From positions 55,921 through 119,920 of the forward strand of contig CAWDGE010000011.1 of assembly GCA_963801755.1 (NCBI GenBank): a stretch of DNA of 64,000 nt, in the 5' to 3' direction. Below are positions 1-64,000 of this stretch, one piece after another. Both the position numbers and the translations under genes were made by a program. The notes beneath the pieces are model-generated. The model did not search any database. It worked only from the letters and a program-made list of their open reading frames with translations, and was not told the origin of the DNA. Origin of the DNA: an uncultured Nitrospirales bacterium. GTDB lineage: Bacteria > Nitrospirota > Nitrospiria > Nitrospirales > UBA8639. Position 1 is the first letter of the stretch. Every line of letters starts with the position of its first letter.

Positions 1-31
1 TTCATCCACTGTTCAATCCAAGGAGGCCGTC

Positions 32-508
32 ATGCCGAATTTCATTCCTAAGCCATTCCTGATGCTCTCGACACTGGTGTTTGCTTGTGTGTACGGACTT
101 ATTCTGAGTCCCGGTTTGGTTCAGGCAGATAAGACATCTGGCCAGGACAAAGTGAAAGTGTTGTATCACCTAAATAGTAACGACCCGGCTCTCGCCAAAT
201 ACACGATGGCCTTGATTAACAAACACATCGAAGCCGAAGGCGGACCGGACAAAATTGACCTGGTGCTGGTTGTGCATGGTCCAGCCTTGAAGTTATTTGA
301 AAGCGACACGGTCGATCAGGAGTTGAAAGATAAATTGAAGGCGGTGATTGACAAAGGGATCAAGGCTGAAATGTGTCAGGTCTCAATGAAACTGTATGGG
401 ACACCGCTGGAGAAATTAGTAGCGGGGTTCATACCCACTGAGCATCCGGTAGCCGTCAAGCGAATTGCCGATCTTCAACGCGCGGGTTATGTGTATATCA
501 AACCGTAA
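32..508 (+). CDS. DsrE-family exported protein
   Basis: Signal peptide, KVLYHL, DLVLVVHGPAL, single Cys (EMCQVSM), VKRIADLQRAGYVYIKP tail typical of DsrE-like proteins; AAGGAGG RBS upstream. Confidence 0.8.
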   Translation: MPNFIPKPFLMLSTLVFACVYGLILSPGLVQADKTSGQDKVKVLYHLNSNDPALAKYTMALINKHIEAEGGPDKIDLVLVVHGPALKLFESDTVDQELKDKLKAVIDKGIKAEMCQVSMKLYGTPLEKLVAGFIPTEHPVAVKRIADLQRAGYVYIKP

Positions 509-517
509 GGAGAAAAT

Positions 518-1111
518 ATGCGGATGAGATATTGTAACTCGATGAGACAAAAAAATACCGCATTCAGTGGGAGCCTCCCAGGCTCCCACTGGGGACAATG
601 GCTCACGGTAATCAGAGGCGGGGTGGCCGGATTCATGTTGGTCACCCTGAGTCTGGTCTTCGGAGCCTTGGCAGCCACTGCCGCTCCATCCGTGCCGGCT
701 CCCGAATTTCAACTCAAGGCATTTGATGGTCACACCTACAGCAAGGCTTCCTTAAATGGTCGCCCCACCCTTATTGTTTTTTGGGCGCCATGGTGTCGGT
801 ATTGCCAAATGGAATTACCGATACTCGCGAAATTTTATCAAGGCAACAAACCGGATCAACTCCAGGTCTTGACCATTGCCTTCTCAGACAGTCTGGTCCA
901 TGTGGAAAAATATGTCACATCCAACCCTGATACCTTTGTCTATCCCACGGCCTATGATCGGGATAACGTGGTGGCGCAGGCTTTCGGTGTCAATGCCACT
1001 CCGACATTCGTGGTGATGGACGCAGATGGGGAAATGATCCTTGCCCATCGTGGTGCAGGGATCAACCGGAATCCTCAGTACCAGGAGTTTCTAAATAGTT
1101 TGAAGAAATAA
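518..1111 (+). CDS. TlpA/ResA-like thiol-disulfide oxidoreductase
   Basis: APEFQL...FWAPWCRYC (WCxxC) and V-x-ATPT thioredoxin-fold motifs; N-terminal anchor; true start may be downstream. Confidence 0.85.
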   Translation: MRMRYCNSMRQKNTAFSGSLPGSHWGQWLTVIRGGVAGFMLVTLSLVFGALAATAAPSVPAPEFQLKAFDGHTYSKASLNGRPTLIVFWAPWCRYCQMELPILAKFYQGNKPDQLQVLTIAFSDSLVHVEKYVTSNPDTFVYPTAYDRDNVVAQAFGVNATPTFVVMDADGEMILAHRGAGINRNPQYQEFLNSLKK

Positions 1112-1159
1112 AGAGACAACCCTAAGAGGACGATCAGGTTTTTCTCGGACAAACTGCTC

Positions 1160-1915
1160 ATGATGGAATCCGCCACCCACATTTCTCAGATCACCTTGTT
1201 GGCGGCGTTTGGAGCCGGGCTCTTGTCATTCGTTTCCCCTTGCGTGCTTCCTCTGGTGCCGTCCTACGTCTCATATATCACGGGACTTTCCATTGACCAA
1301 CTCAGAGCGCCCACGGGTCGGTACCACGTTCGGAAGACGATCATTGTCAATTCCCTGTTATTCATCGGAGGGTTTTCGGTCGTCTTCATCGCGTTTGGCC
1401 TCTCGGCGAGTTTGTTCGGCCAATGGCTGTTCAACTATCAGGACTATCTGCGAAAGATCGGAGGAGGGCTGATTGTCCTGTTTGGTCTGTATGTGTTGGG
1501 GCTGTTCAATTTCGGGTTCTTGTCTCAAGAAAGGCGTCTCCATTTCCAGACCCGCCCGGTAGGCTATTTGGGTTCTTTTCTCATCGGGGTCACCTTCGCC
1601 GTAGGCTGGACTCCCTGCGTGGGTCCTATCCTCACGTCTATCTTATTGTATGCCGGCACCACAGATACCGCTGCTGATGGACTGGCCCTCCTCGTGTTCT
1701 ACTCACTTGGGCTTGGCCTTCCACTGCTTGTCACCGCTGTATGGCTCGATCGGTTCTTAACCCATTTCCGGCAGATCCGAAACTATATTAAGCCGCTCTC
1801 CATCATGAGTGGATTGCTACTGGTGGCAGTCGGCGGTCTCCTCTATACCAATTCATTCTTTCTCCTGACGAGTTACCTGGAACGGTCGGGTATAGGGTGG
1901 TACATCGGCCAATAG
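1160..1915 (+). CDS. ccdA: Cytochrome c biogenesis protein CcdA
   Basis: GLLSFVSPCVLPLVPSY and GWTPCVGPIL motifs, multiple TM segments, adjacent to TlpA. Confidence 0.9.
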   Translation: MMESATHISQITLLAAFGAGLLSFVSPCVLPLVPSYVSYITGLSIDQLRAPTGRYHVRKTIIVNSLLFIGGFSVVFIAFGLSASLFGQWLFNYQDYLRKIGGGLIVLFGLYVLGLFNFGFLSQERRLHFQTRPVGYLGSFLIGVTFAVGWTPCVGPILTSILLYAGTTDTAADGLALLVFYSLGLGLPLLVTAVWLDRFLTHFRQIRNYIKPLSIMSGLLLVAVGGLLYTNSFFLLTSYLERSGIGWYIGQ

Positions 1916-2101
1916 TTTCTTTTCGGCTGCTGTCTCCGGTTATCAATTCCTTTCCTGGCAATTTACGTATATACGTTGCTCGGCCACAATAATATCGTTT
2001 ACCCTTGCGACAGATGAACGGGAGGTCCGGCTCTGCGGACAATCAGCAGTGGTTCATTTGAAAAACTTTCGAGCATCCATTTAAAAAAGGAGAATGACAC
2101 T

Positions 2102-3352
2102 ATGGCGACAATTGCGCCGTTCCGAGCTGTAAGGCCCAAATCTGAATTAGCGAGTCAAGTGGCGGCCCCTCCCTATGATGTGGTTTCTCTTGCAAGAGGC
2201 ACGTGACTTGGCGAAAGATAATCCCCATTGTTTTCTTCGCATTGGCCGGGCAGAACTTGAGCTTGGTGATGGGGTCGACCCGTATTCCGCCGAGGTCTAT
2301 CAACGAGGGGCTGACAATCTCCGAAAACTCATTAACGATGGCGTGTTGGCTCAAGAATCACAACCACTTTTAGGGGTCTACCGACAAAAGTGGGGTCAGC
2401 ATGAGCAAACCGGCATTGTGGCCTTGGCGTCCGTCGACGAATACGACCGGGGTATCATCAAAAAGCACGAATATACCCGGCCGGTAAAGGAAGCTGATCG
2501 GGTGCGGATTATCGAGACCCATGAATCGCAATCGGGTCCGGTTTTACTCTTTTTTCGCCAGACGGCAAAAATTGATCAGTGGTTAAAAGGGGTGACAAGT
2601 ACGAAGCCGGATGTGCATTTTGTCGCTGAGGACAAAATTGAGCATACGGTCTGGAGTGTGCGAGATCCATCCGCCATTCAAGAAGTTATCAAGGACTTTC
2701 AAGTACTTCGGGCGCTTTATATCGCTGATGGGCATCATCGGTCGGCAGCCGCCAGTCGGGTTCGTTCCTCACGTGGCCACGCCAGCGCATTGCCCGCTGG
2801 AAAAAACGAAGAAGGCTTTTTGGCAGTCATCTTTCCGCATAATCAATTACAAATCCTTCCCTATAATCGAGTTGTTCGGGATTTAAATGGACTCACCCCC
2901 AAAGTATTGCTCGAGAAATTAGCTCCGCACTTTGAATTGCAGGTGACCGCGCCGACCAGGTAAGCCACCTGCCGCCGGTTTCGATATGTATCTGGAAGGG
3001 CAATGGCATCGGGCTCAACCCAAACAGGATCCGTTTGTTGAATATTCAGCAGGACCCGGTGCGGGCACTAGCGGTTTCAGAATTGACAGAACGGGTGTTG
3101 GATCCTCTGTTGGGCATTAAAGACCAACGGTCCGATCCACGCATAGATTTTGTGGGTGGCATTCGTGGAACCCAACAACTTGCAGTGTTGGTGGACAGTG
3201 GGGATTGGGCTGTCGCCTTCTGGTTGTATCCGACAACGGTTGAGGAATTGATGGCGGTAGCTGATGCGGATCGCGTCATGCCTCCCAAAAGCACCTGGTT
3301 TGAACCCAAACTCCGTGACGGCCTCTTTATCCACATGCTGCAGGACAAATAA
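2102..3352 (+). CDS. DUF1015 family protein, interrupted by about 2 frameshifts (~2190 and ~2960)
   Basis: ATG at 2102 reads MATIAPFRAVRP...VAAPPYDVV and continues in ORF 2175..2963 (IKKHE, YIADGHHRSAAA) and ORF 3035..3352 (MPPKSTWFEPKLRDG). Confidence 0.8.
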
Positions 3353-3445
3353 TGCACATCTTTCTCCAAGCCAAAACCAATTCGTCTCATAGCAAAATGG
3401 AGAGGTAAGGCTCTAGAATTTTTACGTGTTGCCGTTCTTCATGTT

Positions 3446-3907
3446 ATGTCCATCAGGAAGTGGGAAGTAACGACGTTTCAGCATTTGACTGTCCAACAGT
3501 TGTATGACGTATTGCAATTGAGGGTGGATGTGTTTGTGGTGGAGCAACAATGTGCGTATCGGGAATTGGATGAGTATGACCGACACCCGGAGGCTAGGCA
3601 CCTTTCTGGCCGCGATGAGGGTGGAGAACTGATTGCTTATGCACGGATTCTCCCGCCTGGACTCCGTCATCCTGAGGTGAATCTAGGTCGGTTTGTAGTG
3701 AAGGCTGATTTCCGTCAGCAGGGGATTGGTCATCAACTGTTACAAACAGCCTTTCAGAATATATCCTGTTGTTGGCCTAAGACTCCCATTAGAATTTCTG
3801 CACAAGCGTATCTGCAAGCGTTCTATGTGCAATATGGGTTTATCCAATTGTCGGATGGCTATCTCGAAGATGGCATTCCTCATGTTGAAATGGTGAAAGA
3901 GGCTTAA
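3446..3907 (+). CDS. elaA: ElaA-like GNAT acetyltransferase
   Basis: LYDVLQLRVDVFVVEQQCAY, ISAQAYLQAFY, YLEDGIPHVEM. Confidence 0.88.
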   Translation: MSIRKWEVTTFQHLTVQQLYDVLQLRVDVFVVEQQCAYRELDEYDRHPEARHLSGRDEGGELIAYARILPPGLRHPEVNLGRFVVKADFRQQGIGHQLLQTAFQNISCCWPKTPIRISAQAYLQAFYVQYGFIQLSDGYLEDGIPHVEMVKEA

Positions 3908-3973
3908 TAGTTTTTGCAGTTCTTTCTTATTTTTATGTGTAGATGGTTTTCAACGTTTCTACCCCACCTTTAT

Positions 3974-3994
3974 CCTCCCCTTACAAAGGGGAGG
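3974..3994. repeat. REP-like hairpin cctcccctt-aca-aaggggagg (copy 1 of 3)
   Basis: Perfect 9-bp stem with ACA loop; related copies at 28502-28522 and 30114-30134. Confidence 0.6.
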
Positions 3995-4021
3995 GAATTA
4001 AGACAAAAATTATAATCGCAT

Positions 4022-5173
4022 ATGAAAAGCTTACCTTTAGGCGATCACTCCCTTGAAACCTTTTTGGCGGAATACTGGCAGAAGAAGCCGTTGCTCATTC
4101 GTCAGGCTTTGCCCGGGATCAAGCCTCCGATTGCTGCTGATGAATTGGCTGGTCTCGCTTGCGAAGAAGAAGTCGAATCAAGGCTGATTATTCAAAATTC
4201 TACGCTTGACCAATGGGAACTGACCCATGGTCCGTTTACCGATACGACAATTTCCGCTCTGCCAAACACGCATTGGACTTTGTTAGTCCAGGCTGTGGAT
4301 CATTGGGTGCCAGCCGCCGCTGACTTTCTTGCGCAATTTTATTTTATACCCAGTTGGCGGGTTGATGATTTAATGATCAGCTATTCCGGCGACAAGGGTG
4401 GTGTCGGGCCGCATTATGATAACTACGATGTGTTTTTAGTGCAGGTTAGTGGTCGTCGGCAATGGGAAGTGGGTGGTATCTATGATGAAACGTCTCCTCG
4501 TCGTTCCGATGTTCCGGTCAAGATCTTATCCGAATGGAAACCGGAACAACGGTGGATATTGGAGCCGGGAGATCTCCTTTATGTACCCCCGCGTGTCGGA
4601 CATAATGGAATAGCTTTGGGTGAGGATTGCATGACCTGTTCGGTGGGATTCCGCGCGCCGTCTCATCGGGATATCTTGCTCGACTATTCCGAGTCGGTGG
4701 GAGAATCGCTGAGCGAAGAGGTTCGCTATGCGGATCCGGATCTGGGTCCTCAAGCCAATCCCGGCCAGATTACATCCGAGGCCGTTAAAAAAGTTCAGAA
4801 GGTCTTTACTCAGTATGTCGAAGATGATGACAAGCTGGCCCAATGGTTTGGTTGTTATATGACCTCACCGAAATATCAGGATGAGGAGGCGAGGCCGGAG
4901 GAACACCGTCTGGAAGATGTTCGTACCCATCTGGCGGAGGGAGGCAAGCTTGTCAGAAATGAAGGTTCACGTTTTGCGTTTCATGAACATGGAAAAAATC
5001 TTTGGCTATTTGTTGATGGACGTCAGTTCACCTGCAGTACGCTCATGAGTGATCTAGTAAAAACCTTATGCGCCGAACGTCAAATCGGTTCGGATCAATA
5101 CGTCTCGTCGGAAGGGCATGATTCCTTACTTCTCGATTTGTTGAGCCATGGCAGTCTCTATCTTTCAGACTGA
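4022..5173 (+). CDS. roxA: JmjC/cupin ribosomal protein L16 Arg hydroxylase (RoxA/YcfD)
   Basis: FLAEYWQKKPLLIRQ, WRVDDLMISY, GVGPHYDNYDVFL, LEPGDLLYVPP...H, SVGFRAP. Confidence 0.88.
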   Translation: MKSLPLGDHSLETFLAEYWQKKPLLIRQALPGIKPPIAADELAGLACEEEVESRLIIQNSTLDQWELTHGPFTDTTISALPNTHWTLLVQAVDHWVPAAADFLAQFYFIPSWRVDDLMISYSGDKGGVGPHYDNYDVFLVQVSGRRQWEVGGIYDETSPRRSDVPVKILSEWKPEQRWILEPGDLLYVPPRVGHNGIALGEDCMTCSVGFRAPSHRDILLDYSESVGESLSEEVRYADPDLGPQANPGQITSEAVKKVQKVFTQYVEDDDKLAQWFGCYMTSPKYQDEEARPEEHRLEDVRTHLAEGGKLVRNEGSRFAFHEHGKNLWLFVDGRQFTCSTLMSDLVKTLCAERQIGSDQYVSSEGHDSLLLDLLSHGSLYLSD

Positions 5174-5266
5174 ATAATACTTCCCCCCCTCCTCGAAAGA
5201 GATGTTCCCTTTCAGGCCAAAGAAACTGATCGGCTCCCTGGTTGGTCCCCATCATCTGAGAACAAA

Positions 5267-6019
5267 TTAGAGTTGTGTGGCGCCTCCATCGACGGTGAGG
5301 TCAATTCCTGTAATGTAAGATGAATCATCTGATGCGAGAAATAGGGCGGCTGTGGCAACTTCATGTGAGCTTCCCATTCGTTTCATGGGGTTTTGGTCAC
5401 CAAAACTTGCTTTCATGCCTCGAACTTCTTCTGCAGGAACGCCCACTTTCTCGAAAATAGGGGTATCAATTGGTCCAGGAGCCAGAGCGTTCACCCGGAT
5501 TTTTCTCTCGAGAAATTCAGTCGACAAGGTTCTGGCCAGATTCCGAACGGCCGCTTTGGTTGCGCCATAGATACTGGAATTGGGAAATCCTTTCTGGTCT
5601 GCGATGGACGAGTTGATAATGATCGACGCTCCTTCATTCAGAAGCGGCGCGGCTTTTTGAATATTGAAAAAGAGGCCTTTGAAATTGACATTTATCATCG
5701 TATCGAATGTGGCTTCGTCTACTGTGTCAAATGGGCCAAAGATCGCAATGCCGGCATTGAGGAAGAGAACATCGATCCTTCCCCCAGTCTTGTGTATCTG
5801 TTGATACAAATCCGCTATGTCATTGAGATTTCCGGTATCCGACACGAAACCTGTGGTTGCTCCTCCAATTTCTTGCACTGCCGCTTCCACGGCCTCTTTC
5901 CTTCTTCCCGTAATCATCACCCTCGCCCCCTCAGCCTGAAACAATTTGGCCGTGGCCAAACCAATACCACTATTTCCACCGGTAATGACGGCCACTTTGC
6001 CTTTGAGTCTTTGAGCCAT
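5267..6019 (-). CDS. Short-chain dehydrogenase/reductase
   Basis: TGGNSGIG, LNAG, YGATK, PGPIDTP motifs. Confidence 0.9.
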   Translation of the reverse strand: MAQRLKGKVAVITGGNSGIGLATAKLFQAEGARVMITGRRKEAVEAAVQEIGGATTGFVSDTGNLNDIADLYQQIHKTGGRIDVLFLNAGIAIFGPFDTVDEATFDTMINVNFKGLFFNIQKAAPLLNEGASIIINSSIADQKGFPNSSIYGATKAAVRNLARTLSTEFLERKIRVNALAPGPIDTPIFEKVGVPAEEVRGMKASFGDQNPMKRMGSSHEVATAALFLASDDSSYITGIDLTVDGGATQL

Positions 6020-6144
6020 TTGAATTTTCCTTTCAAGGTGTACAGAAGATTTCAAGACGGGCGTTCTTTGATGCCTGATAATTTATAGTGATTCCAATTA
6101 ATTTCCACAGGCTTCTTTATCTGTGTGTCCCTCTCGCCGTTAAC

Positions 6145-6334
6145 TGACGACTGCCGTCCGGTCCTTGGGTCGGACGCTCTCATGAACCGGCGGACTTTGT
6201 TTGAGCGTAGCGAGTTGGGCCGCCCTCCTAAATGCTGGCGTCCGTCCCATCTTAATGAGACCGGACGGGGCGTCACTGGTTTTGGGTCCTTTTGCCGAAA
6301 CAAAAGGACCTCGGCTGCCGGGCCGAAACCCGGC
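6145..6334. repeat. Highly structured intergenic element (nested inverted repeats; candidate MITE/ncRNA-like repeat)
   Basis: Nested pairings 6154-63/6259-68, 6166-77/6238-49, 6189-93/6220-24; two terminal hairpins with identical ccgaaa loops (6285-6310, 6317-6334). Confidence 0.6.
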
Positions 6335-6505
6335 AACTATCATGAATTCAAAAAATTCCCGTTCATGAAATGTCCTTGAGAATAGGGTTATTTTTTCTCC
6401 GCGCCAGTCTGAAGGTAAGGGAAATGCCTATTAAATTGCATTCTCACCTCTCAATTGAACTCGAATTGGTGAAAAGGTCTGATGTGATCGTCGTGATAGA
6501 GCCTA

Positions 6506-7441
6506 TCATAGATCAAAGTCATCTTCTCTCCATTGTTTCTTAATGGCTGCGGCCTTCTTCCGCTGTCTGGTAAATGCCCAAAAGGCCAGGAGGATGATTG
6601 CGAGCCAGACCATTCCGGAACTGGTGGCCACCGGAATCCAGCGATTCCAGAGTGTCTGCCGACTCCAGAACTGCTCTTCTGCTTGTGTGAGTGTCATAAA
6701 GGTGGTTTGGGTAAAGGCTTCAGAAAAGGGGAGGCCTTGTTCGACCTTTGCCAGAATTCGTTTGGGGGTATCCTGTCCTGTGTGTTCCAGGAGGTCTAAC
6801 GTAAAGGCGTAGGCCAGGACATAGGCCCGTCGGACTGAGGTCTCGTCTTTGCCGAAGAGGGTATTGAGATCATGCAGAGAAATTTGCGTGTCTGATACCA
6901 TCGCCCAGACTAATCGTGCTCGATCTTCTAAATCCCACCTTCGTGCGGTCATCATCGCTAATCCTTCATCAAACCACCGGGGCAGGGGTTGTTCTCCTGC
7001 AGCCCGATGGGCCAGGATATGGCCGATTTCATGCAGGAATACATCATTGAGTGAATCATTCGGGTAGGTCAACACGCGGTCGGTGAGGAGCACAATAGTG
7101 GAGATGTGACTGACTGCATACCCAGACATCCATTCCGGGGCTTCCTGTGCAAGGGGCGATCCGTTTGGCGCCAATATGACTCGAATCGGTGGACCGGGGT
7201 GTTGAAGGCCCAAAAAGTCCATCATGCGCTGAAGAGACTGTGGATTGATTTCTTTCAGTTGGGCAGCTAATGGTTCCAAAGATTCCGGGGCTTCCATGAT
7301 GAATTGGGGGGAGGCGGATCCCATGAGTAGCCGGGGGAGAGCCATCATCACAATGATCGTCAGGAACAGGAGCTGAAGTCCAAGCCTCTTAGTGGAACTA
7401 TGGGATTTGTGGAGACTGTGTTGAATGTTGGAAAAACGCAT
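6506..7441 (-). CDS. Peptidase MA-family zinc metallohydrolase, membrane anchored
   Basis: HEIGH (HExxH) plus LPRWFDEGLA; N-terminal signal and C-terminal TM. Confidence 0.8.
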   Translation of the reverse strand: MRFSNIQHSLHKSHSSTKRLGLQLLFLTIIVMMALPRLLMGSASPQFIMEAPESLEPLAAQLKEINPQSLQRMMDFLGLQHPGPPIRVILAPNGSPLAQEAPEWMSGYAVSHISTIVLLTDRVLTYPNDSLNDVFLHEIGHILAHRAAGEQPLPRWFDEGLAMMTARRWDLEDRARLVWAMVSDTQISLHDLNTLFGKDETSVRRAYVLAYAFTLDLLEHTGQDTPKRILAKVEQGLPFSEAFTQTTFMTLTQAEEQFWSRQTLWNRWIPVATSSGMVWLAIILLAFWAFTRQRKKAAAIKKQWREDDFDL

Positions 7442-7526
7442 GGGTTAACCGGGAGGTGGGATTTCTCTGAGGAAAGTAAGGAAACCCCTGGGAGGTTTCC
7501 AAAGGCCTGGCTTCAATTCTCTATAT

Positions 7527-7850
7527 TCAGGCATTCAGATGGTCAAGAATGATGCGCGCGTCGGTGATGGGATCAGTGGTCATGGGCAAATGTGTTTGTT
7601 CGGTCACTTTAGTTAAAAGTCGTTGCGCGGCCTCTCTCACAGATACTGGGAATGTGATTCCTCCTTGGATCTGACGAAGGTGATGCATGGCATCTCCCTT
7701 CCAGGTTGGCAGATTCCGTTCCTCAGCCCAATGCTGCGAGGCTAGTGCCACGGCTCGTCGTGCGCACACTCTGGCCAAACCCTCGTTCCCATCCTGGAGC
7801 CCCTTGGCGGCCTTGGTGAGTTCCTGTTCGATCTGTTCAGACCGACTCAT
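7527..7850 (-). CDS. Hypothetical protein
   Basis: Clean ORF whose start overlaps the stop of the upstream toxin gene (ATGA); GLARVCARRA motif. Confidence 0.6.
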   Translation of the reverse strand: MSRSEQIEQELTKAAKGLQDGNEGLARVCARRAVALASQHWAEERNLPTWKGDAMHHLRQIQGGITFPVSVREAAQRLLTKVTEQTHLPMTTDPITDARIILDHLNA

Positions 7851-8135
7851 GACTGCTGCTGCGTGGTGCGACTGGCGTATAGTTTGTTTCTGGTCGCAAT
7901 TCGATAGATGTGGACAACCTGCTCGTCCCGGTCGATGGAATAGATAATACGCCAGTCACCGACGGCGTATTGGGCGAGGCCGGGGAGGTCGTCGTGCAGG
8001 GGTTCATGCCGTAAGTTGGCGACATTGGAGGCCAGCCACTTGGTCTTATCCAAGAGACGCTGAGACATGCTCTGGTCAGTTGTGCTGAAGATCGTCCAGA
8101 ATCGAGGGCAGATAGCTGACACGGTACCAAGCCAT
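7847..8135 (-). CDS. RelE/ParE-family toxin (frameshift near 8085)
   Basis: ATG at 8135 gives MAWYRVSYLPSILDDLQ, then shifts into ...DQSMSQRLLDKTKWL...YAVGDWRIIYSIDRDEQVVHIYRIATR (RelE-like C-terminus). Confidence 0.7.
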
Positions 8136-8141
8136 GTTAGG

Positions 8142-8345
8142 TCACCAGCGGAGTCCGAGCCGCTCGGCGACGATTTCTCCGGTCACCCGTTCCCTGGACT
8201 CCAATACCTGCTTCAACTCCGCACGCACCTTTTCGTCCAGAGCCAAGCCCAGGTCGGGATTGCCCAGAAGTTCACACAGCCGGTCGTCCACGATACTATT
8301 CACCATTTCTTTGAATTCCTTCTGAGAGAGATCTGAAAGTTTCAT
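8142..8345 (-). CDS. Putative antitoxin of RelE-type module
   Basis: Small acidic ORF (MKLSDLSQKEFKEMV...GNPDLGL...VAERLGLRW) immediately upstream of the toxin. Confidence 0.7.
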   Translation of the reverse strand: MKLSDLSQKEFKEMVNSIVDDRLCELLGNPDLGLALDEKVRAELKQVLESRERVTGEIVAERLGLRW

Positions 8346-8420
8346 TGTGAGGGCTCCCTTCATGAAAATAACCGAGCTGGTTATTGTTCAGACAATTGAA
8401 GAGGGTTCTCCGATCCGTTA

Positions 8421-10055
8421 TTAAAAGCTTCCGGCCTGAACGACATCATCGAGACTGTTAATGTCAAGCCAATGCCCGACGGTGTAGAGAACCCTTATCG
8501 AACAATTCCTTCGTAATAATTCCTGGAACAGGATAGCCATTCCTGCTTTCCGGTGAATCGGGTCCGCAAGCAGTTCGGTAAGGATCTGATGCAATTGCGT
8601 CACACCCGGCGCCGAGACTTTAAGAAATCCCATCCATACGCCATGAATCATGTTTGAAGGAACTGTCTTGCCTAATTGCTTGAGATGAATCTGGGCGTTA
8701 AAGGCCTTTCGGGAATTCGGCGCGGTACATTCGGCAAATCCACCTAGCCTCGTATAACTCGTTTTTTCCTGCCAGTCGCTGTCCACAAAAATCACAAAGT
8801 CGCCCTTGGTTTGCAGAAGCGCTTGAGGAATGTAGCTGTTAAACAAGACATCGCCATAGGACACGATGGTGGTCTGGAAGCGGCCTTCTTTCGTTTGAAG
8901 CGCTTTCAATAAGGAATCCAATTCGCCCGTTTCTGCGAAGGCATCGTTATCGACATAGGTCAGGTTAGGAAGATTGACGGCTTCTTTCTTATACCCACGG
9001 ACCACAAGAATCTCCTTGATGCCCACGCTGTTGTATGCGTCAACGATATTCGCAAGGAGCGGCACGCCACGAATGTTCACCATGGTTTTGGGTTTATCTT
9101 CCGTCAGTTCCCCCAACTCATCTCCACGGGAAGCGGCGAGCACAATAGCCGATGGGCGGTCGGCGCTTTTCGGAAGGTAGCGTTGCTCGGCTTCCATGAG
9201 TTCATCTGCACCTTGCAGACGAAAGACTTCTGAGACCGGTACAATGTTATCCTCAATGGACAAAAGATTTTCTTGTTCCTTGAGAACGCGGGCGGTCGTT
9301 TGCATCGTGGCAACTGCGGCGCGAAGCATGTGATTCGCCCAAATAACCATGGAAAAGCCATGCTGCCTGAACACATCGGTGGGAGTGGAATAGTATTTTG
9401 TCGGCACAATCACCACAGGTGATCGATTGCTCCATTCCCGTTTGAATCTCAGAATCTCCTCAGGCACCGCCAGGGCACTGTGAATCAGGATGCCATCAGC
9501 CCCGGCCTGGCGATAGGCCTCTGCCCGCCGCAAGGCTTCAGCCAGTCCCCATCCGCAGATGAACGCTTCAACCCGGGCGATGATGCAAAAATCCGGATCT
9601 GATTGCGCATCTTTTCCGGCTTTAATTTTTCCGCAAAATTCTTCCATATCGGCCATGGGCTGCGTGTCACCATTGAGAAAGCTATTGGTCTTGGGAAACA
9701 ATTTGTCCTCAATGCACACGGCAGCAATATGCCGCTGTTCCAATTTACGAATCAGACGCTGCATATTATTGAAGTTGCCGTAGCCTGTATCTCCATCGAG
9801 TAGAATCGGAATGCGGGCCGCGTCAGACATAAATTCCAGATTGTCCAGGACCTGGGTCCAACTGGCCTCGTTGTTATCTCGCACGCCGAATTGAGCTGAG
9901 ATGGAGAGACCGCTAGCCCAGATGCCATGGAATCCTGCTTCTTCCACGATCTTGGCGCTAAGCCCATTGTGGGCCTCACAGATAAATTCAAGCTGCGGAG
10001 ACAAGAGGAGCTTTTTGAATTTCGTTGATTTTGGCGGCTGGTGTTCACTTGGCAT
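8421..10055 (-). CDS. pepM: Phosphoenolpyruvate mutase fused to C-terminal nucleotidyltransferase domain
   Basis: Diagnostic [10 protein letters not shown] (EDKx5NS) motif, [15 protein letters not shown]; C-terminal AIVLAASRG...KPK NTP-transferase domain. Confidence 0.92.
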
Positions 10056-10309
10056 AATCAGTAAATGTGACAGTGTTTCAGGTCGTTCAATGAAGTACTG
10101 AAGTCTACATCAAGGGGAATCTTGATGCCAAACCTTTCCATATCTGATTTGGAAGCCGGGAAGACGTTCGGCCTTGGCATCTTGTTGGATGAAGGTGTGG
10201 ACAGAATGATCGAGCCCAAGGCTATGCCAGTTTTTGAAGGTGATGACGGTCTAGGATAAGGGGCATAGCCACGAGACTATGCCCCTTGTCCTGTGAATAA
10301 GTGAACGAT

Positions 10310-10591
10310 TTATGGGGTGCGGCTGGTGATCTCAAGAAGATGATAGCCAAACTGGGTTTTGACAGGGCCGTGGACCTTGCCGAGTTCGCCGCTAAATACA
10401 ACCGCATCAAATTCTTTGACCATTTGACCCGGGCCGAACTCGCCCAAGTCTCCACCCTGTTTGCCTGATGGACAGGTGGAATGTTCCTTAGCGGCGGCGG
10501 CAAAATCTCCACCACCCTCAATTTGTGTTTTTAAGTTTTTGCATGCTTCTTCTGTTGAAACCAAAATGTGACGGGCGCGCGCTTTCGCCAT
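10310..10591 (-). CDS. ppiC: Parvulin-type peptidyl-prolyl isomerase
   Basis: ARARHILV, HSTCPSGKQGGDLGEFGPGQMV, GPVKTQFGYH. Confidence 0.93.
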   Translation of the reverse strand: MAKARARHILVSTEEACKNLKTQIEGGGDFAAAAKEHSTCPSGKQGGDLGEFGPGQMVKEFDAVVFSGELGKVHGPVKTQFGYHLLEITSRTP

Positions 10592-10709
10592 GAGCATTCT
10601 CCTTATAGGCTAGAAATTTGGATAAGAGTCTTTTTCTCATGATTGGCCCGCGGAGGTCAAATTTTTGTGTTCATTTTTAACAGACGTTGTTGTCAACCAG
10701 AGTCTCTTG

Positions 10710-12068
10710 CTAATTCGGGAAGCAACGGGAAAAAAGCTGAAGCCATTTTACGGAGCCATTAAAGCGAAATTTTCGCCGAAAAAACGCCCACAGGAAATTA
10801 CGCTTTCCGGCCAAAAATCCCAACCAGGTCTGACTATCAGCGATCAAATGAAAGTCGGCTTTCTCGCAATGTTCCTCGACAATGCTTACGGTGTTGTTGC
10901 GGATAAAGACCGTAGCCTTTTCTGGTTCCTCCCCGGTAAACGTGAAATGATAGGTCGCTTGAATGCCCTCGGATGGTCTGGCTTGGAAGACCAACGGTAA
11001 TCCCTCCAAGAAGCCCTTGATTGTTCGAGGTCGTAAGCTCTGGCCGACATGTTTAATGTGTTTGTGGGGGAAACGTTTTGCAACATGGGCCTCGGCGTCC
11101 GATCCGGAGATCACATAAATGGGTTCTTTCTTGGCCTGGAGCGGCCGGACCACGTCCGCCACAAAGGCTTGACGATTTAGAGTAAAAGGATTCCTCACGT
11201 CTTCTCCGGCAGGACAAACGGCCATGCAGTAGGCCGCTTTGTAATTGGCCCCAAATGAAAGACTCTGCCACATTGAAGCTGATTCCGCGTCGCTCACTTT
11301 TTCTCTGTAGGCTTGGGCGGTTCCACTTTCCGCTATTTTCTCAACCCAATCTGTAAAGCCCCCCATGAATTCGCGGTAATTATGGGTATAACAGGCAGAA
11401 AAATTAAATTGACCATCTTGTCTGATTGCACCGACTGGACATGCTGCCACGCAAAGCTTGCATTTCAGACAGGGATTGTAGTCAATGGGAGTGTTCGTGT
11501 TGGTCACCACCGCATCCATTAAAATGGTCCCGAGTAGGATGAAATTCCCAAACGTTGGATGGATGACATTCCGATGGATCCCCATTTGCCCTAACCCGGC
11601 CGCTACGGCAACAGTTTTATGAGAGACCACCCAAATCTTCTCTGGAAAGCGATCCATTTCCATAGGAAATCCCATGGCAGGATTGAGCGCTCGAATTCCG
11701 TATGCCTCAAGTTGCTTCACGATGATTCGAGCGACCGCATTCACCTGGTCTCCCGTGTGATGAAACTCGAGGTTGGCCAGGGAGCGAGCTGGGCTCCTGA
11801 TGGGTTCACGATTCATTCGAACCACAAAACTCAACAAGGTTTTTGTGTGAGGAAAGGCGTTGAGGATATCCGGTCGGTCTTTCTCAAGTTCCGATCGATC
11901 AATTTCAACCATCCCAACATCATCAGCTCCTGCCTCTAGGCACAACTGGCGAAGCCACGCCTGATCAAGTTTCCCACCAACCATGGAAGAAGCGCCAGAT
12001 GTAGTCGGATCGCGAAAGGAAACGGATTGTGTCGTGGTGACCATGGGAAGTGCATTGGATGACATCAT
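10710..12068 (-). CDS. QueG/reductive-dehalogenase-like 4Fe-4S protein with C-terminal SCP2 (sterol carrier) domain
   Basis: GADDVG, SHKTVAVAAGLGQMG, CLKCKLCVAACP, YCMAVCP; C-terminal ATYHFTFTGEE...ADSQTW SCP2-like segment. Confidence 0.78.
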   Translation of the reverse strand: MMSSNALPMVTTTQSVSFRDPTTSGASSMVGGKLDQAWLRQLCLEAGADDVGMVEIDRSELEKDRPDILNAFPHTKTLLSFVVRMNREPIRSPARSLANLEFHHTGDQVNAVARIIVKQLEAYGIRALNPAMGFPMEMDRFPEKIWVVSHKTVAVAAGLGQMGIHRNVIHPTFGNFILLGTILMDAVVTNTNTPIDYNPCLKCKLCVAACPVGAIRQDGQFNFSACYTHNYREFMGGFTDWVEKIAESGTAQAYREKVSDAESASMWQSLSFGANYKAAYCMAVCPAGEDVRNPFTLNRQAFVADVVRPLQAKKEPIYVISGSDAEAHVAKRFPHKHIKHVGQSLRPRTIKGFLEGLPLVFQARPSEGIQATYHFTFTGEEPEKATVFIRNNTVSIVEEHCEKADFHLIADSQTWLGFLAGKRNFLWAFFRRKFRFNGSVKWLQLFSRCFPN

Positions 12069-12084
12069 AGTACCCTCCTTGAAA

Positions 12085-12096
12085 GTGTATATACAC
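12085..12096. promoter_or_regulatory. Putative MarR operator (palindrome gtgtatatacac)
   Basis: Perfect 12-bp palindrome just upstream of the RBS of the Fe-S/SCP2 gene; 11/12 copy at 12588-12599. Confidence 0.6.
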
Positions 12097-12111
12097 CCAA
12101 ATAGCAAAAAA

Positions 12112-12579
12112 TTATCCAGCTTGCGCTTGCGAAACTTTCACCGTGGCGGCCAAATCGTTTAATAACCTCGTCACGCGTCCTTGCCCTAGTTCCTGAGTCA
12201 CTTGGTTTTGAATGGTATTCCACAAGGGCAGTGCGAAGGCCAGGGTCTCCTGGCCAGATGTCGTCAAGGTAACCTCCCGTTCCCGGCGATCAAATTTCCC
12301 AGGGAGAATGCGGACCATACCTTGCTGTTCAAGTGGCTTCAGGTTGCGGGTCAGCGTGGTGCGATCCATAACCAAAGCTTGAGCTAAGTCGGAAATCGTC
12401 ACTGCGCCCATCACTCGTGTGGCAACGAGAAGAGTAAATTGAGTGGCGCGAAGGCCGGTCGGTCGCAAGGCTTCTTCATACAATTGCGTGATGGCTCGGG
12501 CCGTTTTGCGGATGTTGAAACACACACAACCTTGGGCGGGCTCTAAAAATCGTGTCATGTCTTGTTGTGGAGTGGTCAT
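12112..12579 (-). CDS. MarR-family transcriptional regulator
   Basis: CVCFNIRKTARAITQLYE, GLRATQFTLL, MDRTTLTRNLKPL, DRRER. Confidence 0.9.
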   Translation of the reverse strand: MTTPQQDMTRFLEPAQGCVCFNIRKTARAITQLYEEALRPTGLRATQFTLLVATRVMGAVTISDLAQALVMDRTTLTRNLKPLEQQGMVRILPGKFDRREREVTLTTSGQETLAFALPLWNTIQNQVTQELGQGRVTRLLNDLAATVKVSQAQAG

Positions 12580-12587
12580 GATATTAG

Positions 12588-12599
12588 GAGTATATACAC
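12588..12599. promoter_or_regulatory. Putative MarR autoregulatory operator (gagtatatacac)
   Basis: One mismatch from the 12085-12096 palindrome; 9-20 nt upstream of the marR ATG. Confidence 0.55.
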
Positions 12600-12801
12600 C
12601 TATATATTTCGGTGTCAATGGTCTGCCATAGGAAGCAGGGTGCGCCACTTTGTTCTGGAGTGTTTGTGAGATCTATGAGATTCCTGGTCATTCCAGCCAG
12701 TAGGAATTCTCGAACCTCAAAATGTGTACTGATTGAAAATTGCTGGGCAGGTTGATCGGCAGGTCCACACAGGGAGGAAGCGAAAAAACAACAAAGAGAT
12801 A

Positions 12802-13218
12802 TTACTCATCGGGATTCATCCCCAGATAATCACAAATGAAATCCAAGACCAATTCGTCAAAATTGTTGAAAATGGTTTTGACCCCACCGGCCGTCACGAC
12901 GCCTTGTTCCCAGGTAATAGCATGTCCCGTGGAGGAGTTATGAACAAGGGCCACCAGTTGGTGGACTTCAAGGTCTATCCGACAGGCGTAGCGCTTGGGA
13001 CCCAAGGGAAGAGCCGCCATATTGACATATAAATAGGGCTCTCCGGGCAATTTGGCTGCCTCGAGCTCCTTGACGAGGCGAATACCCGCAGTTTGAAGTT
13101 GTGCCTCCACTCGTTTTCGCACTTCACTTCGGTTTAATACGCCTCTCAGTTCTGGCCCTAAGTCCTCTACGACCACATAGATGCCGTGCATCCCCTTTAG
13201 TGATTCTTTCCTCAGCAT
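12802..13218 (-). CDS. Hypothetical protein
   Basis: Clean ORF with GGAGAGG RBS; SLKGMHGIYVVVE...GEPYLYV. Confidence 0.65.
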   Translation of the reverse strand: MLRKESLKGMHGIYVVVEDLGPELRGVLNRSEVRKRVEAQLQTAGIRLVKELEAAKLPGEPYLYVNMAALPLGPKRYACRIDLEVHQLVALVHNSSTGHAITWEQGVVTAGGVKTIFNNFDELVLDFICDYLGMNPDE

Positions 13219-13298
13219 AGAATGATCAACCTCTCCGTCAATTCGTTCAAGCCAATTGCATGTAATATTCTTGCGCTAAGGGATTGTAGACTGATTCC

Positions 13299-13652
13299 CT
13301 AAGGCTTGTCCTCTTTCGCATTCCGTAAATAATCACCAAGGATTCCCCGGCTGTGTTCATCATCGTGGCAGTATACGCAGAGGTTTTCCCAATTCGATCC
13401 GTCCGGGGGATTGTTATGGTGATTGCCGTCTTTGTGGTGCACGGTAAGCAGGTGTCTGGTCTTGAGGTCGAATTCTCTGGCGCATTTGGCACAAATGACC
13501 CCGTGAATTTTTAGTGACTGTTCCCGATAGGAGCTGTTGCTCGAGGGTGAAGGCTTGGGTCGCAGTCCTTTGAGGAGTTCGTCAATGGGTTTGTCGACAG
13601 TGGGTTTTTGAAGTCGTCGCAGTTTGTGCCGACCGCGGTATGCATTTCCCAT
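13299..13652 (-). CDS. YajD-family HNH nuclease
   Basis: YREQSLKI...CAKCAREF...LTVHHKDGNHHNNPPDGSNWENLCVYCHDDEH. Confidence 0.88.
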   Translation of the reverse strand: MGNAYRGRHKLRRLQKPTVDKPIDELLKGLRPKPSPSSNSSYREQSLKIHGVICAKCAREFDLKTRHLLTVHHKDGNHHNNPPDGSNWENLCVYCHDDEHSRGILGDYLRNAKEDKP

Positions 13653-13975
13653 GATGTGGGTCCTTTCACGTGATGGCGTGTAGTGGTCTGTCGCCAGCGC
13701 TGAATAGCCACGTGCCTTCAATCTCAGGATTCTCAAAGTTTTCCTGGTCTTTGTCAATGCGATTTGGAAGGACACCGCCTTGAGTGTGCCTGATGTGTTG
13801 TCAACCGTCCGATGCGGCCTTCGACATTTGTGTTGGGAGGAGTGTGTGGAGTGAGGCCTGCGAGCCCTGTGGGGTTGGTGCTATGATTATGATGAGTTCT
13901 GCGGATAGGGTTAGTCTAATCATTCCATTTACAGGCACCCGCTTTGAGACGGGTGCTCCCCACCAGGAGGGTGCC

Positions 13976-14368
13976 ATGTTTGGTCCTATTACTCTTCCAT
14001 TTGGTGCGAAAATGTTGTTCAACACCGTCAAGCTGAAGCCTGGCATTACCTTCGATCAGGTTGAGCTGGCTGTTGGAGAAATGTGCATGGTCGTTAAGGA
14101 AACGTATGGCGGAGACAAAGGGGGCTTCATCGCCGGGCAGGTATTCAAATTTTCAGGTTTCGTTTCTGACGAAGGGTCCCTTAGTGAATCAAATGCCACA
14201 GATGACCATTACGCGATTGTGACCTATTGGAGTTCCTTTGAGGATCACGAAAAGTCTCATGCCGATGAACTGTTCAATAAGACATTCGCCGCTTTGGCTA
14301 CGATGTGTTCTGAGACGAAAGAACTCGGCTACGATATGCTATGGCAAGGCGCGGCGAAGACTGCATAA
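13976..14368 (+). CDS. Conserved hypothetical protein (dimeric alpha/beta-barrel, ABM-like)
   Basis: AGGAGG RBS before ATG 13976; YAIVTYWSSFEDHEKSH resembles ABM-barrel WxS motif. Confidence 0.6.
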   Translation: MFGPITLPFGAKMLFNTVKLKPGITFDQVELAVGEMCMVVKETYGGDKGGFIAGQVFKFSGFVSDEGSLSESNATDDHYAIVTYWSSFEDHEKSHADELFNKTFAALATMCSETKELGYDMLWQGAAKTA

Positions 14369-14490
14369 GCTTTTCAACGGAGGGTGAGCTCCGTCATCTA
14401 TCTGGCCAGGAGCCGGTCAGCCCGGTCGCTGAGGAGATGGGTTCTCTCCTATATTAGACGGTGAATCGCGATATCGAATCCTATCCTGAT

Positions 14491-14979
14491 TCAGGCATTC
14501 CCACAGCATTTTTTATACTTTTTCCCGCTACCGCAGGAGCACGGATCGTTACGTCCAATCTTGGCCTCGGTACGAACGACGGTTCGAACTCCAGCACTTT
14601 TGCCGTCGGAAAAATACCAGGTCCCCTCATGTTTTCGAAACTCGGCTAGTTCATGATGGATTTGGGGGCCTTCTTCGGTTTCAAAGGTGGCCTTGAATTC
14701 GACGAGGCCCGCTTCGTCGTCCATTCCCCCCTGTTTCGTCGCAAGAATTTCCAACCCTGTCCACTTGGTGGTTTCCGCCCACTTGCGATTGGCCTCAAGG
14801 TCGATGTCCTGTTTGGTTTTGGGATCATGGGTCTTTTCGATAAAATCCATCTGAACTTGTGTATAGGCAGAATATCTGGCCCGCATGAGTTGCTCGGCAG
14901 TCTCTGCCTGTTTCACTCCGGTGATGACGGGCTCACAGCATAGCTTAAAGGTCTTTCCACTCTGACACGGACACTGCAT
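14491..14979 (-). CDS. ychJ: YchJ-family protein with SEC-C motif
   Basis: CPCQSG...[21 protein letters not shown]-terminal [19 protein letters not shown]. Confidence 0.9.
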
Positions 14980-15698
14980 ATGCGACTCCTTTTCTAAGGG
15001 CATCCCAATGATGATTGACTCTTGTACGTCGAGAGTAGCAGAAAAGTCAAAAGGCATGGCATCTAAATTTTCTCGTAAAGGATTGGAGAGTCCGGTCAGC
15101 TGTCTTCCCGCTTCCTGTCTCTACTCGTACCTCCCCTGAATAGCTGGTCCATCCATATAGTTAAAGCCATGCTCGATGGACTTTTATGAATACCGCGCAC
15201 CCGCTGGCGCGCAATGCATAATTTCATTGGATAACAGCTCAATAGCCCTTGGTTGTTGCAAGTACATCATTTCTTCTTTTTAATAGATTGTAGGATTGTT
15301 GTTGGGCGGGAAGCCTGATTCGCCTCACTGGGGAATGGATGAATGTGTGGAAGTTATTCGTCAGTTGAGTTAGGCTTTTTCCAAATCCTAATGGGCATGG
15401 CTATGGATAGAAGCCATGAGTGAAAATCCTGGAATGGTATGGGAATTTGAAACGGTTTTAGGCCTTTTGTCTCAGAATCTGGCGTTGCCCACCAGAAGAG
15501 AAATTCTTGAAACACCTCCTTCTCTATTGTTGGCTCACTGTTTGCGAATCATTGACTAGATATTTCTTTCATTTTGGCAGCTCATCCGTCTATGACATTT
15601 CGGCGGCAGATCTGTTGAAATGAAAATCACTCCGAATTTTACGGATAGGATTATTAAATTTAATATCTTGCAGGAATAAAAGGAGCAGAACCCCTATC

Positions 15699-16172
15699 GT
15701 GCAACATTCCCGAAAATTTGAACTCGCCAAATACCTGGCGGAAATATTAGACAGTCGCTTTACGATTCCCGGAACCTCAATCCGGATCGGGTTAGATCCG
15801 ATCCTTGGGCTGATTCCGGGTGTGGGTGATGCCCTCGCAGGTTTGGCTGGATCAGTTATCCTTGTCGTGGCGGCCCAATCCCACCTTCCCAAAATTGTCC
15901 TCATCCGCATGAGTCTCAATATCGCGATTAACGGCGTGATCGGTGCCATTCCCATTCTCGGCGATCTGTTCTCTGTCTGGTTTAAAAGTAATGTGAGAAA
16001 TCTTGAGTTGTTGGAGCGATATGCTGTAGGGGATCGCCCAAGTTCAACGGCAGGGGATTGGGTTTTCGTGGTGGGCCTATTGTTAGGCGTCGCGTTGGTG
16101 ATCGCAGGAACAGTGGTAGGAATCTTCTGGCTTCTTATGCGTATCTGGGAACGCTTACAGGGAACGCAATGA
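15699..16172 (+). CDS. DUF4112 membrane protein
   Basis: LDSRFTIPGTSIRIGLDPILGLIPGVGD, GAIPILGDLF...KSNVRN. Confidence 0.88.
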   Translation: MQHSRKFELAKYLAEILDSRFTIPGTSIRIGLDPILGLIPGVGDALAGLAGSVILVVAAQSHLPKIVLIRMSLNIAINGVIGAIPILGDLFSVWFKSNVRNLELLERYAVGDRPSSTAGDWVFVVGLLLGVALVIAGTVVGIFWLLMRIWERLQGTQ

Positions 16173-16336
16173 GAGAGTTTCCTGTTTTCGTGAAGATGCG
16201 CCAATCGTGGCTTTTATAGAGTTCTGTAGAGACAATGAATTGTGCACCCAGAAATTTGTCTTCATAAGGATCCCTCCATTTTTTGTTCCGGTCTTAATTC
16301 CTTCCTATTTTTTTTCCTTGACGAGGTTCCTGAGAT

Positions 16337-16445
16337 AGTAGTCGAGGTGTTGGCAAATAATTGTCGATCCCGTTGGCTCAGCGTTGACGGTCCACCGGTC
16401 TCGACACCGCTGGCCCGGAGTGTATCCATGAAATCTCTCATCGTT
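16337..16445 (-). pseudogene. Diverged duplicate of the 3' end of yaiI
   Basis: Reads [30 protein letters not shown] versus [30 protein letters not shown] at ~20534-20645; same orientation. Confidence 0.9.
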
Positions 16446-16536
16446 AGCATACCGGTAGGGAACCTGAACTTTTAACTTTTGACATGTTCCCTTTCTAATA
16501 CCATTCTAGAAATCTTTCATGCTTTCTCAGAAATGT

Positions 16537-16572
16537 TATCTAATCAGATACACCCTCGTATCTGATTAGATA
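16537..16572. repeat. Perfect 15-bp inverted repeat (tatctaatcagatac-accctc-gtatctgattagata)
   Basis: Direct reading; about 90 bp inside the island junction. Confidence 0.85.
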
Positions 16573-16856
16573 CAAAGTCACGTTTGCACGCTGCATATTA
16601 AATAAGCCTTCACCATAATGCATTTGCATTTCTTAGGAAATTCCTGCCTAAAAAAGCCAACCCAGATTCAATGCCTTGGTCTCACCTTTGCAGCTTTTTC
16701 AATAAGTGTCCAATCCGTAATAGCTAAAGGAACAATGCAGAAATTTGAATGCGATTGGGGCGAAATACATAAGTCTGAGGGGTGGGAAGAACACGTGATG
16801 CATAATGAGATCGAAAGAAACCCAGAGCCTCCCATTCAGAGACTACGAAGGAGACT

Positions 16857-18462
16857 ATGAATCCATTGAAAATCCTAAGGGCGAGACGATGGTCAGTGAA
16901 TCCATATGGCATTCAGCGATTGCAATTTCTTCTAATATTTCTATCCGTCATGCTGACAAGTTGTGCGTTGAATGTGGCAGGGGCCGCTCGTCTTCCTAAT
17001 CACGTAGTCATGTTAGGCGAAAAAGGGGGGTTAATCGATATAGGCAAGCATGACAAGTGCCAACCTGAATCGAGGAACTGCAATTTCTCCTATTCTGAGT
17101 TGAACGATGATGACGGCAAGGAAAGAATTGTCCACAAAATAGAAGAATTCATCTCTTTTGAGGATAACAAAAGTTTTTGTGAAAACGCCGGATATGAACC
17201 AGGGAAACACAAAGACTACCCTTCAGCTACTGAATCTGAAATATTAATTTTTGTCCATGGAGGCCTGAATACCCAAAGTGGAAGTCTCGACCGAGCAGCG
17301 AGTCTCTTCCCTAAGATTCTGTGTGAAGGGGGGTACTACCCTGTTTTCATTAACTGGAAATCCTCACTTTGGTCCAGTTATGGAGAACACTTAGTCAATA
17401 TCAGACAGGGAACCAGGTACGACTTTCTCCATTGGGAGACGTTACTAACCCCCACTGTCTTCGTCATAGATATTGCCCGGAGTCTTGCCAGAGCACCGCT
17501 AGCTTGGGCTGGGTTATTTAGCAATGATTTCCAAGGTAGCGTATTCCATAGTGCAAACACTGAACATCAAATGTTGAGAGATCTCCTAGCAGAGAGTCAG
17601 AGCGATCCAGACAACAATATAAAAGTTTCGTCCCTGGATCAAAACCCTGATTATTCAGGGTGGAAGACTTTATGGTCCTCTTTTACTTACTTCCTCACTC
17701 TACCAACAAAGTTGGTTTCGGTGCCGTTCATCGACGCGTTCGGAACGAGTGCATGGTCCAATATGCAGCGAAGAGCGCAGATGCCAGTCTTGCATACTCA
17801 GGAGGAATCGGAGTTTAAGTCAAAGGTAAGAAAAAATGGAGTCGGAGAAGATAATTGATGTCTGCCACTCTTGAGGATTTGACATACCTTGACGCGCAGG
17901 GTGGACTGTCCCTCTTTTGAATGAACTCATCGAGAAACTTAGCATTGAACCGAAAAAATTCAAGATTACGTTGGTGGCTCACAGCGCTGGAACGATCGTT
18001 CTGAACCAACTAATTAGAGAATTTGGAGGGAAGATCAAAAAGACTCCTAATGTCTCTGTTTCAAAGATAGTTTATTTGGCAGCCGCATCATCTATTCAGG
18101 ACTATCGAGGCAGCCTTTGGCCCTATCTCAAGATGGATGGGCACACTAAGTTCTATAATTTAATGCTACATAACAAAGCGGAGGCACAAGACAGCACCGT
18201 TGTCCCATTTCCTTTATTGAAGGAATTTGAATGGGATCCAGGGCCTCGTGGATCCCTACTAGTTTGGGTTGATGCTTTTCTGTCGAATCCTTTGACGGCA
18301 GAGGATCGTACACTAGGAACGTTCACAAATCTCATGAAAACCGTGCAAGAGACACCACGTGATATTCGGGGACAAATCTATCTTAAAGTATTCAACGTTG
18401 GTGGAGACTATGATCCCGAGCATCACGCTGGCTTTGGGGATAAAATTTCGATTCTGGGATGA
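16857..18462 (+). CDS. Putative lipoprotein alpha/beta-hydrolase-like protein, interrupted by frameshifts (~17835, ~17915)
   Basis: LTSC lipobox-like; ILIFVHGGLN; ITLVAHSAG nucleophile elbow in ORF 17917..18462; breaks lie at or near A/T homopolymers. Confidence 0.6.
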
Positions 18463-18836
18463 CGAGTGTTTGGATCCTATACGTCCAAATGAAAGAAGGT
18501 GTTGGACTGAAAGGCCATAACCACAAACCAGAAGAGGGAAATTATGGAAAAGTCCTACGTCCGTATCTGCACCTGTACCGCAAGACATTTGGAGTGTGAT
18601 CGTGGCATTGATAAATGGTGGACTATAACAAGGGAAAAGCATTCAAGAAAGCAAAGGATTACAACCCAATTCTTTCGAATCTACCACGACGTTTAAAGGT
18701 ATTGTATTGGTGTTCGGCCAACAAATAAGGTTTAACGTAGCGGGGAAGGAATCAGAAACCAACGAAATGGAGGATTAGTGCGGCACATTTTCTAACCCTG
18801 CTTTTTGGGGACTTGCCAGTTTCACAAGGAGGGAAA

Positions 18837-20078
18837 ATGCAAAGGAAGTCATTAATAAAAATTAAGAATAGATTCAAACTAATCTTGGTGTTGATCTTTT
18901 TGATTTCCTCTTCTAACGCTTTTGCTGAAGCTTGCGGGCAGGGTGCTGATGACTCCGATCCACCCAAGATAATTACAAGTGAAACAATCAACGTTACAGA
19001 GGGAACTCCGGAATCATTACGTCTAGAGGTGACAGGTGGAAAAAAAGGTTGTACATGGGAAGTCATTGGAAATGAAGCCACATTAAAAACTTTCGGATTC
19101 CAGCTAAGCCCGGCAGGTGTTCTTGAAGGTACATGGAACGAAACGAACCCCAGCACTACCATGGGATTCATCGTAGAGGTGAAGGATGCTGATGAGCGAA
19201 CGGATACTAAATCCTTTACCTTAGTTAGCCATCCGCTTAGAATCCTAGGTGGGGTTTTCAATATAGTCAAAGGGGAATGGTTTAATGAAAAGATCCGTGC
19301 AGAGGGGGGATCTGGGAGATATCGTTGGGAACTAGAAGATGACCCAGCCACCCCACTTTCTAAGACCGGTCTAGACGTTCAAGGGGATAGAGTTGTTGGA
19401 AAAATTCCAACTACTATTTCCGTCGATAAATTCTCCTTCACCGTTAAAGTAGAGGATGTTCAGAGCAAAAAGGTAGTCAGGAAAACGTTTTTGGTTAACA
19501 TTCTTTCCAATATTGTCGATAAATGTCTGGCAACATTTCATGAGTATGACATTGGAAAAACCATGCTTTCTGATGGAGGTTTAATTGACAAACATTGGGG
19601 GGTTTCAGCAAATGCAACTGCCCAACTCATACGTTACAACTTAACTAAAGGCCGAGCATCGTTAAGCGCTCCAGGATTGGGTTTAGGGATTTCATTTCGA
19701 TATTACGGGAATTCGGATATGAGGGCTATGCCGAAACCCAACCCTGATGGAACCTATGAGAGTTTGGATTATTCCAAGGGTGAGGAAGAAATCAATAAAC
19801 ATAGGGAATTAAGACGGATTAAACAGAACAATGAGTGTATAGCCAATAGTTGGAATGATAATATTAATCAAAAGGCTGCTGTTCATAGTTTTTCTTTAAA
19901 CCCTACTCTGTTTGTTGCAAAAGAAGAAGACGAATCGAAATTAGCGTTACAGCCCGCCTTTTTAGTTGGGTTTTTTCGGGAATTGCTAACAGTGGGAGTT
20001 GGAGTCAATTTGACAGGGAGAGACCGAGGGGATGCATTTCTAGTCTTAGGAATTGGAAGCAATTTTAATTTCGACTGA
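18837..20078 (+). CDS. Secreted protein with Ig-like repeats
   Basis: Signal peptide; two Ig/cadherin-like units (VTGGKKGCTW, AEGGSGRYRW, FTVKVED); AT-rich island gene. Confidence 0.6.
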   Translation: MQRKSLIKIKNRFKLILVLIFLISSSNAFAEACGQGADDSDPPKIITSETINVTEGTPESLRLEVTGGKKGCTWEVIGNEATLKTFGFQLSPAGVLEGTWNETNPSTTMGFIVEVKDADERTDTKSFTLVSHPLRILGGVFNIVKGEWFNEKIRAEGGSGRYRWELEDDPATPLSKTGLDVQGDRVVGKIPTTISVDKFSFTVKVEDVQSKKVVRKTFLVNILSNIVDKCLATFHEYDIGKTMLSDGGLIDKHWGVSANATAQLIRYNLTKGRASLSAPGLGLGISFRYYGNSDMRAMPKPNPDGTYESLDYSKGEEEINKHRELRRIKQNNECIANSWNDNINQKAAVHSFSLNPTLFVAKEEDESKLALQPAFLVGFFRELLTVGVGVNLTGRDRGDAFLVLGIGSNFNFD

Positions 20079-20117
20079 TTTTTGAAAATTTTAATTTTCT
20101 TTCATTTGTCCACCGTT

Positions 20118-20156
20118 CCTGCAAGCTTTAGGATACTAAAGCTTGCAGGTTTTTTT
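20118..20156 (+). terminator. Rho-independent terminator
   Basis: cctgcaagctttag-gata-ctaaagcttgcagg 14-bp stem followed by T7, 40 nt after stop 20078. Confidence 0.85.
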
Positions 20157-20503
20157 CTCTACACATCATTACCTGGAAGATTTCGCAGACAACCATCGAA
20201 AATTCGTCGGGTTATGTCTGGGGATGGTATTGTGAACTTAAGCCAGACTTTGCTAACTGGAGGTATGGAGCGAACAGAATAACCCCTGAATAATCAAGTG
20301 AAAAGGTGTGCAAAGGGTGGGGTTTCGTTAAGTTGACAATACCATGCCCCAGGCATGTTCTATTCTACGGTCATCTCTGAAGGTAATTGGACCGACAGGC
20401 CCCGCCCTTAACGCAGGGGAAGATTAAGCAGCCTTGAAAGATTTTTCAAGGCATGGCCGACATCCAACTTGCTGTAAGGCTAAATTGTGGCCTTTATTTC
20501 TTC

Positions 20504-20962
20504 TCATTCTTGTCTCTTAACGAGGGTCGTTAAATAGTAATCGAGGTGTTTGGCAAATAATTGCCGGTCCCGTTGGCTCAGCGCCGACGGCCCACCCGTA
20601 TCGACTCCGCTGGCTCGAAGGGTATCCATGAAATCTCTCATCATGAGACGGGCTTGAATCGTGTCGGGTGAATGCATCTCTCCGCGCGGATCAAGGGCAT
20701 GACCACCCTTCGCAATCACCTCGGCGGCAAGGGGAATGTCGGCGGTGATCACCAGGTCGCCGGCCTCGAGTCTTTTCACGATTTCGGAATCCGCTACATC
20801 AAATCCATCGGCGACTTGGATGGCCGAAATATAGGGAGACTGTGGGGTATACAAGAGGCGATTGGCGACAAGTGTCACCTGCACCGCTGTCCGGTCTGCG
20901 GCGCGAAATAATATTTCTTTAATCACCTTGGGGCAGGCATCGGCATCAACCCAAATTGGCAT
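20504..20962 (-). CDS. yaiI: YaiI/YqxD (UPF0178) family protein
   Basis: [33 protein letters not shown]. Confidence 0.92.
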
Positions 20963-21080
20963 GGTCGACCTTTATGGTTTAGAAGTGCGAAAGAAACGCA
21001 TTTTTGGATTATTTAAATGTTTGTGTGGATTGTGAGTAAAGGAGGAGTGTTCTTGTTTTATAAAAAACGGAGGTGCTTGT

Positions 21081-21936
21081 TCACTCACACTTCGTGACCC
21101 AGACCCCGACATGAAGAGTTGACCCTGGGGTGCCAACGAACGATCCCTCGATGGGCGGAACGGATTCGGGCAATCTTGCGACGGCCACGGCAATATGATC
21201 GGTTCCGGCCATGGTTCCACCAGTGGGATCAAACCCCTTCCACCCGGCCCCTGGCAGGTAGACTTCGGCCCAGGCATGGGTGGCGCCATAATCGGTTGCT
21301 GATGGTGGTGCGTGGAGATACCCGCTGACAAAGCGCGCAGCGAGACCTAAGCACCGCGCGGCTTCCATAAAGAGCAACGCAAAGTCACGGCATGAGCCGG
21401 TGCCGTATTCCAGTGTTTGCCCCACAGTTTGAACGCCAGGTTCTTCCCGCACTCGATAGGACAGGGTTTGGTTGATGTGGGTGCCAAGCCGCTGCAGGAG
21501 TGTAGTAGGTCTGAATCGGTTCATCGGATTGCCAGAAGCCGGCTATCCATTCAGTCAGTTGAGTTTTGGTGTTCGGCTCAGGAAAGGCCATGTAGGGCAG
21601 CAGCATGATCCGGTCATCTGGTTGATAGGTGAATGGGTACGCGACAGCGTAGTCGGCGACGAGAAAGTCGAGTGGAGCCTCATTGAATTGCTGGATGATG
21701 ACTTCGCTCTCAATCACAAGCTGGTTGGCGGGCACATCGAAGGTGGCAGTGGCCACCGAATTGCCTTCTACATCCCGATGCCACAGCAGGGTCGCGGGCG
21801 GGGTGATCTTCAGGTTTAAAGACTCAATGTGCAGGTCATAGTCTTCTCTCGGACGCAGGCGCAAGTGATGTGGTCCGAGTGTCACAGCACCGGAGAAATT
21901 ATAATAGGTCCGATGAAGAATTTTATAGCGCTGCAT
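21081..21936 (-). CDS. Transglutaminase-family protein (frameshift near 21505)
   Basis: N-terminal ORF 21385..21936 (YKILHRTYY, LRLRPR, RDVEGN) joins C-terminal ORF with GSCRDFA, ARFVSGY, THAWAEVYLPGAGWKGFDPT. Confidence 0.85.
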
Positions 21937-22039
21937 CCTATATCCTATTCTGCAATTTTACCGGTATCAAAGAATTGGTGAAACATTATGGTTGAGGAAC
22001 GGGCTCAGAGGAGTCGCCCATTCTCTGCCAGAGGTTTAC

Positions 22040-25000
22040 TTAGTCCACATCAGGTATCTGACCTTGCAATTCTTCCAGAATTACAATCAGGCAGATCCTA
22101 CTATATCTAGAAAGGCGCTCCATGACCGTATCGTCTAAAGACTGATTGAGCGCATTTGCGGCAGGCTGAAGTAGCAGCCTCAATGTGCCATTTCCATCTT
22201 CAACCTCCTTTACGGAATGGAGCAGGGCGGGAACAGATGTGCGCGGAGCGGAGAACTGGAAGCGATGTTCCGCCTGCGCGCGCCAGTAAGAAGCAAAGTG
22301 TCGTGCGACATGGAGGTTAAAGAGCTCTTGCCGGGTATAGCTGAAATCGCTCACGAGTGCTGAAATAGGAAAGACTGGCTGAAGGCTTACTGGCAACCGG
22401 TATGTTTATGAGGAGCCTCGCCGCGCGCACCGCAACGAACTGTTGCAGGATTTGTTAGATTAAATAACGGGACTCATTGAAGACTTTCGGCTGGACGTGA
22501 GGCCCATCAAAATCAACCGTATGGCGAAGGTTAAGTCTGCATCGCTCCGAGTTCTTGGTGTATTTAGTCTCCATGTTATCTAGATGGGCAATCAGGTTAG
22601 AGCCACTGCAGATGATTCCGGCAACCAACAGACCAAACCAGCGCTCGGTGCGATTACAAGATTAGTCGCTGGTCTTCGTCTGGCTCCAGGATGGCTGGAG
22701 CTCTCTCCCCTGGTGGATAGGTCGGCCCATGCTGTCTCAAAATTTACTAACGCTCGAATGAAGCCAGTTCCTGCGCCGTTGGCACACGATAATGAGGTGT
22801 GCATCTGATGCCACCGTCGGATATGAATACATCTTGAAGCTTCAAGGCCTCAAGTTCATGGGCTGTAGGATGGACTTAACCCTAAGGTCGTTGCAAGAAG
22901 TAACACTTGGGCTTTGGTTTTTTCGACAACGGGCAGCTTGCCCAGGTGCAACTTTAGAAACCTTTAAAATAGGAGAGCTTGCATCTCCTGGTTGAACGTG
23001 GCTCGATTTCATCTTGTTTCCAAAGGCCCTCCTTATGACTCCGCAAACCCAACGGTGCTCGCAACACAGCTTCCAATGAGGATTACCTTCTGCAGCTGCT
23101 TCCGAGGGTAATGTTAAAATTGCCTCGGACAATATCCTTGCGGCTCTAGCCTGGTTGCCCGCGAGAGACATGACGAGTGCTGCATCCACTTGCAAGCCAA
23201 ACTTAAGGAGATCGAAGGCACCGGGAGAGCAGGGAATCGGCTGTGGAAGTAAAGATGTGTTCTGCCTCGTCCCACCGATTGAGCCGAGCAGCGCTAACGC
23301 CTGCGCGTCGATGGGCGAATGGATCGAGTGCAGCCTTGCTAGCCGGGTCGGATGTCATCTGGCTCCAGATCTTAAGAACTGTCTCATCGTCTTTCCTATA
23401 AAAAAGGACATTGGCTCGCTGCTCTAGTAGAACAGCCGAAGACCCGAAGGCGGCGTCAGCCTGATCCAGCACAATTAAAGCATCTTCACTCCTGTCCAAG
23501 ATACTCGGTGAGAATAATCGCTTTGGCTTTAGCGGCTTCCCTGCCAAATCGAGGTGAAGCACGACGGTTTGCATAGTCGATTATTCGTTCAAAGAGTGCT
23601 AGCCAAGGTTCCCAGTCATGAGTTTCCTCATGTTTGGCAGCCCACGCACTCTGTACAAATGCCCCTAGGCCTTGCACAATCGGCCACTCCAACATCGCAT
23701 CAAGCTGTTGGCGAAGATTCTCTGATGCCATGTTGTCGAACCACTGTAATAGGTCGTCGAGGCTTCTCATATCGCGTACACTTCGAGTCGTAAAGAGAAG
23801 CATTTTTTGAACAAGTGTGGCATTTGCGAGGAAGCCTATCTGGTCGAATCGATTTCCGTGAAGGAATCGTCCAATGTTAGCCGTCTGCATCTCGAAGAGT
23901 TCACTTGGTACCGCAGGAATTCCTGTGATTGCCTGGAGACGGGGTCCGAGAGGGACCTTAAGTGCTCTGAGAGAAGCCAATAGAGAAGAACACTGGCTGC
24001 AAGCATGAGGGGCTTAGCTTCAGGAGATGGCATCCTCTCGACGTCGTCTGCCCAGCGGTCGCAAATTTGAGGGAGGGACATCGGATTCAAGGGTTGAAGC
24101 TACTTTAAATTGCAGTCCTCGGAGGATCGCCCCAGTCATCGCATCTTCTGCAGAAGTCTGTCCACTATCGAGTGCTACGAGGGAGAGCCAAAGGAGTTGT
24201 CGCTCAACCTCGCGCTTTGCTTGATGATCGTCTAATAAATTGTAAGTTTATCGCGGTGTAGGCAAGGCGCAAGGGCTCCTCTCCGATATATGCGTGGAAG
24301 AGAAGTGCGGCTGCCTCAGATGGTTCAAGGGGTTGTTTGGCTCGAATAGCATCGTGCAGACGAATATGAGCTTGCTTGCGTTTCACTTGTGACCACACTT
24401 CGGCGGCAACTCCCTGAAGAAGTGGCGTGGCACGGAAACAGTTAACGCTATTCGTTCAAGCCATTTCCCAATGAGCTTGTCTAAAACATCGCCAGCGTTT
24501 GTCAGATCTTCAACGGTTTCCGCTAATCGAATTGCAACTTCTCGATGCATCGGCACGGAGCATTCCGATACCAAGTAGACGAACTCCGCAGTGGGGATTG
24601 GCACTGTCTCACTGAGTAGCTGCCGAGCCATCTGACGCGCTGAGGTCAAAGCAGGCGACTGTGTGGTCAAATCAATCTGAGTAGGGTTGGGCCAACCACG
24701 AGCGGCGAGTTCAGCAATTCGAACCTGGACGAGTTTTGGATGCCCGCTCGTCCATATCGCCACGAGCCTCCCCCAGGCGTGGGAAATTTCTTCTGGACAC
24801 CCGTGCTCCTGGCACAAATCTTCAGTCTCCGTGATGGTCAGATCAGGTACATCAAGAAGTTCGATGTTTTTGAATTCATGCACAACGGCTGAATTGCTGG
24901 AGGCACCTTGTGCTGTGAGAAGGACGCCTCGCCCTGTCGAGTGTGCTCGGATCAACACCAATGCAAGCGCATCTCGATAGACTCGGTGAGCATTTGGACT

Positions 25001-26165
25001 AATATCCAGGTCATCGATTATGACCAGATTTGGGCAATCCCCACATTCGATTCGGCTTGCCAGTGCAAGGAATAGGTTGTCTACCTCGCGGGGGTTTCGT
25101 CCTGTTAGGTTGATCCACCATGCCTCGGGGCACAGTGATGAAGCGACAAGCTGTGCTAGCGTCGTTTTTCCTTTATAGACTGATCCGGTTAGCAATATGA
25201 CTCGGCGTTGCTTAACCAGCTTCTCCAGGTGTTGGCTGAGAGCCGGTCTTTGTAGAAGCGGGTCAGGGGGTGTTGGAGACTTCTGAATTAGGAGGTTAAG
25301 TAAATTCAAGCCAGGAGGTGTATTTCCAATAAGATCGGGCAACTGATCAGTTGGTAGAGGAAGGTACGAAGTCGTGGCGCACTCGATTTGCGCGTAACAA
25401 AGCACCTCGCGTCAAGCACCTGCTGGTAAGGGATGATTCGCAGACCAGTTCCCAGAAACGGGCCTCTAGAAATTTTCGAACATTTGTAGCGAGAGATGCA
25501 GAGCGTTGCTGATCCGCTAAGAGTCCAGTGATGCGGTCATCGACACTGCGTTTGACGACTTCAATATCTGGTTGGTTTGGGAGCCAGTAAAATCGCCGAA
25601 TAAGACGGTCCTGAACATCGGAAGGCGTTGCGGTTTCAAGAAATTTTCGCAAAGGGCTCTTGGCGCCAAGCTTTGTTACAAGATACGCTCTGATTGTAGC
25701 TGCTATTTCAGTGCTTGTTTGCGCTACACGCCAAGCTTCGATGCCCGGGAGCCCATCGAAATTTGCGTCTTGCTCAATGGCAATAGTGCTAGTGGTTAGG
25801 TAGTGAAAATCGATTTGTCGAGAAGATTCGTTGCAGGACAGGGTCCAGAAGTTTTCTAGTGCTTGGTGCGCCTTTGCATTGCCTAGTGAAATAGAACCTT
25901 CGTTCTTCTTAACTTGCACAGTAATGGCGCTGGCGGATTTAACAACATCGAAGTCTTCGGCTCCTTCCAAGTAGATTACTTCGTCGGCATTTTTTAGTCA
26001 TAGCCAGGCGTCAATTGAACACCAAGCCTGATAGACAGTCCCTTGAATTGATGGAACGGCTTGCCGCCTGGGGTCACCTGGTAAAGGCGATGGAAGGCCA
26101 CCTCTGAGTCCGACTATCTCGTCAATTCCAATTGGTTGAACAGCTGGGGGATCGTGTTCGGTGAT
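22040..26165 (-). pseudogene. Disrupted nuclease-STAND NTPase-helical repeat gene (Avs/NLR-like defence protein)
   Basis: Consecutive minus-strand fragments: RQAVPSIQGTVYQAW...LEGAEDFD...VQVK (Cap4/DUF4297-like nuclease), GSVYKGKTT Walker A, LVIIDD Walker B, TSGHP GxP motif, helical fragments; in-frame TGA at 25998 plus several frameshifts; start approximate. Confidence 0.65.
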
Positions 26166-26295
26166 TATTTTTCTGCCCTGCTTTGAAAGCTGGCGTCTAG
26201 CTGGGCAATGCAATTCTTAGGTTATTGGCTTATCCAGGCTTTTGTTTCTGAATTCAAAATTCTCCGGATATTCCCCTAGCAGGAGTTGGAGTGGC

Positions 26296-26442
26296 TCAGG
26301 AATTGTGGGCTTCGCTTAGGCGAAGCCCACCACTTCCAATCGAAGAAAGCGTCTTGGCTATTTCTTTTTGTCTTTTTTCTTCCTTCGTTGGCTTTCTGCT
26401 TTTGACTTTGTCTTTGTCTTTTTTTCCGCCTTTGTCTCCCAT
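26296..26442 (-). CDS. Small Lys-rich protein (48 aa; MGDKGGKKDKDK...), not in ORF track
   Basis: Strong AAGGAGGAG RBS just before ATG 26442; the 3' part runs into a hairpin and may be affected by a frameshift. Confidence 0.6.
   Translation of the reverse strand: MGDKGGKKDKDKVKSRKPTKEEKRQKEIAKTLSSIGSGGLRLSEAHNS
26305..26330. repeat. Perfect 11-bp hairpin gtgggcttcgc-ttag-gcgaagcccac (REP-like/terminator)
   Basis: Direct reading. Confidence 0.6.
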
Positions 26443-26628
26443 GTATCTCCTCCTTTATTTAAGATTGACCGTCTTTCTGTGAAGAGTTGATTGAGACGAT
26501 TCCAACCGGGCTGCCTATTTCCCTCATGCTCAGGATAATCGACCCTAGCTTACCATGTTCCAGGGATAATAGAATCCGTTCAGACTCGTTCACAATCCAT
26601 GGCTGGCTGGCCGGTTTTTAGACCATTC

Positions 26629-26680
26629 CTGGTTGAATGAACACCCAATCAGAGTCCGCCGAATAAGGCGATGCCGGCGG
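26629..26680 (-). pseudogene. Diverged duplicate of the 3' end of the MFS gene
   Basis: ctggttgaatgaacacccaatcagagtccgccgaataaggcgatgccggcgg versus ctggttgaatgaagacccaacagagtccaccgagtaaggcgatgccggcgg at 28582-28632. Confidence 0.85.
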
Positions 26681-26784
26681 TGAGGGGAGATTGACGAAAC
26701 AACCAGAGGTGATTTCATCTCTTCTTTGATTGGAAGATTTTTATATCACCACTCCATTCTCCCTCCATGCCTTTTCTCATATTT

Positions 26785-28269
26785 TCATGGTGGCGTACCC
26801 GGATTTTGAGCGCAGCGGAAACCAAGGCCTAAGTCCGTGTGGGTTGGTGAAGCATAAGAGCGCAATGCCGCTCTCAGGTATTCGTCCGTTGCGTTCCATG
26901 TTCCGCCTCGTATAACTTTTCCGGAACCTGGGGCTGTCTCCTCCGCATCACGGTTTAGATTCCGTGATTCATTCCAGCTGTCTGCCGTCCATTCACTTAC
27001 ATTTCCGGCCAAGTCAAACACCCCATAGGGACTTCTATCCTTTTTGAATGTCCCGACCGGAGATAGTTTTGATAATTCAAAATCACCAAATGTTGCAAAA
27101 TTCGTGAATTGGCTCGTCGGTGGGTCATTGCCCCATGGAAAAATGCGTCCGTCTGTTCCTCGCGCGCTTTTCTCCCATTCATCTTCGGTCGGTAATCTCT
27201 TCTTGGCCCAATGGCAGTAGGCTTTGGCCTCCGGCCATGTCAGGCCGACGACGGGACGATTGGCATCCTGAGGCATCTTGATTTGAACCCAATATTCCGG
27301 CGCGGTTCGACCGGTGACTTGTAGAAACTTACCATATTTTTCCATTGTGACTTCATACTTGTCGATGAAGAAGTCTTCGACATAAACCGTATAGCGAATT
27401 CCTTCGGTAATTTCTCCTGTTCCTGAGCGTGATTCTGCATTTGTTTCAAACTGCCCTGCAGGGATCCGAACCATCGGCGCACCGTCTGCGCCTGAAATCT
27501 CCAGTGATAACGAGTCGTTCCCTGAGGGCTCCACATGCCATCCTTGCAATGCGATGGCCAAGACCGGTGTGGGTACTGCATACCCCAGGCGTCCCTGAGC
27601 GTCTGTCACGACTCCGATCACCTTGCCATTAAGCAAAAGGGGGCCGCCCGAATGACCTTCCTCCACTAACGCCTGAAACGTCAGGTGTGGGCCTTTCCTA
27701 CCGCTGATACTTCCGGTTGAGACTGTCCAGGGGGCGAGATTAGGTGGAAATCCGATGAAGGTAATGGTTTCTCCCCCGGATGCTTGTGTGGTCTGGTCGA
27801 GCGGAAGCGCTGCGAGTCCATCAGGAAGGGTATCTGAAACACGCAACGTGGCCAATCCATTCTCATTGGTTCCATCGATGCCTAACACCTGTGAGTCAAA
27901 CGATTGATGAGGATGAGAGAAGAACCACACCTGTGGTTTGCTATCGCCGGAAATCACATGTGCGGCAGTCACGATATAGGCGGCGCCTTTGTCGAGCCTC
28001 ACGATAAATCCAGTCCCGACATTGGGTTGCCCATTTACAATCGCAGTAATTTTGACGACGCCCTTTTTGAACGCTTCAATTTCCGTGGCATGAACAAGAC
28101 AGGGAAAGAGGAGAAATATACAGAGTGCAAAGGACATGATCCAGCCGATAAAAGGCACCCATATCCATGAATGTCCCCTCCCCTCATTGGAGGATGTCAA
28201 TGTTCGGTGGTTCTCGTTTGTTCTGATTGTTTGAACAACTTTTGGGTTCACCGTATATTTTCTCTGCAA
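26785..28269 (-). CDS. Trypsin-like serine protease fused to FGE-sulfatase (SUMF1) domain
   Basis: GTGF...VTAAHV, GHSGGPL; MVRIPAG, IDKYEVT, RLPTEDEWEKSARG, GNVSEW, RGGTW, LGFRCA; start may be downstream. Confidence 0.85.
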   Translation of the reverse strand: MQRKYTVNPKVVQTIRTNENHRTLTSSNEGRGHSWIWVPFIGWIMSFALCIFLLFPCLVHATEIEAFKKGVVKITAIVNGQPNVGTGFIVRLDKGAAYIVTAAHVISGDSKPQVWFFSHPHQSFDSQVLGIDGTNENGLATLRVSDTLPDGLAALPLDQTTQASGGETITFIGFPPNLAPWTVSTGSISGRKGPHLTFQALVEEGHSGGPLLLNGKVIGVVTDAQGRLGYAVPTPVLAIALQGWHVEPSGNDSLSLEISGADGAPMVRIPAGQFETNAESRSGTGEITEGIRYTVYVEDFFIDKYEVTMEKYGKFLQVTGRTAPEYWVQIKMPQDANRPVVGLTWPEAKAYCHWAKKRLPTEDEWEKSARGTDGRIFPWGNDPPTSQFTNFATFGDFELSKLSPVGTFKKDRSPYGVFDLAGNVSEWTADSWNESRNLNRDAEETAPGSGKVIRGGTWNATDEYLRAALRSYASPTHTDLGLGFRCAQNPGTPP

Positions 28270-28342
28270 TCGGGAGCGCCTCGTTTACTTGCGCTATTTC
28301 TGTTTTGCTTGTTGGCCAAATTTCAGTTAGCGACTCAGTTTA

Positions 28343-30058
28343 TCATGATCCGAAGATAATGGAATCAACTTTGAGGGGAGGCTCCAGATTCTTCGGGGTT
28401 TGTGTGGGCATGCCTATCTGCTCATGGCTGAGACCTTGTCCCCACTCATGACTCTCGAGCATTTTCCACAAGATGGTTCCTGGTGTTTCTACCTCCCCTT
28501 GCCCCTCCTTACAAAGGAGGGGGATCTCCTCAGATTTGTTCAAATGGCATTTTTGGATTGGGCGATTTTCAGCCCATGTTGCTGGTTGAATGAAGACCCA
28601 ACAGAGTCCACCGAGTAAGGCGATGCCGGCGGCGATGTCGAGGGAGACCGACCAGCCGAAGGTGTCAGCCAGCCAGGGCGTCAGTGTGGGAGAAAGGGTT
28701 CCGCCCAGGTTGGCGCCCGTGTTCATGAGGCCTGAGAGGGTGCCGGCGTAGGGTTTGGATAAGTCCGTGGTCGAAGACCAGAACGGGCCGACGGTGAAGT
28801 AAAGCCACCCCGCGCCGAGCGAGAGGAAGCCGATTGCGACATAGGGCGCTTCGATGTTGGCGCCGATGACGATGGAGAGCGCGGCCAGAATCATTCCTGC
28901 TCCTCCCACGCTCGCACGCCCACGATTGACCCCGTATTTTTCGGTGAGACGATCCGTGACCCATCCCCCTAACGGGCAAAAGATGGCCATGGCGATGAAC
29001 GGCGCCGAGGCGAAGAAGGCGCCTTGGAGGATGGCAAAGCCTCTGACGTTGACGAGGTAGAGATAGAACCAGGACATATAGACATAGGCGACATAGCCGA
29101 GACAGGTGTAGCTGAGCGTGAGCCACCAGACGGTTGGTGTGGTGAGGATGGCTTTCCAGGGAACGGTGGTCGTCTTTGACTTGTGAATGGGGGCTGGCTC
29201 GCCTTTCCTTCCTGTCCGTATCAGATTGGTGGTGTTGGGGTTGTCCTTCTTCGCACCGGTCCGCTTACCTTTGGCCTGTGAAGCTGGAGGCAGTCCTGCA
29301 CGTGGTGTTTCGAATTCGGTGAACACATCATGGACCATGCCCCAGGCCTTTCCGGACCGTCCTTCCAAAGGAGCAGGAGGATTGGGTCGAGATTCCGATC
29401 CTTCGATCAGTTCGGCTTCGGCGTTGTTGACATGGGCATGTTGCCGTGGATGATCGGTTGCGTACCAGTACCACAGGAGCGCGATGCCAATACCCAATCC
29501 GCCTGCAACATAGAAGGCGGTTTGCCAGCCGTAATTGACCATGATCCAGGCGGTGATAGGTGGCGTGAGAGCCGAGCCCACGCCGATCCCTCCGATGGTG
29601 ATGCCAATGCCTAAGCCCCGTTCATTCGGAGGATGCCAGTTCGCAACGGCTCGATTGAAATTGGGTAGCGCGGCCGCTTCGCCGATGCCGATGAGGAATC
29701 GCACGACCATGAGGGAGCCCATGATCCCGATCAAGTTGGCCAGTGGGAGCGTGGGCGCGACGGCCGTCAGAGCCGTAAATATCGACCACCAGATGACGGC
29801 GAAGGTCAACACCCGACGTGGTCCCCATCGATCTCCCAGCCATCCGCCGGGAATTTGAAAGAGGGCATAGCCAAAGACAAAGGCCGAAAAGATTTGACCC
29901 ATTTGCAGATCGGTGAGTCCGAGTGCGGGCATCATTTGACGGGCGGCGACGGAAATATTCACCCGGTCGATGTAGGTGATGATGCTGATGAGGAGGAGCA
30001 GAAGGAGAATTCGCCAGCGGATTCGAGATGGTGTGGTGGACGGTGAAAGCTGGTGCAT
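28343..30058 (-). CDS. MFS transporter (ACS/anion:cation symporter type)
   Basis: ITYIDRVNISVA, GGWLGDRWGPRR, RFLIGIGEA, 12-TM pattern; long central loop and extended C-terminal tail. Confidence 0.88.
   Translation of the reverse strand: MHQLSPSTTPSRIRWRILLLLLLISIITYIDRVNISVAARQMMPALGLTDLQMGQIFSAFVFGYALFQIPGGWLGDRWGPRRVLTFAVIWWSIFTALTAVAPTLPLANLIGIMGSLMVVRFLIGIGEAAALPNFNRAVANWHPPNERGLGIGITIGGIGVGSALTPPITAWIMVNYGWQTAFYVAGGLGIGIALLWYWYATDHPRQHAHVNNAEAELIEGSESRPNPPAPLEGRSGKAWGMVHDVFTEFETPRAGLPPASQAKGKRTGAKKDNPNTTNLIRTGRKGEPAPIHKSKTTTVPWKAILTTPTVWWLTLSYTCLGYVAYVYMSWFYLYLVNVRGFAILQGAFFASAPFIAMAIFCPLGGWVTDRLTEKYGVNRGRASVGGAGMILAALSIVIGANIEAPYVAIGFLSLGAGWLYFTVGPFWSSTTDLSKPYAGTLSGLMNTGANLGGTLSPTLTPWLADTFGWSVSLDIAAGIALLGGLCWVFIQPATWAENRPIQKCHLNKSEEIPLLCKEGQGEVETPGTILWKMLESHEWGQGLSHEQIGMPTQTPKNLEPPLKVDSIIFGS
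28502..28522. repeat. REP-like hairpin cccctcctt-aca-aaggagggg (copy 2)
   Basis: Perfect 9-bp stem, ACA loop; lies in the MFS C-terminal tail. Confidence 0.6.
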
Positions 30059-30100
30059 GGGGAAGGATGAGAACGCCTGCCTGGGGAGCCAACGAGAAGG

Positions 30101-32839
30101 CTATCTCCCGCTTCCTTTCTTTACAAAGGAAGGGAATTTGGAATGGCTTCCTGATGCGGTTTCTTGTGCAATGAATGTTTTGGCGAGGCGATATTCATCT
30201 TCCTGTGTGGTTACCAGGCTATCCAGTTTGGCCTTGAAGATGCGATCGAGCACCCGGCTATACGCCGGACCTTTGGGAAGACCCATGTCTTCCAGGTCGT
30301 GGCCGGTTAAGGTGATGGCGACATGTTGGAACGTGGTGAGGTAGTCCCGAATCCGTTCCATGGCCGCATGAATCGTCGGCTTGCTTTGCGCCTTGGCCAT
30401 GAGAAACAACACGAGTTCCTTCGGCCATGGCCTGAGGAGATCGTAGATTTCTGAAGGTGCCAGGTGTTTTCTGTTGAGGGTTCTTATTATCGTAGACTGA
30501 GCCTGTAAGAACTCTCCGACGGTTGTTGTGGTTCGTTGCGGGAATCCTAATCGTTTCCAGGTTTTGACTAACTCGGTGTTGCCCAACGATTCGAACCAGG
30601 CGAGGGCATAGAGCAGCCATCGCTCATCTCCTGAATTGGGGTTTTCCACCTCATGCCAGGCCAGGATTTTTTCTCCGGATGCAAAGAGCGTCGGAGCCGG
30701 TTCTTTCCAATGCAGCTTGGGATGAATGAAGGGGAAGAGTTTAAATTGACTCAATCGCTGGATACCTTTAGCCGGCTCGGGTTCTTCCAGAATATGGATC
30801 AGTTCATTTCCTAATCGTGTGCCGGAGAGCCGGTGAAACAGTTCCATGGTTTCGGCCTGTTGAATGAAATGCTGCGTTTCCTTACTGATCTGGAAACCGA
30901 ACCGCTGTTCAAAGCGGATGGCCCGAAAGACCCGGGTGGGATCTTCCACGAAGCTGAGGCTGTGAAGAACTCGAACGATTCTATCCTTGAGGTCTCGCCG
31001 GCCCCCGAAAAAGTCCAGGAGTTCACCAGGTGTCCTGTTTAAGCGAATAGCCAGGGCATTGATGGTGAAATCCCGCCGGTAGAGGTCTTTTTTAATTGAA
31101 CTGCGTTCTACGGTCGGTAGCGCGGTGGGATATTCATAATATTCCGTTCGGGCCGTGGCAATATCCATATGATGCATCTGGGGAATGTTGAGAGTCTTGG
31201 GAAGCGCGATCGAGACTGTGCCAAATCGTTCATGTATGGTCCATTCGGCTTTTAGCTCTTGCGCTAAGGCTTTGCCAAAACGAATGCCGTCCCCTTCGAT
31301 GACCACGTCCAGATCGAAATTGGGAATGTTCATGAGGAAATCCCGGACGAATCCGCCAACCAGAAAAGCCGCAACTTCCTGCGTGTCGGCGAGTTTCTCG
31401 ATGGTCTGGAGCAGGGACTGAAGGGGCGGGGGTAAACGGGTTACCAATTGTTTGTGAAGATTTGAGGTTCGCAGAGTTGGCGCGAGGACTTCGGTGGCTG
31501 AAGGGGCCGATCCGGCAAATGGCTCGACGTCGCCTTTCTGAGGCGGGAGCGCCTGGTGCATAGCCCGAAGCAAATCGGTCCGGCTAAAAATGCCAACGAC
31601 TTGGTCGTGATCCAGCACAGGCACGATCCGCTGATTTCGCTCGATCATTTGCTGTTCGACCTCGTCAAACGGCGTAGCGGGTGAGGCCAGAAAGATGTCA
31701 CTCAGCATGATGTAATCGATGGGGTGAGCGCCCAGTTTATGATACAGGGCTTTTTGCACCGATTCTCTTGTGGCTAGCCCCATGAAGCCGCCTTTGGCAT
31801 TCACAACCGGGAGGGCGTTGACTTCGTATTGCGTCATGAGGCGTTCGGTCTGCTTGATCGTGGTGTTGAGTTCCACCGTCCTGACGGGAGTCGTCATGAG
31901 ACGCTTGATGGGGAGCCAGGTTTTGGCTTGTTCCTGTAGTAGGGCGTGGACCTTCCGTTCCACTTCGACGACTGTGAGTCCTTTAATACTGGCGGCGGCA
32001 GCCATATTGTGCCCCCCTCCACCAAAGGCCTGGGTGATCTGATTCATATCCATGTCAGGATGGCGGCTGCGCCCGATGATTTGTACTTTGCCCTCCATGG
32101 CGACAGCGGCGATGATGGCATCGGACCCATGTAGTTGGGCCAGTTGTTGAACAACCGGCGCCATGTCCTGCACATAGTCCGGCCAGGTGAGGGTGGTGAG
32201 CAGAATCCTTCGATGCCCGAGGTTCAGTGTTTGGGCGGATTGCAACAGTGCATGGAATAATTCCAGCTGCGGGGGCGTCCATTGCCGCGCTATGTACTTC
32301 GTGACCTGGTTTAAATCGGCTCCTGTTTGCACTAGGACCGCGCCGATCTGAAAATCACGGGGGGTGGTATTGCGGTAGCCAAATTGACCGGTTTCCTCAT
32401 AGAGGGCTATGGCAAAGAGGGTGGCTTCTTCCTGTGTCCATGTGAGTGCTCTGGCTTGAAGTTCCTCGCAGAGGAGTGTGATGGTGGCCCCCACCGACTC
32501 CACTTTGCAGTAGTCTGCCCGCGGAAGCAGGGGATTGGTGGTCTCCATGGGGTGATGATCATAAATGTGAACTGAAAGATGCAGATTTTCAAGAACTTTT
32601 TCGAGTGGACCTAACCGATCCTGATGCTGGGCATCGACTAAGATCAGGCGGGTGATATCCGGAATATTCAGACTCGAGAGTGCCGTGAAGGAAAGGGGAT
32701 GTTCGGCGAGAAAGGCCCGCTCGCTGGATTGGGCTCCCGCCGGGAGGACGAGATGTGCCTCCGGGTAGAGCTTTTTGGCGGCCACCATTGAGGCGAGGCC
32801 ATCGAAATCCGCCTCGAGATGCGTGGTAATAATTTCCAT
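30101..32839 (-). CDS. DHH/DHHA1-CBS-CCA tRNA nucleotidyltransferase/poly(A) polymerase family protein
   Basis: TTH-x-EADFDG, IYDHH, GGGGH, CBS pair, LVGGFVRD...DLD, DLYRRDFTINA, SFVEDPTRVFRAIRF. Confidence 0.9.
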   Translation of the reverse strand: MEIITTHLEADFDGLASMVAAKKLYPEAHLVLPAGAQSSERAFLAEHPLSFTALSSLNIPDITRLILVDAQHQDRLGPLEKVLENLHLSVHIYDHHPMETTNPLLPRADYCKVESVGATITLLCEELQARALTWTQEEATLFAIALYEETGQFGYRNTTPRDFQIGAVLVQTGADLNQVTKYIARQWTPPQLELFHALLQSAQTLNLGHRRILLTTLTWPDYVQDMAPVVQQLAQLHGSDAIIAAVAMEGKVQIIGRSRHPDMDMNQITQAFGGGGHNMAAAASIKGLTVVEVERKVHALLQEQAKTWLPIKRLMTTPVRTVELNTTIKQTERLMTQYEVNALPVVNAKGGFMGLATRESVQKALYHKLGAHPIDYIMLSDIFLASPATPFDEVEQQMIERNQRIVPVLDHDQVVGIFSRTDLLRAMHQALPPQKGDVEPFAGSAPSATEVLAPTLRTSNLHKQLVTRLPPPLQSLLQTIEKLADTQEVAAFLVGGFVRDFLMNIPNFDLDVVIEGDGIRFGKALAQELKAEWTIHERFGTVSIALPKTLNIPQMHHMDIATARTEYYEYPTALPTVERSSIKKDLYRRDFTINALAIRLNRTPGELLDFFGGRRDLKDRIVRVLHSLSFVEDPTRVFRAIRFEQRFGFQISKETQHFIQQAETMELFHRLSGTRLGNELIHILEEPEPAKGIQRLSQFKLFPFIHPKLHWKEPAPTLFASGEKILAWHEVENPNSGDERWLLYALAWFESLGNTELVKTWKRLGFPQRTTTTVGEFLQAQSTIIRTLNRKHLAPSEIYDLLRPWPKELVLFLMAKAQSKPTIHAAMERIRDYLTTFQHVAITLTGHDLEDMGLPKGPAYSRVLDRIFKAKLDSLVTTQEDEYRLAKTFIAQETASGSHSKFPSFVKKGSGR
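30114..30134. repeat. Degenerate REP-like hairpin (copy 3)
   Basis: cctttcttt-aca-aaggaaggg; within the last codons of the CCA-family gene. Confidence 0.45.
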
Positions 32840-33019
32840 GGAGGTCCGATTCTAACAGGGATCCTGAATGACCGGAAGTTTCTTGAAAAGGCGAAGAATT
32901 TCTTGATTGGAAATATTCAGTTGCTAGAGAGGGTCCCTCCATGTTAGATGGGGGCAACTCAAGAGGCGATCCATCCCAGATGGATCAATTGTCGATCACA
33001 TAAATCAGGAGGGTGACAC

Positions 33020-33877
33020 ATGGCTGCCAAGGCTAAGCCCAAGTCAAAGGCCAAGCCCAAACAGAAGCCTACGGGAAAGCGAACGACTCAAGCAAAAGCT
33101 AAACTGAAGACGAAAGCTTCACCGAAGACGAAAGCCAAACCAAAGAAGCCTGTGAAGCCTCAACGGTCACCGTCTACCAAAGCGAAGTCCAAGAAAACGA
33201 AGGTCGGCTCCAAGGCTCGGGCTAAGGGAATTGCCAAGTCTGGAATGAAGGGAACTCCTAAAGCCGTGGCTCAAGCTCAACCACGATCCAAAGCGACGCC
33301 CAAAAAGGTGGTGAAAGGGAAAGAGAAAAAGTTGACTACATCTGACAATGTTTCAAAAACTACCACGGCAGCCAAAACCGGGGCGAACCATACCAAGTCT
33401 GTTCCTACGAAGGAACCGGTGGCGAAACCGGCGCTATCCCAGGCCAAAAAGAGCCCAGGAAGGCCTAAAAAAGAATCAACTGCGGTGAAAGGCCTTAACG
33501 ACAAAAAGAGAAAGATTGCCTCACTTGTTCCTGACGATGAGGACGTGAGTCTGAGCAAAACAGCTGATTCGGATAGCGTGGATGCGTCTTTGCCGGATGA
33601 CATTGATCCCGAATTGGATATTGAAGTGGAAACCGATGGCGATATCACCCTGGATTCATTGACCACTGAACTCGATGATGGCACCGATACCCTGGATGTG
33701 GATGATCTTGCCGATGATTTTGATGATGATGAGTTCTCCGAGGACTCCACAGATGAAGCCGATGAGGATTTGGATCTGACGGAAGACTTATCAGAAGAAT
33801 TGGGCACCGATAAGTTTTTTCGGGACACCGAATCTAATCATGAGGATGATGAAGAAGAAATTCCTCGCTCCTGGTAG
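33020..33877 (+). CDS. Low-complexity bipolar protein (Lys/Ala/Pro-rich N-half, Asp/Glu-rich C-half)
   Basis: AGGAGG RBS; KAKPK repeats followed by a polyacidic tract. Confidence 0.75.
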   Translation: MAAKAKPKSKAKPKQKPTGKRTTQAKAKLKTKASPKTKAKPKKPVKPQRSPSTKAKSKKTKVGSKARAKGIAKSGMKGTPKAVAQAQPRSKATPKKVVKGKEKKLTTSDNVSKTTTAAKTGANHTKSVPTKEPVAKPALSQAKKSPGRPKKESTAVKGLNDKKRKIASLVPDDEDVSLSKTADSDSVDASLPDDIDPELDIEVETDGDITLDSLTTELDDGTDTLDVDDLADDFDDDEFSEDSTDEADEDLDLTEDLSEELGTDKFFRDTESNHEDDEEEIPRSW

Positions 33878-34036
33878 TTCTTCTGGCCTATCATGGGCTC
33901 AGGCTGGGCCAAGGGGTCTCTCTCGGCCATCTCGATCGTGTTGTTCGTATTGCCGGTTTCATAAATAGGCCGGGATTTCTCCCTTCGCTTGAGGCGGAGC
34001 CGGAGGGTTATTGTATTGCCAACTGAAGGAGGATTC

Positions 34037-34801
34037 ATGTCGGAAGAACGAGGGTTACCTCGCATAGGAGATCATGCACCGGACTTTTCCGCGGTGACGA
34101 CGCAACAGACCGATTTTAATTTTAGCGTATGGCAGGAACAACATTGGGTGGTGCTGTTTTCTCACCCTGCGGACTTTACTCCGGTATGTACGACGGAATT
34201 GATAGCCTTTGGCCAACTCAATGAGCAATTTCGTCAGCGGGGGGTGAAGCTCATTGGATTGAGTGTGGATAGCATTCATGCCCATTTAGCTTGGTTGCGC
34301 AATATTCACGATAAAATGGGTGCCACGATTCCCTTCCCCATGATTGCCGATATTGATATGCGTGTCGCCAAACTGTACGGAATGATTCATGCCAACGCGA
34401 GCTCGACCGCGACGGTGCGTGCGGTGTTTATTATTGACCCGAAACGGGTAATTCGGGCGTTGCTGTATTACCCACTCAATGCGGGGCGCAATGTGGATGA
34501 AATTCTTCGGTTGGTCACTGCCCTGCAAACGACCGACCGGTTTGCCTGTGCGACGCCGGCCAATTGGGTGGAAGGGGAAAAGGTGGTGGTGCCTCCGCCT
34601 AAGACGGTTCAAGAAGTCGATCAGGTGTTAGCGAAATCCGAATACGAACATCGGGATTTTTATTTAGCGCTCAAGGACGTTTCTCCGGCTGCAACAGCTA
34701 AGCCCGTGGAAGTGACGGTGCCTAAACCTGCGGAAGCCTCGGCTCCCGAGCCTGCCAAACCCGAGCCGGCGCAACCTGCTGAGACCACCCCTTCTACGTA
34801 G
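34037..34801 (+). CDS. Peroxiredoxin (Prx6 type)
   Basis: LFSHPADFTPVCTTE, TVRAVFIIDP, YYPLNAGRN, ATPANW; AAGGAGG RBS. Confidence 0.92.
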   Translation: MSEERGLPRIGDHAPDFSAVTTQQTDFNFSVWQEQHWVVLFSHPADFTPVCTTELIAFGQLNEQFRQRGVKLIGLSVDSIHAHLAWLRNIHDKMGATIPFPMIADIDMRVAKLYGMIHANASSTATVRAVFIIDPKRVIRALLYYPLNAGRNVDEILRLVTALQTTDRFACATPANWVEGEKVVVPPPKTVQEVDQVLAKSEYEHRDFYLALKDVSPAATAKPVEVTVPKPAEASAPEPAKPEPAQPAETTPST

Positions 34802-35026
34802 GGGCTATTCGAGATGAGATTGACGCACGATTGTGCAGGATTTAGCCAGATTCTCCAATCATGTTGTTCAATAGGCGCACTCGTCCAAACCGATCGAAAA
34901 ATTTGACTCAACCTCGTGACGATCATCTCTCTTCAACAAGTACCTTCAACAAGCTCTTTGGGTAAGTGCTCAGGTGATGGCTGTCGCTCCTGCTTGCCAT
35001 ATTATGCTCATGTAATGTGGGCATAG

Positions 35027-36118
35027 ATGAAATTGCTGGGCGTAAATTTTTGTCTCCTGCTTGGCTTGGTGCTTGCCCTCCCGGGGCTATCTCCTATCAA
35101 TGCCGAGGCTTGCCGTCTCCTTCCAATTCCTCCGGGAAGCGAGAACGTTTTGTGGGTGCATGTTGAGGGATCTTGTTTGCCTGGAGAAGAGGAAGCCTTG
35201 GCGGTAAAGGGGGCTGACCTTCTTGAGGCTCTCCTTCAGGGCAAACGGATTGATCTTGATCAGGTGTTGGTGGTTGATCAGGTGATGCTTGATCTCTTGC
35301 CGCAACAAGTCCTCCCGGAATATCCCGCCATTCCCCAGGCAGTGGGGCAGCGCTTGCAAGAGCAGGGTGTCACTGCGGTTCGTGTCATATCAGAGGCCGT
35401 TTCCATCAGACATTCGCGTTTTGAAAAAGTGCTTGCCACTAATCTGGTCGAAGGTGCTCTCCTGGTCCTTGGACCGGTAGATTTCACGGGAACCGTCTTT
35501 CAACAATCCATTGATCTTTCTAAGACCGTGTTTGTGGGTCCGGTGAGATTTTCAGACGCGCGTGTGGATTTTGAAGGGTTTTTTATTGGATCTCAATTTA
35601 CCCAAAGCGCAGATTTTTCTCACGTCATTTTTGGAACGCATTCCCGTTTTCACCAGGCTCGATTTTGGGATCGGGTCACCTTTGCCGGAGCGCATTTCAC
35701 CGGAGTTGCGGAGTTTTTAGAAGTCGAGTTCCAACAAGCGGCAGATTTCTCTCGATCGGCTTTTGCCAGTGGGACAGGCTTTTCAGGTTCGGTATTTAAA
35801 GGCGCTGCCGATTTCTCAGCCACCTCGGCTGTTCATGAAATCTATTTTCGGTTTACCGAATTTCGAGAGTCGGTGACATTTGCCAATGCTCAATTTCACA
35901 CCGTGGTCGATTTTACGAACGCCAGGTTTGACGGAGCGCAGGATTTTTCAGGGGTAGAGTTCAGCACCATGCCGGAATTAAGCGGGAGTAACCTCCCACG
36001 TGATGTGGCGTCGATTCAAAATGGCAGGAGCCCCTATGGTCAGGTGGGGATCTTTTTGGGGTTGGTCATTTTGGTGCTCTGTTACCTCTGGTTTTCAAAA
36101 GGGAAGAAGGCAGATTGA
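35027..36118 (+). CDS. Pentapeptide-repeat-like membrane-anchored protein
   Basis: Repeated ADFSxxxF units; signal peptide and C-terminal TM. Confidence 0.75.
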   Translation: MKLLGVNFCLLLGLVLALPGLSPINAEACRLLPIPPGSENVLWVHVEGSCLPGEEEALAVKGADLLEALLQGKRIDLDQVLVVDQVMLDLLPQQVLPEYPAIPQAVGQRLQEQGVTAVRVISEAVSIRHSRFEKVLATNLVEGALLVLGPVDFTGTVFQQSIDLSKTVFVGPVRFSDARVDFEGFFIGSQFTQSADFSHVIFGTHSRFHQARFWDRVTFAGAHFTGVAEFLEVEFQQAADFSRSAFASGTGFSGSVFKGAADFSATSAVHEIYFRFTEFRESVTFANAQFHTVVDFTNARFDGAQDFSGVEFSTMPELSGSNLPRDVASIQNGRSPYGQVGIFLGLVILVLCYLWFSKGKKAD

Positions 36119-36198
36119 AATAAGTCTCAACCACTATATTTGGTTAGGATATTGCGGCTTTACACAAAACATGGTATACCAATTCAAATATCTGCACT

Positions 36199-37044
36199 GT
36201 GGAACCCAGTCGAAAGGCTCTTGATTGGAATCCGTCCCTTCCCGTCATTGTTTCTGACCTTGAAGATGACGATGCCTATCAGGTCAAACTTGAGGCCTTT
36301 ACCGGCCCCATGGATTTGCTCCTCCACCTGATTCGGAAACACCAGATTAATATTTATGATATTCCGATTGCGCTGATTGCCCAGCAATATTTGGAGTATT
36401 TGTCCATGATGAAGACGTTAAACCTAACGCTTGCCGGGGATTTTCTGGTTATGGCAGCCACCCTTCTTTATATCAAATCCAGGATGCTCCTTCCCAAAGA
36501 GGAAAAACCGGAGACGGAGGATGAGGAAGGTCTCGATCCTCGTGCAGAATTGGTCCGACAATTGGTCGAATATGAGCGTTTTAAGGAGGCGGCCGGGACC
36601 CTGGTTGTCCGCGAACGACTTTGGCGGGAGTCCTTTAGTCGTGATCCTCTCCCCTTGTCCCCAGAGGCAGTGGCCGACGAGGATATGGCTACAGAAGATC
36701 TCCAGTTATTTGATCTTTTGAGTGCCTTCCAGGATGTACTGGATCGAGCCCCAACCGATACAATCGTCGAGTTGTCCAGGGAAACCTGGACTGTTCAGGA
36801 CTGTATTCAAGGCATATTGGAGCGGTTGGAAGGAGAGTCGACGGTTCCTTTTGAAGGGTTATTTGAACAGCATTGGTCCAAGCCATTGGTCATTGTCACA
36901 TTTCTGGCTTTGTTGGAGCTGGTCAGAATGAACCTGGTTCGATTGTTTCAAGGAGAATGGTTTGGTCCCATACAGGTGACCAGGCGGTTTGTGCCAGCTG
37001 AAGGACCTGATTCTACCGGAAATCTTCCTGCGGAGCAGTGGTGA
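36199..37044 (+). CDS. scpA: Segregation and condensation protein A
   Basis: FTGPMDLLLHLI, IYDIPI, FLVMAATLLYIKSRMLLP, VTFLALLEL. Confidence 0.93.
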   Translation: MEPSRKALDWNPSLPVIVSDLEDDDAYQVKLEAFTGPMDLLLHLIRKHQINIYDIPIALIAQQYLEYLSMMKTLNLTLAGDFLVMAATLLYIKSRMLLPKEEKPETEDEEGLDPRAELVRQLVEYERFKEAAGTLVVRERLWRESFSRDPLPLSPEAVADEDMATEDLQLFDLLSAFQDVLDRAPTDTIVELSRETWTVQDCIQGILERLEGESTVPFEGLFEQHWSKPLVIVTFLALLELVRMNLVRLFQGEWFGPIQVTRRFVPAEGPDSTGNLPAEQW

Positions 37045-37108
37045 CACGTATGAGGCAGGTATTAATTGGAGGACGCATGGGGGGACGTAGGAATAGCCTG
37101 GGTAATTT

Positions 37109-37918
37109 TTGCATGTGGCAGCGTGGGATGAACCGGTTCAGTCCGCAGGGGGAGGACTCTATAACATGATGGACGCACTCACCAATGGGCACCAAGCTTC
37201 AGATGCTCTCGATGCCGGGGTGAACCCTACCCAATGTGAGGTCTCAGAGGAGGGTTGTGACGCAGAAGAGGTCACAGTTTCCGAGAATGTAGACCAGGAA
37301 ATGGCGTTAGATTTTGATGAACTCAAAGGTACGTTTGAGGCCCTGCTTTTTATTTCGCATGATCCTCTGGGTCTTGAAAAGCTGGCTCTGGTCCTCGAAG
37401 GAGTGCCTAAAGCGGCTATTAAAACCGCCATGCAGTATCTTCAAGCGGAATATGAGGCGTCTGGGCGTGGCTTGCAGATTTTGGAAGTGGCTGGCGGGTA
37501 TGTCATGGTGACGCGACCTGAGCAGAGTCTGTATATCAAGCGATTGACCAGCAAGGCTAAACCGGCAGCCAAGGTTTCCCGGTCGGCATTGGAAGCACTG
37601 GCCATTGTGAGTTATAAACAGCCCATTACCAGAGCAGATATTGAAAAAATTCGCGGTGTAGAAACCTCTAGTGTGTTGAGGACCCTCCTGGATCAGAAGT
37701 TAATTCGAATCGTTGGACGGCAGGATATCCCCGGTCGACCGATTTTGTATGGAACGGGAAAGCAGTTTCTTCAACGGTTTGGCCTGCGGGATTTGCGAGA
37801 CTTGCCTCCATTGAAAGAACTCAAAGAGTTGGGTAACCCTGAACAATTCCCCATGGAGCTTCCCTTTGCACCTGAGGAAAATGAGGGAGAGTCCAGGGTC
37901 AGTGATCTTTCCGCCTAA
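37109..37918 (+). CDS. scpB: Segregation and condensation protein B
   Basis: EALLF, SRSALEALAIVSYKQPITRADIEKIRGV, PGRPILYGT, DLPPL; start uncertain. Confidence 0.93.
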   Translation: MHVAAWDEPVQSAGGGLYNMMDALTNGHQASDALDAGVNPTQCEVSEEGCDAEEVTVSENVDQEMALDFDELKGTFEALLFISHDPLGLEKLALVLEGVPKAAIKTAMQYLQAEYEASGRGLQILEVAGGYVMVTRPEQSLYIKRLTSKAKPAAKVSRSALEALAIVSYKQPITRADIEKIRGVETSSVLRTLLDQKLIRIVGRQDIPGRPILYGTGKQFLQRFGLRDLRDLPPLKELKELGNPEQFPMELPFAPEENEGESRVSDLSA

Positions 37919-38022
37919 AGCGACTGTGAGGCCACGCGTTCTGCTGGTCTGATTGTTTTCCTTCCTGTTCTTTCTCTGACAAGGGTTGTGCGCGATCCGC
38001 GTAGGAAGCAGAATGAGTTCCT

Positions 38023-40827
38023 ATGGCCTTGTTGCTACCTGAAAAGAAATCTTCCGTCGGCTCCGATTTATCCAAAAGAATGGGGCAGGATAAAGTTCGG
38101 TGGGATTGGGCTACCCTGAAAGCCTATTCCGTTGATGCCAGTATCTACAAAATTCCTCCCCAAGTGGTTGTGCTTCCTGAAACAGAAGATGACATTGATG
38201 CCGTGATGGAGTATGCCGTCAAGTCTGGAGTGCCTCTGACTCCACGGGCAGCCGGAACGAATTTGACCGGATCAGCCATCGGGGCGGGCATTATCGTGGA
38301 TATCTCCCGAATGAATCGCTTGCTTGAGGTGAATCGAGACGAGCAGTGGGCGCGAGTGCAACCAGGCCTGGTGCTATCCGAATTCAATAAGCAGTTGGCT
38401 CCTGTGGGGTTAATGTATGGCCCGGATCCTTCAAGCGGGGATATGTGCAAATTAGGAGGCATGCTCGGCAACAATTCCGCTGGTCCGCATACGCTTCGCT
38501 ATGGTTCGGTCAAGGACAACGTTCATACTCTTCGGGTCCGGCTGCTCACCGAGGGTTGGCTTGAAGCTCAGTCAGTTGAAATTGGAGGACCGGCTCATAC
38601 CTCGGTGTTGAAAGAGTATGCATCCTTAAAGGCCGTGTGGACCATGATTCAGGACGGGCAGGCATTGATCCGCGCCCGGCGTCCCAAGGTGAGTAAGAAT
38701 AGTTCCGGCTATAACGTCTTTGATTTGGTCGATGGACTGGAGCGAGGGGTATTTGATGTTCCCAAATTATTTATCGGTAGTGAGGGAACGCTTGGCATTA
38801 TCAGTGAAGCAAGAGTCAAGTTGGTTAAACGACCTGATGCGACCGTGACGGGTCTGATCCATTTCCGACACCTGGAGGGTATGGGCGAATCGGTTCCCCA
38901 CTTATTGGAGTTGGCCCCCAATGCGTTGGAGGTGATGGATGGGAATTCGTTGAATTTAATCGGGCGAGATCGCTATGGCATTCCCTCAGATGCCGCGGCC
39001 ACGCTGCTCATAGAATTTGATGAAGGGGAAGGCACGGATCGTCGTAATCGGTTACTGGAGATGTGCCGAAGGTTTCCACTCACCGGGGAAGTGAGGCTGG
39101 CCTCGGATCCAGCCCAGCAAGGGGAATTGTGGAAGGCCCGCAAGGCGTTGTTTCCAATGCTTTATCGATCTGATCCTCACAAAAAACCCATCAATTTTGT
39201 TGATGATGTGGTGGTGCAAGCCTCACGCACCGGAGAGTTGATCCGGTATTTGGAAGAGTATTTTGGGCGACGATCGGTGCCGGTCGCCATCTTTGGACAT
39301 GTGGGAAATGGCAATGCTCATATTGTTCCGCTGCTCGATTTGCACAATCAACATGATGTTGACGCTATGGTCGAGGCCCACCGGGAGATTCACCGGACGG
39401 TTTTAGACCGGTTTGACGGATCTATTTGTGGAGAGCATGGAGATGGCCGTATTCGCGCCGAGACCGTTCGCTTGATGTATGGTGAAGAGGTGTATCAGAT
39501 TTTTGTTCGGGTGAAGCAGGCGTTCGATTCTCAGGGGATAATGAATCCTGGTGTGAAAATCAGTGAAACGTCGTTTACGGAACATATTGATGTGGAGCGC
39601 ATGGGCAAGCCCTGTGCGACTTGCGCCAAATGTAATTCGGTGTGTCCCGTGTACGATGTGTTTCAGTCTGAAGATATGAGTGCGCGCGGATGGTTCGAGA
39701 TTGTGACGGCTTCGGATTACTCGTATCTTCAATCCGCGCGGGTGGTCGAAGCATGTTTGAATTGCAAGTCCTGCCGGACCATTTGTCCGGCAGGGGTCGA
39801 TGTGTCCGAACTGATTCTTCAGCGACGGGCGGAACATCCCAACCGGCTGGCCGGTTGGGTCTTTGCCCTCCATGCCCGTCAGTGGCTTTTTCATCCCTTG
39901 CTGAAGGTCCTGGCATGGACACAATCGTGTTGGGATCGTCCGGGTATTCGAGGCCTATTGGAAACACTGACTCGTCCGTTGTTACGAAAGTTGGCTGCCA
40001 CGGCAAAGATTCCCCGAGATATGGTCCTGCCGACTTTTGCTAAACGGCATTTGCGTGATCGATATCCTGAACTATGTCAGCCCCAACATCTTCGCCAGGC
40101 ACCCATGGCCTATTTTCACGGGTGTGCGGCCAACTATTTTGACGATGGGGTTGGCGATGCGGTGATCGGGCTTTTAGCCGATAATGGTGTGAAGGTCGCT
40201 CTTCCTCCACAACGATGCTCGGGGACGCCGATTGAAACCTACGGGTTGCGGGATTTGGTAAAAGAAGGCGCGCGAGAAAATCTGGCTCACCTGGCATCAT
40301 TTTCCACCGTGATCACCAGCTGTGCTTCGTGTACGTTAAGCCTGAAAGATTATGCCACGCTGTTTCATGGGGAGCCGGAAGAAGCCGCAGCCATTGATTT
40401 ACGCACACGAGTGAAGCATATTTCTGAATTTCTTGTTGAACAGGGGGTGTCAGACAATACGCGCCAAACTCCGACACCGGCCGATGGGAAGTTGGCGAAA
40501 GTGACCTACCATTCCTCGTGCCATCTTCGTGCCGCTGGTGTGTCCCAGGCTCCTCGAGATCTGTTAGCCTCTGTGGCTGACCTTGAATTTGTGGAAATGC
40601 AGGATGCCGATCGATGCGCGGGCGGAGCGGGTACGTATATGGTCAAGAATTATGAAACCTCTCTGAAGATTTTCCAGCGAAAGAAACGAGCCATTCAAGA
40701 AAGCGGGGCTCAAGTGGTGGCGACGAGTTGCCCTGCATGCATGATTCAGTTAAAAAATGGACTCCGTGGGATAGCAGAGGTTAAGCATATTGCGCAGGTC
40801 ATGCGGGAGCATACCCGGAAGAAATAA
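38023..40827 (+). CDS. FAD-binding and Fe-S (CCG) oxidoreductase, D-lactate/glycolate dehydrogenase-like
   Basis: RAAGTNLTG, GSEGTLG, GEHGDG, two CxxCxxCxxxCP motifs, CCG-like domains. Confidence 0.88.
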   Translation: MALLLPEKKSSVGSDLSKRMGQDKVRWDWATLKAYSVDASIYKIPPQVVVLPETEDDIDAVMEYAVKSGVPLTPRAAGTNLTGSAIGAGIIVDISRMNRLLEVNRDEQWARVQPGLVLSEFNKQLAPVGLMYGPDPSSGDMCKLGGMLGNNSAGPHTLRYGSVKDNVHTLRVRLLTEGWLEAQSVEIGGPAHTSVLKEYASLKAVWTMIQDGQALIRARRPKVSKNSSGYNVFDLVDGLERGVFDVPKLFIGSEGTLGIISEARVKLVKRPDATVTGLIHFRHLEGMGESVPHLLELAPNALEVMDGNSLNLIGRDRYGIPSDAAATLLIEFDEGEGTDRRNRLLEMCRRFPLTGEVRLASDPAQQGELWKARKALFPMLYRSDPHKKPINFVDDVVVQASRTGELIRYLEEYFGRRSVPVAIFGHVGNGNAHIVPLLDLHNQHDVDAMVEAHREIHRTVLDRFDGSICGEHGDGRIRAETVRLMYGEEVYQIFVRVKQAFDSQGIMNPGVKISETSFTEHIDVERMGKPCATCAKCNSVCPVYDVFQSEDMSARGWFEIVTASDYSYLQSARVVEACLNCKSCRTICPAGVDVSELILQRRAEHPNRLAGWVFALHARQWLFHPLLKVLAWTQSCWDRPGIRGLLETLTRPLLRKLAATAKIPRDMVLPTFAKRHLRDRYPELCQPQHLRQAPMAYFHGCAANYFDDGVGDAVIGLLADNGVKVALPPQRCSGTPIETYGLRDLVKEGARENLAHLASFSTVITSCASCTLSLKDYATLFHGEPEEAAAIDLRTRVKHISEFLVEQGVSDNTRQTPTPADGKLAKVTYHSSCHLRAAGVSQAPRDLLASVADLEFVEMQDADRCAGGAGTYMVKNYETSLKIFQRKKRAIQESGAQVVATSCPACMIQLKNGLRGIAEVKHIAQVMREHTRKK

Positions 40828-40926
40828 AAGGGATGAGAGATTGAATCTCAACTGTGTGCTTCGGCGGGATATCGTTGTTATAATTGGAATTCGGATCGAA
40901 ATGTATTTTTGAACGAGGGACATCGA

Positions 40927-41208
40927 ATGGTAAAAATTTTGATATTTGGCCTTTCACTTCGTGAAGCGGTTGAAGACCCTGAGGTGGAAATTTCGTTAGA
41001 GAGCCCTACCACTATCGGCCAATTGCTGGAGGATTTCCCCGATCGCTTTCAAGGGTTAATGCCTTTCCTCCATGCCAATGAACTCATGTTGACAATTAAT
41101 CAGAAAATCTCCACCTTGGAAGCCATAGTGAAAAATGGGGATATCTTGAAAATTACTCACCAGGGAGGTGATAACCTTGCGGACGGAGCGATGTGGCACA
41201 ACCCTTAA
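40927..41208 (+). CDS. MoaD/ThiS-like (beta-grasp) protein with extension after GG
   Basis: VKILIFG...LREAV, VKNGDILKI...QGG followed by 12 extra residues. Confidence 0.6.
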   Translation: MVKILIFGLSLREAVEDPEVEISLESPTTIGQLLEDFPDRFQGLMPFLHANELMLTINQKISTLEAIVKNGDILKITHQGGDNLADGAMWHNP

Positions 41209-41278
41209 TTTGGCAGGGGGTGCCATGAATATTTTGTTTGGCGGGGAGAAGAGTTTTTTGGATTAGGGGATATGGTGG

Positions 41279-41494
41279 TTAGCTTGTCCCTTGTGAGGGA
41301 AGGAGTGATTCCTCGTCACATTTTTTGCAATTGAGAATCGTTTTGAGATGTGCTCGACGTCCTTCTGGTGAAAGAACCCAGGGGCGAAGGCTCAGTGGAG
41401 GCTGATGTCGAACATGCTGCCCATGTCCGCAAGCCAGATCTGCTACCCAATCATCTAAATCATCTTGATGGAACCCGATAATCGGTTGATTCAT
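41279..41494 (-). CDS. DUF3565 protein
   Basis: IIGFHQD...WVADLACGHGQHVRHQPP...RPWV...CKKCD. Confidence 0.85.
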   Translation of the reverse strand: MNQPIIGFHQDDLDDWVADLACGHGQHVRHQPPLSLRPWVLSPEGRRAHLKTILNCKKCDEESLLPSQGTS

Positions 41495-41540
41495 CTCCCC
41501 TCAGACCTTTTTTGATGTGGGACTATGATGAATTCGCAAA

Positions 41541-42263
41541 TTATTTCCCGAAGACATCCTTGAGTAAATCTGTGACTCGTGCTGCGGGGTTCGTCCGGAT
41601 TTTTTTCTCCTCCTCCGCCAGAGTGTGAAATAGTCCGTCCAGGCTTTTCCCGACTACATAGTCGTCCAAATCAAAGGCCGGTACTTTGACAAACGGTAGG
41701 GTCGTATATTGTCCCACCAATTCCTTGTATTGCGTGGTGACCCCGACTTGGCCCATTGTCTTCTCCACTTCGGGTTTAAACGCGGTGGCCAGTTGATCAC
41801 GGGTTTTACCCTGGAAGTAATCGGTTGCTGCGGTATCTCCTCCATCCAGGATTTTCTTGCCATCGTCAAAGCTCATATTGGTGACCGCATCTTTAAATAT
41901 GGGCTTGGCTAAGGGAGCGGCCTGTTCAGCGGCTCGGTTCATACTGATCACCAACTCATCGACTTGAGGGCCGAATCCGGCCAGTCGAAGCGCTTTGTCC
42001 ATGGATTGAAGTTTTTCCGGTAGTAAAATTTTAATGGCTTCATTCTCTAAAAAGCCGTCTGTGTTGCCAGTGAGTTTCACGGTATTTTCCGTCCCGACGC
42101 TGAGAGCCTCTTTAAGACCAGATATTATTTTGTCATCTCCGATGGTTTTTTCGCCAGGCAAAGACATTTTATCGATCTCTTTCATAAAGTCACCAAATTG
42201 TGCCGAGGCGATTTGCGGAAAGAGCAAGAGGAGAAAACTCATAATGACGCGAGAAATGATCAT
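41541..42263 (-). CDS. DUF4197 exported protein
   Basis: GLKEALSVG, IKILLP, MNRAAEQA, AATDYF, AEEEKKIRTNP. Confidence 0.88.
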   Translation of the reverse strand: MIISRVIMSFLLLLFPQIASAQFGDFMKEIDKMSLPGEKTIGDDKIISGLKEALSVGTENTVKLTGNTDGFLENEAIKILLPEKLQSMDKALRLAGFGPQVDELVISMNRAAEQAAPLAKPIFKDAVTNMSFDDGKKILDGGDTAATDYFQGKTRDQLATAFKPEVEKTMGQVGVTTQYKELVGQYTTLPFVKVPAFDLDDYVVGKSLDGLFHTLAEEEKKIRTNPAARVTDLLKDVFGK

Positions 42264-42537
42264 TGTTCACTCCAATTATGAAATAATAAAGAAACGGTTG
42301 GAGGGTGGTCGGAGGAAAACGGGAATAAGAGGGGAAGGAATATCACAAACGACTCATCTCATCTTCCTCTTCCTGTGAGATGGGACCCACAAGGAAGAGG
42401 GGAGGCTTGCGCCCTGGGATTATCCTGGGGAGGATAGACTAAAAAACATAAGCAGTCTTCAAATCCTCAGGAGGCAAATTCCGGCTCTTCCTCGTGGGTG
42501 GTTCAAAAAGCACCCTAAAGTGTAACATGCCTCAAGA

Positions 42538-42903
42538 CTAAGCTATAGGAGTACAACTCATCCCTGACCTCTTGCCTTTACTCGATGATGCTAAAGGTCT
42601 AGACAGGAGCGGACGGGTTTTTTTCTTCATCGCCTCTCGTTGAGGATTGAGGCGATTTTCCAAAATTACGGGATCAATGACTTCACCGCATTGCAAGCAT
42701 CGTTTGGTCAAAATTTCCATTCCACCAGCATCATAGTTCACATTCATGCACCAATGGGAAACCATGAACCCTCCACACCGTGTACAGGTATCTGAATGTC
42801 TTGGATCCACCATTTTTGTAGTAGGAGTGGCATGAGCCGTTTCATGCTTGAGGGGACTTTTCCCAGGTGTCGGGGTCTTTTTTTGTATTCCAAAATGTCC
42901 CAT
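42538..42903 (-). CDS. Small zinc-ribbon hypothetical protein
   Basis: CTRCGGFM...RCLQCGEVIDPVILENR; AAGGAG RBS. Confidence 0.7.
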   Translation of the reverse strand: MGHFGIQKKTPTPGKSPLKHETAHATPTTKMVDPRHSDTCTRCGGFMVSHWCMNVNYDAGGMEILTKRCLQCGEVIDPVILENRLNPQREAMKKKTRPLLSRPLASSSKGKRSGMSCTPIA

Positions 42904-43250
42904 ATGTATCTCCTTGTTCCCGATTGTCATGACATATCTACTATATTGTCTCGTTGGTAGATATAGCTCTTTGAGCTTAAGTCAAGATTAATCCAATATT
43001 AAAAAATTCTCATAATTGTATATTTAGAACATCAATAACTTCAATAAATGGGAATTAACCCTTAATAATTAAACAGATTGAATTTATATTTGGTATATTT
43101 TCTTACATTTTTTATGCTAAGTAAAAACACCATAAACTAAGAAACAGAAAAGTAAAGGAGGAGAACAAGGAGAACATTGTCTGTTAAGAGCCGGAGGCTT
43201 TTGGGGTAATTTACGGAAAGTCTGGAAAATTTCTAAAGACGAAAACGGTC

Positions 43251-43856
43251 TTACTGCCAGCGAAAGTGAACGGGTGTGGTCTTTTCCCCTGATAGGGTGA
43301 TGTTTTTTTCAATAGTGATCCCAGTTGAATCGGTTGCTTTGACCACATATTTTCCCGGAGCAAGGTTCAGAAACAACCAAGGACCTTGTACCTCCTCACC
43401 CGGAATAGACACGAGCGTTGTCTGCTCTGAGTTGATCACTTCAACTGCCACGCCAGCCAAGAAAGCGCGTTCACCTTTCACAAAGATCAATTTAAGGGAA
43501 TAGGCTGGGTATGACAGGCTCCGTTCCTCTTTACCTAATCCGGCGCTGAAATATTGAACAGCGTTCTGCTCATGGAGAGGGAATCTGAGTTTATCAGGGA
43601 TGCCTTTACCTTCCAGGGGAATTTCTAAGAACTTGGAGAGAGATGCTGAGCCTTCACTTGTGGCGGCCCAGGATGATGTTGAAGCAGCCAACAAAGTCAG
43701 GATCATCAAAAGACACGCACTCAATCTCAACCTGGCAGACAACTGTTTCTTTATTGGTTTCAGATCATTTTCTCCATCTGTTGTCAATCTGCTGGTGATT
43801 CCTGCTCTCACGGGCGATACCTCATCCTTTCCAATTAAGACGTAGTCTCCAACCAA
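43251..43856 (-). CDS. Exported hypothetical protein (carboxypeptidase-regulatory-like beta domain)
   Basis: YFSAGLGKEER, YSLKLIF, FLAGVAV, GPWLFLNLAPGKYVVKA; real start probably further downstream. Confidence 0.6.
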   Translation of the reverse strand: MVGDYVLIGKDEVSPVRAGITSRLTTDGENDLKPIKKQLSARLRLSACLLMILTLLAASTSSWAATSEGSASLSKFLEIPLEGKGIPDKLRFPLHEQNAVQYFSAGLGKEERSLSYPAYSLKLIFVKGERAFLAGVAVEVINSEQTTLVSIPGEEVQGPWLFLNLAPGKYVVKATDSTGITIEKNITLSGEKTTPVHFRWQ

Positions 43857-44056
43857 CCCCTGGAATTACTAAGGATATAATAGCAATTTTAGGTTCCTTA
43901 AGAAAGAATAGCTCAAATATGTCATTGGTCAAAATCTGGCCCCAGATGAAATAACCAGAGGAAGGTAGGAAAATAAGGTCTGGACTTCATTCAAAATCCT
44001 TAACAAGAGAATAGCCTTTTCAATGAAGGAAACAGGAGAGAAATCGTCTCCTCAAC

Positions 44057-45483
44057 TTATGAAGATTTTGGCGGAAGGCCTTCCGGGGATGGCTCCATTT
44101 CCCCAGGCGGTCTTGGCATGTGTTCTATGCATTTGATGTCCATGAGGTCTTTTTTCGCGCTGATCCCGAGCGATTTGAATTTCTTCTGGCCGTGGGCCAG
44201 ATCCGATTTTCCAATGAGGTGACGGTCGTATTATAGGATTCGACGGTCCGACCCAAGGCTTGTCCAATTCTACCAAAATGCTCTGCCAGCGTGCTCAGTC
44301 GATCAGCGAGTTCTTGTCCGAGGATGCTAATGCGTTGGGCCCCTTCAGCCACTTGTTCCTGGCGCCATCCATAGGCAATGGCTCGCAACAAGGCAATGAA
44401 CGTGGTGGGGGTGGCGATGACGACTTTTTTCGTTAAGGCGGACTCGACAAGTGAAGGGTCCCGCTCTGCGGCGGCAGCTAAGAACGAATCATTGGGGATA
44501 AATAAGACCACAAATTCCGGAGCGGCTGGAAATTGATCCCAATATTCCTTTGAGGCTAATTGACTGATATGGCGTTTCACCTGACCGAGATGCCGGTTGA
44601 GCGCAGCTTCCCGATCTTCGTCCGTGTGCGTTTCCAGGCTATCTAAAAACGCACTGAGCGGCACTTTGGAGTCGACCACCACATCTCTTCCTGCCGGGAG
44701 TTTGACGATCATATCGGGACGCAAACGCCCTGTTTCAGTGGAGACGCTTTCCTGTTCAAAAAAATCGCAGTTTGCTGACATGCCGGCTAATTCAGCGGTT
44801 CTCCGAAGCGCGATTTCCCCCCAGCGTCCTCGAACCTGTGGTGATCGTAAGGCATTGACCAATTTGGAGGTTTCCGCTTGGAGAATGGCCTGGGAAGAGG
44901 CCAATTGGCGTAACTGTTCTCCCACCACACTGAGTTCACGAAGCCGCTTATCTTCTAAGGCTTGAGATTCTTTTTGGTAGGTACGTAGGGATTCGGTGAG
45001 CGGCTGCAACAAGGATTCAATGGAGGTGTGGCGTTGGTCGAAGGAAGCCGTCGCTTCTTCTTTGAGGGCTTTAAACTTTTCCTCGGCCAGGGTCAGAAAT
45101 CCCTTATTGTTCCCTGCCAGGGCTTCCGAGGCCAAAGATCGAAAGGTATCCGACAAGGTCAATTTCGCATCCTCCAGCAAGGCCCGCTGTTCAGCTAAAT
45201 GTCGTTGTGTATTTTCAAGGTTCGTTTCTGCCGACACTTTGGCCACTTCCATCAGACGAAATTCTTGATGGACCCGCTCACGTTCCTGTTGCAGGGCGGC
45301 TAATTGGGTCCGAAGTTCTTCGGTTTGGGCTTGGGCAGAAGCAAATTGGGTTGCGGTCTCTTGTAAGGCTTGGATCTTCCTTCCTCGATAGAGAATGGAA
45401 CATATGACCCACGCGATGGTCCCTCCGACCAGCAAGCCGGCTAGGAGAATCCATAATAGCTGAGGGTCATATGAGGCGATCAT
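44057..45483 (-). CDS. rmuC: DNA recombination protein RmuC (frameshift near 44185)
   Basis: RGRWGE, RPDMIVKLP, VVDSKVPL, PEFVVLFIP, ATPTT; C-terminus continues in another frame to stop at 44057. Confidence 0.9.
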
Positions 45484-45740
45484 GCTTGAGAAGGGAGTAC
45501 CTACACGGACGATGAAAGCTCCTTACATCATGTTGACCTGCAAGAGATCATGGGGTTTTTCAACTGCTGGCCCATCCCCGAATGAAGGAGATGCCAGGTT
45601 TGCCGCCAGGCAGGAATGACGAATCCGAGAAGAATTTTGGCCAATTTCGATAGACGTATTTCTCATTCTTGGGTACAGTAAGATAATGTTCACCTCATGC
45701 GATTCAGCGTCACACAGGAATAGAGGTTAGGATAGCAAAT

Positions 45741-47567
45741 ATGGAAAAAAAATATCGGGTCTCTATTTGGTATTTCATTATTGCGTTCTGGGGACTCATT
45801 ATTCTCCAGGAAATGTATTTTGCCGCCCAACATATGGATGAGGTGCCGTACAGTCAATTTAAAGCCTGGGTTCAGGAAGATAAGGTGGCTGAGATCTCCA
45901 TCACGGACAAAGTCATTCACGGAAAATTAAAGTCTGAAAAAGGAGGGGAAAGCCCCCAATGGTTTCAGTCGGTGCGGGTGGATGATCCGGAATTAGTGAA
46001 ACTATTGGAAGAAAAGCATGTGGAATTTGCCGGAGTCATCGTCAGCACGCTCTGGAAGGACGTGGCATCCTGGGTCGTCCCTATTCTGGTCTTTGCCGGG
46101 ATTTGGTTTTGGATTTTGCGGAAGATGGGGCAAGGAGCGGGGGGCGGTTTTATGCGAATCGGGAAATCCAAAGCTAAAGTCTATATTGAGAGCGACATCA
46201 AGACTCGCATGGATGATGTGGCCGGAGTCAATGAAGCCAAAGTGGAACTCATGGAAGTGGTTGAATTTTTAAAGACTCCTGAAAAATTCACCAAGATTGG
46301 GGGACGCATCCCCAAGGGGGTGCTCTTGGTCGGGCCGCCGGGCACCGGGAAAACCATGCTGGCGAAAGCTATTGCGGGAGAAGCCGGCGTGCCATTTTTT
46401 TCCATTAGCGGGTCGGAATTTGTGGAAATGTTTGTGGGAGTGGGAGCGGCCCGCGTGCGAGATTTGTTTGAACAAGCCACGGCCAAGGCGCCATGTATCA
46501 TTTTCATAGATGAGTTGGATGCATTGGGAAAAGCCCGGGGAACGGGGCCCATGATGCATGAAGAACGTGAACAAACGCTGAATCAATTATTGGTGGAAAT
46601 GGACGGGTTTGATCCTCGAGTGGGGGTCATTATGTTGGCTGCCACCAACCGTCCTGAAATTCTGGATCAGGCGTTGTTGCGCGCAGGCCGTTTTGATCGA
46701 CAGGTGCTGGTAGATCGCCCCGATCGGCCAGGAAGAGTCGCTATTCTGGCCATCCATGCCAAAAACATTAAACTGGCACCGGATGTCGATTTAGATAAAA
46801 TTGCCGCCATGACCCCGGGAATGGTTGGCGCAGATTTAGCCAATGTGGTGAATGAGGCTGCCCTGCTCGCCATTCGACGAAATCGGGAGACGGCGGAACA
46901 TCAGGACTTCCAGGAAGCCGTTGAACGGGTGATTGCCGGTCTGGAAAAGAGAAACCGCGTCCTCAGCGTGGAAGAACGCAAACGCGTTGCTCATCATGAG
47001 GTCGGGCATGCGTTGGTGGCGATGTCGTTGCCCGGGTCAGATCCTGTTCAAAAAATCTCGATCATTCCTCGCGGCATTGCGGCATTGGGCTACACGCTGC
47101 AGCTCCCGATCGAAGACCGATATTTATTCACCCATTCCGAATTAGAAAATCGCATTGCCGTGTTGTTAGGTGGGCGCATCGCGGAGGAGTTGGTCTTTGG
47201 AGAGGCCTCAACAGGAGCAGCTGATGATTTGCAAAAGGCAACCAGGATTGCCAAGCGGATGGTCAAAGATTTTGGCATGAGTGATCTGTTGGGAACCGTG
47301 GCGTTAGATGATTCCGTTCAGCCGACCTTCTTGAAAAATATGGAAGGACATTCCACTCCAACCTATTCCGAGCACACCGCGCAACAGGTCGATCAGGAAG
47401 TGCGCCGCCTCATTGAAGAACAAGGGATTCGCGTCCGAGAGCTGCTGACGAAGCTTCGGCCGGTATTGTTGACCGGGGCCGAGACCTTGTTGAAGGCGGA
47501 AGTCATGACCGGGGAAGAATTGATGGCGCTTCTCCACGCCAAGGAAGAAGAACCCATTCCAAGCTAG
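45741..47567 (+). CDS. ftsH: ATP-dependent zinc metalloprotease FtsH
   Basis: 2 [38 protein letters not shown]. Confidence 0.96.
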
Positions 47568-47913
47568 TTCCACACGACAACATGAGGGCTTTCGTGACCG
47601 AAACACCCCTACACTGATATCTCCAAAATTCCTGCCAGGCCTAGTTCCGCCCAGGGAAGGAAAAACCCCAATCCGAACCACCCCGCAGTGTCTGTCCCCT
47701 CGTCTTGTTCGAGGGGGGCATCCAAAGAATTCATCCCACCCAATTCCTGTAAAAAGCTGGTGAGCCACAGGTATTTATGAAAAAGAGGCCGGAACCTGAG
47801 AGGCATGAATAGTTCGATGTTTATCCAGAAGATGATAGAATTTTGGTGACTGGGGGGAATGGTCTTTTCTCGAATCGTGAGACAGAGCAAACAGCATAAC
47901 CGGAGGACAGGGT

Positions 47914-49293
47914 ATGTTTAACACGATCATCGAACCCTTTCGTATCAAAATGGTCGAACATATCCGGATGACGACGGAAACCGAACGCCGAGAATTAATT
48001 GCCAAAGCGGGGTACAACGTGTTTCGACTGCACTCCGATGATGTCCTGATCGATCTCCTGACCGACAGTGGCACCGGGGCCATGAGTGCCAAGCAGTGGT
48101 CGGCCATGATGCGGGGGGATGAAAGTTATGCGGGAAGTCCATCGTTTTACCGGTTTGAAGCCGTCGTACAGGATTTAATGGGGTTCACGCATGTCATTCC
48201 GACACATCAGGGACGAGCCGCAGAACGCATCCTGTTTTCCACCATGTGCAGGGCCGGCGATATTGTTCCCAACAATACGCATTTCGATACCACCAGAGCG
48301 AACGTGGAATTTGGTGGGGCCAAGCCAGTAGATCTGCCCTGTCGCGAATTGGCCGATCTGTCCAGTGAATTTCCCTTCAAAGGGAATATGAATGTCGAAA
48401 GTCTTCGCGCGGTTTTTCAAAAAGAAGGGCGCGAGCGTATTCCGTTGGTGATGATCACCGTCACCAATAATTCCGGTGGAGGCCAACCGGTCTCGATGGC
48501 CAACATGAGAGAAGTGGCCGAGGTCTGCCGTGCCTTTGACCGCCCGTTGTATTTGGATGCCTGCCGGATTGCAGAAAATGCCTATTTCATTAAACTCCGC
48601 GAACCGGGATATGCGGGCAAAATGGTCCGCGACATTGTTCGCGAAATGTGTGATCTGGCCGATGGCTGTACCATGTCCGCAAAAAAGGATGCCATTGTGA
48701 ACATCGGGGGATTTCTTGCCACACGCAACGCCGAATTGGCCCAGCAAGAGCAAAATCTGTTGATCTTAACCGAGGGGTTTCCCACCTATGGGGGATTGGC
48801 TGGACGCGATTTAGAAGCGATGGCCGTAGGGTTACATGAAGGCATGGAGGAAGATTATCTCCAGTATCGCATTACCTCCACGGGGTATCTGGGCAACCAT
48901 TTACATGAAGCCGGTGTGCCGATCCTGCGCCCGCCCGGTGGACATGCCATCTATCTGGATGCCGCCCGCTTTGCATCGCACCTCCAACCGCTCGACCTTC
49001 CAGGTATTTCGCTCTGTGTGAAGTTATATGTGTTGGGAGGCATTCGGGCGGTGGAAATCGGCACCGCCATGTTTGGCAAGCGCAATGCGGAAACCGGGGA
49101 AGAAGAGACGGGCCCTCGCGAACTTGTTCGGTTGGCGATTCCCAGGCGGGTCTACACCCAAAGTCATGTGGATTATATCGTGGAAGTGGTGGAAGAGGCG
49201 TTCCGGCGGCGTGAGGGCTTGAAGCCGTTTCGATTTTTAGAACAAGCGCCCTTTCTCCGGCATTTCACCGCTCGATATGGGGTAGCGGAATGA
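47914..49293 (+). CDS. tnaA: Tryptophanase / tyrosine phenol-lyase family beta-eliminating lyase
   Basis: EPFRIKMVE, IDLLTDSGT, PTHQGRAAE, MSAKKD (PLP Lys), EGFPTYGGLAGRD, RLAIPRRVYT, LRHFTAR; substrate (Trp versus Tyr) not resolvable by eye. Confidence 0.85.
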   Translation: MFNTIIEPFRIKMVEHIRMTTETERRELIAKAGYNVFRLHSDDVLIDLLTDSGTGAMSAKQWSAMMRGDESYAGSPSFYRFEAVVQDLMGFTHVIPTHQGRAAERILFSTMCRAGDIVPNNTHFDTTRANVEFGGAKPVDLPCRELADLSSEFPFKGNMNVESLRAVFQKEGRERIPLVMITVTNNSGGGQPVSMANMREVAEVCRAFDRPLYLDACRIAENAYFIKLREPGYAGKMVRDIVREMCDLADGCTMSAKKDAIVNIGGFLATRNAELAQQEQNLLILTEGFPTYGGLAGRDLEAMAVGLHEGMEEDYLQYRITSTGYLGNHLHEAGVPILRPPGGHAIYLDAARFASHLQPLDLPGISLCVKLYVLGGIRAVEIGTAMFGKRNAETGEEETGPRELVRLAIPRRVYTQSHVDYIVEVVEEAFRRREGLKPFRFLEQAPFLRHFTARYGVAE

Positions 49294-49390
49294 CTATCTG
49301 AACGGAAATTGTGGAAGTGAGGCTTTGAGTCGAACCTGGATATTCACGAAATTCTGCGAGCCGCTCCCTATTGAGATATCCTGCGAATGA

Positions 49391-49840
49391 TTATTTAAAA
49401 ACATTACGCTTTAAGGGGATCAATAACTTCCAGAAAAGGAAACCGATGAAAGTCCATGTCTCGTGTGTAGATTGTCGAATACCATGTTCCTTCATCAGGA
49501 TAGCAGTGTGGGTATCGTGGAGTAAATTGCCCTGCAATTGAGGGACATCATTGAGCACTTCTTGAGCAACAGCCGCATGACGATCTGTTTCCACTAATAC
49601 GCCCAATGCCGGGGATGTAATAATCGCATCCACGAATTGCCAGGCTTGTGAAGCGGTCCAAGGGGATTTGAGGACGCGTGAATGAGTGGTGACACGAAGA
49701 AATTCATAGAGAATGCTCCATGTGACATACCAGGCTGATCGTTGGTTTCGCCAGCTTTCCAATACCTTTCGGCATTGAGCATGGACGGGAGAATCCTCGT
49801 CTGCAGCATAGACCAATATATTGGTATCCACGACGAACAC
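49391..49840 (-). CDS. vapC: VapC PIN-domain toxin (frameshift near C-terminus ~49470)
   Basis: FVVDTNILVYA, EFLRVTTH, GNLLHDTH; alternate frame gives TRDMDFHRF. Confidence 0.85.
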   Translation of the reverse strand: MFVVDTNILVYAADEDSPVHAQCRKVLESWRNQRSAWYVTWSILYEFLRVTTHSRVLKSPWTASQAWQFVDAIITSPALGVLVETDRHAAVAQEVLNDVPQLQGNLLHDTHTAILMKEHGIRQSTHETWTFIGFLFWKLLIPLKRNVFK

Positions 49841-50079
49841 TAGCGACCTTCCATGGCCTGGTAGAGTGCTTCACGTTCCGTGATATCCACCAAATAGCCA
49901 CCACCTTTAAAGGATGGAAGGGGGGAAAGGGGCTTTGGGGTTTTTGTGGTTTGAAATAACAACCGCAAAGCCGATTCGACCAATTCTGACATGGTTCGCC
50001 GTTGTTTTGCCGACTCCCGTTTGAGCTGCTCCATGACCTTGTCATCGATATTCAAGGTTGTCTTCATATGAAAAAACAT
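49840..50079 (-). CDS. vapB: VapB-like RHH antitoxin
   Basis: MKTTLNIDD...TMSELVESALR; stop overlaps the vapC GTG start. Confidence 0.8.
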   Translation of the reverse strand: MFFHMKTTLNIDDKVMEQLKRESAKQRRTMSELVESALRLLFQTTKTPKPLSPLPSFKGGGYLVDITEREALYQAMEGR

Positions 50080-50237
50080 ATCATGAAAATGGTTATATGG
50101 CTACATGGACCATATAACTATAGTGACCATAAGCAACGAAGTGAAGAGACCGGATGGAGAGAACTAATGACAGCCGAGGTCAAGAGCCTTTGCCCCCTTT
50201 GATCCTGGCTTCAGGGTACGTGCAGTTTTTCCGGATG

Positions 50238-50470
50238 GGGAAACTAGCACTGCCATGTTTGTCTAAAGGATTATGAAAACCGGGGGAGAAGAGTCAGGCC
50301 CTCGCGAACTTGTTTGGTTGGCGATTCCCAGGCGGGTCTACACTCAAAGCCATGGGGATTATATCCTGGAAGTGGTGAAAGAAGCGTTCCGGTGGCGTAA
50401 GGGCTTGAAGCTGTTTCGCTTTCTGGAACAAGCACCATTCCTCAGACATTTCACCGCTCAGTACCAAGTA
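50238..50470 (+). pseudogene. Diverged duplicate of the 3' end of tnaA
   Basis: GPRELVWLAIPRRVYTQSHGDYILEVVKEAF...FRFLEQAPFLRHFTA versus ~49051-49283 GPRELVRLAIPRRVYTQSHVDYIVEVVEEAF... Confidence 0.92.
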
Positions 50471-50675
50471 TGGTGGAATAATCAAAAATGGGAACATTGC
50501 CGAAGTGCGGAATGAGGCACAATTGTCAGTTGTTCCTTAGTTCTTCTGCATTGAGGTATGATGCTTCGAAAAATTGCCCCGAATAGATGAAATACTAATT
50601 GTTATACAGTGAGGACAATATGATCATTCAATTTCCCGGGACGCTCGTCAAAGAGGAAAAAAAGAAGAAAGGAGC

Positions 50676-51236
50676 ATGCTAATGCGTCATTTACTCTCGC
50701 TCTTATGCCATTTCACCACTTGTATGTGTAAACGGGGCGTTCTTGCCGCAGGACTGAGTTGCTGCCTGGTATACAGCGTGTCGGCTCAGGAAATCACGGT
50801 GTCCGAAGACACATTCGGGTGCATTCTCGATTTGCCGAAAGTTAGGAATACACGCTTCAAGCACGACGATCCGGAAAAACTCAAAGAGGCCATGCGTATC
50901 TTGCGGGACAGCGTCCCGGAGACCGAGTATCCGGTTGGAACCATTCTGCAACTTGTTCCTCATGAAGCCATGGTCAAGCATCCGCATGAGAAGTTTCCGA
51001 AAACGAACGGCTGGGAATTTTTCTTTTTGGAAGTCTCCAAAGAAGGCACCAAGATTACGGATCGGGGAGACGACGTCGTCAATGCTTCGCAAGGGGTCAC
51101 GTGCTTAAGTTGTCATCAGCCTGCGGCCAGGTTCGACTTCGTCTGTGAAAAGGGACATGGGTGCGCCCCAATCCCGTTCGATGATCAGAAGATCGCGGCG
51201 ATTCAAAAAGCGGACCCCCGCTGTACCAAAAACTAG
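50676..51236 (+). CDS. Exported monoheme c-type cytochrome, cytochrome P460/c'-beta-like
   Basis: Signal peptide; YPVGTIL, AMVKH, TNGWEFF, C-terminal CLSCH heme motif, DFV. Confidence 0.6.
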   Translation: MLMRHLLSLLCHFTTCMCKRGVLAAGLSCCLVYSVSAQEITVSEDTFGCILDLPKVRNTRFKHDDPEKLKEAMRILRDSVPETEYPVGTILQLVPHEAMVKHPHEKFPKTNGWEFFFLEVSKEGTKITDRGDDVVNASQGVTCLSCHQPAARFDFVCEKGHGCAPIPFDDQKIAAIQKADPRCTKN

Positions 51237-51610
51237 GAGGGGATAGTTTTGAGGTGAGGTAAAGCTTGCCGGAGGATTTGAGTCGAATAAGAAGCCTCAC
51301 GCACCCCTGACTCAATTTTCGTCAGGCATTCGGACGGTGGCAATCGGTAAGCCCATGCATGGCAAGCGAAAGCTGGGAATTGGAGAAGAAGGTTCTGGTC
51401 CTCGCGAACCAAATTTGCCATCCGGTTTTGGCCTAAGAGAGTGAAAGGCGGAGGTGGTTCGGAAGAGGGTCATTCCAGAAGTGACATACAATAGAGAAAG
51501 GATCCAATTATAGCAAAGCAGAAATAGCCATTTTTATTCAATTTTTTGTTTACGCGTTGAAGAAGGAGAAGTAGTAGTTGCATTGTTAATGCCTCTTAAA
51601 TTAGGAGACA

Positions 51611-51639
51611 TTGACTCTTTTACAAATCAGGAGTATATA
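51611..51639 (+). promoter_or_regulatory. Sigma70-type promoter of the hxs operon
   Basis: TTGACT-N17-TATATA, followed by TAAGGAGG RBS at 51661-51668. Confidence 0.6.
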
Positions 51640-51673
51640 ACGCACTACCCTTACCCCCCATAAGGAGGCTCCC

Positions 51674-51983
51674 ATGGCTGACTATCCAAGAGTTCCAAAG
51701 GTTCTCTCACCAACTCGAGATGAAGGTCTTCGCAGTACTACAATTCAGCTCGTTTCAGGTGCGCTTCTTTCCGCTGGACTTCTTCTAAGTGGCAATAGTT
51801 TAGCCGAAGCGATATCCGCCTGTAGCACAGGCCTTCACAAGCCGACCAATTGAGGGTAAGGCTATAATCATCACTCCCAGTTCGCAGATGCACATACGAG
51901 GGAGCATGTTGTTGGCTGGTCATTCTTCTCACAGCTCCCACGCTTCTCACGCCTCTCATCATTCACACTACTCCTCACGGTAG
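51674..51983 (+). CDS. hxsA: His-Xaa-Ser repeat precursor peptide (HxsA-like), one frameshift between 51804 and 51850
   Basis: ATG 51674 gives MADYPRVP...IQLVSGALLSAGLLLSGNSLAEA; second frame gives ...RPIEGKAIIITPSSQMHIRGSMLLAGHSSHSSHASHASHHSHYSSR* (six HxS triplets). Confidence 0.85.
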
Positions 51984-52001
51984 GAGAGGAGTCACAAGAC
52001 T

Positions 52002-52367
52002 GTGTGGCCTGGGTTAGGAACTGATACCCTAGGTGAGTATGCACAAGTTCTGATTGACCGCGAGCTATACGGCGACACTGCGATCTTCAAGACCGCCTAC
52101 TGGTTTACCGACCGTTTTTACATCTTTCTCGATAGTACACCCGACAATCACCTCTCGGTGGAGTTACGGCCCAAGGTTTCTTCTCCGCCTACCGATCTTC
52201 AGGCCGCATGCGCTGAGTTTTGCAATAGCCTGGTGGACTTCCGTGTCCGTGCAATGATCCTCAACGAGACGCATGCAGTCAGAGAGGCTCTCGTGACCAA
52301 AGCGTTCATGGAGGGCATTCCGAAGCCACGGGCAAACGACGACCAATCACCCTCTGGCACTTCGTAA
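52002..52367 (+). CDS. hxsD: His-Xaa-Ser system protein HxsD
   Basis: IDRELYGDTAIFKTAYWFTDRFYI...EFCNSLVDFRVR...ETHAVREALVTKAF; position between precursor and radical SAMs. Confidence 0.8.
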   Translation: MWPGLGTDTLGEYAQVLIDRELYGDTAIFKTAYWFTDRFYIFLDSTPDNHLSVELRPKVSSPPTDLQAACAEFCNSLVDFRVRAMILNETHAVREALVTKAFMEGIPKPRANDDQSPSGTS

Positions 52368-52391
52368 CTTCGGAGTCGGGGACTTCATCAG

Positions 52392-52648
52392 ATGGCACTC
52401 CTTCGACTCTTCCAATCCCCCTGCTATTTCACGCACCGTTAATCTCACGATCTATTCACGAAGCGCACTCGCGGCCACTCAGGCGGCTTTTAGGGAGCAC
52501 TGTCGAGTTTCTACCGCCCCAGTCTCTAGCGATCGTCTGCTTGTTTCGATCATGCCCCTGATGACGACATCCCGAAGAAGTCAGGACTATGCTGCTTGAG
52601 TTCTGGAATTATTTTCTAGATCGAAGCTGTCAGGAGAAGTTGGGGTAA
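52392..52648 (+). CDS. Second, HxsD-like small protein (frameshifted; not in ORF track)
   Basis: RTVNLTIYSRSALAATQAAFREHC...LLVSIMP, then shift near 52570 to EEVRTMLLEFWNYFLDRSCQEKLG*; start uncertain. Confidence 0.55.
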
Positions 52649-52659
52649 AGGAAGCGCTG

Positions 52660-54176
52660 ATGCCACACAAAGAGTTCCATCATGATTCAGGAGTATGTGT
52701 CCCCAGTGGTGACCTATAATCTCTTGCCCTTCCGGTTCATGCGCTTGGACAGGAGACTCTGTTCTGCTCACGAATGATTGGGGAGAGTTCAAAATCATTG
52801 CCCCGGATACCTTTGAGCGATTCATTCACAAGCAGCTCGATACAACCGGCACAGACTACCTCGACTTACGGGCCAAGTATTTTATCTCGGACACTCGTTC
52901 CTCCGATCACCTCCGGGTCATGGCGTCCAAGTATAGAACCAAGAAGTCCTTCTTGGATGGATTCACCAAACTCCACCTCTTTGTGGTCACGCTACGCTGC
53001 GATCACTCTTGCCCGTACTGTCAGGTATCTCGCCAGAGCGAAGACAAGACACGATACGACATGACTCCTGAGATGGCCCATAGAGCCGTCGACCTCATGT
53101 TGCGCGTGCCTGCCCCTGCGGTTACCTGCGAATTTCAGGGAGGAGAAGCCCTCCTGAATTTTCCGTTGGTCCAGGACATTGTGCTGTACGCAACGGAGAG
53201 AAATCGGTCAATCGGCAAATTCATCGATTTCGTCATCTGTACGAACCTGTCGAATCTCACTGATGCACATCTGCTGTTCTTCAAGGAACACAACATCAAA
53301 ATCTCGTCCTCGCTGGACGGACCCGCCTTTCTCCACGACCACAATCGACCTTGCAGCCGAGGCAGCTCACACGCTCTTGTGGAGTACAACCTCCGTCGCG
53401 CCCAAGAGGCACTTGGGCGGAAGAATGTCTCCGTATTGATGACGACCACAAAGGAGAGCCTAGCGTATCCTAAGGAGATCATCGACGAATATCTTCGACT
53501 GAATCTGGGGTCCATTTTCTTGCGGTCGCTCAGTCCGTTTGGTTTTGCAACGAAAACAATGAAGACAATTGGATATTCCAGCGAAGAGTTCGTCGAGTTT
53601 TACAAGAAGGCATTGGATTACATCCTTGAGCTGAACAGACGAGGGCATTCGTTTCCAGAGGGATATGCCACGTTAATTCTGAGCAAAATCCTGACACCAT
53701 TTCCCAACAGCTATGTGGATTTGCAGTCCCCCGCAGGTGCTGGGTTCAGTGCCGTGGCGTACAACTACGATGGGGAAGTCTATGCGTCCGACGAAGCTCG
53801 CATGTTAGCGGAGATGAACGATACTAGCTTTCGGCTGGGCAATGTGCTGGATAATTCTTACGAGCAGATATTCTTTGGCGAGCGCATGCAAGCCATCGCC
53901 GCTGCGTCCTGCAACGAAGCATTGGCTGGCTGTGCGGACTGTGCCCTCCAACCTTATTGCGGAGCGGACCCTGTTTACCACTATGCAACCCAAGGCGACA
54001 TGTTTGGGAATCGTGCGACGAGTGGGTTCTGCAAGAAGAACATGGCGATCATTCGGCACATCTTCGGTTTGCTTCGACAGGCTAATAGTGAGACTGAAGA
54101 GATCTTTTGGTCCTGGATTCATCAGTCGAGCAGAGAAGAGATGAAATTGCCCAAAGCCTCATGGCTATCAAACTAA
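52660..54176 (+). CDS. hxsB: His-Xaa-Ser system radical SAM/SPASM maturase HxsB (N-terminal part frameshifted)
   Basis: N-terminal YNLLPFRFMRL...VLLTND-GEF pieces; TLRCDHSCPYCQVS (CX3CX2C), EFQGGE, SSLDGP, YVDLQSPAG, YASDEARML, CADC...YCG SPASM. Confidence 0.88.
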
Positions 54177-55333
54177 CCACATACGGCAATACGGCTGGTC
54201 TGAATCATCGCTTCACAGTGCGGCTGACTTGTGACTGCTCTGCTGTGGCCATGAATCTGGCAGATCTGGCACTCGTTGTCCCGCTTGAAAGAGAAAATGC
54301 GGAGTTAACGCAGTACAAGAATTTCGCTGCCGTTATCACAGATTCATCTGTTCTGTTCGACAGGCTTGCCACCGCTGGCATCCCAGCAGTTCGCGTGCAG
54401 TCTACGGATGGATACAAGGAGGGGCATATCGTCACGATAGAACCCGCCTCAGGTTTCATTCGGACCATTTTTAGGCCTGAGTCGCCGCACAACACCATTT
54501 TCACCACAGACAGATGCAACAGCAACTGCATCATGTGCTCTCAACCACCGAAAGAGGTTGATGACAGTCATCTCGTTACCGAAAACCTCAAGATGTTGTC
54601 TCTCATCCAAGGGTCTCCGGAATATATGGGTATGACCGGCGGTGAACCCACCCTCCTTGGTCCTGATCTAATTCGACTCCTTGAGGCAGCGAAAGATAAA
54701 CTCCCTACTACTCACATCCATATGCTTACAAATGGGCGTCTGTACAAAGATCTTGCTTTCGTCCGCCGTATTGCGGATGTGCAGCACCCTTCGTTCAGCT
54801 CTGCTATCCCTCTCTATGCTGACGTGGCTGAAGTCCACGATTACATTGTCCAGGCTCATGGTGCATTCGATGAAACCGTGGAGGGCTTGTACAATGCTGC
54901 CGAGGCTGGCCTAGCGGTCGAAATCAGAATAGTTCTGCACAAACAATCCATTCCTCGCCTGAAACAACTTGCCGAGTTCATCTATTGGAATTTCCCATTT
55001 GCAGTGCACGTCGCCTTTATGGGGCTAGAAAATATGGGATATGTGAAGAAAAATTGGGAGGATTTATGGATTGACCCGGTGGATTACATGGACTCACTTG
55101 GTGCGGCTGTGAAATATCTTTACCTCCGTCGAATGAATGTCTCCATTTATAACCTGCAACTCTGCTTGCTACCGCAATCGCTCTGGAGCTTTGCACGTAA
55201 AAGCATTTCCGACTTCAAGAACGAATATCTTAATGTATGTGCACACTGCACAGTGCGAGAGCACTGTAGCGGATTGTTCCTTTCCCAGGTCAACAGGCAT
55301 AGCGAGCACATTCACGCGCTGACTATGGTCTAG
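54161..55333 (+). CDS. hxsC: His-Xaa-Ser system radical SAM maturase HxsC
   Basis: TDRCNSNCIMCSQPP, TGGEPTL, LTNGR, HDYIVQ, FMGLE, LWIDP, SIYNLQLC, SISDFKN, CAHC...C. Confidence 0.9.
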   Translation: MAIKLTTYGNTAGLNHRFTVRLTCDCSAVAMNLADLALVVPLERENAELTQYKNFAAVITDSSVLFDRLATAGIPAVRVQSTDGYKEGHIVTIEPASGFIRTIFRPESPHNTIFTTDRCNSNCIMCSQPPKEVDDSHLVTENLKMLSLIQGSPEYMGMTGGEPTLLGPDLIRLLEAAKDKLPTTHIHMLTNGRLYKDLAFVRRIADVQHPSFSSAIPLYADVAEVHDYIVQAHGAFDETVEGLYNAAEAGLAVEIRIVLHKQSIPRLKQLAEFIYWNFPFAVHVAFMGLENMGYVKKNWEDLWIDPVDYMDSLGAAVKYLYLRRMNVSIYNLQLCLLPQSLWSFARKSISDFKNEYLNVCAHCTVREHCSGLFLSQVNRHSEHIHALTMV

Positions 55334-55528
55334 GTCTATGCCGTAGCGACTCCCACTTCTTTAATCCTTTTTTAAACTGTGCGTGTTTTCTTGGTTCTCA
55401 AATCATTACCCCTAAAAGGATAGATTACCCAACACTAGCAACCCTTCCTCAGTAACTCTTTACAGTTCAGGCCCTCGTACCCCCTCTCCTCCATTGCAAT
55501 GGCTGGGATCGGCCTAGGCGCAAAGGGT

Positions 55529-57367
55529 TTATTTTGTCGTAAGCCCTGTGATGCTAGCAAGGAGTAGAGATAGCAAAACGAAGCCCATTAGCTGATGAAA
55601 GTAGAAATAGTAGGCTAACCAGCCCTGCAGTTCCGTTTTCGTGTAGTGAGACTCACGTAGCCTAATGATGGGAAGGAATCGGTCAAAGCTGTAAGAGATT
55701 AGAGGGAAATAATTTTCCACATAAGATGCCAGAGAACGCGGGAAATAGTTGTAAAGCCTCTGGGGAATAATTGCCGAAGTGTTTCCTCGGATGGAATTAA
55801 ATGGGTTGTCTTTTGAAATCTTGAGCATTATGGTCCCGATTCCGGTAAAAACCAGCACCCACAAAGTAACGCAAAAAATTGTTCGGTATCCATAGCCGAT
55901 GAAGATTTTCAGGAGAGTCAACCAAAACCAATCCAGCCTGCTTGCTACCTCCGTACGTTCTCGTTCTTTGCTTTCGTAAAGGATCTCTAATGCCTTTTTT
56001 GTTTGACCGGCTTTCCGGAACACACTTGCGAGTTGTTCGTAGGGCTGGGGTGAATAGGGCTGTTGTTTTGCCAGCCATTCCTTAAACCATCCAACATCTC
56101 TTTTGCTCAAATCGCTTACGCCATCGCCTTCCAAGCCACCTAACCGATTGTAGGTGAAGCCGTCTAGCACTAGCTGATTTGGCCATGCATCCTGTCGATC
56201 TTGTAGAGATCCCACCTCAGTATTGCGAAGTACCAACTTTGATCCTTCCCGCCACTTGATGACCGAGGAATTTTGATTTGAGGCTAGTTGAAACTCCCCC
56301 TTGATTTGTGTTCCCGTCAGGTTGAGAGAAGGAAGTGAACTTTCAGAAATATTCAAATTGGAGGCTATTTTGGCAAAAGTGAGATGGATTTCCTTGTCTT
56401 TAATCACCTGAACTCGTTTTATGTTCAAGGTATCGCCGACGTGGAGGCCGCCCATATCCAGGGAGTCGGAGAAGGTAGAGCCACCCATGATGACTTGGCC
56501 CTCTATTCGGGCGCCCCGGAGATCCACTTTGGTGAATGATGCCTCTTCCATAAAAAGACCACCCTGGACCTCCATTCCAGTCATCACCAGTGTTTTACGA
56601 AAACTGGAGTCATTCATGCCAACTTCCCCATCAATTTTTGCGCCGGAGAGTTGTACTTCGTGAAAGCTGGATCCCTCGTTCATCCAGAGATTAGTGCCGA
56701 CCTGGAGGCTATTCATATCCAAGGTGTCGACAAACGTAGAGTTTCTCAGGTCTAGGACATCCTTAATAATAGCGCCCGAGAGATGTACTTCGTGGAACAT
56801 AGCCCCCTTGTTTAGACGGAGACTACCGCCGACCTGGAGACGATGCATAAAAAAGGTGCGATTGAAGGTGGAGCCACCAAGGGAAATCCAATAACGGGTT
56901 TCTAGATGTGACAGGTTTACTTCTTCGTCAAATCGGCAGTTATCTAGATCAAGGGGTTTGGTGAGTGTACCCTCTGAAAGGTCGAGAGGCTCAATGAACC
57001 AAGCGCCTTTGATGCGTATCCCACGATGGGACACAACCTCCTGATACGGCTCATGTAACAGAATGGTTTCCAGAAAACCTGGTCGCAAAATACGGATTCT
57101 TGTCCACCCTTCCGACTTAGATGTATCATGCGCAGCCCCTTCGAGTTGATTCAGATCAGCTTCTCTGCCCTCGCAGACTTGGGTCCAGACCCATCTCTCT
57201 TGCTCAGTCCAATTTTTTCCATGGGCAGTTTTACATTTCTCCCCCGGTAACACTGGTCGGTCTTTCACATATTCTGCCGCTGTCAGCGGGAAAGACACAC
57301 CGGAAATTGCGCAGAGGATAAGAAATAAGGTGAAGACTATTCGCCAACAGAGTATGCGCGGCATCAT
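55529..57367 (-). CDS. Exported/membrane protein with beta-solenoid (pentapeptide-like) repeats and C-terminal channel-like TM segment
   Basis: Signal peptide; repeated LQVGGSL/VHLSGAxI units; QPYEQLA, IGYGY, YSFDRFLPII. Confidence 0.7.
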   Translation of the reverse strand: MMPRILCWRIVFTLFLILCAISGVSFPLTAAEYVKDRPVLPGEKCKTAHGKNWTEQERWVWTQVCEGREADLNQLEGAAHDTSKSEGWTRIRILRPGFLETILLHEPYQEVVSHRGIRIKGAWFIEPLDLSEGTLTKPLDLDNCRFDEEVNLSHLETRYWISLGGSTFNRTFFMHRLQVGGSLRLNKGAMFHEVHLSGAIIKDVLDLRNSTFVDTLDMNSLQVGTNLWMNEGSSFHEVQLSGAKIDGEVGMNDSSFRKTLVMTGMEVQGGLFMEEASFTKVDLRGARIEGQVIMGGSTFSDSLDMGGLHVGDTLNIKRVQVIKDKEIHLTFAKIASNLNISESSLPSLNLTGTQIKGEFQLASNQNSSVIKWREGSKLVLRNTEVGSLQDRQDAWPNQLVLDGFTYNRLGGLEGDGVSDLSKRDVGWFKEWLAKQQPYSPQPYEQLASVFRKAGQTKKALEILYESKERERTEVASRLDWFWLTLLKIFIGYGYRTIFCVTLWVLVFTGIGTIMLKISKDNPFNSIRGNTSAIIPQRLYNYFPRSLASYVENYFPLISYSFDRFLPIIRLRESHYTKTELQGWLAYYFYFHQLMGFVLLSLLLASITGLTTK

Positions 57368-57739
57368 CAACCCCCAAAATGTTATCGATCCTTTTAGCAT
57401 AAAATCATTGTTGGTGCCCACCGAGAGAAAATACCGGGACACTCTATTTTGCACGTTTGCGCGAGTTTCCTGGGTTGGTTCCGACTGTGTGCATTGGGAC
57501 AGACAGCTCGCGGAAATCTCTTGATGGCCGGGTAATTAGGTGATGGGGTCTTTACAAGACTTGAAACTGAGCCGCTTCCCTGTAGGTGGCCGATTCATCC
57601 GTCCAATGTCATACCATTTGCAAATGGCGCAGAGGACATCAATGGCGTATGACACAGACTATTGCCCCCCCAAATCCTAACTGCTTCAAGGTCTACGTGT
57701 CGGCCGAAGCGATTCAAGATAGTTGGCGTTGACCCATGG

Positions 57740-57860
57740 TTTCCTTCGTGACCATCAGAGCCGACTGGGATGAGCTAATCGAAGTTCCCCGTTGTGCACG
57801 GAAAAGATGGCTGAGCTGACGTTTTGTTTCATCGCATCCTTCGTCCACAGCATATCCAGT
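57740..57860. repeat. Non-coding direct repeat B, copy 1
   Basis: gggatgagctaatcgaagttc-ccgttgtgcacggaa...catcgcat..gtccacag matches 63735-63852. Confidence 0.8.
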
Positions 57861-58031
57861 TCCTAAAATTGATCTTTCTATCAAAGCTGAACTTTACCCG
57901 TCCGATAATAAATTAAGTATTTCCAAATGCTATCTTCCACTAAAGATCGGATGTCTGACCCATTCAAAAAAAACTGCCATGCCCTCCCAACATGAAATCC
58001 TTCGCAAAAAAAGGTTTTAGTTCATGGATGT

Positions 58032-58190
58032 GATCACCCTCGCTCCCAATCCTTTCTTCGAGTGGGGCGGGGGAGATTAGAAGGACATCAAATAGAAGTT
58101 TTAGAAGTGTGAGTCCAATTCGAAAATTTTGGTAATCACCAATCAGGAAGGATGTAGAAGAGGCAATCGTTCTGGGCAATTTCCGGATTT
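58032..58190. repeat. Non-coding direct repeat A, copy 1
   Basis: cctttcttcgag...gacatcaaatagaa.ttttagaagtgtgag.ccaat.cgaaaattttggtaatcacc...gtagaagaggcaatcg matches ~63582-63735. Confidence 0.8.
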
Positions 58191-58532
58191 GAGAAAAGAG
58201 GTCAGGGGTATTTTCTGACGACCCAGCCTTGCCTGCCGCCTACCGCGTCGAGTCCATCTCTCGCTTTAAGCTAAAGGGTAGATGGCGCATGGATTGTGGC
58301 CGATAGCTCGTCGGAGAACAACTAAAGTATTATCGTTGTCCGTGTTATAAGTTATCCGTCATCGGTGCTGGTCTCCTACAAGGTGTCGCCACCGTCTACC
58401 TCATACATCGGGCAGAGTTATCCCACCTGACGCAACCACTCCATAGAAAATACTTCACACGCCGTGAAAAAAAAGTGGCCTGCCCCATTAAATCATACCC
58501 CGAGCGTCGGGAGGTCGTTGATGGTAAAAGAT

Positions 58533-61500
58533 TTAGGGAAGCTTGCCTTTCTCTTTGGCGAGGTCCGGGATGCCCTGAAGGAGAAGAGGAAGCAAGGCAA
58601 TCACGGCAGGGAGGGCCGTCCGCAATTCTTCTTGGGTAAGAATTAACGCGACGATAATCGTAGCGAGCCCAATTCCTACGGGCACTTTTAGCGCGTTCCA
58701 GACACTATTGCCCCTTTTGGCCTCTTGTTGGTTTAGCTCATCGCGTATGCTAACCATCTGAACGAATTTTCGAAAACTGGCATTCATGATTCGTAGATCC
58801 GGATTGAATTGGACGAGCCCTTTCCGAAGCAAGGGTTCTAGACCGGGGTGTCCCACATGAATAAAGCGATCTCGGGATAAATGAAATAATGCGAGTTGTT
58901 CCTCCACCGTTAAGGACTGCCAAATTTCTTCGTAATAGGGTTGGGCCATTTGGAGGATGGCGGCTCTGACGGACTCATGGGAATGGTGCCGATCGGCGGT
59001 GCCGCTTTGAGACAGAACATATTTTTTGAACGTGGTGGCGAAATTGTGAAGAACCGGGGTTTCTCCGCATTCTTCCTGTAATAGTTCATCCAAGGTGTTT
59101 GTAGTCTTGAGGCTGGCCTCGGTAGACGGAGAAGTTGTGCGAATGTACATCATGGCAAAAGATCCCCAGATGGCATGCCACCGGGTTTCCGGAAGACTGT
59201 GTTTGGTCTCTGGTGTATCAAACGGGAACGAAAACGGATTGACATTCGAAAGAATCGTGGTGGAAACCCGTGGTGTGTTGGCAATGGCTGACATGACAGA
59301 GCTCCCTGGTTAGGTAGGCGGAGGAATTTTTGTGGTGACGGTCGTTGGTTGAACCTTGCCTCGAACCTCCGTCACAAGTGATTGCTTTTCTTGGTTTCCG
59401 GCGGGGCGCTGTTCTACTCTCAAGGGTATGTTGAAAAGGAATTCCAAGAATTCCAACTTTTGTTTATTAATGTCGGGATCTTTCCATTGATAATCCAGAT
59501 GGTCAAGGATCACGTGAATGTTTTGGATGTTCTGACGATATTTTTCCTGTATGCGGGTCATAAGGGCAGCCTGCCATTGGTTGGGCGAATGGGCTTTTAG
59601 ATCAAAATACAGCACACCGGGATGGTTCAAGTTTAAGTCTTTTGAGTGGGTGGAGAGAAAGTGTGTTTTCCCCTGTCCAGGAAATCCAATAAGAAGACGG
59701 TTCATCATGAGTTCTGGGGACTCGGTGGGAAAAAGTGACGATAGCGTGGAGACCATTGGGGCACTATACGACAGGAACAGGGCGCGATCCGCAATGAATT
59801 TTGGAACCTTGAGTAACCAAAACCCCACGAATCCTAGGATCAGCAAATAGCCCAGGAATTTCCCGATGGTTAGATTGCTGATGCCGGGAAGGCTCCCGTT
59901 TAGAAACCAGGGGGTTAACCTAATGTTCCCTCCTAATCGAAGGTGCCGGATGTGATTAGCGCCCGCTGGGGGCCGTAGTTTGGAATAGAGAAATACCTTG
60001 CCGTTGTTTTTATCCCATTGAATGTCCTGAACAGTATTTTTGGCCTGGGGCCAAGAATCCCCCACAAATCCCCACAGGGAAACGTGTTTGAGAAGCGGGG
60101 TGAAAGGTTTACTCAGAAGGGCAAACAATCTCTCGAAACGTCCATGGCCCTCTGCAGTAAGCGGGCTTCCTTTGGGACACAGATCCCAAGACGTGTTAAG
60201 AAAAAAGTCTGGATAGAATCCCAGGGAGTATTGGCTCACGGTATCTACGGAATCTGTTGATGGCGGTGTCGTCTCTTTTGCACAATGTTCTGGGAAACCC
60301 ACCCCATTAATGGAGGATGAGTGTTCCCATTCGGAACGGGAAATGGGAATTTTCCCGGAGGCCTGAAAACTTTTAAAGGTTTCCAATAGTTGATATTGGG
60401 AAAAAAGCGTGATTTCTTGATGGAAAATACTGGAAAAACATCCATAAGCGGGAATTACTCCTAAAAGGAGCAGACAGGACGTCAACATCAATGAATAACT
60501 ATTGGGAAACGCCAATAGAGATAATTTTTGACCTGGTAAGAAAGGTTGGGTTTGGTCCGTTGTTGGCAAAGATGGTGGCTGGCAATGTGTGATGGTGAGG
60601 GCGATTATTCCTCCCGCACATAACATTGGAACGAGCAATCCGATACTTAATTGCCAACCAGGGTTTCCAGCACACCAAAAAATTCCGATCGTGCCAACCA
60701 GAAACCACCCCAAATTATGAATCAAGATGGTTCGGTAGAAATGATGGTTCCCCCGGTTTGGCCACAACCAGGGAGCTTTCCGGTGTCGGTTTTGACCTTT
60801 CAGCAGAATCCAAAGAAGCCAATAGACGACCAAAGACCACAAGCTATACAGACTTCCTGCCACCAGAAGTCCCACGAGGTTTACGGATCGAAGGATTTCC
60901 ATATCCCGAAACACCACCAGGGACCATGGTACTGGCGATAGGGGGAGAACGTAAAAACTGGTTGGTTTCCCCCAATAAGAGCCCTCCGTATGTCCGGCTG
61001 TTCTTGCGGCCAGAAGATCTCGTAAAGTCGAATTCTCATCTGTCTCGATGAGAAACATTTCTTGAAGATTCCGCCTCTGTTCTGAATGAAACAACACCCG
61101 ATGGTCCGTCTCATCGATCACTGCAAACCCAGCATCTGGAGGAAGCACTAGATTATCCATGAGTGAGACCAATTTGAATTCTATAGCTGCCACCCATTTT
61201 CCACGTGATTCTTGTTGGCCAAGCCTACTAGGCATAGAGGCGACGACGGTATTCAACCCGGTTGTCCAGGAAGTAATCGGTTGCAGGAAAAAAGAATAAA
61301 ACGATTGGAAAGAGTCTTCTGATGCGGATTTAGGCCATTGCCAAAGTTGTGTGGGGTGCTGGGTGACGGCGCTTACATACTGTCGCTTTCCTAAGGGAAT
61401 GTTGTCGGTCATTCCTTGGGCGGGTTTCCCCGTGAAGGTGTCTCTGGCCCAATTAATTCGGAGCGATCCTTCAGGATCCATCCAAAAGGCGTAGAGAAAG

Positions 61501-63071
61501 TCGGTGTAATACCAAGGTTGTTCAGGCGAATGGGATATGTTTTCTGGAGGACAAATCTTCCTGCTGGTGGATAGGGCGTTGACGGGCCGCATTCTCTTGG
61601 GATCACACTCTTTTTGGATGTGGCCATCTAACAAGACTGGTCGTAAGCCGACCTCGTTCTTGTTTGATGGTGGTGTGGTAACTGCATGGAAGTCCTTCTG
61701 GAGGTAGTCACTGTGATCAAATTGTTCGAGCGTGGATAAAACAGAGAGCAGTTCGGCACTAAATCTGTTTTTAATGGTCTGGGCGGATTCTTCCAAGTGA
61801 TGTTGGAGGGACTGTTTCCCCTCCCAATAAATAGTGGTGTCCAGGGCCAAAAAAGTAACCAGCCCTGTCCCCAAGAGCGCCGATAATACGAGCCCAAGTA
61901 GATGAGTTAGGCGAAGAGGGTCAGTAGGATTTAAGATTTTCAAATGAAACAGAGGAATGGCGATGACCAGGCTCAAAAACCCGATCATCACTCCCAGAAG
62001 AAGTGTAGAGGAGATGGCCAGGGTATCATTGGTGAACGTGGCATCCTCTACCAATCCCACCAGAACCCACTTACCTGTTAATTCCCCTGGCAGGAGGATG
62101 GGGTGACTGAACCCTTGGTAGGATTGCCCAGGAACTTTGAAAAGAAAATGATTGTCTGCCACGGTGAGGTGATGCTCGACCTCCTGCTGAGGGGGAGAAG
62201 GGTTTGGACTCAAGAGATTCCCTAACCAGGATTGGGATGTCACGGGTTGAGCCCGTTCTTTCAAGTCATCCCACGAAAATTCTTTGGAGTCGGACTGAAA
62301 GAGAAGCGTGGCGGATTGAGAGGTTGTAGAGGGTATCGCAAAAAGAAGAACCTCGGAGAATATAGCTCTATTCGTGAGGCGTTGGAGAAAGGAACCCAAA
62401 TTAATTTCCCCAACAATCTCTATAGCTGTACTGGGATCCGAAGAAATCGTGGGATCGGAAGAAAAGCTGATTTGAATGAGGGGGGGGAGCTGATTTGACT
62501 CCACTTCTAAGCGGTACCCCTTCGATTGGGTTTTTGTTAATTCGGATTTTGTTTTTATTTGGGTCAGGCCTTCTGCTTCACACATTCTACGGAGTTGATT
62601 CGGAACAGCATCTTCTGAGGCAGTGGGGGAACCGGTGTCACAAACCAAAAGGGTTGTTGATCCTGTATGGGGATCTTGTTCGGCGACCCTTTTGTTTTCA
62701 ACCTCCTCGGATTGAGGCTTGGCCTTTTCCGTCGGCGGGATCATCCGGATCAATAAGTTCCGGCCCTCGTTTTTAATAACAGTCGAAAGCTCGGACTTGG
62801 ATTTGGGATTCAGATTTTCCTGAATCTCAGATGCTCCAACTTCAAACACCTTTTGATAACTCTGGATTTTTTGACTGATGTTCTGACCCCATAAATTCAA
62901 CAAGCGGAAATTTCGTTGAATCAGGTATTGCTCCTTTTCGGTGATATGGACCCAGGCCATTCCACTCAAAAGTCCCAAAGCCACAATCACTAAGAGGGTG
63001 GCGCGTTTCGGCGTCACCGAGGTCAGAAATTGATTATAGAAAGTAGAAATGGTTGAGAGGGGTGTAGGCAT
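58533..63071 (-). CDS. Large Cache-domain multi-pass membrane protein with P-loop region; one in-frame TAA at 59310
   Basis: ORFs 59310..63071 and 58533..59294 are in the same frame (acc TAA cca); FAVIDE...VLFHS...RNLQEMF, PWSLVVF Cache motifs; IGFPGQGKT; YYEEIWQSLT-x-EEQLALF. Confidence 0.7.
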
Positions 63072-63581
63072 GTGGATATTGAGGTGACAGGAAAGAAAAA
63101 TAAATCGAAACGTAAAATTTGATCTTTACATTTCATCTATCGATATGAGTTAAGCAAATGCCATGCCTTGCTTGGGCGATTGTTCTAAGAGTGAGTGGAT
63201 GCGGGAAGTTCCCTCTGTCGATTAACCCATTCAGAAGAGCTTTACAAAGATTTTTGGGAATCTTCGTACCTTTTTTCTATCTAAATTCGTAAAAGTTAGG
63301 AAAGGGTTCTTCAGTTGGTTGAGATCATGCGACGTCCTTCATATTTATCCAATTGGATACACTGTGTATCTTTTGAAATACATTCCTCCCCATGTCTCTC
63401 CAGCAGGGCCGGGAACGGTAACACAAGCTTGTTAAGATGTGGGAAAGTTTGGTGATAAACAAAGGAGCCTGACCTTTTAAATCATACCTGGGTTTTTCAT
63501 TCGTTGCCTCCCAATATATGAAAGAAGTCACCATTTTGTCATACCATCCCTTGCAACAAAGTTTTTCCTCTTGTATGGAAT

Positions 63582-63852
63582 TACCCTCACTCCACTCCTT
63601 TCTTCGAGAGGGGCCGGGGAGATTGAAAAGACATCAAATAGAACTTTTAGAAGTGTGAGCCCAATCCGAAAATTTTGGTAATCACCATTCAGGGAGGGTG
63701 TAGAAGAGGCAATCGCTTTGGGCGATTCCCGGGTTCGTCGTGACTATCATGAGGCGGGCGGGATGAGCTAATCGAAGTTCTCCGTTGTGCACGGAATGGA
63801 TGGCGGAGCTAACGTTTTGTCCCATCGCATTCTTTGTCCACAGACCATCCAA
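63582..63852. repeat. Non-coding direct repeats A+B, copy 2 (contiguous)
   Basis: Matches 58032-58190 followed directly by 57740-57860. Confidence 0.8.
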
Positions 63853-64000
63853 GCCTCGTTTTTCTACCTACCCCAACGTTTCCTCCCGCGACCACAATCC
63901 AAAATTCAATCGATCCACTCAGAATTGCCTCCTTCCCGATTTCCGTGACAAGGTAAAGAATCCTGCCTGGACGAACGGTGCCCTTTGCTCTTTTTTTGGT

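What the first reader, a model, noticed from the sequence alone, without database searches (positions are those of the whole stretch)
51611..55333. Complete His-Xaa-Ser radical-SAM peptide system whose precursor is hidden from the ORF track
Seen: a sigma70-like promoter and strong RBS lead into a precursor of about 102 aa. It has a signal-peptide-like hydrophobic stretch and ends in HSS-HSS-HAS-HAS-HHS-HYS-SR, and it is split by one frameshift so neither half reaches the 60-aa track cutoff. It is followed by hxsD, a second HxsD-like ORF, and two tandem radical SAM genes (HxsB with SPASM, HxsC). Known: this matches the TIGRFAM-defined His-Xaa-Ser system (HxsA/B/C/D), for which I know of no established product or biological role. 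Inference: the two radical SAM enzymes may crosslink or modify the HxS triplets, as His-containing cyclophane RiPP enzymes do, giving a metal-binding or defensive peptide. There is no protease or ABC exporter in the locus, so Sec export may double as leader removal. It sits in an accessory region beside a TA module.
Basis: partly seen in the sequence, partly recalled or inferred. Interest (0 to 1): 0.82.

Follow-up and report, generated by a model that had tools for sequence, protein, structure and literature searches.

The report
Compact five-gene HXS anti-phage variant
This is a gene cluster for a small histidine-rich peptide and its modifying enzymes, related to the HXS system shown in 2026 to block phage DNA entry; it is an untested compact form that lacks the cell-wall anchor, adds a second helper protein, and likely also defends against phage.

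Summary
The locus is real. HxsB, HxsC and HxsD pass their NCBIfam cut-offs, and a 102-aa precursor ends in six His-x-Ser repeats. The window has five extra bases, not one: precursor 1, HxsD-like gene 2, hxsB 2. All are absent from 85-95% identical relatives and are most likely assembly errors, because this genome also has private frameshifts in ordinary genes. Li et al. 2026 (PMC13128918) show that E. coli HXS blocks phage DNA entry through a periplasmic HxsA with a +8 Da modification. This copy differs from that system. The order is A-D-D'-B-C. The precursor has no peptidoglycan-binding domain (required in E. coli) and no Lys/Arg in its repeats, and it has a longer leader. An extra HxsD paralogue (D') is predicted to bind HxsD (score 0.68, best control 0.00). 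The same five-gene layout recurs in Nitrospirota, NC10 and Proteobacteria, including cultured Pseudovibrio flavus. Short-precursor systems without D' are already annotated (HxsA2). The scan has noted Hxs loci on other DNA many times (229 notes), none like this stretch. Verdict: new variant of a known system; defence role likely but untested.

The parts
51611..51639 (+). Possible sigma70-type promoter (TTGACT-17-TATATA); not shown to work
   Evidence: Sequence; not reported by the consensus scan; similar -35 box at the same site in G069
51662..51668 (+). Ribosome-binding site AAGGAGG, 5 nt before the precursor ATG
51674..51983 (+). Short HxsA-type precursor, 102 aa: ~25-aa N-region, hydrophobic helix, A-x-A site, spacer, six HxS repeats at the C-terminus; no peptidoglycan-binding domain; one extra base near 51818
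   Evidence: extra base absent in 5 of 5 runs that cover it
51921..51974 (+). His-x-Ser repeat core; the last repeat reads S-H-Y-S-S, matching the modified S-H-R-S-S of E. coli HxsA
   Evidence: motif from PMC13128918
52002..52367 (+). hxsD, 121 aa (GTG start), intact
   Evidence: TIGR03976 73.7 bits, cut-off 50; AF2 beta-alpha-beta-beta-alpha core, pLDDT 86
52392..52648 (+). HxsD-like paralogue D', 84 aa; two extra bases near 52398 and 52570
   Evidence: Intact in relatives; NF038315 28-31 bits, cut-off 41; homologous to HxsD, hhalign 95.8%, E 7.9e-9; predicted to bind HxsD
52660..54176 (+). hxsB radical SAM maturase, 504 aa; CxxxCxxC plus C-terminal CxxCx5C; two extra bases near 52680 and 52752
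   Evidence: TIGR03978 612 bits, cut-off 370; motifs; intact 504-aa orthologues
54161..55333 (+). hxsC radical SAM maturase, 390 aa, intact, overlapping the end of hxsB
   Evidence: TIGR03977 375.5 bits, cut-off 267.9; motifs
51410..63660 (.). About 12-kb accessory stretch (hxs operon, pentapeptide-repeat gene, 253-aa and 1253-aa genes) missing at this site in most of the congeners fetched
   Evidence: Flanks at about 51.3-51.4 kb and 63.66-63.9 kb lie close together in 8 of the 10 congener regions examined; G069 carries the precursor, and the G012 stretch ends before the right flank

Best explanation
This is a five-gene His-Xaa-Ser operon (precursor, HxsD, an extra HxsD paralogue D', HxsB, HxsC) that likely works as a compact form of the HXS anti-phage system. 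Shown here: the gene content, intact orthologues, purifying selection, and patchy spread in accessory DNA. Predicted: HxsD and D' form a heterodimer. Inferred from E. coli: HxsD binds HxsC. Inferred from one natural D'-HxsB fusion: D' pairs with HxsB, so the D-D' pair would bridge the two radical SAM enzymes. Inferred from E. coli HXS: the enzymes would modify the last repeat (S-H-Y-S-S, +8 Da type), the N-terminus would be processed, and a ~55-residue His/Ser-rich product would reach the periplasm and slow phage DNA entry without a wall anchor. The five extra bases in this assembly are most likely sequencing errors, so the living strain likely has an intact operon.
For: HxsB, HxsC and HxsD pass their curated cut-offs. 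The E. coli system blocks 110 of 113 phages and needs all four genes (PMC13128918). The precursor lines up by architecture with the N-terminal half of Klebsiella HxsA (signal, spacer, repeats), and S-H-x-S-S closes the repeats in 11 of 11 precursors of D' loci. On quick HxsB trees, short and PG-bearing precursors are interleaved (L103 with L104/L105; L088 with the short group), so the PG tail looks modular. The distribution is patchy, as for defence cassettes: 2 of 50 genus genomes, 9 of 251 order genomes, 7 of 401 phylum genomes. The cassette is 85-92% identical at DNA level in unrelated neighbourhoods. Short-precursor relatives sit on plasmids beside TA and nuclease genes and on a Leptospira phage. 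D-D' model: 0.68 against best control 0.00; the mark was reached by 116 of 157 solved and 2 of 215 mismatched pairs; runs agree in at least 93% of contacts; partner pLDDT at least 80. The interface uses D Y33 (the LYW-equivalent) and the near-invariant D' Y21, L68, N72, L75. P0077 is a D'-HxsB fusion. Errors rather than decay: pN/pS 0.11-0.18 for hxsD, hxsB and hxsC with no stops; 17 private frameshifts in G000 against 0, 1 and 0 in three congeners over 34 shared genes.
Against: In E. coli, mutating the PG-binding domain abolishes defence, and this precursor has none. The published model relies on basic repeats binding DNA: the window's repeats have no Lys/Arg, and cores of the D' subtype have 0-2, against 3 in Klebsiella. 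Neighbours are not a clear defence island: 12 of 115 neighbour ORFs hit PADLOC, mostly as generic domains, and no control set was run. The pairwise BLAST of the G069 precursor against Klebsiella HxsA is not significant (E 4.2). HxsB is only 33% identical to the Klebsiella enzyme. The fusion is 1 of 61 D' clusters and could be a read-through artefact. The D-D' pass could reflect a D-D self-interface, since close cousins also pass. No run of the same strain was found (best about 95% identical), so the errors are not proven. Five events in 3.7 kb exceed a uniform background (P 3e-4), although background events also cluster.
Confidence: 0.55

Rival explanations
1. The short-precursor form makes a free, modified His-rich peptide for metal binding or envelope stress, not phage defence; only the PG-anchored form is a phage barrier.
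For: No PG domain and no basic residues in the repeats. Seven His in 18 residues could bind metal (general knowledge). Neighbours are often exported or periplasmic genes rather than defence genes. A cytochrome P460-like gene lies just upstream.
Against: No metal transporter or regulator is conserved beside the cassette; neighbours differ in every locus examined. The P460 gene is also present in congeners that lack hxs. The patchy, mobile distribution fits defence better than core physiology.
Confidence: 0.2
2. The frameshifts are real and the operon is a recent pseudogene in this strain, whatever its relatives do.
For: Five events within about 940 bp and none in the next 2.6 kb; P 3e-4 under a uniform rate. 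A relative (L092) has its hxsB split by IS66-type elements, so such loci do decay.
Against: All five are +1 insertions. There are no stop codons and pN/pS matches intact relatives. The same assembly has private frameshifts in ordinary genes, among them ones whose N-termini I recognise from memory as isocitrate dehydrogenase and CheA; several genes carry 2-3 events. The assembly is only 80% complete by markers despite 3.87 Mb in 26 contigs.
Confidence: 0.12
3. It is a cyclophane-type RiPP: each HxS triplet is crosslinked (-2 Da each) and the product is a secreted antimicrobial.
For: Repeats at the C-terminus behind a leader look like a RiPP core. HxsB has a SPASM-like tail. By arithmetic, +C/-4H could include dehydrogenation steps (inference).
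Against: E. coli HxsA carries one +8 Da change mapped to the last repeat, not -2 Da per triplet. HxsB is far below all cyclophane-maturase cut-offs. There is no transporter, protease or immunity gene nearby.
Confidence: 0.13

Closest known systems
HXS anti-phage system of E. coli/Klebsiella, hxsD-hxsB-hxsC-hxsA (TIGR03976-03979; Li et al., Nat Commun 2026, PMC13128918)
   Same: HxsB, HxsC and HxsD families over cut-off; both Cys motifs in each enzyme; signal-like N-terminus, spacer and tandem HxS ending in S-H-x-S-S; accessory location.
   Different: Order A-D-D'-B-C (the paper reports D-B-C-A in 99.6%); precursor 102 aa against 211-214 aa, with no Ser-rich linker or PG-binding domain; six repeats without Lys/Arg; ~25-aa N-region; a fifth gene D'; HxsB only 33% identical; host in Nitrospirales (the paper reports 99.7% Pseudomonadota).
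Short-precursor HxsA2-HxsD-HxsB-HxsC loci (NCBIfam NF038296), e.g. Acidiphilium pACRY02, Paraburkholderia pSYMBR3459, Nostoc p057_G; also a short-precursor locus on Leptospira phage LnoZ_CZ214 (annotated HxsA)
   Same: Precursor first, about 90-105 aa, repeats at or near the C-terminus, no PG domain; HxsB about 47-51% identical in such loci. No functional study was found in the searches run.
   Different: These have one HxsD and a short N-region (helix starts at residue 4-13). The window's subtype has D' and a long [FYLI]-P-K leader, and scores 21-31 bits against the NF038296 cut-off of 48.
HxsD-like protein family NF038315
   Same: Best NCBIfam match for D'; 5 of 21 members of the D' family scanned pass its cut-off.
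   Different: This D' scores 28-31 against 41; no described function; no paper in the library uses the term 'HxsD-like'.
His/Tyr cyclophane (triceptide) radical SAM RiPPs: YhhB, GrrM/OscB, XyeB, DarE
   Same: Radical SAM/SPASM-type enzyme acting on three-residue motifs (recalled, not tested).
   Different: Scores far below cut-offs; two different radical SAM enzymes and HxsD adaptors; no ABC exporter or protease; the measured HXS change is +8 Da.

Membership tests
His-Xaa-Ser system (TIGRFAM definition) | HxsB, TIGR03978 over cut-off | tested here: met
   612 vs 370 bits
His-Xaa-Ser system (TIGRFAM definition) | HxsC, TIGR03977 over cut-off | tested here: met
   375.5 vs 267.9 bits
His-Xaa-Ser system (TIGRFAM definition) | HxsD, TIGR03976 over cut-off | tested here: met
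   73.7 vs 50 bits
His-Xaa-Ser system (TIGRFAM definition) | Adjacent protein with tandem His-x-Ser repeats | tested here: met
   Six repeats at 51921-51974
Canonical HXS anti-phage system (Li et al. 2026) | HxsA equivalog TIGR03979 over cut-off | tested here: not met
   34.8 vs 121.65 for the window's 3' half and for the intact G069 orthologue; Klebsiella HxsA scores 162.8
Canonical HXS anti-phage system (Li et al. 2026) | Peptidoglycan-binding domain on HxsA | tested here: not met
   The precursor ends 2 residues after the repeats in the window and in relatives; no second HxS gene of this kind in G000
Canonical HXS anti-phage system (Li et al. 2026) | Four genes in the order D-B-C-A | tested here: not met
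   Five genes, A-D-D'-B-C
Canonical HXS anti-phage system (Li et al. 2026) | Radical SAM CxxxCxxC and second Cys cluster in both HxsB and HxsC | tested here: met
   HxsB CDHSCPYC and C407/C410/C416 (open-frame numbering); HxsC CNSNCIMC and C360/C363/C369
Canonical HXS anti-phage system (Li et al. 2026) | Terminal S-H-x-S-S motif (site of +8 Da) | tested here: met
   SHYSS in the window; S-H-x-S-S in 11 of 11 D'-type precursors
Canonical HXS anti-phage system (Li et al. 2026) | HxsD motifs LYW and LLNDYxLRE | tested here: inconclusive
   The equivalent positions read AYW and FCNSLVDFRVR; Tyr, Asp and Arg are kept and invariant in the clade
Canonical HXS anti-phage system (Li et al. 2026) | Cleavable signal peptide and periplasmic location | tested here: inconclusive
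   Hydrophobic 13-mer (Kyte-Doolittle about 2.1) at residue 26 followed by A-x-A; no signal-peptide predictor available
Canonical HXS anti-phage system (Li et al. 2026) | +8 Da modification, B/C/D-dependent cleavage, block of phage DNA entry | not testable with these tools
   Needs expression, mass spectrometry and phage assays
HxsA2 / A3 / A4 precursor families (NF038296, NF038309, NF038313) | Score over curated cut-off | tested here: not met
   A2 21-31 vs 48; A3 up to 27.6 vs 65; A4 up to 22.8 vs 55, for the window half and intact D'-type precursors
HxsD-like NF038315 | Score over curated cut-off | tested here: not met
   28.2-30.7 vs 41 for intact close orthologues; 5 of 21 wider family members pass
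Cyclophane-forming rSAM/SPASM maturases (YhhB, GrrM, FxsB, AmcB, DarE) | Equivalog score over cut-off | tested here: not met
   26-56 bits vs cut-offs of 310-650
SPASM-domain radical SAM enzymes | Pfam PF13186 over gathering score | tested here: inconclusive
   21.1 vs 21.5 bits, E 4e-4

The most novel reading that the evidence does not exclude
A distinct cross-phylum HXS subtype in which a D-D' heterodimer bridges HxsC and HxsB and reads a dedicated long [FYLI]-P-K leader. It would produce a ~55-residue, anchor-free, non-basic modified peptide that blocks phage DNA entry. That would show that the modified His-x-Ser array alone is the active barrier, and that the published wall-anchor and electrostatic model is not the core mechanism. 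It would also give a small substrate and a defined adaptor complex for solving the unexplained +8 Da chemistry.
Probability: 0.3. Interest if true: 0.68.

Novelty: new variant of a known kind. Interest (0 to 1): 0.4.

Why it matters
The HXS paper leaves two questions open: the chemistry of the +8 Da change (in vitro reconstitution failed, and HxsA formed inclusion bodies) and how the matured protein stops DNA. This natural half-length precursor, without the wall anchor or basic residues, is a ready test of whether the repeats alone carry the activity, and may be an easier substrate. The predicted D-D' pair and the D'-HxsB fusion suggest how the two enzymes are coupled, which pull-downs in E. 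coli did not show for HxsB. It also places the system in Nitrospirales, an order known for nitrite oxidisers (general knowledge), and near-identical cassettes occur in wastewater, soil and aquaculture runs. The system itself is known and short precursors are already annotated, so the gain is incremental.

Tried and rejected
Same-strain reads: no run held more than 0.25 of the sampled words, so the extra bases could not be checked in the source strain. Expression: contigs of one metatranscriptome (X16) lie on 51.9-55.4 kb but come from relatives at 85-99% identity and may include DNA, so this was not taken as evidence. Viral contigs: no relative of HxsD or HxsB with the patterns used; 2 phage records carry HxsB. 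Fold searches of D' and D gave only generic alpha/beta matches: best Z 8.3 to a designed protein, best 7.1 for D. The Pcc1-like hits for D' (Z 6.1-6.2) are within background and were not used. The ESM Atlas could not be searched. The careful HxsB tree did not finish; quick trees leave D' monophyly unresolved. One search used 35 rows; one search used 27 after dropping 3 long branches and 5 near-duplicates. The first background frameshift rate (28 events in 19 of 142 genes) was unpolarised, and a control near tnaA gave 0-2 events per congener too. I therefore relied on the polarised test, whose four regions were picked because G000 had events there, so its rate is inflated. Defence-island enrichment: 12 of 115 mechanically called neighbour ORFs from 19 loci hit PADLOC, with no control set; not accepted as support. 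The D'/long-leader co-occurrence (11 of 11 vs 0 of 16) is confounded by kinship (7 of the 11 are one close clade). Start codons were chosen by me, and 5 precursors with unclear starts or ends (L096, L097, L104, L105, L106) were left out. A membrane-anchor role for the long leader was considered but not favoured, because an A-x-A site is kept in most relatives and D-only short systems lack both the long leader and the PG domain.
Full report
Observation. The sequence shows an RBS (51662-51668), an ATG at 51674 and a 59-aa frame with a hydrophobic stretch. One frame over, the continuation ends in six His-x-Ser repeats and a stop at 51983. Only 2 runs of three or more HxS exist in all six frames of the 3.87-Mb genome, and the other has 3 repeats. 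Downstream genes pass the NCBIfam cut-offs for HxsD (73.7 vs 50), HxsB (612 vs 370) and HxsC (375.5 vs 267.9). Between hxsD and hxsB lies an 84-aa HxsD-like gene, here called D'. The proposed promoter failed the consensus scan, but a similar -35 box is kept in the congener G069.

Five breaks, probably errors. Contigs from 8 public runs of 7 studies were laid on the region, the longest about 95% identical. Wherever they cover the site, they lack an extra base near 51818 (5 of 5 runs), 52398 (7 of 7), 52570 (8 of 8), 52680 (8 of 8) and 52752 (7 of 7). All 11 metagenome loci that aligned across 52398 lack that base too, and their ORFs are intact: precursor 100-104 aa, D 121, D' 84, HxsB 504, HxsC 390. 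G069 has an intact 102-aa precursor at the same chromosomal site and intact D, D', B and C. Window-private changes give pN/pS 0.11-0.18 in hxsD, hxsB and hxsC, none in D', and no stops, like the intact relatives. Over 34 ordinary genes (40 kb) shared by five genomes, G000 has 17 private frameshifts against 0, 1 and 0 in three congeners; the regions were chosen because G000 had events there. Against this: five events in 3.7 kb exceed a uniform background (P 3e-4), an unpolarised control near tnaA also gave 0-2 events per congener, and no same-strain reads were found. I put assembly error at about 85-90%.

What is known. The system is no longer without a function. Li et al. 2026 (PMC13128918) describe it. 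I read parts 1-5 of 9 of the text (abstract, results, discussion, first methods), ran term searches, and searched 2 readable supplements; one scanned file could not be read. E. coli HXS inhibits 110 of 113 phages at DNA entry. HxsA (214 aa) has a signal peptide, five repeats and a peptidoglycan-binding domain. HxsB/C/D are needed for its cleavage, and a +8 Da (+C/-4H) change maps to SHRSS. HxsC binds HxsD in pull-downs; HxsB showed no stable association with HxsC. Mutating the PG domain abolishes defence. Their survey, based on HxsA, gives 99.6% D-B-C-A and 99.7% Pseudomonadota. 'HxsA2', 'HxsD-like' and 'Nitrospir' do not occur in the main text, and 'Nitrospir' does not occur in the readable supplements. 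PMC9062424 only mentions HxsB/C as annotated enzymes (passages). Searches for HxsA2, TIGR03979 and HxsD-like found no paper holding those terms. 'HXS system' with 'phage defense' since 2025 found only this paper. Most subscription journals are not in the library.

How this copy differs. The precursor aligns by architecture with the first half of Klebsiella HxsA but stops two residues after the repeats. The pairwise BLAST of the intact G069 orthologue against it is not significant. It fails the HxsA, A2, A3 and A4 cut-offs. Its last repeat is S-H-Y-S-S, keeping the three positions that the paper found essential. The repeats have no Lys/Arg. Short precursors as such are not new: HxsA2-D-B-C loci are annotated on plasmids, and a short-precursor locus lies on a Leptospira phage. 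On quick HxsB trees, short and PG-bearing types are interleaved (SH-aLRT only). What marks this subtype is D' plus a longer leader. All 11 D' loci with a visible precursor have an [FYLI]-P-K/N motif and a helix starting at residue 24-34; 0 of 16 precursors from loci without D' do (kinship-confounded, 5 loci left out). The five-gene layout occurs in Nitrospirota, an NC10 genome, Proteobacteria MAGs and Pseudovibrio flavus. The D' profile finds 61 clusters at 50% identity.

D'. It is homologous to HxsD (hhalign 95.8%, E 7.9e-9). Both are predicted to have a beta-alpha-beta-beta-alpha core, and D' lacks the long C-terminal helix extension. Fold searches gave nothing specific. A complex prediction of the window's HxsD with a close intact D' (P0015) scored 0.68 against a best control of 0.00. 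The mark was reached by 116 of 157 solved and 2 of 215 mismatched pairs; these counts hold only roughly with my own alignments. Runs agreed in at least 93% of contacts, and partner pLDDT was at least 80. The interface joins the invariant FKTAYW-FY stretch of D (including Y33, the counterpart of the required E. coli Tyr) to the conserved L68-N72-L75 helix and Y21 of D'. This supports binding but does not show it, and a paralogue could pass by mimicking a D-D interface. One protein, P0077, is a D'-HxsB fusion. Together these suggest, as inference, a chain HxsB-D'-D-HxsC.

Context. The operon is in 2 of 50 genomes of the genus, 9 of 251 of the order and 7 of 401 of the phylum. The host is in Nitrospirales, at order level, from the title of a record matching a same-genus contig. 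It starts a ~12-kb stretch whose flanks lie close together in 8 of the 10 congener regions examined. The site is a hotspot with repeated copies of the 3' end of the tryptophanase-like gene and a VapBC-type pair. Neighbours differ in every related locus. They include HicA, Fic, HEPN, caspase-domain and transposase genes, but only 12 of 115 neighbour ORFs hit PADLOC, mostly as generic domains and without a control.

Mechanism and verdict. Most likely (0.55) this is a compact HXS defence cassette. The D-D' pair would couple the two radical SAM enzymes; they would modify the last repeat and allow processing and export of a small periplasmic His/Ser peptide that slows phage DNA entry. Only the gene content, conservation and distribution are shown. 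The complex is predicted, and the chemistry and defence role are inferred from E. coli. The rivals are a non-defence metal-binding peptide (0.2), a cyclophane antimicrobial (0.13) and a true pseudogene (0.12). It works like HXS and belongs to the His-Xaa-Ser system by its enzymes, but it is not a member of the characterised four-gene type. Earlier notes of this scan list 229 Hxs findings in at least 174 genomes, some with two HxsD genes; none resembles this stretch. New variant of a known kind; interest 0.4.

Noticed in passing
window 49038-49304, 50239-50484, 51324-51409: Three copies (76-85% identical) of the 3' end of the tryptophanase-like gene separate small cassettes (VapBC, cytochrome P460-like gene, hxs). 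Congeners carry 2-4 such copies with different cargo, which suggests an integration hotspot.
   Followed up: partly
window 57746-58189 and 63546-63851: An ~83-84% direct repeat of about 300 bp brackets the 253-aa and 1253-aa genes; contigs of run X6 show joints to and from this repeat.
   Followed up: no
window 59310-63071 and 58533-59294 (- strand): A 1253-aa membrane protein with a C-terminal P-loop-like stretch (weak AAA_19, below cut-off) followed by a 253-aa ORF. This may be one gene split by another assembly frameshift. A distant paralogue lies on contig C20.
   Followed up: no
window 55529-57454 (- strand): A pentapeptide-repeat membrane protein directly downstream travels with the hxs operon in G069 and in runs X1-X4, but not in other relatives.
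   Followed up: partly
G000, genome-wide: The assembly carries many private single-base frameshifts in ordinary genes, so other 'split gene' findings in this genome should be treated with caution.
   Followed up: yes
L079:3673-4298: A same-order genome (G055) has two tandem HxsA2 precursors before hxsD-hxsB-hxsC.
   Followed up: no
L092:8600-12200: In a betaproteobacterial MAG, hxsB of the five-gene type is interrupted by IS66-type transposase genes and a gene with a DruA-like Pfam match.
   Followed up: no
L015:8306-9982, L018:8328-10148, L027:3204-4949: A gene with caspase-like (C14) and FGE-sulfatase domains abuts hxsC in three related loci; it could be a linked protease, but it is absent from the window and from most loci.
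   Followed up: partly
L103:5287-8596: A Leptospira phage record carries a complete short-precursor hxsA-D-B-C operon, a candidate for phage-borne superinfection defence.
   Followed up: no
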